Below, piece by piece: positions 1 through 64,000 of a DNA stretch of 64,000 nt. Within the stretch, counting starts at the first letter, position 1. Each line of letters begins with the position of its first letter. The DNA is taken from contig NC_087252.1 of assembly GCF_037042905.1 (NCBI RefSeq), positions 38,378,001 through 38,442,000 of the forward strand. The letters run 5' to 3'. The position numbers and the translations under genes were made by a program. This stretch comes from Lytechinus pictus. Taxonomy: Eukaryota. The notes beneath the pieces were generated by a model. It made no database searches, had not been told where the DNA came from, and saw only the letters and a list, made by a program, of their open reading frames with translations.

Positions 1-437
1 AAAAAGTTTTATCATATTTGGCTTCTTTCCTTTACCGTTATCTGCACTAAAAACTTGCCCTCAATTCTTGACCACTCGGGATTTTAAGATTAAGTATCGT
101 ATTTTTGACAGTGCTATGTTCATCGATGACATTTATGACGCATTGGTATTATTCTTGGACCTCTAGTCCTTCGCCTTTGATCCTTGGTCTTAAAATGGGC
201 AGTTCGGATTACCAAATTCATTTTTGTTTTAATTATTGCTGGTAACATTGATATGATTGGTGTTTATTCCGCCAATGAAACCGCCATCTCTGGTAAAATT
301 GCGTTTCTTTAATCAATGAAGACTACCCGGTATGTACTGGGCTACCGATATGGTACAAGTCGCTGTAATAATGCACCATCTTGCGTCTGTGGCGAAAGTA
401 CTGATAAATAAAATGGCGTCGCAACGACGTAACTCAC

Positions 438-538
438 CACTGACTTGAATAGTGGTATTTGATGACCCCAGTCGATTGTATGCCACGCACGTGTAGTTTC
501 CATAATCCCGTCTCGGATCCAATGATATTATGACGAGT
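438..538 (-). CDS. Ig-domain gene, coding exon 8: second half of Ig3 (LVIISLDPRRDYGNYTCVAYNRLGSSNTTIQVS); 5' boundary could be 538, 553 or 592
   Basis: DYGNYTCVA-x-N-x-LG is the IgLON Ig3 signature. Phase-1 donor G|gtgagt at 438/437. Best canonical phase-2 acceptor is cttttccacag| at 539. Confidence 0.85.
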
Positions 539-2946
539 CTGTGGAAAAGATTGCTATGTGATCGTTCCATCGGAGATATCGATATTAGGAATCGTGATAA
601 AGTCAAACGTGAATTGACGGCAGTTGCATGATTATAACACGAGGTGGTACAAATACACATAATGTACAAATTGAAGCTTGGCAAGACATGAAATTGTTAG
701 TTGATGGAAACATTGAAGGCAAATACATGCACACTGACTAACAATGTACATACACAGGAGATCATCGAAAAAAAATGATAGTTTAGGTATTGATTCAAAT
801 TATGATATTTAAAGATAATAAGCCAATCTACTATTATGCATAGGGGCAGGTTAAATGTGTTCTGTCAAATTATCTTGAAGACTGAGAAACACAAATCCTC
901 AGCGTTGATCACAATTTTCAATTTGACTTTAAAAACCGTAGCTTTTTAAATTTCAATCTTTTGTTTCAGCGTCCAACATAAGTTTGAAATACTTTCATTG
1001 TAAAAATACTTAAAAAGACTATTACATTCATGGTGCGCTAGAGTGCATACGAGATTGTGAATGAGTGCTAAACTACGGTGAAAAAAAATAGTTTACATAT
1101 TTCATAGAGATATTCAAATGAGTGAGAGTAATGAATTAAAAAATAAATAAAAGTAAATTAATTGATATGAATTAAATAAGTTCAGCCATGTCAGCTTATT
1201 ATAGCCAAAATGTGTTTCTGTAGCTGTTATAATAGTCAATATTCACTAGTAGCTGGGAGAGAGAGAGAGGAAGTAGGAACGATACAAACAATAAGACAAT
1301 AAGCGCGAAGCGCAATATATTTTCATTTATTTGCGTCTTTGGAATAAATGTATGCGTTCCTCATGCAGGTTTCAAATTATTACATGAATACAAATAGGCC
1401 TCTCTCAATACAGGAGTATGGGGTTGATGACGAAATGTTCTCCCGCTACTTGCCTAGTAAAGTTCTCATAACAAAGCAAAGGAATCCTGCTCGATTGTGT
1501 TAGTGGAAACGGGGACAGCGGAAGAAACGAGACCGAGGTGATGGAGAAAGGGGTTAGTTACACTGAAACAGCAATAGAATTGTGTTAGTATCAGGAGAAT
1601 GTTTAGGATCCACACAATGAGTTAGTACGCCACACCATGCACAAAAATAATCAATAAGTTAGAAGTGGTGTTCGTGAATGAAAAAGGATAACATTACAAG
1701 TCAGTTTGTGTTTAGAACTGGAAGGTGTGAGTCTGATGGGTTTGTGTAACCTTGACCATTTATCCAGCATATTTATACATACTATGGCGCGCCACTTCTA
1801 TTAGATTGAGAGACCGTTAAATTCTTAATTTTTTGCAAGTTCCATTTATTAGTGGTGACTTGCATTTTCTAATGTCAAAGTATTTTTTTTTCTAAAGTTG
1901 ATTCCTGATTTGTGTCATGCATTTCTATTTTGTTTGGTAGATTGAATATATCAGCTTGAGAGCTGCCTGTTTTGTTTTGTTTTCAAATAAACCAATAAAA
2001 AAATAAAATTTAATTCAATTTCTTGATATCAAAAATTGTGAATTTGAATTAACAAGACATGATTTTGATACATTAAAACGAATGATTTTTTTTATACAAC
2101 GAAATCGATTTTCTGGCATGAAGATTTTAAATCTTGACATACATAATTACAATTTACTGATAAACGGCTTGACATGCGTACGTCGACACACGCTGTTTAA
2201 TTGTCCACGGGCCCACTGCAGAGAGAGAGCTACGTTTGATTAAAACTCAAAATATCGAGTTTAAGTCCCTAATACGCACTGTTGATTGGCTGAAAGTCGA
2301 TTTGAGTTTAAAATGTTAGAGTTGCGTTTGATTGCACTCTTGCTACAACCAGCCCCTAATGCCACAGTCCCTTAATGAGCATACTGATATCACAATTATG
2401 GACAGCAAGTGAGCAATAAACCTTCATCTTTTATCAGAAATTTATTAAAGTTTTCAGACATTGATTAAAGTTTTCATTTGTATGAAAATAAAAGAAAGAA
2501 TAAAAAGATAAATTGATTGGTTTTATTCATTATACTGACGATTGGCCTGTATAGAATTAAGACAGGTAACTTAAAATATCATCCAGGATAGTCGAGATTC
2601 CTTTTAATATTTCTACTGGGTTGTTTATCCTGCACAAGAGTGAAAGCTTAGAGAGAAATCCCTAATATTACACTGAAGAATACGTAGGCTATCATGTCGG
2701 TCCTTCGGGTAAACCAAAGCTCATAGTTTGGTTTTCATGCTCTTTTTATACATATTTCTCAAATAGATCTCTTAAAGTATTCTTGGCATCCGATTACAAT
2801 TATTCCCATTTTTTTCATTCGCATTGACGTAACCAATGTCAGGATGTTCTCTGGATTGTCGCTGCAATGTTATGCTACCGTCACAACGAAACCGACTCCA
2901 ATCCAACCAATGGCATTATGTTATTGGAAAAAACGTAATAGAAATG

Positions 2947-3102
2947 GGGCCCGTTTCATAAAGAACTTTCAACTGTTGTAACTTTGCCATAATGGCAACT
3001 ACCATGGCAACAGGGCTCAGCAGCCAATAGTAATCAAGGTTTCCATGGTAGTTGCCATAATGGCAGTTACAACAGTTGCAAGTCCTTTATGAAACGGGCC
3101 CC
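2947..3102. mobile_element. Palindromic MITE, PIF/Harbinger-like (related copies ~8907-9048, 18112-18265, 29190-29341, 53060-53191)
   Basis: TIRs GGGCCCGTTTCATAAAG / CTTTATGAAACGGGCCC and an internal hairpin. Confidence 0.8.
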
Positions 3103-3113
3103 AGGCCGATCTG

Positions 3114-3243
3114 GGGCCCGTAACACAAAGCTTAGCAATGGTCGTAGAACGTTTTTCTACAATTGATTGCATAGACTTCACTTGTACAATCAATCGTAGA
3201 AATCAAACGTACGATTAATCGCAAACCTTTGTGTTACGGGACC
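3114..3243. mobile_element. Palindromic MITE, PIF/Harbinger-like (related copies ~9920-10048, 20862-21133, 53582-53726)
   Basis: TIRs GGGCCCGTAACACAAAG / CTTTGTGTTACGGGACC; CTG TSD on both sides. Confidence 0.8.
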
Positions 3244-3289
3244 CTGGAGTCAGTCTCATCGGTGTGACAACGGGGAGATTTTGAACCGC

Positions 3290-3862
3290 GGCACTCGACG
3301 GATTTAAGAACACAGTAAAACTATTGAAAAATGCCCGTAAAATGACAAAGGTCAGCTGGGAAGTCTTTGGTGAACAGTAGTTTCATCCTAAGTTTCAGAG
3401 CTCAGGGCCCTGGGAACAATTTTTGAGAAGGGGTGCTGAGATAAATTTGAATAAAGCAAAAAGCAAAACAAAAAGAAGTTTTCACAACTAAAATGGAGAT
3501 CAAATTGGTCCCAAAAATTTGAAAAGCAAAACAAAAAAAAGGCTTCATTACAAAATAGGGGTCGTTTTGGTTACAGTTTACATTTTGACACTTCTTCCAG
3601 AATACCTGGGAGTGTTCCGTATGAAGAATAATACACGTAACACCCCCAAAGTAATTTTTGGGGTGCTTCAGTTCCCCCAGCACCCCCGCTTCCCAGGGCA
3701 ATGTCGGAGCTGACGAAAATTTGCAAGTATATCATTTGTCCTGAGTACAAGACGAAACTGCTGTTTTGATTCACCCATTAACGACAATGACTTCTTTGTT
3801 GTTCATTGTCACAAAGGGCATTAAGCAATACATTTTCTCCGTTCTTTATTCCGTCGTGCATT
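3290..3862. repeat. Old palindromic interspersed repeat (copies also at ~4195-4660, 23340-23523, 52865-53260, 57240-57445)
   Basis: Shared diverged motifs (atgccc..tgacaatga, tttgtcgaaaattgg, gacgaaactg..ttgattcacc, cgacaaagac) and internal dyad symmetry. Confidence 0.6.
3403..3703. mobile_element. hAT-like MITE nested in an older palindromic repeat (related copies ~32950-33070 and 33103-33316)
   Basis: CAGGGCCCTGGGAA / TTCCCAGGGCAATG ends; 8-bp TSD tcagagct / tcggagct. Confidence 0.75.
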
Positions 3863-3953
3863 GTAGAGCAAAAATTCTACCATAGCGTTATGGTCAGATC
3901 TAGAACACTTGAAGCCATACCACACGTTTTGTATGGACACCACCCAGTCCTAC

Positions 3954-4110
3954 CTGTTATCTGAACTCTGCGATGTGAGGGTAAGGTTTTTATTGTCTTT
4001 CATCCAGTAGAATCTGGCTTTCGGTACAGCTTTGACGTTACACTGGAGCAGAAGATACTTCCCCTCCCCGACGCGAATGTCTGGAGAAAGGGTCTGTACT
4101 TCGGGAGCAT
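3954..4110 (-). CDS. Ig-domain gene, coding exon 7: first half of Ig3 (APEVQTLSPDIRVGEGKYLLLQCNVKAVPKARFYWMKDNKNLTLTSQSSDN)
   Basis: LQC-x-V-x-AVP-x-A-x-F-x-W-x-KD resembles the IgLON Ig3 motif. ttttctccctcag| acceptor, CAG|gtagga donor, 157 nt, phase 1-2. Confidence 0.92.
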
Positions 4111-4332
4111 CTGAGGGAGAAAATGAAACCAGAGGCTAAGGTTAAATTTGTGTCCGGCGAGAGTTTCATGAGGAATTTTGTCAGTGATTAGGGAGTTTCC
4201 GCACAGCGACTTACGGAGGATTAAAAAACAGAGAAAATTTATTGTCAAATGCCCTTCATTACAAAGAACATTACCAAAATTGTTTGTTTGTTTTTTCGAA
4301 AATTGGTGAATCAAAACAGCAGTTTAGTCCTG

Positions 4333-4514
4333 GGGCCGTTTCATAAAACTGTTCGTAAGTTAAGAGCGACTTTAAGAACGAGTGGTGAACCTTTCTAACG
4401 CGCCAAATAATCACCAATGAACATTTAATGGTGAATATCGCTTACCACAAGAAAGGATCATCAGTCATTCATAAAGTCGCTCTTAAGTTACGAACAGCTT
4501 TATGAAACACGCAC
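4333..4514. mobile_element. Palindromic MITE, PIF/Harbinger-like (second copy ~32696-32876)
   Basis: Long TIRs tttcataaa.ctgttcgtaagttaagagcgacttta; CTG TSD. Confidence 0.85.
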
Positions 4515-4794
4515 CTGGACTTTAGACAAACGATATATTTGCAATCATTCGTCAGCTTCGAAGCTTTGGACGAAACTACCGATTCACCAATATTCGACAA
4601 AGACCTCCAAGCAGTATTTTCAATACTTCTATTGTAATTTTGCCGAGAACGTCCGTACGACTTGGAGCGAAAACTCCATTTATCACCGACAGATGAACTA
4701 CTGCGAGTCCTTATTGCATCCGACTAGCCGAGAGTAAATTAGTCACTCAGAACCACTGAAACTACTTCCCCAGTCATGCGAGTGATAACTAACA

Positions 4795-5279
4795 CAGCCC
4801 TTCTAAACCTTTTTTTTTCTCGGGGACCACTTTAACTCTCATATTTTTTCGAGGCCCATCAACCAAAATTTTAGGAAAACGTCCATTTTAATGAAAAAAA
4901 AATATTTCGTAAAATTTGAACACAAAGCTCTGAAGCAGATTCAAAACAAACAGTTTGAGAACTAATCTGCATTCGCAAATATCCGGTAAATGGGCGACAA
5001 TTAACTATATACACAATATGCATGCACACGAGGTTCACATCAAAGTTAGATCGAAACCATTATAGTGTGCATTTGCATGCCTTGCAACATGCATGATACC
5101 TAAAATAAAGCATGGTTAAGTTTTGTTTGACCCACGTAGACCGATCGGACGAAACATGTTCGGACAGGTCTATGAAATATACTACGGTTTAGTTTTCCCC
5201 CAATTTTTATTTTTCTCCATTTGGAGCTTCTAGTGGCCCACCTGAGAGAGCTTCGCGGCTCACCGGTTGAGAAGCGCTG
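4795..5279. mobile_element. hAT (Charlie/Buster-type) non-autonomous element
   Basis: TIRs CAGCCCTTCTAAACC / GGTTGAGAAGCGCTG; exact 8-bp TSD AACTAACA with central TA. Confidence 0.85.
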
Positions 5280-6006
5280 AACTAACAAACAGAACATGTT
5301 ATGATAACGCCAATGTGGTATGAGCTTACACATTAATCTAACACTGGTGTTGGACTGGTACAAGCAGTGGTGGAGCAACTTAACGGTATCGTTTCCGCAG
5401 TGAACCACGTTTAAGGTGAGAGTTACTATTCGTTTGTGGGGGCAAGACATTTTTGTGGTTGTTAACATTCTGACAAAATCACTAGCCAATTTTCTCCACT
5501 CTTTTTTAAAAATCCTAAATCCATCATTGCTTAATTTCCAATAAATCTTTCAAAAACAGAGGGCAGATCAAGTATTCAGCATACATCAATTTAGAAACAA
5601 AAAAAATCTTCCCTTAAGCAGTTAAATATCACTTTCACGATCCTCCCTAACACTCCGTAATAAACTAATATTACTATTACGAGACGCAAATTATATCATA
5701 GTTGACATCTATCGACTTACCTCGTTTATGCGCGGGTCATGCATTGAATACTGTTCTATTATCTATCTAAAATTCTATCATCTTTTTATTTCTGTTCATA
5801 TTTCCTATAAGAAATACTATTAATGCGTTTCGTTCAACTTTTTGTTCAAGATTTCTTCCTCTACATAAAACAGTAAAACAATTTTATATTTTACGTATTA
5901 AAGCAAATTCAGGAAAGCAAATGATCATCTTCATACATAACATAGCTGTAACATTACAGTGAAAATATCGTAACTGAATCAAAGAAAAGAACCGGAAATG
6001 ACGTAC

Positions 6007-6129
6007 ACTGAACCACGACATCGATGACCCTGCTGTCAGGGGGGTCACGACCCGAGACTCCATTTTCAGCGTCGCAAACGTACTGTCCACTCTGCTCCCG
6101 GGATATATTCAACAAGGTAATGTTATCAC
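6007..6129 (-). CDS. Ig-domain gene, coding exon 6: second half of Ig2 (DNITLLNISREQSGQYVCDAENGVSGRDPPDSRVIDVVVQ)
   Basis: NISREQSG-x-Y-x-C-x-A-x-NGV closely resembles the IgLON Ig2 motif. tcttttcag| acceptor, |gtacgt donor, 123 nt, phase 1-1. Confidence 0.92.
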
Positions 6130-7649
6130 CTGAAAAGATAATGAACGACGAATATTAAAGTTGCAAATTTACAAAATAACAGTGATCACGATGACGATCA
6201 CGATGATGATGTTAATAATTTCAGTGATCATAATAATCAATAATGATAGTAAAGTCCATGATACTAGTACTTCTACTGACAGTCACAGCAAGAACAAGAG
6301 CAAATGTCCATGATCATTGTTATCAATATTAGTTGTAGTATTAGTAAACATCATAATAATAGTAGTAGTAGTAGTAGTAGTAGTAGAAATAAACGTAGTA
6401 ATGTTATTATCATTATCGCCTTTGCCATTACCATCATTATCATCAACACCATCATGATTATTCATGTCCTTCTCTTTTTCCTTCTTCTTCATCTTCTTTT
6501 TTTCTTATCATTATTATTGTTCTTACAATTTGTATCATTACCACCGTCATCATCATCATGAAGATGAAAATTAAACACATATTTTGATAATCAATATTTA
6601 TTTTACGATAATACTTAAGATAATCATGCAATATTTTTTTTCAGCGGATTTATACAAGGTTGTCATCCCTTCATTCATCAAATCTAGACCTTGGTCCGAT
6701 TCTGAGAAAAGTGTGAACGCGACCAGTATAATTAGCAAGAGTATTTTATAAAATTACCATGACCTGGATCGATTTGTAATAATTTCGTTAAGATTCCTCT
6801 TTCTCACAGCCTTTCTCTCTCTCTCTCTGTCTCTTGCTCTATCAAACTTAATATCCGAATATCATTTCGGTGGCGGATGGGATAATTCTTACTTGTGTAC
6901 ATCAAACGTGACTGGAATACATTTGAATATGGATACATTCGTCATGACCTACATTTGGGACTAGATACCTACCTCATATTGGATTGAGAGAGAGGGGGGG
7001 GGGGTAGAGAGAGGGGGAGCGAGGAAGAAGTATGTAAAAAAAAAGATAATGAAAGAGGGGAGAGACAGACAGATAGAGGGAGAGAGACAGATTATGTAAA
7101 GAGACAGAAGGGTGTCTAATGTCCTTCATCTCTCACACGATTACTAAGGTTGTCTCAGTTTATGATAATTAGACTTAAATGGGAAGTAAAAGTGATTTAC
7201 ATGATAAGAACAAGGAAAGTACATAATATTGTTAACGTTTTGGTTGGCGCCCTCTACGTTCTATGGTTATCACTAACAATCCACACGTCCATTCACTGTA
7301 AACATGTGGAAAATGAAGTTAATTACGAGGAATGGTTAATACATTAATGTAGGGAGCACAGTTTTCATTTTAAATAAATTGCATATTGCGCATTGCGAGG
7401 CTCAGTTCTGGTTTCGTGTTCCGCTATTCAATGTAACAAACAACCGATGGGGACGATAAAATGAGAAGAAAAAACATAAAAGAATAAAAAAAAGGTAGAG
7501 TATAAAATAAATTATACAAAATGATAATGGTTGAAATAATAATACAATATATTATTTGATCGCCATGAACATCAGTTATAGTTAGCATCATTCATTTGAA
7601 GAGGGGTTATAAAAATGTGCGAACGAATCAACCCTTTTATCAACGTTCT

Positions 7650-8087
7650 TTACAATCTTCTACAAGAAAGCACTTCTTGTCACAGTCCCATTGCATTTGA
7701 ATGAATTACCCGAACGCCTCCGATTCATAAAAGACATTAAACAATTTAAACGGGAAAAGGCAAAACGGGAATAAATAGGGACTAATGCTGGAATCTATTC
7801 TATTCTTTCTCCTCATTTTGTACATATCTTATCCCTTTTCATGTGTATATACAATTTTTGCTTACATTTAGGTAACATTTGTACAGTATCATTTTCCATA
7901 GCTAATTATGATTATTTCATTATTTGATTTTTAATATTAGTATTTATGCTCTATTCTTTGTTTATATTTAAATATGTCACCATGTTTGATATTTGTGTTT
8001 GCTTACGAAGGGCCCCAACGAAAACCAGCTTGTTGCTGATTGGGCTACCCTTCTTTTAAATATTTGAAATAAATTAATAAATAAATC
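7650..8087 (+). mobile_element. 3' end of an L2/CR1-group LINE
   Basis: Residual C-terminal peptide (LNELPERLRFIKDIKQFKRE), T-rich 3'UTR, terminal hairpin-like GGGCCCCAA..TTGGGCTACCC, AATAAA-type tail. Confidence 0.5.
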
Positions 8088-10889
8088 ATGCTTAAATTGT
8101 TCTATTGTCCGAGATTTATATAAAATATCGTCAAAAGCTATTGCACCCAAATGCCAGATTAGAACAAATCACTTGTGTTTAATCGAATAATATTCATAAT
8201 ATAACGACGAATGTGTAAAAAAGATAATAAAGATAAAGGTAAATAGGGAGAACACTTTTACGGTTTTTTCCAGTTTGAAAAACGAGTCAAATTTGTGATT
8301 TGTCCACCTTTGACCAAAGCCATCTTTCTCTTTAAAGGTTGCCAATTTTATATTGTCTCACTGATAAACGGCTTTCCGCTACTGTAAGCATGCCGTCGCG
8401 ACAATACGCTTTATAGCGCTCGTGGGGAGTCCGCACCGACGCGATGGTGTCAACTTAAACTATCATTTATTCATAGTTTTTAGAGGAGGCACTTTGCCTC
8501 CGGTATCGTTCACACTATCCCCAAATTGACAACCGTTATTTTGTTGTGTGTGCGTGTGTATGTGTGTGTGTGTAACTGCACGGGATGCTAACAAAAAATA
8601 ATAAGATAATAAACCTAAACGTTCTCAAACGTACGCATACGCGCACCATCACCCATCCCCATTCCACTCACACAGCCTCAACTCACACAAACGCACACAC
8701 TCCCACACAATACCTGTACGTTCGACCTCTACGCGCACAAAAATGATGTCCCCACAGTAACGATTACTGGCTCCATTCATATTACACACATCCATACTCA
8801 AACCCTTATATTACGCATATGACACAGACACACACACATAAGATCCCCTCATTAAAGACTAATCACAGGCACACACACATCCTCAAGCAAACGTCATAAT
8901 GGAATAGGGGCCCGGTTCATTAAAGTTGTGAAAATAATGCAATAACAGTATAAATCTATTGAAATTATTCAATTTGATTGGCTGATAGCAAACTTGTTAC
9001 AGAAATTGTGAATTTGTGATTATGACATGTCTTTATGAAACAGGACCCTGAATCGGAGTCGGGTCACCTAACATTCTGGAGCAGAATCTCTACTTGGCTC
9101 CTTGGATAATGTTACTCTGGAGGGGCCTTGTTGGTCAAGGCTATCCCTTGATTCCATGGCAGTGGGAACAAACCTCTTAGTCAAGGCTTTATAGTCAATT
9201 TATATGCAGAGACAGGTGAATAGCGGAAGCAGCTGTGTTTATGATGTGAAGAAATAGTAGATACAATAGCAATCTCACTTGTACTGTTTATGACTGCAGC
9301 ACTCCAGAAAGATAGCAATTGCTATAATGATGAAACATTTCCTTTGAGCAAGCCCACACGAACCACGTTATCCTTAACTTCAAACCTCCTATTGCTTTAC
9401 GCATCTATGGGGTTGTGTCGACGCCGCGAAGCCTTAAGTAAACCACTTCCTTAATTTACTCTTACAGGGGCTACATTCCAATGCTTCCCACGTCTTAAAG
9501 AAAGGGCAAATTATCACAATTTGTGATGAATGAGGTCTGTTTTACACGCACATCAGCGGGCAAGCATTTTAATATAAGTGAGTGAGGAAATATGGATGTC
9601 TCAACTAGTGATATCCTCCCTAAAAATTAATAATTTTTGGTCATATATTATGTTATGATTTTTTTTGGGTGCTTCATGTTATATTCTTGATCTTAATCCA
9701 GTTATCGGGCAGGAGGATTAAGATAGTAGTTTGAGCAAATCAATATATATTGAGAAGATACAATATCATTTTGAACCATATCGTGTGACCTTATTATAAG
9801 ATCCATAAAAATATAAAGAGAGTAAGTGAAAAAGTATTGTTGCTTGTCCAAAAAAATAAAAAGAATTTTAGACGTTTTTTTTCAAACTAAGTGAAAAAAA
9901 AACACGTCCTCCCGTCGAGGACCCCTTATCATAAACCTTAGCCATTAATTTTGGGATCGATTTTTACAATTGCTCATACACAAATATCAATGCAACCAAT
10001 CACATAAATCAGCCCGAAATCAATCGCTTAATGTTATGATGGGAGCCCAGAACAAGGTTATACACGTTCAATTTGCAGATTAAAAGATCCAATATCCTGC
10101 ATTTCAACATCAATTAGTAAATAACTAAATATTATCAATGAAATTGAACGGTTAGCATGATTGGGCATAATGCGTTGCTGTATAGATAATTGATTAAAAT
10201 CTGTGCACGCGTTCTCGATTGGGAAAATATATGCAAGACTTTCTCTACTTGAATATGGATATTTTATTTCTTCGATTGAAAATCATGGCCTTAAGTGATC
10301 ACATACCCAAAATTTTGCAATTGTAGTAGTGATACCTAGTAGCAATCCCTTCTGGAAAACACACAGTGTCCAACAGTGTGTGCCACAGTGTGTTCACAGT
10401 GTGGAGCACACTGAGGCATCACCTTCACACTGTTAAATTTGATCATACCAACAGTGTGAAAGACATATTCGCATAGTCGACCATGTGAACACTCTGTGAA
10501 CAGTCACACTGTCGAGGTGTCCACAGGGTGTAAATACCTTCTCATTGTAGAATTTGAGCATTTTCACACTGTCCACAATGTGAACACGCTGTGGCCATAC
10601 TGTTCTTTTTCCAGCATGGTTATTCCACTTTTGAAGAGCTCTTAATACATCGTGAAGATGGGTTGCAACGACCATAAGCGGTCACACGACATTTGCTGCT
10701 GCGATCATTGCTCCTGGCTTAATTTCGTCTAAGATGAAAGGGTCATGGTTAGGGTTGCAATGGGATTTTATGTTAGGTCAGTGTAGTGTATATTGTTAAA
10801 CCCAGGATTAAACTTGCCAGGTTATTCGATTAGTTTGTGGAATTTAGAGCGGAGCAATTGTCACTGGAGTGAATGTCATAGGACCCTTT

Positions 10890-11228
10890 AAACACTGAGT
10901 AGATTACCCTATTGATGTACCCATCCCACAAAAAGTAGGCACTTTCTCCACTCCATGTGGATCATTCTAACAGGAGATCTTAAGCTCTTACGCAATACTG
11001 ACAACATTCTACCGGGTATCCAAAACATCTTAGAGTGGCAAAGTGTAGTTAACGTCTTGTCAATGGGGGGGGGGGGGGGGGGTGAGGGGGAATGTGATTC
11101 GAACAAATGACCATGAGCTTATATAAAAGCAAAGAGTCAGAATAAAGGTATTTCTAAAAATGAAATCGAACTCCATACCATACCATGTGGTATATTCCAG
11201 AGGCGCGACCACTAGACCACAACTACAG
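10890..11228 (-). mobile_element. Degenerate tRNA-derived SINE
   Basis: Minus-strand A-box-like GTGGTCTAGTGG and B-box-like GGAGTTCGATT at ~11162-11222, followed by a SINE-like body. Confidence 0.5.
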
Positions 11229-11439
11229 GCATACATAAGTTATTCATAAGTTCCCCGTATAAGTTCTACGATTTAACAAGTGGTTTGTCACTCATTACAA
11301 ACACTGTAATCTGCTATTCTTAGTAAATAATGGCAGTATGAAACAGAATATTCTTTCGTCACCACTAATTCGTAGGTTGTTCATTTATAAGCTCATGTCT
11401 GCTTTTCGTCAGTGTGATTTGCCAGCACTCTTAGAATTT

Positions 11440-12900
11440 TACTTTTACTAGACCTTAGCAACCATTATGTATCTTAGAACACCATGAATCAGGCTTGCGT
11501 GAAGGTATTTATACTCAACTTAAAACCATATATGTATCTTAGAACTCCACGAATTAGGCTTATGGCAATCATCCTTATGCCGGACTTAAAACAAAACATT
11601 TTAGTATCTCAGAACGCCATGTATCGGACTAAGGATAATCAAATTGTCCTCAACTTTAAAGCCCGTTATACATCTAAGAACACCATGTATCAGCCTTGGG
11701 GTAATCACCCTTATACCCAACTTTAAAAAACCATTAAGTCTCTAAGAACACCATCAGTTTAGCCTATACTCAATTTTAGAAACCATTATGCATCTAAGAA
11801 TACGTTATTCTTAGATGCATAATGGTTTCTTAAATTGAGTATAAGCTTTGATGCATAATGGTTTCTAAAATTGAGTTTGTAAAATTTCTTAGATGCATAA
11901 TGGTTTCTGTATCCGCTTTGGGATGATCACACTTATACTTAACTTCAAAAACCAATATGCATCTTAGAACACCATGTATCAGACTTGAGATAATCACCCT
12001 TATACTCAACTTTAAAAATCATTGTGCGTCTAAGAACACCATCTAACAGCCTTGGGATAATCACCATTATACTCAACTTTAAAAACCATAATGCGTCTAA
12101 GAACACCATATAACAGCGTTGGGGTAATCACCATTACACCCAAATTTAAAAACCATAATGCATCTAGGAACACCATGCATCAGTCTTAATATAATCAGCC
12201 TTATACTCAACTTAAAAAAACCCATTATGTCTCTAGGAAAACCGTGGATGAGATTGCAATTATCACCTTTAAACTAAACCCCCAAAACATATATGCAACT
12301 CAGAGCACTACGAATTAGGCTTATGGTAATCACCCATATGAATACACTTGAAAAATATGATTATGATTTTGTATTAGAACGGCGTTGATCAGGTGTATGA
12401 TAAGCCTCATACTTAACAGTAGAAACATAAAAACCATTTTACATCTGTTACCTTGTTCAAAACTAAAGTAAAAACATTCCTTTTTTAGGAGAGTTACAAT
12501 GAATAAATTTATTCATGTTGTATAATCTGTAGAGACGGTAGGCTTCTCTTTTTCCCGTAATTATAACTTAATCGTACCTTTGTATACATATCTTGTTAAC
12601 TATTTCACTCTTTAAGTATTTTAATGCGTAGTTGATTATATACATATAGAAATTGCGCAATATAAATTATTATTATATATTAGAATCCCATGAATCAGGC
12701 TTATGATAATGACCATTATAGCTTATGCTCAACTTTAATATCATTTATTCATAAAATTCCGTGGATCGGGCTTAATAAGTTAAATACGCTCATACTGAAA
12801 AAAAAACCTTTGTGTACATTAGAACACCGTAGATTAGGCTTGATAACCTGGACCATGCTACTCAACTGAGGAACAGGATGATGATAATTTCTTGTCAGCA
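11440..12900. repeat. Minisatellite, 67-bp unit, degenerate at its edges, with internal inversions
   Basis: agaacacc recurs at 11966, 12033 and 12100 (67-bp spacing). Inverted copies at 11806-11908. Confidence 0.85.
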
Positions 12901-13489
12901 AACATGGAATCAAGATTTATGAACGTGACAATTCTAACAGCTGAAGGTAACATTTATCATCATAGACATGGCCATTTTCTAAATCACCTTATGACTATAT
13001 TCAATGAAAATTGCTTTCCTACTCGTTTATTATTTAATGCGCCTTTCCCTAATTATAATTATTCAATTAAGACAAGGAGGCCTCTTGAATTCGAAATAAT
13101 ATTAGGAAACTCGACCCTTAGATTGTGGCTACTGCCTGCACTAAGGCTGCGTAAGAGGAAATTTTACATTCCAAGTCAGTTTTACTGTCTTTCCATAGTT
13201 GTGGATGGTCGGATCGATCGCAACTCCTTGTAAGACGGGCCCCAGAACCGCAAACCTGGTTGAAGTGCAAAAGGGTGAATAATTTAAAATATATATTTCA
13301 TACGGGAATATGAATATATTACTACTATAGCACTCCTGGTACCCAGACCTATTTATCTTTGACAGTATACACTAGGGGCCAAATATGAATGTATTTAAGA
13401 ATTCCCAGAACTATAAAATATGTATATACATATGTATATCCAAAGTGATGAAAACGCGATTAAAAACATAAGTAAATGACTCTTGTGAT

Positions 13490-13559
13490 ACTATTACTAA
13501 TACTACTTAACTTGTACCATTATCGACACTAGTAGTAGTAATAGTAGAAGTACTACATG

Positions 13560-13614
<55 letters not shown>

Positions 13615-13692
13615 TCTTCTTTTTCTTCTTCTACTACTACTACTTTTGTCTGCTACTGCTACTTCTAATTCGACTACTTCTACTTCTACTAT

Positions 13693-13749
<57 letters not shown>

Positions 13750-13921
13750 TTTATACTACTACTACTGCTGCTGCAACTACTACTACTACTTTTTACTGCC
13801 GCTGCTACTACTACTACTACTTTTGCTGCTACTACTTCTACTTTACTTCTACTAACATGACTACTATTACTACTACTAGTACTACTACTACTATTACTGT
13901 TACTACTACTACTATTACTAC

Positions 13922-13952
<31 letters not shown>

Positions 13953-14032
13953 TCTATACTACTGTTACTACTAGTACTAGTACTATTACTTTTTATCCTC
14001 CTCATCCTACTTCTACTTACTACTACTACTAG

Positions 14033-14070
<38 letters not shown>

Positions 14071-14320
14071 TTACCACTACTACTACTGCTACTACTACTA
14101 TTACTACTACATCTACTACTACTACTACTCCTAGTCCTCCTACTACTACTACTACTATTTCTAATATTACTACTACTAACATGACTAATACTCATACTAT
14201 TTCTGCTGCTCTATCTATCGTGTTTGTCATCTTTACTATAACAATATTATTTCTATAATTATTATCATCACCATTATCATCATCATCATCACTTTTACCA
14301 TCGTCATCACCATCATCGTA
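13490..14320. repeat. Long imperfect (TAC)n microsatellite followed by (ATC)n
   Basis: Directly visible; explains the low-complexity ORFs at 13557-14380. Confidence 0.97.
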
Positions 14321-14559
14321 AGCATCATTACCTACGTCTTGAAAGCATTTCAATGTTGGTACCTCACTGGAATTGATCACAGGGTGATGACAAATTTGTC
14401 TCTAACTTTAATATTTTCCCTTGAACTTGTTTTCCTCCTCCTCGTCTTGCAATATGCAAATCTGTCATCAGAGCCGCTCATCATTTAAGCCACAAAATCT
14501 ATTATTCAACTCGTTTCTGAAATGCCATCTATTATCATGGATTCAACATCGCCTTTCTT

Positions 14560-14860
14560 CTGCACGCACCGAGCGAGTCATTATAGGCCATCCAATTGAC
14601 ACGTGAAAAACGTCCTCTCTATCACACGCAACTTTACCCAACCCACTTCACACGTGTAAAAGGGTCCTTTCTCGTGCGCCCTTATCTGGTTAATAAATAC
14701 CACCCACTTCACACTGGCACAAATGTCCTCTTTATCACACGCCATGATAGACATTAGATACAGCCCACGTTATACATGTACGTGTAAATGGACCATTTAG
14801 TACACATCGAGCTATTCATCAAATGCCACCCACTTCACACCAGTGAAAAAAGGTCGCCAT
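14560..14860. repeat. Degenerate tandem repeat, ~62-bp unit
   Basis: acccacttcacac recurs near 14641, 14702 and 14828, with a diverged copy near 14763. Confidence 0.55.
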
Positions 14861-15037
14861 ACAAATATGAGATAGACCATGACAGCACCATCATTATGAC
14901 CAACGATCTCCAACATATTGAATCTTGCTTCAATTCAATAAAAAATATGAAACAATTATTAAGGATAAAAACTGAACGAATTAGAAAAGCCAATGGATAA
15001 AATTAATGATTTTCTTTCACAGGGATGGTAATAAAAA

Positions 15038-16650
15038 GGTGCCGGGTAAAAATGGCAGAGGTAATAATGGCAGAGGTAATAATGGCAGAGGTAAAAATGG
15101 CAGAGGTAAAAATGGCAGAGGTAAAAATGGCAGAGGTAAAAATGGCAGAGGTAAAAATGGTAGAGGTAAAAATGGCAGAGGTAATAATGGCAGAGGTAAA
15201 AATGGCAGAGGTAAAAATGGTAGAGGTAAAAATGGCAGAGGTAATAATGGCAGAGGTAAATATGGCAGAGGTAAAAATTGCAGAGGTAAAGATCATGATA
15301 TGCTACATCAACAAGGAAAAAAACAGAACCTTTTCGGTTAATATCAGTCATAGTTATTGAACTTGAATGGACTCCTCTCGACGAAAGGAGTATTATGAAC
15401 TGATTAGATATTATATGGATTTTTCTGTCATCATTTTAGGTCTATACTTTATCGTTGATATGATCAAACTCAAACTATTTCATGCCAAAATAATTTCAAT
15501 TAGTGATTGATGAAAGTATTTATCTTGGCTAGTTCGTATAGTAGAACAACACTTCATCCCATACATAACCAACAATTTTTAATGTAAAGACCAATGTGCG
15601 CTACTATTAACACACTGAAATAGACAAGTTCGGGATTTCTTTGAACCACTGGCATAACTTGGATAACAGAAAAATAACAAAACGTTTTGTAATAAAAGCA
15701 TTTTTTCATATTTCAACATCATAATGGATCCGAATAGATATTGATATGATACGTACATAGTTTAATGTAAATGATATAATGATAGCAACTAGTGTTCAGT
15801 TTTTCAGAGCAATACCTCATTGCACCTAGTCCAAGTGGATGTCAGGTTCCCAACCTAGTTTCTATGGTAACGGTTACCGCATTAATTTTGAAATGTGTAG
15901 CGAATTTAGGGATTTGAATTTTTAGGTGTTTCTTAGGTACCATTCTATCGACCTGTTTTGAAGGGGAAATTCACCCTGACAAATGGTTTACTGTAAAATT
16001 AGCAAAAAAATATATTGGTGAAATTTTGCGGCAAGCCCATCAAAGATTAAGATAGTTATTAGAAGTTTGAGTTTTTATGATCTGTGACGTCATACACTAG
16101 CAGCTGCCCCGTATTTAATGCACCAAAATGTATACTTTTCAATATTTTAATCAGTGGTTAAAAAATAAGAAATACCAACTCAAGTGTTATCAATTTGGTG
16201 CAGAAGATCTACAGCATCATTTGAAAATGTTACCCTTTCCATTAGTCAAACATTATAATTCCAAATTTCTTCTCAGAACCTTTCATATTTAATCTACTGT
16301 ACATGGAGGGGCTTTTTGGGTTTTTTGGCATGGGGGTTTAAAGCTGATCATTTATACCTCTATCATTTTTACCTTTGCCATTATTACCTGTGTCATTTTT
16401 TCCTGTGCCATTTTTTCCTGTGCCATTTCTACCTTTGCCATTTTTACCTCTGCCATTTTTACCTTTGCCATTTTTACCTCTGCCATTTTTACCTTTGCCA
16501 TTTTTACCTCTGCCATTTTTACCTTTGCCATTTTTACCTTTGCCATTTTTACCTCTGCCATTTTTACCTTTGCCATTTTTACCTCTGCCATTTTTACCTC
16601 TGCCATTTTTACCTTTGCCATTTTTACCTCTGCCATTTTTACACCGAGCC
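15038..16650. mobile_element. Foldback transposon, TU/Puppy-like, non-autonomous
   Basis: Inverted arms of 15-bp tandem units (GGCAGAGGTAAAAAT)n at ~15047-15290 and reverse complement at ~16352-16642. GG...CC termini. Exact 8-bp TSD AATAAAAA at 15030-15037 and 16651-16658. Confidence 0.88.
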
Positions 16651-19591
16651 AATAAAAATTAGTTGATCGATATTCTTGAATAAAAAAAATAGATATGCAA
16701 TAAAAAAGGGTCTGTGCATTACACACTGTATGCCCTTAAGTCATTTTTTCTTGAGCAAGCAATTATACACAACATTTAAAATATTGTTTTAATCGTTGAC
16801 CTCCAATTAATATAGATATCATAGGACAGTTAAACTGGTAAATCAATTTGTTAGATATAAATTTGCAGTATACATGTATGCACTAAAACTACTACATAAT
16901 ATTTTGGCGAGAGGCTATTTCACTGCAGTTAGTAAAAATACATGCTCAAAACTTAACAATGTTCTTTTCCACAACTTATTTAATGTCGTATCATTTCAAA
17001 AGCTAAACGATGAAGTCCTAACAATTACCTTTCTACTTTAATCAATACTGTATGATCAAATGAGAGTTAAATGTATGATCAAATCAGAGTTAAAAGGGGG
17101 TCATGTATTAAAAAAAAACATGTAAACCGCCTACACAATAACAAAAAAATGATTTTACAGAAGAAAAAAAAAATTGCAGAAAGCAATAACATAATCAGTC
17201 TGTAAGGTCATAAAACGGAATTTTCTGCAGTTTAATAGAACAGGTCTGTAGAAAAAGGGGAAAAGGGTGTTTTATTTAAGGAAATTTGTAAGGTTCCATA
17301 CACCAAATACCAATTTCCTGTAATTTTACATGATATAATGTAAGATTACGCAATTTGGTAAGATTACAGGTGTTCTCGAGAGTCTCCTGCAGGAACTTCT
17401 TTTATTTAAAGGATATATTTTCTAACAGTGTACTGACTTACTGAGGTATTTCTAAATACGACAATTGCGCCTGTCAATGACCATAAAATCATATTTATGG
17501 AAGTATTTATTCTAATATCATTCAATACACAACGATGACAGTTCGGCATGCATTACAGAAAAAGATCAATTTACATAGCTACTCAATAAGATTCCCCAAG
17601 AATATAATTATCTTCGTTGAGTTATGTGATCATAAAGATAGAAATGTGTTCTTTAGTCAGATGGTAATGGACGAATCACTCAACTTAAATACAGCCGAAC
17701 AAAGTCGACAAATGAAAGCGATTGGTATTAATGCTTAACTCTTCTAGTAAGCTGAAATTTTGAGAATATGTTTTTTATTTTATTTTTTACTAGACCTCAT
17801 TATCACCCGAATATACAACATTAGTGGTTTACGGTATAAACCAAATTTATACATGTTTCATGTGAAAGAAAGTATTCAGAATTATTTTATCACTGTTCTA
17901 ATATTACATTTTGGTGGTAAAATGATTGAAGAAATCAGATATAGAAGAATATACATCATTATTTATGTGAAACTGTGACCTTCGTTACATACATACATCC
18001 ATCTACAGACAGACGGACACACACATCGGATATATATATGAAAAAAATATATATTTGTAAATGATCCATAGTTTTCCGCTTTAATTTGTGTTTCATATAT
18101 TTAACCACACCTGGACCCCGTTTCATAAAAGTTACCATGATGGTAACTTTGCCATGTGATGGAAACTTGCATAGAATCCTTGATTTAGATTGGTTGTTGA
18201 ACGTTGTTACCATGGTAGTTACCATTAGATGGTAAAGCTACTATAATATTAACTTCCACGGGGCCCTGAACAAGTAAACCTCATGCAATCACTTCATATC
18301 TACTCAAGACAAAAATTGGGCCTTTTCGTGACCATAAGCATTGTGTTGAAATAAGTTCAAGACCGTGAATAAATAATGAGGAAAAACTGAATGATTAATT
18401 TTCGAGCCGACAAGCAAGGCTGACCACGCGTTTATCATCATAAACCTCTCCGAAATGGTCACTCTGTCAAAACTGACCTAAAGGTTGCACATTTTCTCTG
18501 CGGAGGCACATGAATTATAAATATCGTCAGTGATTGATCATTATCCTTGCTCAATATTCAACGAGGATGTGTCCATTTGTGCCTGAAAATCGATTAATGA
18601 AGAATTATTTCTGTACTGTGGAGCAACCCTCGGTTTATCAAGGTAGGGGGGGCAGGGGATGCTGAATATTATATGAATGATTCCTTCACACAGGAGAGAG
18701 CTTTTACCATTCCCACCCCCTTCCACGCCCCTACGAATCGACCCCAGTAAACGTTTACTGGGCATGGCAATGCCTGCATCTTGAGTTTTGAGAACAGAGT
18801 TCCGTGGTTCGAACTGCAACTCATGAATTCCGGATGGTGGCTTTGATAAAACATGCTTAAAGGTCAAAATTCTAATCTTATTGTACTCTCGTGAACCGGA
18901 TAGTTCCTGATAAGGGACATCCAACTTGCCCCGGAAAGTGGATATTCCTCATCGCATCTCATACTCGTCCACTCATTGCTGCGAGGACCACTCAACTCAT
19001 CTCAACAAAATACTCTTATGAACTCCTTATCTACTCAACGATGTCAAAACCATTCAATTCGTGTTAATTCATATACTATTCTGCTTCAAGTCCCTTTTGA
19101 TCGAAATTCCATTTTGAGATATTCAACTTTTTATGAAAGGCTGTATACTCACACCTAAGACTTCTTCGACCCTCAATTTCATCTTTGTCACTTCCCCCTC
19201 CATTCGGCCTTTTCAGGACCAATCAGTTCGCCAAGGTTATATGTATTACCATTACAACCTCCAAAGATCATCATAGGATAAGCCTAGTTCTTGTAAACAT
19301 GATATGCGAATTTCAGTGTTCATTTGTTGATGAGTTAATAGATATATAGATAGATAGATAGATTATAGATTTTTATACATACAAAGATTCCTTGTTTTAT
19401 TGAGATATCAAGATATATGTAACAAAACTTACTGTAAATTTTTGTTGGAAATGGAAAATAAATGAAATGAAAAATGTAATAAATAGACAGATAGATAGAT
19501 AAATAGATAGATAGATAGATAGACAGATAGAGAAAGAAAGAGAGATAAATGGAGAAGGGTGGGATGGACTGACAGTCATGATCATACTCAC

Positions 19592-19792
19592 TGGCCGCAA
19601 TAATCAGGTGATTGGCCTTGGTCATCCGGCTAGGCCTATCCCTTTTCCACCAGGTCACAATGGGGGCCGGTGATCCATCGACGAGGCATGTGAGTGTCCC
19701 GTTCGAAGATTCGTTAAAGTAGACCCGGTTCGGTTCGGCGGGACTCCAGTAGGGCGCCTCGCTAGGGAGGATCCTTCTAACCGATGCCGGAT
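19592..19792 (-). CDS. Ig-domain gene, coding exon 5: first half of Ig2 (PASVRRILPSEAPYWSPAEPNRVYFNESSNGTLTCLVDGSPAPIVTWWKRDRPSRMTKANHLIIAA)
   Basis: TLTC-xx-DG-x-P-x-P-x-V-x-W I-set motif. ttttcctgcag| acceptor, |gtgagt donor, 201 nt, phase 1-1. Confidence 0.92.
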
Positions 19793-21841
19793 CTGCAGGA
19801 AAGGACGATAGAGGCATTATTTCAGAAAATTTACATAGGTTAATTTGAATACCTTGTAAACTAGTGAATGAATGATTTCTATGATTTCTCTTTTAGCCTA
19901 TTGCAAGGTCAAATTATAGTGCTCAGCTGGAGAAGAGGGTTGGGGCAGGATTGGGGTTGGCCCCATACATTTTTTTATCAACTTACTCTTTATTTGCATT
20001 TTGATAATACGCTTGCCCAAGGGAGTATTGGACCGCTACAATTTCAAAATTCCAAAATACCTTCAAAATCATCTCGATTGATTCGCCTCTCTCGCTTTTA
20101 TGAATTCTTTGACCTTACGTTTTGGTCTCCCTGGGAAATTATTCATGTTCGCACAAATTCAACATGGTACAGATAATCAAAACATAATATTGCATGGGTT
20201 GCGCTTCTTGTCTACTGGGCGAATGGATAACATAAACATTTCATATAAACGGAACAAAGGCAACCGTTGTCATTAATACATGCTCCTTCAAATAGATCAA
20301 ACAATATTGACAAAAATACCAAACAAAGCAACAACAGCAACATGAACAAAATAGTCATTAGGCATATGGGCGTATAATTAGAATTGCTACTGGCAATATA
20401 TTTTGTGGGCCTTGTTCTAGATATCGGTTTCGTCAACAAGAACACTATGATCAATCTGGGAGATGGTATGAAATATCCCCCAGCGCAATGTCCCCTTCTC
20501 ATATTCATTGTATCTTCCTTTGATGGAAGCGCTTCGGATAATGTATCATTAAAAACGCACGTGGTTGGTAAATCATGTGCACTCCCTTGATACGGGGCGA
20601 AGTACAAGACGTGAAGTCAACACCTCAAACCGATCCGGGTGCTACAGTCACACACGCGAAACCGACTACTAACCGACCGATGGGAAGCCATTGGAAATAA
20701 TGTAATAGATCCGATCGGTCTTAAGTCGGTTTCGCCTGTCAGACTGAGGCATGACGATGGATACTTGAAACCGGTTGGGGGATTGACTGCACCAACCTAT
20801 GCCATATCTGTGACCCGAATTCATAAGAGAGTGTATTAAGATGAAGAAGGTTAAAGCAATCTGGGCCCCGTCACACGAAGGTTAGCGATTAATCGCTATA
20901 TGAAATGGCCTATCATGATCATCGGTACATGCGCATTTTGCTCAGTATACTGATTGGGAACTAATCAGAATCGTTCTTTCAAAGGTTAAAAGAAGCGGGG
21001 ACCCGTAGAACAAAGCTTAGTAATCATCGTAGAAGAATATCTTTACAATAAATTTGATCGCATTGACTACACTCTACAATCAATCCTGAAAATCAAGCGC
21101 ACGATTAATCGCTAACCTTTGTGTTACTGGACCAAGGTTGATTTTGACGTATTTAATCACACAGTCACACCAACAAAAACGTTTTCAAACCGACCAATAC
21201 TCATATATATATATATTATATTGAAGCAATGTGATTAAATGCCCCATCTTCTAAACCCCTTGGTCATAGAAATGGACGGGAGAGTATTGATCCAGTGCAA
21301 CTTAAACAAGAGTACATTTAAATTTAACAATATTCTAAGAATTCAAGCCAATCTTTATCTGCAACACAATACTTCTTACCGATATTCATATATGATGATG
21401 AAACCTTAAGTTCAATGTTTGACATGGCCTACTTTATTCCAGGATTAATGTTTGTATGAATAATGATGAAACTTTTATAATTATATCCAATCTCATCAAC
21501 ACTTGTATCCATCTTTTGAAGTCCATTGTGTCTCCACAATTAGAAAACCCAATCATTAATAAATAATTTCTCTTTGTTAATTCACCTTGAGACCCCTGCT
21601 AAGTAGTTATGGAAAGCCTATTTAACTATGGTACGCCACGTTAGTTTTAATCTGAGTACCGAGGGTCGTAACAATACTCCGTATCCAAAGGAACGGCACG
21701 CGATGTTTTGTACGAGTCGAAAGATAAAAGAAAAGAGGTACAATTAAAATGCAACCGACAGGAAATTTACACGTGTAAATTTCACGCTACTGAGCACATA
21801 TAGGCATATATTGTGTAGTATACTCAATGTACGGACATTGA

Positions 21842-21878
<37 letters not shown>

Positions 21879-23120
21879 TTCAATATTCTATCACGTCATT
21901 CTTCGTATATAAAGTAAAATCATCTCTTAATGTAATTGATGCCGAAATATCTATTCTATCAATTTCTTGTAAATATGATTCATGTTGTGATTCATACTTG
22001 AGTCATCGTTTGTTGATCTCGTTAATTAATTTATCAAAATCTCTCTGATCATGCCAGAAATAACCTTCATGCAAAAATCTAAATATGACCTAGGTCAAAT
22101 TACAAATTTCTATGTACTTATATGGTTTCCCCCACACTCAGCCCTTTATGACCCATCGAAGCCAGCATTTCATCATGTATTTCCCTGACACCTGTTTTAG
22201 CTATCTGTGACCTTGAGCGGAAATATATCAACTATTAATAACAACGAAATAGAAACTTGAACAATTATTAGGCTGACTTTCCATGCATACTGGTGCACAG
22301 ATTAACAGAGGATACTATTTATTTAAAACAGGTACTAGTATTGCCCTGAAACTGTTCCCAGGAGCGCATCGTGTTTATAATCAATATACGATCTAGCTAC
22401 TTGCTTTCATTTCTCATGTCCACATTTCGATTATGATTTAATTCATCTACTTGGTACATTCATTCATGTACACATTTTCAGTTCCTTATAAAACTATCAA
22501 ACACGGTTCTGCTAGTGAAGTAGGGTGTTGTACGGATCATTTGATTCCCTTCACAAATTCCCTTTAAAAATGATTTTTTTGTTTTATTGATAATAACGGT
22601 GAGTTATTAATGATGGGCGACCTCTGAGGTAAAAATGGGTGAATTTCCATCATAACGATCTCAATACTTCAGGGCTTAAAACGACATTATGCTCAAGCAC
22701 TTGCCTCTTTGAGATGATTGACTCCAAGGGCCTATAGCACAATATTAATTACGAACGTACTTTGGGTCGTGTCATTTGCCAACGAATTCGTTGAATTATG
22801 ATAAAAAGTAAGTCATGAGAGAAAACATTTCACGATGGATACAAGTTTGGCTATACAGTCTATAATTTTTATATCGCTTCAAATTGAAATTTGAGTACAA
22901 ACGAGCGCTTTCGGAGATCAAATATTTGGTTGAAGATGCCACATAATGTTCATTATGATTACCGTTGTCATCATGCTTGTCGATACATATGGTCCTGATA
23001 AATAATGGCGCCATTCCCTGCTTCATTACAAAAGGATACTTCAGCTTTTATTGACTATCAAACCAGATTAACGCTGACACTGCAGCTAGGATTATTTTTA
23101 AAGTTACTTCCGCCATCAAA

Positions 23121-23233
23121 AGGGGCGGATCCAGGATTTTCCAACATTTTTTTTTATCATTATGGCTCTCAAGGGGGGGGGGGGCGCACGGGCCGGATGT
23201 GCCCCCCCCCCCCTCCTCCTGGATCCGCCAGTG
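23121..23233. mobile_element. GC-rich hAT-like MITE (GGCGGATCCAG family; also ~36566-36911, 56367-56633, 58940-59062)
   Basis: TIRs AGGGGCGGATCCAG / CTGGATCCGCC. The 56367-56633 copy has an 8-bp TSD attctatg / aatctatg. Confidence 0.75.
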
Positions 23234-23908
23234 GAGCGAATGCATGTTCTTAGATTGAGAATTTCCAGTGACTTTGGAGACTGAATGTAAAGCATAATGA
23301 GCCCGAAGTTTCAACCTTAGGGAGTCTTCGCTTTCACGACGCCGCAACGGATTCAAGAACGTATACAATTGTATTGCAAAATGCCCGTCAAGTGACAATG
23401 AACAGCCAAGAAGGCTTTGTCGAAAATTGGGTGAAATCCAAACAGCCCTTTTATCCTGGCATTGTTCGTCATCTCCGAAACGTAGGGCGAAACTGTTGTT
23501 TCGGTTCGCAAATTTTCGACAAATACCCCCCCCCCCCCCAAATATATCGACTCAGTTCTATAATCCGCCCCTGCTGCCGATGCCTAAACTCCCTTATTAT
23601 TTCACAGCTGCTCATGCCTGGGCCTATAGGGCTAGAGAATACGTTTGATTGCAATGGCAAAGAGCGTATTTAGTATGCAGGCGATGCGAAGGGTGTAGCA
23701 CTTTTTGGCGTTAATCTGCTTCACAGTTCTTAGACAGTGATGGACCATTTTCAGCACACCGTGGCGTCAGATTGGTCCCCAGTGAGCAGTTAAGGCGAAC
23801 TCTATTAAAATTCACCTCAACGACACACATCTCTATAGTGAAGATGTACCACACAGGAGAAGAACTGGACAGAAAGCTCACTGGATTTTACGGAAGTGAC
23901 ATCACCTA

Positions 23909-24086
23909 CCCTGTAAAAAATGAAGTGTTAATTTAGCACTTACCATGCTTACAGTGTTTGTATAGTGACTGCACTACGAGTGCTGATTTCCTAGTTCAAA
24001 TTTGAACTAGAAAATCAGCACTCGTAGTGCAGTCACTACACAAGCACTGTAAGTGCCAAATTAGCACTTCATTTTTTTTTACAGTG
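23909..24086. mobile_element. Near-perfect palindromic MITE with CACTGTAAAAA-type ends (CACTA/EnSpm-like)
   Basis: CCCTGTAAAAAATGAAGTG / CACTTCATTTTTTTTTACAGTG, TA flanks, centre ttcaaatttgaa. Confidence 0.75.
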
Positions 24087-24556
24087 TATAGATTTTGTCT
24101 ATGCATATATTGAATCTAAATTGAATTCATCAACAAAAAATGAGATGCAACGAAGAAAAATGATGTAAGGGTTAGGATAGAGGTATATACAATGTTGAAA
24201 TTTTTTCTTTTTTTTTCTCACATCTATAATGCGTTAACCCATTCAATTAATAATATCATAATGAAATATTTAACCAAATAACGGAAATGGATATTATTGT
24301 GCAAACTTTCCACACGGGATCATTCCAACTACGAAATAATTTTAACTAATGGTACAAGCATTGCTTTAAGTGGACACCCTCTTCTCCTTATGCTTTTTAA
24401 TACTGCTTTTCTTTAAAATGCCAATCCTTAAATTTGTATCTGATCTATATTACATTGTACTATATTTAAATGGAAAGAAAACAAAGAATTGAATTAGAAT
24501 TGAACACATTCAAAACCTGCATGATTTGAATAATGTTAAAGATGGTTTTCACTTAC

Positions 24557-24742
24557 ATGACACAAGTAGAGTAAAATTCAGCTCTGTGGGCGGAGTAGTC
24601 TGAATGGAGCACGCGTAGATGTCCTCGTCCGACCTTCTCACTTTTCTCAGTCGAAGGTCAAAGGTCGAATTGAAAAAGTCGCCATCTTTGATATAGTGTC
24701 GCGATTGGTCCACGATCGATGGGCCGAAGGCGATGAGACTTC
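24557..24742 (-). CDS. Ig-domain gene, coding exon 4: second half of Ig1 (SLIAFGPSIVDQSRHYIKDGDFFNSTFDLRLRKVRRSDEDIYACSIQTTPPTELNFTLLVS)
   Basis: L-x-L-xx-V-xx-SD-xx-Y-x-C Ig signature. tttcaag| acceptor, |gtaagt donor, 186 nt, phase 1-1. Not in the ORF track. Confidence 0.92.
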
Positions 24743-25866
24743 CTTGAAATCATTGGGAAAAGGACGTTTAAGCAGTACTAATAAAATATGTTAATTTAAT
24801 ATTATATGTATATGCAATGCTGTTTGTAATATGGACCTTACAGTGAAGATGTTTAACAATTTGAACAACCGTGCTTAGTTTATTGAGAATCAAATACGAA
24901 AAATCAAACTTTGTTGGTTACGATTTCAAATACTACTTCGAATTATTTAAACTACTGTAAGGTTCATAAAGTAAAGGGCATTGTACGAAAACAGTGCTTT
25001 TACTGTGTAAATTGGAACTAGGTATAATCACTCCTAAAAGGACAATTCAAACTTTGAATTTAAAGGAGTGATGTATAATTAAGAGTTAGTAGACTGTAAA
25101 TAAAAAAGGGGAAGTTATTAAAGACAACACTAGCATGAATAATTGGTGTCCTGACAGAACCACACACTTCGGTGTTAAATATACACAATGGTGTTTGTAC
25201 ACTACACCATATAAGACAGTTCTATGATAACACCAATGGGTGCATGTATATTGAATTAACACCATGAATTCAGATTTGGTTTGATGTATATGTTGTGGTC
25301 ATCCTGAAACACCGACTGACCTATTTATTTTTTAAGACCTCTTTTTGCAGTGTGGACGTTATTGGCAATCAAGCGGCAACAATCTCCTTTCACGTGACCA
25401 TGAGATCATTTCTGTTCATCGGCCTAGTAATGTCGCGATTTCTCAACCGTTTGACATAACAATTTAGGCCAGATTATAATGTGCGGTCCCTTATACTTAC
25501 TTTTTCTGCAGGAAGCCAAACTCAATGTCTCATGGAAACTACATTTCACAAAGTACTTTTAAGATAGGTAAATCGTAAAATAGCCTTAAAACGGACTTAC
25601 TAAAGCTTTTCGACATGTATCCATCGGAGTAAAATCGCATGAATGACTAAAAAAGTGTTTTTTCTCTATCAGTCAGAAGCGTTTTTTTTTCTAAAATATA
25701 GATCATTACCCACACTTTCTTTTAGGCTACTGTCTCAATGACTAAACCCTTTCCAAACCGATCGATGGTATGTCATTGAAAATAACGTAATAGATTTGGA
25801 CGATCTGGAAACGGTTTCGCTGGTCTGCTGTGATACAGTGTCAAAGAAATGAACATATTTTATTTA

Positions 25867-26263
25867 AAAGTATTAAAAAAAACAGTAGTTGCAGCAAAAA
25901 TTATTTTATCAGAAAGTCTTTTAAATCAAGGTTAATTGTCAAAATATTTTCATACATCTAGATCTGGTCCATTAATGCAAACTTATCTTTGGAAAACCAA
26001 AAAATCTAAGCTCGAAATCGATAACTCTGATGATCACCAACACAGAAAAGCATATGTGGGACACATTTATTAATATTGCTTCGAAGAATACCCGAAGTAT
26101 GATGGAAATCCGTGCTTATTTTGTCATTTCTCAGCAATTACGCATTCTATCAGCTATTCGGCGCATATTTTCTTTTCTTTATACATACAAACACTTTGCT
26201 GGTAATTTTATTGGATTCTGTTCGAACTCATTTCGAGACCGTTACCACAACTGGTATTTATCT
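25867..26263. mobile_element. Kolobok-like MITE with a degenerate left end
   Basis: Right end gttaccacaactggtatttatct-TTAA; left end cagtagttgcagc after TTAA. Confidence 0.45.
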
Positions 26264-26619
26264 TTAACCTTTCGACGAGACCCTTATTCTCGATTTCATT
26301 ATGCAGATCAAGACATAGTTGTCGAGACTTACCGACCCACCAACCCATGGGACTGCTAAATGTCCTACAAAGTCGTATTCATGACCAACTGTAATTCCAT
26401 GAACAAGCACGCATTTCTGCCATTAATACATCTTTTCCAAGATATTGCATACAAATAGAATTCGATTAATCGAGTACAAAGCCCCAATGGTTTCTTCTGG
26501 CCAAAATGATGCCAATTATTTCTCTCGGAAAGATGAAATTTCGTATGCTATTTCACTTTAAATACCCTTATATATATTTTACCCTTTACATGTTTGTTAT
26601 ATTGGCAAATTTGCTTGAC

Positions 26620-26634
26620 AATTATTATTATTAT

Positions 26635-26684
<50 letters not shown>

Positions 26685-26785
26685 CTAGTAGAAGTAGTAG
26701 TAGTAGTAGTAGTAGTACTATTATAATTATTAATATTATTAGTATTATTATCATTGTTATTATTGTTATCATTATTTTTATTATT
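26620..26785. repeat. (TAG)n/(TAT)n microsatellite
   Basis: Directly visible. Confidence 0.95.
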
Positions 26786-27172
26786 GCATAATACTGTAAT
26801 GTATAGAAGATTCCAATTAGGATTGAAAATATTGATAGGAAGTCATTTAAGTGAATTAAAGAAGAATTACACTACAAACGTTATCACAGTCGGATGTAAA
26901 AGAAATAAAGTTATTGCATTTTAGCAATTCGCTTAAATATTTGCAAAACACGTAGGGGGGTTAACACGAGTAACTTATGGCTATCTTGACGATGCAATAA
27001 CAACCACGATACGCTAATCGGAGTTGCCAGAGATGCGCCAGCTGCACATCACCAACGCATGCAAGGCGATGGATTCAGCCTCCAAGATGGCGGCCCGATG
27101 ACGTCATTACATAAGGTCTAGATTGAAAACAAGTGGGTGGTGTGCGGAGCTCGCTATAAGAGTAATACTTAC

Positions 27173-27313
27173 TTATTCCTTTGTTGTTCTTATACCAGAC
27201 AACAGGATAGTCCCCCAGATCAGAAACTCGGCATTTGAAATGAGCATTACCGCCTTCGTTGACTCGAATCATAACTTGCACGTTGTGTGTGATGAAATAG
27301 GGCATTCCAGGAG
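27173..27313 (-). CDS. Ig-domain gene, coding exon 3: first half of Ig1 (PGMPYFITHNVQVMIRVNEGGNAHFKCRVSDLGDYPVVWYKNNKGI)
   Basis: B-strand Cys and C-strand Trp (CRVSDLGDYPVVW, lachesin/DIP-like). tttttcattaaag| acceptor, |gtaagt donor, 141 nt, phase 1-1. Confidence 0.9.
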
Positions 27314-30300
27314 CTTTAATGAAAAATAAGTACGAGAGGAAAATTGCTTCAATTAGAAAAAAGTCCATTAATCATATGAACAGCGAACACTGCATAAAGC
27401 ATGATTTCTTTTTTACTAAGGGATCTTTTCTTCAACTTCCAACATTGGATATAAATAACCTTTGGCGTTTAACATTATTGGCATTTTGAATGGCGTATTC
27501 TCCAAAAGGATATACACTTGGTATGGAAGTAATGATTGAGAGCTCAGCACTAGGCCTAATCTAAAATTGGTATTATTATTCTTATAACAAATTCCAAATT
27601 AGGGATTTTCAATCTTTATTTAGGAATAAAAATATCACTGCTCTACGTGGAAAATTCATAGAACCTCATAAGTGCAAGCGAAGGAAGTTCATTTCTTGCA
27701 AGAGTAATTCTTTCGCAATGTGTGACATTCTTAAACGTTATTTTTTTACAGTGTTTATTATGAAGAGAAATGGGTGGATATTTATTCAAATGTAGCCTTT
27801 CGCAGCAAGTGATTTCAGGAAAACTTAGAGATCTATTTACATTAAATTGAATGTTTATTTTTTATTTAGACATTATTTTCAGACTTATTTTTTTTTCTTA
27901 ATGGCTTGCATGACCGTCTCGTCTGGGGGGCTTCAGCTTAAAATTAAGAAGCTTATTAATTTAGTCATAATTAACTGTTGTAAACCATTCATCACAATTA
28001 TCGATAAAAAATCTAAAAAAACAAAAATATTTGTAACAGCAGGAACAGCAAATCACACGCACATAAACCCTAAAACTAACAAGCACATGCTAATCAAAAT
28101 TAAAGTTTTAAAAATAAGAGGAGTGAACAAAATATCTTTTGCAAAATGCATAGTAATGAATTCGATGGCAAGGAAAAAAAATCGCTGAAATCATATTATT
28201 AATGCAGTCATATCATTCCATATCAATATAATTCAAAGAAAAATGGTGAATTGGCTTCTTATGTGGCTACGTCTCTTCCCCTTTGGGAAGTGGTAAGTAT
28301 ATTGATAATTTTTTTTTAATAGACGAGCAGTTTTTCGCCGCACAGGTTTCAAGAAACCGTTTATTCTTGGTCGATTCACATTTGTAGGAGTAATGATAAA
28401 TCGTCAAATACATTCACTCGAGTGGCCATGCTTTACCATAATCTAGACATTCCATTAATTCGTGCATGTCGGTTCACTTCAATTACAAAACATGAGAGTT
28501 CACACCCACGCTCAACTCTAAATGATTGAATTAAAATATTTATTAAACTGCCCGTATTCTAAACTCCGGTTTACCATAAACCGTGGTCTCAATCCAAGGG
28601 CGTAGGAAGGGGGGTGAACCTCCACTAATACTAATACTTCTGGCTTCCCATAATTTCAGCCCTGGCTTTGACCATGGTTAAAGTTAAACGAGTACTCAGA
28701 ATTTTTTGGGCATTCAATGTGTTTCCATCTTACCCGATACTGGTCTAAATATAGGGGCTGGAAGGTGGTCGGACCAAACATTGAGCAATGGAGCAGAAGA
28801 ATGGTGATGGAATCAATGCAAATAAAAAATTCTTTGGGGAATCAAGCAAATAAATGTGATGGAATGGTCATGATTTATATCATACAACGCACAAACCAAA
28901 GAAACATATAAAAAGCCTCATGCAACATGCGCTTCAATCGCCACGCTAGAAGCAAAATCAGATAATGGTAAACAGAATACGACATCATGTGAAATATAAA
29001 CGATCTGGCTAAATTTTAGAAAAAGATACAATAACACAAAGAAAGTCATATATTAGCACGAAAACACAGACAGATAGGGATCGTACACGAGAAATAAGAC
29101 CGAAGAATAAATAATCGTTTGGCATATAAGGTGTCCGACCTAAAGAGTCTCTTTTCGATCAAACAAGTTTTGAAAACATAATATACCTAGGGGCCCGTTT
29201 CATAAAGGACTTGTTGTAACTTTGCCATTATGGCAACTACCACGATAACCTTGATTCTGATTGGCTGATGAGCCCTGTTACCATGGTAATTGCCATAACG
29301 GCAAAGTCACAACAGTGGTAAGTCTTTTGTGAAACGAGCCTCGTGCATATGCATCTAATGAATAATCATTTATTTATTCTTGTAATAAATCAAAAAATCC
29401 AATAATGGAAAAAAAATTGACGAGAAAAAAAGGAGGATCATCACTCCCATATAAAGGAATTGGGGGTTTCGGGTCCTTTTTTTTCTTGGATCCGCGTCTG
29501 ATTTGTTATAATTCTTTTACCAGTCGAATAAGTCTTGTAAATATCACAAGAGGAGATTTTTAAAATATTAAACCAAAAATTCTTCGAAAGTCACGGTAAT
29601 TTTGAGAACCTTAAACCCCTATTAGCTTTTTTTAGAAAACTGCCCCCGGACAATCCTATATTCACCACTTGTATCTGTTAGGCTAGTCAGCTGTAAGAGC
29701 ACATAATTATATAATAAAGTGGATAACAAAATATCATTTAATAGTTAATAGTGTTTCCGAGAAAGTGCTTGTCCTAAATCTTAAGTAGATATAAAGCTTT
29801 ATTTTGAAGAATGATATGAAAATATTCTTAAGGGGAAATATAAATGAATCGTGTTTTTTTTGTATGACTTAACAAAGGTATGGAGCCTTGGAAGTTATAC
29901 TATGTTGGTGTAAATTGAATCATTTTAGTATTTTAGTATAAAAGTATCATATCAATGTGTATCACGCATACGGGAAAGGAGTAGACATTTATTCCCAAAT
30001 ACTAACAATATCATCTTGTGATTGCTAGAATTAAAAACATGTAGTATTTTTTTTAGAATAAGGTAAATAGACACCACGTCAATTCATGAGTATATTTGTT
30101 TTACCACTTAGCTTAGCTTGAGTTAATTTATCACGTAATTCCTTCTTAAATTTACATATTCCATAATCAAGACAAAACATTTTTACGTGCTGTAAAAGAC
30201 AATTTTCCAAAAGTAGGTAGCCTAATTTAAACAGATATTGAGTCATTAAGCTATATCGAATATCAAAGGTAGATGCTTAGTCATTGTTTCATATAATGTG

Positions 30301-31139
30301 TATCGTAAAACGGTACACCATGAGGGGAATATTTCTTTTTAATATTCTTTATAATAATTTAATATTTTTAATATTTTTAAAAAAATAGAGTAAAATTCGT
30401 GAAGCAAAATGCTGAAAATTTCATCAAAATCTGATAACAAATTATTAAATATATTGTGAAAACATTAATATGCACATCGACATGAATATCCATTTGATGG
30501 ATTGATGATGTCACTTTCCCTTTTCTTGTGTTATTAAATGAAATCATAATTGTTTCATTGTTTCATTCATATTTAAATGATATGTTCCCTTTATAATGAA
30601 GTAGGTTGCACCAATTAATATATGATCCATTAAATAAGTTTTCAATCCAATGTTTTAGTTGTTGGAGGAAAATATTTGAATAAATCTAATTTTTTTATAA
30701 TAAAATACAAAAGAACAAGTGGGGATATGACATCATCAGTCTCTTCATCCTCATCCTTCCATCAAACGTTTAGAAATGTATTGCGAAATTTGAGTAAAAG
30801 ATAAAATGATTTAGGTTATCTTTAATAGAAAAAATAGAAAAGCCTGGAAGCAGACTATCATTTCACTTTGGTGCATATAATTGAGGTATGCATGTTGGAA
30901 AGATTAGAGGATATTATGATACATGTAATAGTACATAGGAACTAAATTACGCATCCTTATTAAAAATACAGGACCCACACAGGGACGTTTTGGTCTTGAG
31001 CTGAAGGTATTCATAGTGACTGCAACATATTAGTTGTAATGTGATTAAGCTCATCTCAAGTAGATATGAAAGTATTAATGGATATAGGAATACGGATGTT
31101 CGCAAGGAGTAATGAGGATTTATTCTTAATTCTACTTTA

Positions 31140-31432
31140 TCGGAGTTCTATTTCCCTTGAAACACTGAATGGCCGAACAGCTGATCTACTTCAGCTATAG
31201 ACTTTATGCATATGACGTCATAATCTTATAGCGCCCTCCCTCAGAGGACATACGAATACGCGTAAACTTAAGTTGTCTGAGATACGCCAGCTTCAGATCA
31301 CTAGCGCATGGAAGGCGAATGATTTTAGCATCTAAGAAGGGAGTTGGATGACGTGAATCCATAAGTTCTTTGGTAGAGGGCTTTAGACATCATAGTTTTT
31401 AAGCGCTACATAAGCAAGTATTATCATCATTC
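31140..31432 (+). mobile_element. SINE body and 3' tail remnant
   Basis: GC-richer body ending in an L2-type tail (..GCTTTAGACATC..AAGCGCTACATAAG..TATTATCATCATT). Confidence 0.45.
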
Positions 31433-33530
31433 ACTAAAGCAAATTTATGTTATTAAAATTTCAAGCATTATAAAGTTAATTGTATTTCTAGACAATAAGA
31501 AAAAAAATTCTTAACAAGGACATTGTAGGGGTAAATCTGAAGGAGATCGAAAAATAGACACTTTTTTCTGGTATTACTTCATAATTACTTCATAACGAAT
31601 TGTTGTCTTCATAATGTCGCCCTTAAAGGTAAGTCTTTATTTTAGTAGACCAACATATATTTTGTAGAAATTAAACAATACCAATAAAAATATCTTACAT
31701 GTTATGGGAAAATTTATCTGAGCAGGGTTGAAAACGTTAAACAAGAAGGAAGAAAGCATGTCTTAAATTGAACTGAAAAAAGATTTGAAACTTTCTTTGT
31801 TGAAATATAATGAATAAAACTGATAATGGTGTGATTGATTCTCATCGCGAAATATTATAATTCCTCTGATATTTTTCCATGCAACCATATTAATTTGATT
31901 TGAAATTTATTGCACCGCCTTTTGAATTATATGGTGCCAATTGGTACTGGTAACAATAATTGGTATCCCGGACTTGTCTGTAGTACGAAAAAAATCGCAT
32001 TTTTATCATAATCGAACTCAACGTGTGCACAGGTTAAGCACTCGAGAAAATAAGATTCGGAAGCTCACCTGAAATTATCTTCAGGTTTCAAAAAATCAGT
32101 GCGAATCGGTCAATAAACAAGTGTATGTAAAAATCTATTTCAGTTCACATAAGGTAGTGTTAAGAATATATGAATTCATAAGAAATGCATTTGAAATTTG
32201 AAAATATTTTAAATATATCCTGATTCTGTACAAAAGAGGGACACTTTTTTTACAATGAATCAAAATTTTAGGAGAGGAACTGCATCTCTCAAGAAATTGT
32301 TCAGTCATGTCTTTTGAGATTGTGAACACGTGCATTATACCGATAGGCACGCCTTCTCATCAAAGGTCTTTCTTGTGATATAGACCGTTTAGATGACTTT
32401 AAGGTCGCATTCGAAGGAATATGCTACGGATTAGCAGTACACCGCAAGTTGGGTTTAATTTTGCAGTAGTACTAAAAGTTAAGGAACGGCAATCTTACAA
32501 GAATTTAAAATGAAAGCGTTCAAGCATTAGCACTGAAATAGCAGTGAAAGTATTTCGAAAAGCTGATTCTATAAAAGAAGAGATAGATTTTCATTCAAGA
32601 AAAAAAATGCTTCCTTAAAAAAATAAGATAATATGAAGCGTTGTTACTAAGCAGTGAAGGACTAAAACAGTGCACGCTAGATAGAACAGTGATTGGGTGG
32701 GTGTTTCATAAAGCTGTTCGTAAGTTAAGAGCGACTTTAAGAACGACTGGTGATCCTTTCTTGTGGTAAATATGCACCATTCAATGTTCATTGGTGATAG
32801 CTTAGCGCGTAAGAAAGGTTCACCAGTCGTTCTTAAAGTCGCTCTTAACTTACGAACAGCTTTATGAAACACCCTCCAGGGTCTTGTACTGTTAAAGGGT
32901 CTTTTACTTTTTTTTTCATCTTGGTTTGTTTTTTATTGCATTTTTTTCTCCATAGGCAGCACCCCCAGGTATTCTGGAAGATGTGTATATCTATTCATTT
33001 ATTTTTATATTTTGGCTTTTCAAAATGACATCAGCACCCCCACTTTGAAAAATAATCGTTCCCATGGCCCTGCAATTAAACATGGGCACGAGTCACTCAG
33101 TATATGGCCCTGGGAAGCGGGGGTGCTGCTGCGTGTATTATTTTCCATAGGCAGCACCCCCAGCTATTCTGGTAGATGTGTAAAAATGGAAAAATCTAAC
33201 CAAAATGACCTTCGTTTTGTAGTGAAACAACCCCCTGGTTTTTTTTGTTGTTTTTTTTTGCTTTTTAAATTTACATCAGAACCCCCACTTAAAAAAAAAC
33301 GTTCCCAGTGCCTTGTATTAAAACACGGGCACGACTCACCCAGTCTGGCTATCACATGATATTTCAAAACATTTTCAAAACTCTCGTAAAGGTCTCTTTC
33401 CAAATACTGTGAACACAAAGTTATACCCCACCCGTGTTAACATTTCTATACTGTCAAAAATGTTTCAGAAGAGGAAAGAGTGAACTGCAGCTGAAAAAGG
33501 ATAAGGTATTTAAATAAGATTTCTACTCAC

Positions 33531-33602
33531 AATGTGGTTTTGAGGTGATTCCTAGGTACCAGGCGCTGAGATTAAATTCTCGATACATATTGCGTTGAAT
33601 TG
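33531..33602 (-). CDS. Ig-domain gene, coding exon 2 (72 nt N-terminal linker, (A)IQRNMYREFNLSAWYLGITSKPH)
   Basis: tacag| acceptor after a T-rich tract, |gtgagt donor, open reading frame, symmetric phase 1-1. Confidence 0.6.
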
Positions 33603-33661
33603 CTGTACTAAAGGCTTAATATTCAAAATGTAAAATAAAATGAACTGTAACGAAACACTAT

Positions 33662-33962
33662 GGCCCGTATTCTGAAGTCGGGTTTTATTCACACTCTGGT
33701 TTAAAGTTATGGTTTAACTATGGATAGCCAGTTGTGGCATAAATCTCTAACAGTATAATTTTTTTTCTCTCTTTAATCATTCTTAACCGTTCTGGAAGGA
33801 TAGATAAGATAGCTTTCTTCACCATTCACGAGTTTAGGAAAGAGCACGGTAAACATAAGAAATATACAATGTTTTGAAAGTTTTTGACATTTTTGGCTCT
33901 CCATAATATTAGCACAGAGTTAGATCATGGTCTGAGTTAAACCTGACTTCACAATAAGGGCC
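33662..33962. mobile_element. PIF/Harbinger-like MITE (related remnant ~28550-28705)
   Basis: TIRs GGCCCGTATTCTGAAGTC / GACTTCACAATAAGGGCC. Confidence 0.75.
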
Positions 33963-35174
33963 AATAAATCATACCATCAATTTTTTTTTCGCTATTGAGG
34001 TGAGAAAATGCAAGTTTAGTTTAATTGTCAAAACTAATACAAATTTCAAGAAAGTCCATATCACGAGGACCTTTGTCCTTAATGCCATATAATCCCCCAT
34101 CTGAGCAGGGTTCAAAATGGGTACACTCTAAAAACAAATCAGTCAAATATGACTAGTTAATAGGGTCAGCTGGGTGCAACTGTTATTCTAGTCATATTTG
34201 ACTATTTTCTAGTCGTATTTTACTAGAACAGAGTTATTTCTGACTAGAATATATGTCAGAAATGTGACTATCAGTTATTGCCAAATCAGTTGCACCCAGC
34301 TGACTACTGATCTAGTCAATTTGACTGATTTGTACCATGACATTTGCTCCGGCGTCAATTGTTCCATATACTGAAGGAAAGACCAACTTTACCCCTGGAT
34401 TTAAAACTCTGCCCTATCCTAAATCTAACATAAAACCCTAATGCAACCGTGACCCTAACCCTATATCATAGAAGAAATAAAGCCCGGAGCAATTGTCGGC
34501 GGAGAATATGTCGTGTCACCTCAAAATGAGGTGTATGTAGTGTAGACATGGTTGCAGGTCTATTTATCAAAACCATTAAAACTGTATAATTTGATTCGAT
34601 GCCGTTGGATGAAGTTTCATTTGTTTGTATCCTCAGTTATTAATCACGTTATACATAATGCATCTGGAGAAAAAAAGACCATCAATAAACCAATTAATTT
34701 ATAAAACATGTTAAAGCACTTGGTAACAATCAGGTAATTAATGAATAATTGTGATAATGGTAGTTTGAATAATTGACGATGAAACCTCTTGCTTCCAAAA
34801 ATCATCCCACGTTTGAAGTGATTCTGTATATATTATTCCATCAAGAAGGGTAAGGATTCAGGTAGCCCCCCTCCCTCAGAATCGAAAACCTCTTTGCATA
34901 TTGTGATAACAATCATGAAAATGCATGTAAAGTGTGCACCAAAGCACTTTTTCAACATAAGAATGCAAAAACCCGATAATATCTTTGAATATTAAAAAAA
35001 CGACGAAAAAGCATGTAAAGTGTGCACCAAGGCATTTCTTCTCAAGATATGAATGTCAAACCCGTTAATACCAATTTTGCCTCCCCCAACCCAGGGAAAA
35101 AGAAGTAGGCCATAAACCACCTTGATTATCAGTGGAATTCTCTTTTTGTATCAAGGACATAGTATACCTCCCAA

Positions 35175-35777
35175 GGTTACACTTCGTAATTCCGAAGGTT
35201 CGTAATTCCGAAAGTTCTTTATTCCGAAGGTTCGTAATTCCGAAACACGCAAATTGCCTATACCTCGATGTTCGTTAATCCGAAAACGTAAAAGGGTTCG
35301 TTAATCCGAACATTTGTGGCGTTATTCCGAAGGTTCGTTATTCCAAAGGTTCGATAATCCGAAAACGAAATAAGGTTCGATGTTCCGAAGGTTCGCTAAT
35401 CCGAAAACGAAATAAGGTTCATTGTTCCGAAGGTTCGTTTGTCCGAAAACGAAATAAGGTTCATTGTTCCGAAGGTTCGTTAGTCCGAAAACGAAATAAG
35501 GTTAGTTAATCATTTAGTTTTCGGACAAACAAACCTTCGGAATTACGAACCTCATTTCTTTTTCGGATTAATGAACCTTCATAATTACTAACCTCACTTT
35601 GTTTTCGGACTAACGAACCTTCGGAATTACGAACCTCATTTCGTTTTCGGAATTACGAACCTCATTTCGTTTTTGGACTAACGAACCTTCGGAATTACGA
35701 ACCTTCGGAATAACGAACCTTCGGAATATCCGAACCTTCGGAATAACGAAGCTTCGGAATTACGAATGTATGCGACC
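35175..35777. mobile_element. Small foldback element built from 16-bp tandem units
   Basis: (TTCGTAATTCCGAAGG)-type units on the left arm, their reverse complement on the right arm, switching near 35510. Flanks cctcccaa / ccgcccaa may be an imperfect TSD. Confidence 0.8.
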
Positions 35778-36413
35778 GCCCAAACGGCTTTTTGATCCTT
35801 TCTCTCCTTATTCACACACATGACAAAATACAGGTTATATCTAACGCATTCTTCATCACATGTTTTGCCAAAGGTATGAAAATGGGATATATGATTTCAG
35901 CTCTTGTATCTACATTATAACAATTTTAATAAGCGATTATCATACATGTCACATCGCTGACAGTGGTTTGTACACCCCGGCCGCAGTGGGTAATGTCAGC
36001 TCAATACGCATCTCTTTCCACGGCTTCCCTCTTTCTTTTTTCCTTTCGGTTGATACAGAACCCCTATGGGCCTTCTGCCCTTGAACCTCTAAACAACCTA
36101 ATGACTTATGAATTGTTTGTCACTTCCACCAGCCCCGTTGAAGGTCACTGTTGAAGGAGGTATGAAGGTTCCTTGGGGAACGCACAGAGGGTAGATGGAT
36201 TCAACCCTGATTGGTCTTAAATTGTTCCATGATATTGTTGAATTAAACGAAATTCAGACCTTGATGGTACAGATACACATACGAAGCGACTCCGGACCGA
36301 CCAAAGCAATTGCGCTCTTTCCAACGGCATTTTCATCTGTCGGTTTGAATTGGTTTTATTGTGTGACTGACTCACTGACTCAGTGTCTGACTGTAACAGA
36401 CTTAACACGTCTG

Positions 36414-36558
36414 GGGCCTGTTGCAAAAAGAGTTGCGTTTAAACGCAAGTCAAAATATCAAGCGCTAGTCCCAAATATGGGTGCCTGATTGGCTGAAAAT
36501 CAAGTTGCGCAAGATTTTTTGATTTGCGTCTGATCGCAATTCTTTCTGCAACGGGCCC
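36414..36558. mobile_element. PIF/Harbinger-like MITE (related copy ~2210-2356)
   Basis: TIRs GGGCCTGTTGCAAAAAG / CTTTCTGCAACGGGCCC; CTG TSD. Confidence 0.8.
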
Positions 36559-39500
36559 CTGATGACAGGGGCGGATCCAGCTTTTTATAAAGGGGGGGTT
36601 GGGGTGGTATGCGAGGGAGCGTAGCGGCCGAGTCCAAGCGAGCGGAGCGAGCGAGGGGGGAGGGTGTGGGAGGGGGGTGTCCCCCCTCCCACAGTAGGGA
36701 AAATTTTTGAAAATCTGTGTGTGAAAATGGCGTTTTCTTGCATCTAAAACACCACTCTTTTTGGTATAGAGGTCGTTGCCAAATTAAACCCCATGAAAAT
36801 TTGTAAAAAAAAAAGATAAGATTTAAAAAAATGGTCCCCGGATTTTTTTTTTTTTTGGGGGGGGGGTTGCAACCCCCAACCCCCCCCCCCCCCCCTCTAG
36901 ATCCGCTTCTGGATGAGGGATAAACGGGTGTGTGAGGAAATGTTGGCCTTGAATGAGGATTCGCGGACACGTATTTTCATTTTCTTTTTTATTGATTGAT
37001 ATTTTTTATTTACATGTATTTATGTGTTTATTCATTCATTTATTCATTTTTGCTTAATTGTGATTTTTGCAAGATCACAAACTTTTGACAATTTTTTATG
37101 TTCATCTGCATTATAGAATAAAGTGAAAATCCACCGCTTCCACGGGCAAATGCTAATGTCACACTAAAGAGACAAACTCCTTATCGATCAAAAGATACGT
37201 TATTTTCAATGGCAGAGGATTATCATTGGTCGATTTAGAGTCAGTTTCGTGGTTGTGACTGTAGTTCTAACGTCATTCACAGATACATGAAATATAAAGA
37301 ACTGACGTCACGGTAGTGATAACTAATAATTCTTATTCAACTGTTGATTTATCTTTTCGATCTCTTTCTTTACTTATAGCCTACTTACCATGTGATTTTG
37401 TTTAAAGACCTTCTCCTTTGCAATGATAATCGAAATATTGTGATTGAGTTATCTACAACTCCAACTTTTACTAATGTCAATTACGCTGGATTATGAACGC
37501 ATTGTCGCATAGAAATCATCATTGTATGTTTCATGGAAAGATGACGGTACTAATTACTATACGCCTGATGAGGCCAAAATTATTGGTAATGAGATATAAT
37601 AGATAAAAGTGCAGCAACTGCAAAAAAAAAATCTTGCACATTACAGCCTTTCCTCCTAGAAGATTATTCTTTCTTTTTTATCAGGATTATGGCTTTTCAC
37701 TTTAGTAAAGCGAAGTGTTTTAAACCTCTCAGTATCACTAGAAAGCTTTTTTGAGCCATCTTCTAAGGGCACATCACTCGACGTTAATAATATAGTCATT
37801 GGTAGAAACTTTTGTTTAAACCGTCCCGCAGTTTGGAATATTGTAGGGAAATGTTTCCGGAAACATTTTCAGCGAAGATCAGTACACGGAGACACAATAT
37901 TATCGTGAACTATTTCTACGACTTGTACATCGACCCGAATGTAGATATATTACTTCATTTTTTTTTGTGATTTTGGGGTGCCCCAAAAGTTGAAACTAGT
38001 ATGAGGATCGATATAACTCCTATGTCGACTAAGAGCTCCGACTAATTATCGGATACTGGACATCACTACCATATAAAGAATGGGTCAAAGTCATATATCA
38101 CTAGCCCACATAGTCATGTAGCAAAGTCATATGCCATACAGCAGTATAGGTTCCATTGAGAATTGTTCGTTGTTGTAAATGCTGTATGATAGTTTACTTT
38201 CGTATTTATAACAAACCGTGTGTTTCCTAGTCTTTCAGTTTTTGTGTGGCGATTGTGTGTTGCATGTTTCATTGTGAGCCTTTACCACATTACATATTTA
38301 GGAAGAAATACCGGAACACTAATGATTTGCTTTAATAAACTATAAAATAGATTTTTTTTTTTAAATTGAAGTTTTAAATCCCAAGTTAACATAAAATGAA
38401 CTTCGCACGTAGAACCAATTATCAAAAGAGCGTAAAATAATTACATACGCCCGGCTGGTAAAACGAAATGGGTCTTAGATCATGTTTCATTTTCTAATTT
38501 GCAGCGAGTATGTGGGACAATAAAACCACTTTTCAACGTGCAAGTCCATAGGTGGGACCATACTAAGGCTGTGTATATATAAATATATTCTTACACACAG
38601 ATCTTTGTGTATGTGCGTTGCCGAATCACCCATTTCAGATTTTCACTCCATGAAAGGCAACATCGTTCTGTAAAATCGTTCTGAAATTTATTACTAAGCC
38701 AACTTGGATAATTACACTCCATCTGCTTTTTTTTAAATATAATTAATGATGATCATGATAACAATGACAACAAAAATAATACTACTAATGATGATGATGA
38801 TGATGATGATATTAATAACAATAAAAATAAGAATTTTCATGATGATGTTGATGATGATGATAATAATAATGAAATAATTAGTATGATGATAACAATATAA
38901 TGTGTAAAATAATGTAGTTATGATAATCATCATTATATTCATATTCATCAGTGTACACTCGGATAGAGCGATGTTTTGTAAAATTAACTAAAAATTGTTT
39001 TTTTAATTCTTTAAAAACTCCACTTTTTTCCTTTAGTCGTCTGGATCACGTTACTAATTACTCTCTTCGACGATAATAACAATGAACAGTTTTAATATTA
39101 TTGAATGTATTATAGAGTTGTAGATAAAAACAATAACCTGTAACACATTCCAGTCATGATGCTATAAAGAGAATGGTGGTTATTTGTAAAAAAAAAATTT
39201 TACATATCATTATTATCCTGTCATCAGCAAACACAAAGATACATGCAATAAATATTCTTGAATGAGACACAATTTCCAGTGAACTAGATGTTATAACAAA
39301 GCACGAACTATTTCTAAGTGTTTAAAATATTTTAGCACACTACTACACGTACATATATATGCACACCAGTTAAATACACATTACAAATATATTAGTATAC
39401 GTGTATATTTATTACAGTACACTGATAATCTATACATTGCATTTCAAGGCTTGAAAATGTAACCACCCACTTCAAAACCTTTGATAAATCGGGCCAAAAA

Positions 39501-40499
39501 AATTATTGGTCAAAATGATGCCAATCGTAATCTAAAAATTAAATGTTTTAGATTTGAATACCCATTTCTACAGTATATTAGAGATTTTAAGCTGGGTGGT
39601 CACAAATTCATTATTATAAAAACGAAATTATGTCACACCGGCGAAGCCGCCTCCAGGTCGAACAAATATTTCATGTTAATCCAAATAAAGTGTGGTAAGG
39701 TCCCCCAAGTTTGCGCAGTGCAATGACCACAAACTTTACACATGCAATACATAGAAAGATGGTCTTTAAAAATCCAACTCAAAATGGTGGGGAAATAATG
39801 AATTTCGGGTATTTCATGTGACGGCCTCGAAACGCACCCTTTCTCATCAAAATCCCCGGATCGTGTGTAAACTGAATGGGTGGGCAGACATCGGGCACCA
39901 TTTTTCTTTCTTTTTTTTAAGTCTAAGAATGATTGGCCAAAGGGTTTTTTTCCCACGAATATCATGTATTTCTCTCACTTATTTTTTTATGTGAGATTTT
40001 TGACACACTTACTTCTAAGAATACAAGGTACATTATCTACTGAATTTGTTGGTGAAATAAAAAAAATATGATTTATCATAAGCTGCATTGTTGGGTGCGC
40101 AGACAGGAGGGGGGTTCATATATCTGATCGGCTTGGAGACTGCTTCACCCGTGTGAATTTAGCCTGAACAATAGACATACAATTACTCATAGTACATCTA
40201 ACTGCAAGAACACTTAAGGAAGTAATGTCGTACAACAAAGTAATATATACGGTATTGTTCATATTTGGGGTGGGTGGGGGATTAATTAGTTATAACATAT
40301 CTTTGACAAATGTAGGTCCTTAAAACACAATTCAATTTTGTCAGAAAATAATAATTCTTTGATGTAATTTGTTAGTTTCATTATAAGGAATCATAAAATA
40401 TATTTAATGGTAATTTGTCGCCTGACAAATCCCATAATATTTTACTATCCAATATAACCATAGTCAATATTATTTTATTCGAGCTCTTTATTTAAAAAA

Positions 40500-42500
40500 A
40501 TAACATTATTGCAAATTAATTTCATACATCCTCAGTCATAATGGCGTCTACTAATTGATTAGGGTCGGTTAGATAGTATGGAATTGACATGTCAGATCGG
40601 TTTACCGTTTCATACTTACCCGGTGGTGTCGTTTTCGGAGCCATTGTACAATTTCTGTACATTGACCCGGGGAACGCGGTATCCGAAGATGCGACTTCTT
40701 GAGCACATTTGCTGTTGCTAATCGGCTCGGTAAAAGCCGTTGATCCGATGATTATCCGGCCTTGAAATAGCTCTGGATTTGGTATTTGACGGGGGAAACG
40801 AAGGGCGGGTTTGTGGGGAACTGGTTTTGGGAACAACGGGTGTATAGCGAAAGGGGTAAGTGAGAGGGGTATTCAGTTTGCCAAAAGAGGGTAAACAGTT
40901 AGTAAGGGGTTACGAGATAAAAGGGTCCAGTTAAGGATTGTATTTTGAAGCAAATAGTTTGATGAAGGAGGCATTTGGGTCGTAAGCGGTCATGTGATGA
41001 ATTATCCGGATGAACGAGTGAGGTATATGGAGGAATTTTAGAGCAAAGGTGGTCAATACATGGAGGTATTCTGATCGGAAGGGGTAAGTGCAATGGGGTA
41101 TTTAAAAATGAGAGGGTGTAAGTAAGGGGTTATGCCGGATTAAAAGGGGTTGATGTGGGGGAGCATTATTTGAAGGTCGGATAAGTACCAAATAAATTCG
41201 GCGTAGAACATGTAAAATAGCAAGGGCATTTTGGGTGCAAGTATGGGAAGAGAGCGGGGAAATCCAGTGTGAGAGGGGATAAAGCAAATTGGTATATTTC
41301 AGAACAAAAAAATTGGAAAGTGTAGGGGCAGTATTCGTAAAGATACAAGTTGCGAATTGAAGGCGGATAGTGAAGATTGTTATTCCACAATGAATAAGGT
41401 TAATGAAGAGGGGATTTAGGAGCGAGAGGGGTAAAAGAGAGGGGTATTCCAATGCGAAGGCGGGAAGATGGATTAGGAATGGGAGTTGGTGTTGGAGCGT
41501 CGGTGGGATGTCGGGGGTTAATTCAGAGGCATTTCAAGAAGAGAAATGGGTTGAAGGGGGTATTTCACAACATCGTGTTGACAAACATCAATCGATAAAG
41601 AGCAGTTGACGGATCGGAAGAAAAAACTCGTGGGAGATGTATTGTGGATGATGGTGAGTCATGAGAAATGATTCCAGAATCCGTCAAGTTTTTGTAAAAG
41701 GTTAACCGTAAAAGATATTTGGTGCATTGGGAAGAAGGTGTCGGAAATGTACCAGTTTCGTTCAAAATTCGGATTTCGTAGTGCCATACGAGGGTTTCGA
41801 TATTCAGGATGGGAACGAATATTTCATAGTAATTTTGGAAAAAGAAGTTGTGTGTTTGTTCGTTTTTGTGGGTTTTTTTTGGGGGGGGTATTGTTCATTT
41901 TTTTAGTGTCGGAAACCAAACGGATGAAAAACCCGGCGATCGCCAGGGAAATTAATAAGAACAATTGTAAGTTAAAAGTGTTCACATTTGAGAATACCGG
42001 AATCCGAATAATCATTTACATCCACGGAGCAGAAAAGAAATAAAAAAGGTACACAAATATATAAAAAGGTTAAAGGTCATTTGGATAAATGTGTTAGTAA
42101 GAGGGTTCGTAGGAATTAGTAGGTACGGAGGTTAGGGCGCATGCGTACCATCAAGTCACGTGATGAGGAAACGTACACAATAAATAAACATAAGTGAATA
42201 CAATGGGTTTGAGTGCATTTGGGTAGGCAGAACGGAAAAATATGAATAATCATTAGTTTAGTAGGCCCATGTCACATCATTTAATGCATACTGTATATGT
42301 TCGTGTTAATACATGTATCTTAAACATTTTTCCTTATTTCTTGTTATGGCTTTAATATGCTCACTGAAATCTAAATCATATATATAGACATATCGTCATA
42401 TATTATATATATATACATTGTAAACTCCTGAAGAAGACGGAGGACCGTCGAAAATTCGAGTGAACAATAAAAACTTTATTGAAAATCAAAGCATTATCAT
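40500..42500. mobile_element. Unclassified ~2 kb element ending in the hammerhead motif; probable non-autonomous Penelope-like derivative; boundaries approximate
   Basis: Abrupt G-rich/C-poor plus-strand skew, broken minus-strand ORFs (40522-42015), hammerhead plus polyA signal, short TA-rich tracts around the right end. Confidence 0.45.
42424..42461 (+). ncRNA. Minimal type I hammerhead ribozyme motif of the Penelope-like-element class
   Basis: ACTC-CTGAAGA-A-GACGG(agga)CCGTC-GAAA-AT-TC/GAGT. Complete catalytic core, 5-bp stem II, 4-bp stem I (ACTC/GAGT), palindromic minimal stem III (AATT). AATAAA follows at 42466. Confidence 0.8.
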
Positions 42501-45500
42501 CATAAATATATATATATTTATAACATTAGGTTTCCAAGATCCTCCAAATTGAAACTTGAAAATTCTATGAAGATAAACCTTACTGTAGAATAACATAATA
42601 ACACTGTATCGAATATATTTTCAGTATTTACTGAAAAAGGTAATATCATGGAATCAAAATGGTAATTTTCAATTAATATTAAGAACACTTTGAAGTAATT
42701 AACCAGTTTGTATGAGCTCTTCTCTAAAGACTTTGATTTCTCTTTAAGAGCGTTAGTAACGCCGTTTTTTACGAATAGGGTCCCGCATGGCGTCTGAATT
42801 ATGACCTTTGAAAAACCAAGCTCCTCTTTTCAATTATTTACAGGTTATAACTTGGGATTCCATCTCCCCTAGCTCCCCTAAGCTAAAATATCCCTGTGCA
42901 AGTCAAATTGTGCGGAAGTCTTATTCATATTTCTAAGTACCATTGTCAGTAAAATTATAAAGTTGAGAAACAATGCTGATTCACAGACGAATTATTGTCA
43001 TTACCAAGAGCATGACAAATCACTGAATCTTTTATGAATTTCGTTTATAATTCTGCTGGAACATTAACATATTATCCGCGTTTTTGGTCATCCTGTTAAG
43101 CTTATGTTTACTTTAGCTTAAGGTTCACAATAATCTCTCTCGAATTCCCACCCCCTCCCCCAAAAATACATGGATGCAATATTCAGATATATTCAAACAT
43201 GTCATACACACTAAATTTCAAGGATTTAGAATAAGTCTATAGAGCGTTTGTGAAGGTGACCGGCCTAACGTTGAAATTTATTATTACTCATTTAGATATA
43301 TTTGTAAATCTCAAAGGAATGAGATTCAAATCTTTTTGGTTAAAATTCAATCCCAGGTTTAAAGGTTTAAATCTAAATATATTATTCGATTGGTCTCTAT
43401 TTCCAGCCGTTATGGACATGCCTAAATTTCTCAGAATTATCATTATTCATTGTTGCTTGAGGAATCGATCGCTTTTAATAGATAATAGTATTTTGTTTCC
43501 AAATAAAAATGAAAGTTTTACGAAATACACTCAGATAATACAATATAATGCAAATAATACTATATATATTCTCTGGAATGATCAATGTCTATACACATAA
43601 ATATGTTGTATCTACATCAGACACTTCTTTTTCAACTACCAAACTACCCGTTCCCCTTCTCGGTGAACGATCGCCCCCAGAGCGCGCGAACGATGAAGAA
43701 GAAGATTCCTTGCCACTGTGACAGATAAGACTCAGGAATAGACCGACCGTGGTTAACACGTAAAGGACCGTATGAATTGTTAACCAACCACGGAAGGCTG
43801 GGAGCTACCAATGAGGATGCGGTGTCCAGGGCACAGTGAGAGTCGGAAAGGGGCATAAAATAGCGAAGGCGCTACGGGGGTATTTGAATGACCCCCCCCC
43901 CCCCCCCACACACACACACACACCACCACCACCACCACCATCACAACCACCTCGAGGATAAAGCGAGCAAGAGGCACCATTAGTGTTGGTACCTCGAGCT
44001 TCTACTCTGAATAATAATAATTGCTATTGTTTAAAGCATTTAACCACCCATGCATGACTGTTCACATGAAAATGTCATGTCATACTGGAAGAGGAATATT
44101 GTCTGGTCATGTTGACATACAATAATTTGCCTTTAATCAAATATCTATACGGAATATTTTAAGTTTTATAAGTGTCCAAGAACTTTTTTTGCCGAGTGTA
44201 TATAAAAAAAATTAGTTCCATGATTTATGATAAAATTATGTTTTTCCTATGAGGTAATTAAGAGGTGAGTGAAAAATATTGACTAGCTAATAACCTCTAT
44301 TACTTCTTTATAAATTCTCTATATCTTTTCATATGTTCAAGATAGAAACAACTCGAATGTTGCATTACATGTTTTATTCTACAACCCTTAAAAATGCAGA
44401 ATCTCCTGAAATATGCACACTGGTCGCTGCACCATGTTGTTAGAGAAATATGTTCAATGATAAAAAACCCGTACGCAGTCAATAGTAAACAATAACCCAC
44501 AGATGAGACCGGTGGAGGTGAATAAAACAATGACGTCACTGTGTGGATTATTGCTCATATATACGTACAGGGATTTGCCAAGGGATACCACACTGTCGGC
44601 ATAGGTCGGTAATATTTGACTCCTCGGGAGAAATGGAAGGTCATAAAAGATGCTTGAAAATGCGAGTAAGGCTTAAATATACCCGACCTCATGAATTTTC
44701 GATTAGAGTTTCATTAACGAAGAGGTGACAATAAATTAACATTTTTTGGGAGCCGTGGTAAACAGGAAACCATGAGCGTGTAATTGCACTTAGACATTAT
44801 GCGAAATATTCTGAAAATCTTGCAAAAGCCTCATAAGACGTTTAATGAAGCAAAATATTATTTAAAACATTATGTGACTGAAAGATTAAAAGAACATAAT
44901 TTTGCATCACCAAGCATTCAAATAAGTTTTGCACAATCAAAATAAAATTGGTCATAATCAATTACTTTTATCAAAATCATGGATTAATAATTTGACGAAA
45001 CCTCTACATCCAAAAGAATTTTGATATTGTAAAATAGCCTTAAGAACGGACATACTGAAGCTTTTCGACATGCACTCTTTGGAGTAAAATCGCATGAATG
45101 ACTAAAACGCGAGATAAAAACAATATATAATAGAACCGAAACTAGACAATAGACGCTAATTAATTTTGATATTATTCACTTGTACTGAAAACAAAATATT
45201 ATGAGACTGGATACCAACGATAAAATGTGATAAATTCAAAGGTTCTTTCCGAAAATTGTAGATCTAACAATATTTGCCTGGGATTCGGTATAATCTGTTA
45301 AAACAGATTATCATCATTGTTATATTCCAGAATTTGGTCATTGAATTTACGATAAAATTATTTCAAAAAAGAGGGCATTTCTGGTACCCTGCCATGCGTT
45401 GCTACAATTCATTGATTCTAGGGCGGATGGTCGGGGGTTCCTTCCAAACTTCATGAAAGGCGAATGTCAAGATATTTTTTTTTCAGGAAGCTTCGTGTTT

Positions 45501-47270
45501 TACGTCATCGTGGTCATCAATTTGCTTTAAAAAAAACACCGCCATATTAGTAGTACAACCTGGTAAAACAGCCTTCATCATCTAGGTTGTATTAAACATT
45601 TATGCAAAAGGGAAAAAGAAGGTAGGGGCTGCAGATGAACAAAAAAATCAAATATGACAGAACTTGAGAAGAGGGGAAAAGGGATCATAAAGTAACGTCA
45701 GGGTCAAAACAAAATGGCATCAATATTTGGTCATCTTGCCCCTGCCCCAGAGCCGCCCCTGTTTAAAAGTATTTCGTAGAACAAATCTAGTAGTAATAAC
45801 TCCAACGCGATACGAGGTGAGTTTTATGCTGGAAGACAGCTTAATCAGTACAACGCGTACGGAATATCTTGAAAGTTTTAAGCAAGAATAGAGTGCCTTT
45901 TAACAAAATATTATAATGAATTATTGATGTGCTATCGGGGTAATTGCGAAAATTATCCAGGAAACGGCATTCACCTACTTGAAAATGAAAATGAAATTGT
46001 TTTTTATGGCATTTTAGTAGTATTTATGGCCAAGCGCACACGGTTTGGTGCGCGATGGGTAAACAAGGTCCGCCTCAACTTAAAAACAGTAAAATATACA
46101 TCGTATCTTACTCTCTGCAGTGAAAATGACCGACTATTCGAGTTTGTGGAATCAGCTTTTAGTCACAAAAATAATATTTGCTTCATATTTTTTACCATTT
46201 TGTTTTACAATATCGATTATCAAGGAGACACATGCACACTCCTTTTCTCATTAACATAACAGCACCTACCCTGGATTTAAACTTATTTTTCTTTGTAGCT
46301 TATCCGCTTATAGGATGGAAATAAGTGTGCACCATCCCTTAAGAACGATCCCTGTAAAGCCCACTAAGATGGAGCAGTGAGATACAGTTACGCGGAAGTC
46401 ATCTCGGACTGACGAGTAGACATGTCTGTGCGGTTGAGGGTAGGCCTACAGAGTTCGTCATAAAAATACCACTCCCAACCATAATTAAATTCCTCGTTTA
46501 AAGTGTGAATATCGACACTCTTAATAAATCTGGAAACGTGAGTCTACTTAGAAATTCACTAGAATTGGGAAATCAGTTTTGATTTAACAATCACTTGAGT
46601 TAGCAAAGGTATTCCACTGCGGTGTATGCCCCTAGAATCCGGAAATTCACTTAGATAAAATACAATGTAGATACATCTCTGCTTTATTTAAACCAAACAT
46701 GTGATGTAATTGAATGGGTATTAGCCAGAAATGTGATTACCTCATTCAAATTCCCCAACAATTAAGCCTTACACATTCCAAATAAAACAATATACCTGAC
46801 AATAAATTGATAACATAGGCTACGTGTAAATTGCGCACAAAAAAATGGGACACTTTTTTCTTCACCACTTTTAAGAATGTATCTCTTAACACATGTTCCC
46901 TCTTGAGTTAATGATTCACTCTTTACAGTGATGAGAGAGTTTGAAATGAAGTTATGGGTAGAGACTCATTTTACTGAATATGTTATTGGTTGTGCGGGGA
47001 ATGGATGCGAAGCGATGACAGCAATATAACGAGCCGATTACTCTCGGTTAAGTTTTCATCCAAAGAGATATCATGGGGGAAGTCAAGGATGCTGAGGCGG
47101 TCCATTGTTATTTTATGTTTATTATGTAAAATTGACCAAGTTCGAAATAAACTAGTCAATTTGACTAGGCGATTAGATAATCTCCCGGGTATATCCGTGC
47201 TAGGAAGAACGAAGTCTGTGCACACGGGTGAAACACAGTGTAGAAAAATTTTCGCACTGTTAAGCTTTAA

Positions 47271-47868
47271 TGGTCAAGTCCACCCCAACAAAAACGTTGA
47301 TTTTAATAAATAGGGATAAATCAAACAAACACCACACTGAGAATTTCATCAAAATCGGAACTAACATAAGGAATCTATGACATTTTAAGGTTTCGCTTAT
47401 TTTTCAGAAAAAAGTTATACGCACTACTCAGTGAAATGCAAATGAGAAAGTCTATAATGTATCTCATTCACTATTTTTTTTTTTTATAGTTTGAATTATA
47501 CATTATTTCATTTTTTACTGATGTGACAATAAGGACCAACTTGACTGAACCATAAGATGTTAAACAATGGAAATTCTACATGTTCAGGGAGAAACAAAAC
47601 TTTGTTTCACAGGACAATGAGGAGAAAATTAGAACATTTCATATTTCATAAAATAAAATCCAAAAGAAAAAGTGAGTAGATGACGTCATACCTTATTTGC
47701 ATACCAACCAGGATGTGCATAAAACTGTTTTGTGAAATTAAGCGAAACTATTAAAGTATCATAACTTTCTTATTTTACATCCGATTTTGATAAGATTTTC
47801 AGTTTTATGCTTTTTTGGATTTTTCTCTTTTTATTAGAATCAACTTTTTGTTGGGGTGGACTTGTCCT
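47271..47868. mobile_element. Kolobok-like non-autonomous element (related fragment ~30390-30790)
   Basis: TIRs GGTCAAGTCCACCCCAACAAAAA / TTTTTGTTGGGGTGGACTTGTCCT; TTAA on both sides. Confidence 0.8.
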
Positions 47869-47879
47869 TTAAGTGTGTT

Positions 47880-49000
47880 GATAGCATTTTCACACCGTCC
47901 ACTATATCCATGATGTTAAGACAATATGGATACCCATCTCCCTTAGAGGTGTCCACAATGTGAATTTATTTTCACACTGTTAGATTTGAGTATTAAGCGG
48001 AGTAAATATCATGTCAACATAATTAATAATGAACATTCCCACTTTATCATCACAGTTTTATTTGAGCAATCTTAACATGGTCTTCTCTAAAACTGAACAC
48101 ACTGTTGTGAGGCGTCACACTTTGTCTCCACACTATTAGATTTGAACAGTTTAACATAGTGGATCACATCTTAACATACACTCTAACAGTGTCTAAAAAA
48201 AAGAGTAAAAATTTACCCAATATTGGGTACAAAGGGAATATGCATGTTTGCTGAGTAATTTTTTTCCACCAATATTGGGCAAAATGCATGTTTGAAGTGT
48301 AAATTTCAACGCAAAATTGCGTAAAATTTACAAAATATGTATCTCTTTACCGAACAAATGTTCCCATTTTACCCAATATTGGAGAAAAAATTGTGGTTAA
48401 CATACTGTGAACACTAACACATTCTCTTTACATTGTTAACTTTGATTTCATAAATTTTACAGTGTGAGTCACATCCTAACATAGTCTCTATGTGAACACA
48501 CAATGAACACGCACACTGACACTATATCTTCACAGATTGTGTGTGAAGTGTGAAGTACATGTTAACATTATCAGCAATGTGAACACACATTGAACACTCA
48601 CTCTCACACTTTATCTTCAGAAATTGATTTAAGCAATTTAATAGTGTGAAGTATATCTTAACATAGTCTTATATGTGAACACACAATGAACACTCACTCT
48701 CACACTATATCTCCACAGTTTGATTTTAGCAAGTTTAATAGTGTGAAGTACATTCTTAACACCGTCTTCTATGTGAATACACTGTGTACACCCAGACTTT
48801 GTCACCCCAATGTTAAATTCGAATCTTTTTAGAAGTGTGAATCGCACATTAACATAGTCAGCAATGTGAACACACTGTGAACGATCACACCTTGTCTCCA
48901 CATTGGCACATTAATTTTTCTGTACAGTTTATTCGTGCAAATCACATCTTAACCATGTTAACAGAGTTCGCAATGTGAACACACTGTAAACACACTCTGT
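47880..49000. repeat. Degenerate tandem array, ~90-100-bp unit (related sequence at ~10355-10620)
   Basis: Recurring cttaacatagtc..atgtgaacacac..tgaacact motifs. Confidence 0.65.
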
Positions 49001-49190
49001 TCTTTCCATTAGTGCAGCCACTATTATTAGATCACTGACTTTAGGAAACATAACATGAATACATAAAGAAATACAGACAAAAACATAAGGACATTGAAAA
49101 AGACTCTGTCAATTATCGTCAAAAAGATAATTTACTTATTACTTTGACTAGATCTATTAATTACAAAGTCACCTTTGTTGTGGTAATTAA

Positions 49191-49394
49191 CCCTTTGCGC
49201 GCTGATGTTGCAATTTTGCACACTCGTACAATTAAACAACAATTGTAATAATTACTTTCTTCCCTATCTTCAAATTAGATAAGCTAATAAAAGGCAGTAG
49301 TTCTTGGATAAATCTATATCTTGAATTAAAGAAAATAACATGGAAACAATATTGCCATTATTATCCCCAAAAAAATAATTCAGTGTGCAAAGAG
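49191..49394. mobile_element. piggyBac-like MITE
   Basis: TTAA-CCCTTTGCGCGCTGA ... TCAGTGTGCAAAGAG-TTAA. Confidence 0.75.
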
Positions 49395-50513
49395 TTAACA
49401 TTTTGTCGGGGATGGGCCAGGTCACTAAACTGAAAAAAAGTATATTACCAAATTATTTCACGACCCGGTCATACCTTTTTTTATTCTTTCCTTATTAATT
49501 ATCCTCCATTTTCTATTCTGTTCTCATATTCATTTCTTCTACATGTTAACGACTTGAAAATTAATAGCCTGAAAATCTGGTTTATTTTGATGATTATTTC
49601 TGTCTGACGTAAATCACATACACAAACGCTTGGTGATTTTGAGCGATCCTTTCTAGTATCACTTTATAACGGAGATTTATCGAACAAATTAAACTAATAT
49701 CTGTGTGGATATGATACCTATCTGTTAAGCCAAGCGAGAGAGAGGTGTCTCGTTGAAATATCACAGGAATAAATATTTCCACCACAAAATACTCAATTTT
49801 AGCCAATTCTGAATGTTTTTCTAGATGTTTAAGGATGGGCAAGCGATAGATGATTGAAACAGTAGCGCTAGATAACTAGAAAAAAAATCATAAACAAAAA
49901 CACAAAATTTATTTTGTTTAAGTATGTGTCCTAATGGACACCCTAAACGAATTTAATTTCTAAACCACGTCGGGCGCTCGATCCTCGCTGTGACCCTGAA
50001 CGTTAAATTTCAAACCGGAAAGAATCTCCAGGTTTTGACCTCAACCAATCTTACCTTTGAACATGTAGAGTATATCCGTGTCAGACTAAACTTAATTTAA
50101 AGATGAAATAAGTATTAGGTGGATAATATGAACCCAAATGAAGAGTTCAATTACAAAAATTATGCAAATTATCAAAATCATGGTACCGCTTATGATTAAA
50201 ATTGCAGTTTTGATGTAGCACCAATATTGGTTGTATTGATCTTTTAAAACTCAGAACAAACCAATTAATTGTTCTTAAAGGACCGCACATCAGGTGTTAG
50301 AAATAATAAAAAATAGTCTGTTAGGACTATATAACAATAAATTATGTTTAATTGAATGAATATAACACTGAAATAAAAAGAAAATTTGTGCGGTCTTCTT
50401 TAATATGATCACTGTAGTTTTTAAAACCACTTGTTATGATTGTTTTGTTTGTTTTTTACTCATAACCTAAATGTGATGTTGACATGAATGTCAATATCGT
50501 ATTTCATACGTAC

Positions 50514-50580
50514 CTCCAACGGTCTCGTATATTACGAGACATAGAACGAGATATACCCAGTCAAAAACCCAACAATTCAT
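50514..50580 (-). CDS. Ig-domain cell-adhesion gene (IgLON/lachesin-like), coding exon 1: signal peptide MNCWVFDWVYLVLCLVIYETVG; whole exon is 50514-50629
   Basis: Acceptor ctttttcttgttattccag| at 50630. ATG at 50580. Hydrophobic core ending T-V-G-(A). Phase-1 donor GGAG|gtacgt, matching the downstream phase-1 exons. Confidence 0.75.
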
Positions 50581-51335
50581 CCTGATTGATCCTTTGAGAG
50601 AAAGAAATCCAGGAATATCCAATGGCAACCTGGAATAACAAGAAAAAGATTAATGGTCAATCGCAAAAATAAAACACTATAACAGACATCCATTATTCCG
50701 AAAAGTGTTTCATTGCAACACCTTGCTTAGGAACTTATTTACACCTCCTCACGCACACACACTTCCACACACACACACACACATCCTCACCCTTCCACAA
50801 ACACACCTACACACACACTCGCTCGTTCTATTTACCAAAGATAATCCAACCACACTGTATATCGTTTATCTATAATATGACTTTTTTTTTTATCAAGTTC
50901 ACACCTAGTTACCAATAATGCATGCAGCATTTCCATTTATTTGCATGCAGGATAAAAAAGCATTGTCGATTAAATTTAATTTTAATGTGTGCTTATTTAT
51001 ATAGTATGTATATGGCATATGCATAAGGGCCTTATTTTAATCTTGTCAAATAATATGGCAATTCGCATATTACACAAGTGATTCATTTAAAGCCTATATT
51101 TGTAAAATGATTTACGTTGCGTCAATTTCAAAGATGTATGTTTGTTTTACGTATAAGGCGTATGCTTCTTTTACGTATAAGGCGTATGCATAGGGGCCTT
51201 ATTGTAATTATATCAAACCTCAGTTATTTTGCAACCTTATCACTAATATAGTCACAACCCGAAAGAGCATCTTAAACATACCTTATGTGATGTGATGTTA
51301 CCGAACACATTTCAAGCTTTTATTTGTTTGTTTAA

Positions 51336-51751
51336 AGGCGACCGCACACCTTACGACTGGTCTGCGACCCGATTTTGGAACAAATCGCATTTTGCTCATT
51401 TTCTGAAGATGTGAATGGAACATATCATTTTTTTAAAGGTTAGAATTAATTGAAATAATAATTTTATAACAATTTTGAAAGATTGCAAGTCCTTATTTTG
51501 GTGTAAAGTCCAAATTAGTTTCAAATCGTAGCCAATCGTACGACTGCTATGACATCATTACGACTAGATATTAAAATCGCTTTTATTCTAAGAAGGATGA
51601 TAGCATAGCCACGAATTTGATCATAGGTATTCGTACGATGATTTAGAACATTACACAGTAAGATATTCCAAGTCTCAATATTAGCATCAAATTCTATTAC
51701 ATTTTATTCTGAAATCGGGTCGCAGACCAGTCGTTAGGTATGCGGTGGCCT
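51336..51751. mobile_element. PIF/Harbinger-like MITE
   Basis: ~40-bp TIRs AGGCGACCGCACACCTTACGACTGGTCTGCGACCCGATTT and their reverse complement; TAA TSD. Confidence 0.8.
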
Positions 51752-52112
51752 TAAAATGCGTAAGGTTGTGCTGTACTCTTAGACAATTAGCTCCAAAAAA
51801 AATTAGCTTTTATTAGCAGATATCATGTCCCTTGATAAATCTTATATTATTAATCATTACAATTTTGGTGCAGGTCAATTGGAAGATCATATATTGTTTT
51901 AAATGTCAGATGAAAGTATGGTTGTATTAAAAGTAGAGAGCTATTTCCCTTCTCAATTTACAAGAATCATATAACCTGTGCGATTTTCAAACTAAGCACG
52001 ACTGATTATAACATTGAACGTCTAATCAAATTCATATTGATTTACAGTATGTACTTTAACTCAGGCCAGCTAGACATAATACTAAAACCGAGTTTAGGGT
52101 AGATGCACTCAC

Positions 52113-52400
52113 CTCAAAAGTATGTCGTAGATTGTCTAAGGAATTCCACAAGATATATTTTTCCACGAAGAGAATTAAATATTGGAAAACAATAACCTCC
52201 TTTAAAAAAGTTAGTAAGTTCAAGAGAGGGTGATAGAAGCGGTCATTAAGTTTCCTCCTCATGCACGAAATGATTTTGTTCCTCGGGATATTTTCCCGCC
52301 TTGCTCGTTTAAGGATGTCGTCTGCTAGTAACGCACGTGTGCGAAATGCTGATGCGTTCGTCCGTTCACTCTCAGTCCAACCAACTCACACAGTGCGCAA
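52113..52400 (-). other. Putative first (5'UTR) exon of the Ig-domain gene; upstream boundary approximate
   Basis: Strong minus-strand donor TTTGAG|GTGAGT at 52113/52112, 1.5 kb upstream of an acceptor-bounded signal-peptide exon. CpG-richer sequence at 52280-52400. TSS not determined. Confidence 0.5.
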
Positions 52401-55299
52401 ATTGGATACCTATGTGTAAGCATTTTCTCCCACGCCCTCTTTTGACAAAGAGTTACACTATCATGGTAATACCGTGTGAGGTTAAAATACGTCATCATGC
52501 CAGATGTTAATTATTTTGGAACATTATTTATCGAAAGTAACATGGGACATGAAAAGGTGTTTATTCAAAACTTTGCATCCACTTTAGGGGAGAATCACAT
52601 TTTCTATCTTTCGAGTGCAAACAGGGGATGAAATAATGTTTGGTATTCAATTATTTCGACATTCTGCTCTGCTTTATTCACCTTTTTTTTCGTTACATTT
52701 TGTTCTCTTTTTTATTTACATATTATTTGTATGCCTTTTTTATTGCGAGTAATCCAACTGGCTACATAATTTGAAATTGGCAGCTCCTCTGTTCTCCTTC
52801 TAATATAACGTTGTTGTTTTTTGTGATCAGTGTTTTTTTTTATCTGCTGGATTGCATTAGCCAGCTTTCACACCGCCACGCGGAACGAATACTAGAACAT
52901 AGTTAATGCATTGAAAACTCCTGTCAAAATATGACAATGAATAACATGAAGTTTTTGTCGAAAATTGGAGAATCAGAACAGCGGTTCGTTCTTAGTTTTG
53001 GAGCGGACGAAAAAAAAAATCAAATATGTCGCTTGTCAAGAGTCCAGGACGAAATTCCAGGGGGGGTTTTGTTTCATCAACATTGTTCATCCGACAAGTT
53101 GTCAGATCTGACAACTTTCGTTGAATTTGATTGGCTGAGAACCACTGTTGCTATGGTAACTGTCGGATAAAACTGGACTTGAAACGCTCCCCTGATTTGA
53201 GTTTTCGACAAAGACTTTTCAGTTGTTCATTGATTTTTGCGGGTTTTTTTTTAAGTGTTCTAAAGCAAATCTTTCTGCCCCATTCATCTCTTTTCCGACT
53301 CACACCGCCTTGCATTGGCGGCGAAAACTGCCTCGCTGCACATGACCATGGTGGCAATGAATACTTTAACTGGCGCTGCATTATTAATCGTCTGCTATGG
53401 GGCGCGTGCTAACGGACGGGGCATTGATCACCATCATGCGCCGAATCGTCGGACCCGAAACTCTGCTGGTTAACATCTTAAAAGACGCTGATATGTCACA
53501 GTCCATACTGAATAGGTCTCCCATCAACATGAGTATAGTGAATTGCTCAATTACATCTTGTGGAGGGTTTCATCAACATTCTGGTCCTCGTAACACAAAG
53601 GTTAGCGATTGATCGCAAATTTAAATTGGTCTGTCACAACCGTCGTTGCATATGTATTTTTCTCCGTAGACTGACTTGTTCTTTCAAATTAGCGATTAAT
53701 CGGTAACCCGTGTGTTACGGTGCCCTGGTCCGACAAAAAAAAAATTCAAACCGTGAAGGCGTTAGGAAACAAAACATGATATTATTGATAAGAATAATTC
53801 AAGAAATTTATACAAAATGTTTGGATATTGAAATGTGAACGATTAAATTAATTCTATATTCATATTCTTTTAAATTCGCCAATGGGATGGGCTAATCTAT
53901 ATTTTTGTTGTCCATTTCAAATACTGTTTTTGACAATGCACTTTCAGTCTTCTCGCTGTGATTATTATGGTTTCGTTAATTGCGATTTCTCTCGGTGAAT
54001 AAAAACAAAATCTATAAAGGGGCTGATTTTTTATGATTTTTTGTTCATGAGCTATGCTTTAATGTGCAAATTGGAGATGTTAGTGACGCTGCCAGCAATG
54101 CATCTCGGGTATTCACAATATTTTTTTTTTTTTAATTACATGCTCTACAAGTTTTCAAGACGGCACTTTTTGGAATATTTTTTTGTAAACACAAACTGTA
54201 AGGCATTTTCTAGACATAATTAAGCGGATAGGTTAGTTCTGAGATGATTAATCTCACCATCTTTTAATAAGATAATAAAAATATATCTTTTCAAAATGGT
54301 CAATTTTTTGTTCATTTTTGCCCAAAATTGAAGTTTTATTGACCTTGTCAATTTCCTCGTAAAAAACATGACAATTTTCATAGCAAAAATAAATGCGTAG
54401 AATTGATATGACAATTCTGTGCATTATTCATTATCATCATCATCATTATCAATTTACATCACCATTTTCCCTTAAAAAAGGGCTTATTTTCTCAAGCACC
54501 ATTGCCAACAATTCTTTCTTTGTCGACCATTCACCTCATTCAGAACAACCTCATTATTTTCTTATTTATCACTACTATGCCAGTGTTAACTTCAATTCAA
54601 TCTTTTTTTATTTTGTACCATTAGCCTCACAATCTATAATCTTTCACTGTTCACTGCTTTTTTACATTCTAATTATATTCTTTCATACCTGTTCACATGT
54701 GACGACAAGGCATCCAAACACACTTCAAACCACTTTCACACTGGAAAAATAATGAGAAATTTAGGCATGTGAAATAGAATGTTACAAATCTAACTTCAAA
54801 AGAAATGAAAGTGTGTTTATTTTGTTAATCTTTTATTAATCGTGTGATTTTGCCGTGGTCTCCTCTTCTTCGATTGCATATGCTACTTCGCTTTTCTTTT
54901 TTCTATTGTTAAATTCGATATGTTTTCTTTCTTATATCTCATTTTGCATCTTTTGACTGACATTCTTCCAGTCGACAATGTTTTGGATGACATAAGAGGT
55001 CCCATAGCCCCCTTGCTAAAATTCCTATTTCAGGATATGTTTGAAAATGTAAAAAAAATATTTTGTATATTCAACATGATCTTGTTCATAAATTTCCATA
55101 AATGCCCGGGCTGGTATTCTGAGATCTATTTTATCTAAATGTCTCGTTTTATCTATTACCGTTATTTCATCTATATAATCTAAGGAACGCCTATTCATGA
55201 AGCAATATCCAATGAGAAAGTTTGTTTGAAAGCACTCTCATTGGATCATTGAACCATTGAAAATCCTTTTCGCCGGGGGGGGGGGGGGGCTGGGCAAAA

Positions 55300-56167
55300 A
55301 AGTGAGAGTGTATCAATCCTATTAAATAACAATGTAGGTCCACCATTAGGCAAATACGCGTCTTAAACGTGTTATATACAATTATAAGAAGAATTATTAG
55401 AGCAATTACATTCATTTATTTCCTCTTTAAGGATATTCATAGCATATAATGATTAAGAATATTCCAGAATATCTTAGTAAAGCTTTGTTAGGCATGCCTA
55501 CACCTATCTAAAGGCAAAGGAATTGTGTTATATCTGAATAGAGACTGCAACACAAAAGAGATTCCTAGTGGTAGTGAAAAGGACAATAGGATTAGCTTTT
55601 TTGTTATATTGTTAATTTCACTGAGGTCATTCAAGAGTCTTCTAGAATTTGACTGCTCTAGAAATTGGTAGAATTTTCTTTTTGTAGACAATTACCAGAA
55701 GCTTCCAGAATAGTGAATAATTTGTATATAAGCTGGCAGTTTCTTCAAGGACATCATCACATCATATCAGATCAGAACTCAGAGTTTCACACCAGACTTT
55801 ATGTCAGAGCATAGTTCATTTCCACCTGGAATACAACATTTATTTTCTGTGGAATTATTTGCACGCCATCAATGAACTGTTTGCAGTTACTTTGAGAGAG
55901 GAATTCTCAGTTCTCATCGAAATCGTCAACCTGTTTTAATGAACGCTTTGCAACCCATGGATTGCTGAAATTGACTGTTAATCATCTTCAACATTGTCTT
56001 CACGGACATTTTAACTGGTTACAGTGACTCTTGTTATTCATCATGCTACAACATCAATTTCATCATCGCCATCATTGTGAACTTAATTTAAGGAATTTTC
56101 GCCAGCCAACTTGGGATATTTCTGGATTTAACTTTGGATTTTAATCAGAACTGACATTTCAAGAGAT
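55300..56167 (+). other. Possible first (5'UTR) exon of a divergently transcribed gene; start approximate
   Basis: Non-repetitive sequence ending in a donor-like GAGAT|gtaaga at 56167/56168, upstream of a signal-peptide-like exon. Confidence 0.3.
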
Positions 56168-57712
56168 GTAAGATTAATATTTATTTGTTTTGTTTAGTGA
56201 TCCATATATTTCCTGTAATAAAAGAAAAGGAAATAAAATTTAAAACTAAATTTTCATTGTTATTTGTTGCAGTATCGTAACAAACGTTCTTTACTGGGGT
56301 GTCGTAAACAGTTAGCAACACTGACCTTTTCCTAGACGTTTTCATCATTACATGCATCATTCTATGCACTGGCGGATCCACGGGACAGTCGGCTCGAGCC
56401 CCCCCCCCCCCCCCCCCCCCACAATTGAAAATGAATGGCCTTTTTTTTTGCGTGGACGAAATATACAAATTTTTTGGTTGAAAACCTCGTTTTATGTTTT
56501 GCTTGTTAATTTTTTTTGGTGGACGAAATGTAACAAATTTTTGTTTGAAAACTTTTTTTTTATGGTAAAATTTTTCCTCGGGAAAATGTGCCCCCCCCCC
56601 CCTTTTTTAAAGAAAATCCTGGATCCGCCCCTGAATCTATGATACTATTAATCAACGTAGTCTTTTGAGATATTTCATTATCAATATTAGTATCTAAGAT
56701 TTTCTGTTATATTCTTATCTTTTCCATCTCAACATAATGCTGAAATTTGCTTCGCAGAGATTAGGGCCTGCATAACCCCAACCGTATTTTAATTTTTACT
56801 TTCATTTTTCAAAGCAACATTGGTGTACGAATATCTTACGCGTAGCGGCGTAGGTATATTTTCGAAACAGCTATGCAGACGCTTTCTGGAACGTAGAGAA
56901 TCTATTGTCGAATACTCCAGCCCCCCCCCCCCCCCGATCAATTTATTTTTTGATGTAGGGTCTTTCTTTTCTATTTCTATTAAATCTTTATCTGCTTTTT
57001 TTTGCAGTATACAAGGGATCAGCCTAGACAGGCCAATGGCCTATTGCTGATCCCCCCACATCCACTGCTACATAATATTATTCACTCCTATCCGTCCACT
57101 TTTTTACAATTGATTTATCGTGTATTTTTTTTCTTCTTTGTTTCTATTGTGTACATTTGTATGAATATGTTTTACATTGTATCTGATATTTGAATGTTTT
57201 ATGAGAGATGTGAAATACATGAAGCTGAAACTGAACTGAAATGCCCTTCATGACAATGATATTTTTTGTCGAGGTTCGGTGATTCAAATCATCAGTTTCA
57301 TTCTTCGCCCTGGAAAAACGTTCTTTCGTGAGCTCTTAAACGTCGGACGAAAATGCCGTTCTGATTCATCGACCCACGACAAAGTCTTCATTGTGTTTGA
57401 CTTGCATTTTCAGTGCATTTGCTGCGTTGTAGGATTCATTCCCCGTTTCTGATCGAAAATTCGATGATATCATACATGTATACAAGCTAAATGTGACAAC
57501 GCGGGCACAGGTCTGACACGCATCATTCATAGAGATACAACTTTTAATCTTATCTCAGATAAAATTCGGGATATAATTTGAGAGATAAAAACTAATCTCA
57601 GAAAACCATTTTCATCTTGAACACATAATAAAAAAAGAGGTAACTTATTTCAAAGCCGTCCCGTGCTATTGGTATCCTGCTACGAAATATATGACAGAAT
57701 TAATCAATATTT

Positions 57713-57849
57713 NNNNNNNNNNNNNNNNNNNNNNNNNNNNNNNNNNNNNNNNNNNNNNNNNNNNNNNNNNNNNNNNNNNNNNNNNNNNNNNNNNNNNNNN
57801 NNNNNNNNNNNNNNNNNNNNNNNNNNNNNNNNNNNNNNNNNNNNNNNNN
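57713..57849. other. Assembly gap (137 N)
   Basis: Run of N. Confidence 1.
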
Positions 57850-58064
57850 ATCACATATTGCGCACTATGTATCGAAAACTCAACCCATCATAATTCTATG
57901 ATTCATTACGTCAATGGCCGGTATAGCGACATCTATGGGTAAAATTACATTAAAAAAGTACTAGTAATGACGACATTGTGTTTGTTGTTCATGTAGATAT
58001 GATTAAATCATTATATCCTGAAGCATATATCAGTTCTCATACATCGATTGTTTTCTCCACAATT

Positions 58065-58137
58065 ATGCTGGAATGCTTTTTTGTACGGCCAGTTCTGATG
58101 TGTTTGTCTTCTTTTACTATATCCTATTCATTCCAAG
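58065..58137 (+). CDS. Putative signal-peptide exon of a plus-strand secreted/membrane protein gene, copy A (MLECFFVRPVLMCLSSFTISYSFQ)
   Basis: ATG, short hydrophobic peptide, consensus phase-1 donor CAAG|gtaagt. Candidate acceptor cctgaag| near 58023. No downstream exon identified in the window. Confidence 0.5.
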
Positions 58138-60147
58138 GTAAGTATTTTACTTTTCTTTATTAAAAAAAAAGATTTGACTAACATAAATCATCTACTTTGT
58201 ACATAAACAACTAATATAAGCTGGGTTACGAGATTTGGACAGTCAATATAAAGGACATTCCGAGGTCAAGTTCGTGGCGTAATGGGACAAATATGTTTAG
58301 AGGGGTAAACATGGCGTACGGGGCAAAATATAAAAAAATTGAGCGAGCGAGTAAAAATTTTGACCCTGAAAAGAAAATCGAATTTTGTGATAGATTTGAA
58401 ATAATACTCAAAACAACGGCATTACATTTCACCATTTCCCCTTACCTCGTGTGCATATGAGAACAAACCTAATGCTCGAATATTCTCATATAAATGTGTT
58501 AACAATCGTAAATGTGTGCCAAAACGGCTTCCCGCACAGAATCATATTGAAAGCGGGAAAAGTTTGCTAAAAACGGGACTGTCCTTTAAAATTCGAGACT
58601 TGTCGCCCTGAACATACATGTGGGTTGTGCGCAATATATATACATACCGACAACAAAATTCTATAGGCCAGTATCTCCCCATTTTGGTTTTATAAAAACA
58701 AAATCCGGAGGTTGGACTTCCTTCCTCTTGTAAAATCATTGGAAGCAAGCAAGACCTGGCAGAAGATTGTAAAATTGATACGGAATCATCTTGGAAGAGG
58801 TATTTGTATCAATCCATCACAAAATTGATCAAAACCAATGTGCACATACCTGGTAGTCTCAGACTAGTGGTCAATCATAGATGCAGTACTCATATTAACC
58901 CATATACTCTACCAGCATTTAGATTATGTTAGGTCGCCTCGCGGATCCAGGGGGGCACAGCCGGCCCGTGCTCCCCGTTTTAGATTTTTAGAGGCTTGTC
59001 ATTTTTTTCCTCGGAAAAAATGTGACCCCCCTCTCCTCCAGAAAATCCTGGATACGCCCCTGGGTAGGTGTAATGCAAGAGCTACATATGTGGATTTTTC
59101 ATCTGCATTTAATACTATCCAGCCATATAAGTTCATAGAAAATTAAGTTTCTTAGATGTTAATTTGTCTCTAAGTTCTATAGACATATGACTTTTTACTT
59201 GATAGACCCCTTGGATTTGGGATTTGTGACGTGTTTGAGTTTTAATAGCATGACAGATCAGTAGGGTAATGTGTAAACAGTTAATTTGAGGAGGCCCTGA
59301 CATGGTATACGGGGCAAAATTTTCTATTAAAAAGGCTACGAGCGACCAAAATGAGCCAGAAGAAAAATGATAATTTTGAATTCAAAAATCTTATCTTGTC
59401 ATAGATTGTGACGTAATATTTTTAAGTCATATTTCTTCCTTCCTTTTTCTATTGTTTCTCCTTTCTCTTAATCCTGATTTTTTTTTTTTTTGGGGGGGGG
59501 TTCATGGCCCCGAATTCCCTCATCTGTACGTCAGTGTAACAGATGTCAGGTAAATTTGATATAAGATTAAAAGCAAAAGCAAAGAGGTGATATTGGTCAA
59601 GATACAATAATGGTTCAATTGCTAATTGCCCCATTAGACAGTTTCTATACACTTTTTTTTTATCATTTAAACAAGAATAAAGGAGAAACGAAATTCCAAT
59701 GGAGTAATCATGTAATAAAGGGTGTTTCGATCGATTATCAAATATTTATCTTCAAGTGGTAAAAGATGTAAAGTGAGATAAAAACAATGACCCCTTGACT
59801 TCATTGAAAAACAGAGACATTATATCAATGGCTCTGAATGGGTGAACCATCCGGCCATCTTTTAAAAGTATTTATTAAGTATTCATTGTATTAATATTCT
59901 TATCTGTAACCTTTTACTACTCTACATTGTTACCGTGAATAAAACCAAACCAAACAAACTACCAATAATGCGTATAGATAATCCTTATGTTAGAAACAAG
60001 ATGGCTTTAGGAAGTATAAAGGCGGGGCGGAGTGACGTCACATCCGCTTAATGGGTAAACTCGATTACCACGACGTTCAGCACTCTGACTCTGCCTTTCT
60101 TGTAAACATGATATGAAGTGCTGTATGAATGTTAATAGTTGTGTTAA

Positions 60148-60750
60148 AGGAAACCAAAACCTAAGAGAAATAGCAACAGTGTTTGAAAGAGTGAAATGAG
60201 ATAAACAATTTGAGACAAGTTTCATCAAAATCGGTTTAAAAATAAGCATGTTACAGACATTTAAAAAGTATTGTTGTACATTATATGGGGATCCTCAAAT
60301 TGGCAGATTTGCTTCATTATGGCTGATTTTGTGGACAATTCTCCATTTGTTTTGTACACAAATTTTCAGATTTCCCCCTTTATGTTGAATATTTCACATT
60401 GTCTCCTCCAGACCTTAACATATGTGGTGTGAATTAAATTTTCCCATGACATATGTTATGCTCAGAAGGAGGCAATATGAAATTTGAAAGATAATGTGGA
60501 AAAACTGAAAATTTGTGTACAAATTAACAAATGGAGAATTGTCCAAAAAATCTGTCATTCTAAAGCAAGGTGTAGCAAATTGGAGGACCCGGGCCCCATA
60601 GAAAGTAGAAGACTCTTTACCCCCCCCCCCCCCCTCCCCCTGACTTGCTCATATTAACCGATTTTTTATGGAACTTGTTTTAAATTGTTCCTACCATTTT
60701 ACCCTTTCCAATAAAATTGCTTTTTTGTGGGGTTTTGCTTAGTTTCCTTT
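60148..60750. mobile_element. Kolobok-like non-autonomous element
   Basis: TTAA-AGGAAAC ... GTTTCCT(TT)-TTAA ends; internal inverted segments. Confidence 0.65.
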
Positions 60751-61382
60751 TTAAATCATAATTAGGGGGGCGGGGGTTTGGGTATCCAAAAGTGAGGGGG
60801 TTTAAACACCTGTAAACTACCACCCCCCCCCCCTCCCCCCCCCCCCCTGCGTACGCCACTGCTACTAGGATTTTTTTTTCTTTTTTGAATCTTTATTGCT
60901 TCAATAAAACAGAATATATGTACAATATTCATCGTGTACAACAAGATACATCAATATTCATCGTAATGATGTAATGAAGCTACTAGGAATGTTTCTAAAA
61001 ATCATTTTGCAAATTATTCCACGCAGACTTGCCAGAAAATAAAATTTATAGTTCACCCAAATTGGTGTTAGTTTTGTCAAGATTCACACTTCGCATTTCT
61101 TGTATTGCTGCGATGGTCGATGTTTCTATAAATAAATAGTAATGAATTTATGCAGCAGCCGATTATTAATCAAATCTTGCAAAAATACGCCTATCAAATA
61201 TTGGAATCGTTTAGAAATATCCAGATTTCTTAAATCACGAAATAAACGAGCAGAGTGATAAGTACATACATTGTTTTGTTAAATATAACATAATACTACA
61301 ATATATTATTATCATTAGTTGTTCATTTTAAAGCGTTTAAGTCATATTTTTTGTAAAGCGCTATATAAGTACATGTTATGTA

Positions 61383-61419
<37 letters not shown>

Positions 61420-62164
61420 ATGTATGTATGTATGCATGTATGTAAGTATGATGGCTGTCTGTCATTAATCTAGCTATTCTTTTTGAAGTAATAATATGGG
61501 AATCAGGACTGTTTTGCATGTCCCACCTCCAAGCCATATGTTATATGTGGTGAAATCACGAGTTGTATAACATGCCTGTGACTAGCTTTGTTTAACATAG
61601 TTCCGCAATTTACATAGTATTCCATTCATTCATATTTTTTTGCCTCAGTTCATTACGTACATTAACATCGTGTCTTTTTCCATGTAAGGTTTTAAGGAAG
61701 GCCTTTTTAATTTTTAAGTGGATTTAAGTGGACATTCATAAGAGGTTTTGTAATTTTATTTCTTTAGCGTAGGTAATATTTGGATTAGTATCGCCGAATA
61801 ATATGATCAACTTCCCCTTTTAATTGCCATGATTGTATATTTATGTCATAGTTAATGAAGACAGACAAGAGAGAGTAGCGGATAAGTGAAAAGGGGAGAA
61901 CTTGTTTTTTTCCTTAACACAACGGCGATCGAGCTTTAAGATGCGTTATAATTGTTACCACAGTTTTATACCTAAAATAAATTTAGCATGAATGATTGAG
62001 TTTTTATATCATGGCGAAAACCAGTCAATCCTTGAAAAGGCATAGAATCGCAAATAAATGGAGGGGCTGGTCCTTTGGGGGGTAAGAACCTGTCATATCA
62101 CTCTGTATGTATCAAATGAAGGCTGCAGTCATTGGTTTAAACAGTTCTAGCCATTTATATTAAT

Positions 62165-62570
62165 GAGACATTAAAAAAAATGTATATAATAAATTATTGA
62201 ATTATATTGATAAAAACAATATTTTATACGAAAGACAATTTGGTTTTAGACAAGGTCACTCAACGAGCACTGCTCTTTTAGATTTCACAAACACTCTTGC
62301 CAATGTTTTTTAACAGAAAAGGTTTGTAATTGGAATATTTCTGGACCTTTTAAAGCCGTTTGATTGCATTGATCACCATATATTATTGCAGAAACTAGAA
62401 TATTACGGTATCAGGGGAAATATACACAATTGGTTTAAAAGTTATCTTTATAATAGAAAGCAGTTTGTATGTATTGACAATGTATCATCTGATCAACTTG
62501 ATTTAACTGTCGGAGTGCCACAAGGGTCAATCCTCGGGCCTTTGCTCTTTTTAATATTTGTAAATGATTT
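62165..62570 (+). mobile_element. Truncated, degenerate non-LTR retrotransposon RT fragment (CR1/L2/Jockey-group-like)
   Basis: QFGFRQGHST, GIFLD..FDCIDHHILLQKLEYYGIRG, WFKSYL-NRKQFV, GVPQGSILGPLLFLIFVND. Stop and frameshift upstream; breaks off before YADD. Confidence 0.92.
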
Positions 62571-64000
62571 TCAATTCGTTCCTAGCTCTGGAAAAACGAC
62601 ATTTGCTGTTTTTTCGGGAGCTCTTAAACGTCAGACGAAATTGTTGTTCCGGTTCATCGACCCACGACAAAAACTTCTTTGTGATTTGACTTACATTTTC
62701 AGTGCATTTGCTGCGTTGTAGGATTCATTCCCCGTTTCTGATCGAAAATTCGATGATATCATACATGTATACAAGCTAGATGTGACAACGCAGGCACAGG
62801 TCTGACACGCATCATCCATAGAGATACAACTTTTAATCTTATCTCAGATAAAATTCGGGATATCATTTGAGAGATAAAAAATAATCTCAGAAAACCATTT
62901 TCATCTTGAACACATAATAAAAAAAGAGGTAACTTATTTTAAAGCCGTCCCGTGCTATTGGTATCCTGCTACGAAATATATGACAGAATTAATCAATATT
63001 TAATGAATATTTGAATATAAATATTTAATATATATATATATATATATAGCTATATATATATATGTATATGTATATGTATATTGCTAACTCGCTTCAATCA
63101 CATATTGCGCACTATGTATCGAAAACTCAACCCATCATAATTCTATGATTCATTACGTCAATGGCCGGTATAGCGACATCTATGGGTAAAATTACATTAA
63201 AAAAGTATTAGTAATGACGACATTGTGTTTGTTGTTCATGTAGATAGGATTAAATCATTATATCCTGAAGCAGATATCAGTTCTCATACATCGATTGTTT
63301 TCTCCACAATTATGCTGGAATGTACCGGCCAACTTGCTTTTTTGTACGGCCAGTTCTGATGTGTCTGTCTTCTTTTACTATATCCTATTCATTCCAATGT
63401 AAGTATTTTACTTTTCTTTATTAACAAAAAAGATTTGACTAACATAAATCATCTACTTTGTACATAAACAACTAATATAAGCTGGGTTACGAGATTTGGA
63501 CAGTCAATATAAAGGACATTTCGAGGTCAAGTTCGTGGCGTAATGGGCCAAATATTTTTAGAGGGGTAAACATGGCGTACGGGGCAAAAAAAATAAAAAA
63601 ATTGAGCGAGCGAGTAAAAAATTTGGCCCTTAAAAGAAAATCGTATTTTGTGATAGATTTGAAATAATACTCAAAACAACGGCATTAGATTTCACCATTT
63701 CCCCTTACCTCGTGTGCATATGAGAACAAACGTAATGCTTGCATATGCTCATATAAATGTGTTAACAATCGTAAATGCGGGCCAAAACGGCTTCCCGCAC
63801 AGAATCATATTGAAAGCGGGAAAAGTTTGCTAAAAACGGGACTGTCCTTTAAAATCTGAGACTTCTGGTCGCCCTGAACATACATGTGGGTTGTGCGCAA
63901 TATATATACATACCGACAACAAAATTCTATAGGCCAGTATCTTCCCATGTTGGTTTTATAAAAACAAAATCCAGAGGTTGGACTTCCTTCCTCTTGTAAA
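62570..64000 (+). repeat. Local duplication, copy B (runs to window end)
   Basis: Direct repeat of 57295-58732, offset about 5.3 kb. Confidence 0.95.
63320..63398 (+). CDS. Putative signal-peptide exon, copy B (MYRPTCFFVRPVLMCLSSFTISYSFQ)
   Basis: Paralogous to 58065-58137. ATG in frame with phase-1 donor CAAT|gtaagt. Confidence 0.45.

What the first reader, a model, noticed from the sequence alone, without database searches (positions are those of the whole stretch)
42424..42461. Intact minimal hammerhead ribozyme (Penelope type) antisense in an intron of the Ig gene
Seen: every core nucleotide is in order. Stem I 5' strand ACTC (42424-27), CUGAAGA (42428-34), one extra A, stem II GACGG/CCGTC with an AGGA loop, GAAA (42450-53), a minimal palindromic stem III (AATT), cleavage triplet UUC (cut after 42457) and stem I 3' strand GAGT. 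AATAAA follows 5 nt later. Established: Penelope-like retroelements carry such minimal type I hammerheads in their pseudo-LTRs, and the palindromic stem III lets them cleave efficiently as dimers. Inference: this is a single copy with no partner in the window, so cleavage would need a trans dimer or a tandem transcript from another locus. It lies on the strand opposite the host pre-mRNA.
Basis: partly seen in the sequence, partly recalled or inferred. Interest (0 to 1): 0.8.

Follow-up and report, generated by a model that had tools for sequence, protein, structure and literature searches.

The report
Hammerhead ribozyme in dead Penelope fragment
The 38-base motif is a real, sequence-intact minimal hammerhead ribozyme, but it sits in a 90-base dead fragment of a Penelope-like retrotransposon that has about a hundred copies in this sea-urchin genome, so it is an ordinary example of a known thing.

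Summary
Window 42424-42461 (+) reads ACTC-CTGAAGA-A-GACGG-AGGA-CCGTC-GAAA-ATTC-GAGT, with every hammerhead core position in order.

It is not chance:
- The 30-base core occurs 98 times in the genome at up to 3 mismatches, 32 of them exact. The reversed control gives 0.
- A covariance model built only from other hammerhead families of this genome finds it at 44.5 bits, E about 5e-11.
- Across those families helices I and II covary.

The motif lies in an ~88-bp 5'-truncated tail (42415-42502) of a Penelope-like element (PLE), inserted in a (TA)n microsatellite. Longer copies elsewhere run upstream into reverse-transcriptase and GIY-YIG endonuclease remnants. The family also shows inverted head-to-head pairs and an optional 33-nt tail.

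All ribozyme details match the published PLE minimal hammerhead: the extra base after A9, the G10.1-C11.1 pair, and AAUU in place of helix III.

- The literature reports low, protein-assisted cleavage, not efficient dimer cleavage.
- "In an intron of the Ig gene" is unproven. Ig exons on the minus strand were found only at 0.3-27.4 kb.

The window copy has no partner, no promoter evidence and no cleavage evidence, so it is most likely inert. The scan already holds 31 notes on hammerhead and Penelope in this genome.

The parts
42377..42414 (.). TA-rich microsatellite on the 5' side of the insertion (target tract)
   Evidence: Read. Most genomic copies of the family are flanked by (TA)n on one or both sides.
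42415..42502 (+). 5'-truncated (and 3'-short) tail fragment of a Penelope-like element, ~88 bp
   Evidence: Homology to the dispersed family covers query 279/316-403/423 of window 42100-42800. The alignment to 47 other copies shows where identity starts and stops.
42417..42421 (+). Outer helix I, 5' strand AUUGU, which pairs with 42464-42468
   Evidence: RNAfold MFE and centroid
42424..42427 (+). Inner helix I, 5' strand ACUC
   Evidence: Helix I covaries across families (CUC/GAG, UCC/GGA, UUC/GAA).
42428..42434 (+). Core box C3-U4-G5-A6-A7-G8-A9
   Evidence: These columns are invariant in alignment A1.
42435..42435 (+). Extra unpaired A between A9 and G10.1
   Evidence: The same position is occupied in every family of this genome. 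It is named as a hallmark of PLE minimal hammerheads in PMC4209133.
42436..42449 (+). Helix II GACGG/CCGUC with loop AGGA (G10.1-C11.1 closing pair)
   Evidence: Helix II is 84% paired over 20 representatives, and 4 of its 5 pairs change on both sides.
42450..42457 (+). G12-A13-A14, the palindrome A15.1-A15.2-U16.2-U16.1 (no loop, so helix III can form only between two molecules), and the cleavage-site base C17 (predicted cut after 42457)
   Evidence: AAUU is shared by all families. Cleavage itself was not shown.
42458..42461 (+). Inner helix I, 3' strand GAGU
42464..42468 (+). Outer helix I, 3' strand ACAAU
42466..42480 (+). Hairpin AAUAAA-AAC-UUUAUU directly after the ribozyme. It contains the AATAAA hexamer and overlaps the outer helix I.
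   Evidence: It is present in the family majority sequence and in the centroid fold of a longer copy.
42503..42527 (.). TA-rich tract on the 3' side of the insertion

Best explanation
Window 42415-42502 (+) is a dead, 5'-truncated tail fragment of a Penelope-like retrotransposon (PLE) that integrated into a (TA)n microsatellite. The fragment carries the element's minimal type I hammerhead ribozyme with every catalytic-core position intact.

In an active element the ribozyme lies about 60-93 nt before the 3' end of the unit. It has no helix III of its own. Its AAUU palindrome can pair only with a second copy, in a tandem transcript or in trans, and published work indicates that the element's protein helps it fold. 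Its proposed job, not proven in the literature, is to process multi-unit PLE transcripts.

At this locus there is one copy, no coding part, no partner and no evidence of plus-strand transcription. The motif is therefore most likely inert sequence that still looks intact because the insertion is fairly young. The steps shown here are motif identity, family membership and the insertion anatomy. Self-cleavage and any role at this locus are inferred or unknown.
For: - Motif as described.
- 98 genomic matches at up to 3 mismatches, 32 exact, against 0 for the reversed control.
- Copies have ragged 5' ends. Three long copies (L061, L062, L063) share 1.3-1.7 kb of upstream homology.
- The open frames of L061 and L063 show YIDD; L061 also shows a CX4CxxC linker and an IYIGET GIY-YIG core.
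- Weak Pfam hits for L061 frames: RVT_1 at 1.7e-3 and GIY-YIG at 8e-3.
- 111 homologues down to E 3e-42, most carrying RVT_1 and/or PF26215.
- Head-to-head inverted 5'-truncated partners: nine minus/plus pairs in the list and one in L061.
- Two 3'-end classes, at +59/60 (22 copies) and +92/93 (16 copies), give an optional 33-nt tail.
- (TA)n flanks.
- These are the published PLE hallmarks (PMC8557442; PMC11167929).
- The generic minimal-hammerhead pattern gives 731 genomic hits against 73 for the control.
- Across families, 76% of cells are paired against 59% in shuffles and 26-40% when slid. The covariation score is 0.465 against 0.20, with 0 of 500 shuffles as high.
- A model built without this family hits the window at 44.5 bits, E about 5e-11.
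- The extra base after A9, G10.1-C11.1 and the palindromic 15.2-16.2 are the features listed in PMC4209133.
Against: - No full-length pLTR-ORF-pLTR copy of this family was recovered.
- The Pfam hits to RT and GIY-YIG are below the curated cut-offs.
- Rfam hammerhead models do not report the motif.
- No cleavage evidence. RNA-seq reads of a related organism cross the predicted cut site with no pile-up of ends there, at depth of only about 20-50.
- The 3' end of the window copy (+45) fits neither of the two usual end classes.
Confidence: 0.9

Rival explanations
1. The ~90-150-nt copies belong to a non-autonomous hammerhead element (retrozyme-like or SINE-like) that only shares its tail with the PLE and is copied in trans by the PLE enzyme. 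They would not be truncated PLE copies.
For: 17 of 48 copies start at nearly the same point, about 13 nt upstream of the core. One direct tandem pair lies 165 nt apart at C2:24847713 and 24847878. A 2026 preprint argues that animal retrozymes derive from PLE pLTRs.
Against: 5' ends are otherwise ragged, and homology runs without a break into RT/EN-coding sequence in long copies. No tandem arrays were seen for this family. 3' ends and tails are shared with the long copies.
Confidence: 0.06
2. The motif has been taken over by the host. It would act as a working ribozyme that cuts an antisense or upstream transcript of the Ig-gene region.
For: The core is intact. The same fragment is kept in the paralogous segment at C8:28.38 Mb.
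Against: - The flanks are equally well kept in the paralogue (94-98%), so the retention is neutral.
- A monomer cannot form helix III, and monomers were inactive in vitro (PMC4209133).
- There is no partner in the window.
- There is no evidence of plus-strand transcription.
- The window copy has already picked up two substitutions in the tail relative to its paralogue and the family.
Confidence: 0.02
3. A chance match to the loose hammerhead consensus in AT-rich DNA.
For: The loosest pattern (CTGANGA...GAAA...TH) is as common in the window as in shuffles: 10 matches against 8 expected.
Against: The stricter pattern is expected 0.11 times in the window. The exact 30-mer is a 98-copy repeat. The independent model gives E about 5e-11.
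Confidence: 0.005

Closest known systems
Minimal hammerhead ribozymes (min-HHR) of metazoan Penelope-like elements (Cervera & de la Pena 2014, PMC4209133)
   Same: - Type I topology and a complete core.
- One unpaired base between A9 and G10.1, and the G10.1-C11.1 pair.
- No helix III hairpin, but a palindromic 15.2-16.2 (AAUU).
- A short helix I of 4 bp.
- Mostly single dispersed copies from truncated PLEs, with some pairs on opposite strands.
- Several consensus families per genome, with compensatory changes between them.
   Different: Helix II is 5 bp here, against 7-8 bp in the Schistosoma families. The motif is followed directly by an AAUAAA/UUUAUU hairpin. This particular sea-urchin family is not named in the papers I could read.
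Poseidon PLE of Anolis carolinensis, PAc (Frangieh et al. 2024, PMC11167929)
   Same: The hammerhead lies a few tens of nt upstream of two alternative reverse-transcription start sites. The spacing between those sites gives the optional 30-40-nt tail. Here the 3' ends fall at +59/60 and +92/93 from the cut site, a 33-nt tail. Integration is into AT-rich DNA.
   Different: In PAc the hammerhead overlaps the start of the ORF. Here no ATG or ORF start is seen around the motif. Protein-assisted cleavage was shown for PAc only.
Neptune and Nematis clades of PLEs, and Naiad (Arkhipova 2006; Craig et al. 2021, PMC8557442)
   Same: A CX2-5CxxC linker before the GIY-YIG domain (CDKPRCQIC in L061) and a (TA)n insertion bias. 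Also 5' truncation, inverted 5'-truncated partners and a one-sided tail.
   Different: Clade assignment was not tested by phylogeny. Naiads have an N-terminal EN and lack canonical hammerheads, so this family is not a Naiad.
Non-LTR (metazoan) retrozymes
   Same: A type I hammerhead with a weak helix III, related to PLE pLTRs.
   Different: Retrozymes are tandem arrays that give small circular RNAs. This family is dispersed, 5'-truncated and continuous with coding copies, and the window holds one copy.

Membership tests
Hammerhead ribozyme, minimal type I (PLE type) | Core C3-U4-G5-A6-N7-G8-A9, G12-A13-A14, A15.1/U16.1 and H17, in this order between helices I and II | tested here: met
Hammerhead ribozyme, minimal type I (PLE type) | Helices I and II supported by pairing and by covariation among related sequences | tested here: met
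   76% of cells paired against 59% in shuffles and 26-40% when slid. 8 of 9 pairs change on both sides. Score 0.465 against 0.20, 0 of 500 shuffles as high. Caveat: I picked the 20 representatives by hand from the list.
Hammerhead ribozyme, minimal type I (PLE type) | One nucleotide between A9 and G10.1, a G10.1-C11.1 pair, and palindromic 15.2-16.2 in place of a helix III hairpin (PMC4209133) | tested here: met
   A at 42435, G42436-C42449, AAUU at 42453-56. The same holds in the other families.
Hammerhead ribozyme, minimal type I (PLE type) | Match to curated Rfam hammerhead models | tested here: not met
   No hit at gathering score or at E<=10 in 301 bases. My explanation, not tested: the curated models expect a helix III, which this motif lacks. 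Treated as a limit of the models, not as evidence against the motif.
Hammerhead ribozyme, minimal type I (PLE type) | Self-cleavage 3' of H17 | tested here: inconclusive
   RNA-seq raw reads of a related organism laid on a long copy. Reads cross the site (L061 307/308) and no pile-up of ends is reported, at depth of only about 20-50 in an ordinary library. A biochemical assay cannot be done with these tools.
Penelope-like element (EN+) | A single frame with RT followed by a C-terminal GIY-YIG endonuclease | tested here: met
   Met in long copies, not in the window. L061 and L063 open frames have YIDD; L061 also has CX4CxxC and IYIGET. RVT_1 at E 1.7e-3 and GIY-YIG at E 8e-3, both below the curated cut-offs. 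111 homologues down to 3e-42. The frames are broken by frameshifts.
Penelope-like element (EN+) | Insertion anatomy: 5' truncation, an adjacent inverted 5'-truncated copy, an optional 30-40-nt tail, and an AT-rich or (TA)n target | tested here: met
   Definitions from PMC8557442 and PMC11167929.
Penelope-like element (EN+) | pLTR-ORF-pLTR partial tandem with a hammerhead in each pLTR | tested here: inconclusive
   No full-length unit was recovered. There is one direct pair 165 nt apart. Further fetching was blocked.
Non-LTR retrozyme | Tandem arrays of short hammerhead-bearing units | tested here: not met
   One copy in the window. Genomic copies are dispersed or in inverted pairs.

The most novel reading that the evidence does not exclude
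The AAUAAA-loop-UUUAUU hairpin that follows the ribozyme in this family overlaps the outer part of helix I, so the two folds exclude each other. It could be a switch that decides between ribozyme folding and another 3'-end event. That event could be polyadenylation at AAUAAA, or recognition by the element's reverse transcriptase ahead of the two start sites at +59 and +92. If so, this urchin family would be a tractable model for how PLE hammerheads are controlled. Nothing here tests this.
Probability: 0.08. Interest if true: 0.4.

Novelty: already known. Interest (0 to 1): 0.12.

Why it matters
It matters little by itself. The case shows that a tool-less reader can spot a true minimal hammerhead that Rfam's models miss. 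It also adds one more sea-urchin family to the long list of Penelope-associated hammerheads.

For annotation it has three practical uses:
- The 88 bp should be masked as a PLE fragment.
- The neighbouring 2 kb should not be read as part of a ribozyme-terminated mobile element.
- The two 3'-end classes, 33 nt apart, agree with the internal-initiation model of PLE reverse transcription.

Tried and rejected
- Rfam scans at gathering score and at E<=10 gave no hammerhead hit.
- The loosest hammerhead pattern is no more frequent in the window than in shuffles, so it was dropped as a test.
- Per-column conservation of the core against the flanks among copies was dropped. The copies were chosen by their core, so the test is circular.
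- Within-family 'compensatory' doubles (GAUGG/CCAUC and GACGA/UCGUC) were not counted as evidence. Both changes are CpG transitions, which are expected in decaying copies.
- RNA evidence for cleavage. Only contigs or a related organism's reads were available, and no end pile-up at the cut site was seen. This gives no support and no refutation.
- A search for Ig exons above 27.4 kb, to prove the intron claim, found none.
- The idea that 40.5-42.5 kb is a 2-kb ribozyme-terminated element was rejected. That stretch has a single paralogue and no other copies.

Full report
**Observation.** In hammerhead numbering:
- C3-A9 is 42428-34.
- An extra A is at 42435.
- G10.1-C11.1 is 42436/42449, and helix II is 5 bp with loop AGGA.
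- G12-A14 is 42450-52.
- A15.1, A15.2, U16.2 and U16.1 are 42453-56, with no loop.
- C17 is 42457.
- Helix I is ACUC/GAGU.

RNAfold adds an outer helix I (AUUGU 42417-21 with ACAAU 42464-68) across an AA/GA internal loop. The active-arm structure costs -15.4 kcal/mol against an MFE of -15.7, with z = -3.5 against shuffles. AATAAA is at 42466-71.

**Is it more than chance?** Yes.
- A very loose pattern is as frequent in the window as in shuffles.
- CTGANGANG...CGAAA is expected 0.11 times and occurs once.
- The 30-mer occurs once in the window and never in shuffles.
- In the whole 812-Mb assembly the 30-mer has 98 matches at up to 3 mismatches, 32 of them exact. The reversed control has 0.
- Rfam's curated hammerhead models report nothing. 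I read this as a limit of models that expect a helix III; I did not test that.
- I built a covariance model from 14 hammerheads of other families of this genome, leaving the window's family out. It finds 42422-42463 over its full length with all nine pairs standard, at 44.5 bits and E about 5e-11. The next hit has E 0.34.

**What the motif belongs to.** BLAST of 42100-42800 against the assembly shows that only about 42378/42415-42502/42522 is repeated. Extracting 48 distinct copies gives this picture:
- The 5' side is ragged. 17 copies start about 13 nt before the core, as the window copy does. 16 extend further. 10 abut an inverted copy.
- The 3' side ends in two classes, 59-60 nt (22 copies) and 92-93 nt (16 copies) after the cut site. 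That is an optional 33-nt tail.
- Most copies are flanked by (TA)n.
- Three copies (L061, L062, L063) share 1.3-1.7 kb of upstream homology. L061 is preceded by an inverted 5'-truncated partner.
- The broken open frames of L061 and L063 show YIDD. L061 also shows a CDKPRCQIC linker (CX4CxxC) and YCLLCARCPHAIYIGET...NNH.
- Pfam gives weak RVT_1 (1.7e-3) and GIY-YIG (8e-3) hits for L061 frames.
- A database search with the RT piece finds 111 homologues down to 3e-42, one of them from the urchin Diadema setosum.

The following are the published signatures of EN+ Penelope-like elements (PMC8557442; PMC11167929):
- 5' truncation.
- Inverted head-to-head partners.
- A one-sided 30-40-nt tail that reflects two internal start sites of reverse transcription.
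- A (TA)n bias linked to the CX2-5CxxC linker.
- A hammerhead near the 3' end.

The window therefore holds an ~88-bp tail fragment (42415-42502). Its 3' end, at +45, is shorter than either usual class.

**Is the hammerhead fold supported by evolution?** A generic pattern with the extra base, the G10.1-C11.1 pair and a WW palindrome gives 731 genomic hits against 73 for the reversed control. By my own sorting of the 100 rows listed, about 82 fall into seven families. These share the core, the extra base (A in six families, U in one) and AAUU. They differ in helix II, with complementarity kept: GACGG/CCGUC, GCCC/GGGC, GGUC/GACC, GACGU/ACGUC, GGUUGC/GCAGCC, GGUAGA/UCUACC and GAUCU/AGGUC. They also differ in helix I: CUC/GAG, UCC/GGA and UUC/GAA.

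On an alignment of 20 representatives the named structure gives these figures:
- 76% of cells are paired, against 59% in shuffles and 26-40% when the partner is slid.
- 8 of 9 pairs change on both sides.
- The covariation score is 0.465 against 0.20, with 0 of 500 shuffles as high.

The caveat is that I chose the representatives by hand, four of which look like background hits. The features match those that Cervera & de la Pena (PMC4209133) list as emerging from PLE minimal hammerheads.

**How it works.** As a single molecule AAUU cannot close a hairpin, so helix III can form only between two copies.
- A Schistosoma monomer was inactive, and dimers and trimers cleaved poorly.
- The Anolis PLE ribozyme cleaved only with the element's protein present.
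- That ribozyme was not needed for insertion in vitro, and no RNA-seq ends mapped to its cut site.

I laid RNA-seq raw reads of a related organism on a long copy. The tail is covered at depth about 20-50. Reads cross the cut site (L061 307/308) and no pile-up of ends is reported there. Many reads carry head-to-head joints just upstream of the ribozyme. This neither supports nor refutes cleavage.

At the window locus there is one copy, no partner and no coding part. Inertness is the most likely state.

**Surroundings.**
- The flanks 40300-42414 and 42503-44600 are single-copy apart from one inverted paralogous segment, C8:28378644-28383057. It is 94-98% identical and carries the same fragment with the same ends.
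- The insertion is therefore older than that duplication.
- Ig half-domain exons lie on the minus strand at 316-696, 19338-19892 and 27078-27371.
- None was found between 36.5 and 60.6 kb among the ten longest minus-strand open stretches.
- The motif is on the strand opposite the Ig gene. Whether it is intronic remains open.

**Comparison and novelty.** This is a member of the known class of PLE minimal hammerheads. The scan's own index holds 31 notes on hammerhead and Penelope in this genome, one of them followed up with the same conclusion for another family. That note is also my only source for calling the genome a sea urchin. The only mildly unusual detail is the AAUAAA/UUUAUU hairpin that follows the ribozyme and competes with the outer helix I. 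I did not test it.

**Verdict.** The object is ordinary: a dead Penelope tail with an intact minimal hammerhead. Interest is low.

Noticed in passing
window 40300-44600 and G000:C8:28378644-28383057: An inverted segmental duplication about 10 Mb away on the same chromosome, 94-98% identical over at least 4.3 kb. It includes the same truncated PLE fragment. Its full extent was not mapped.
   Followed up: partly
window 44020-44204: A ~185-bp high-copy repeat with at least 70 copies at 92-98% identity. Elsewhere in the genome it occurs as inverted pairs about 850 bp apart, like the terminal repeats of a ~1-kb MITE-type DNA transposon. In the window only one arm is present (one search found no partner).
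   Followed up: partly
window 316-696, 19338-19892, 27078-27371 (minus strand): Three open stretches with weak Ig hits (I-set, Ig_3, ig). Each covers half an Ig domain, so the Ig domains of this gene seem to be split by introns. No exon was found above 27.4 kb.
   Followed up: partly
L061:319 (G000:C11:10038718), RNA reads of organism B: 32 reads in one run and 59 in the other match the element upstream of the middle of helix II, then continue into a different shared sequence rather than the rest of the ribozyme. This looks like a variant family or a chimeric transcript in the related species. It is unexplained.
   Followed up: no
L061:343/344 and nine genomic minus/plus pairs listed: Head-to-head palindromic pairs of the ribozyme tail, joined only a few nt upstream of helix I, are common in the genome and in RNA reads. 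The joint was seen in 31 reads in one run and 61 in the other. Such transcripts would fold into long hairpins.
   Followed up: partly
window 13510-16735: Low-complexity tandem repeats that give long open frames on both strands, for example an HFYLC-type repeat at 16259-16663.
   Followed up: no
window 57713-57849: A run of 137 N (assembly gap or masked). It was left as it is.
   Followed up: no
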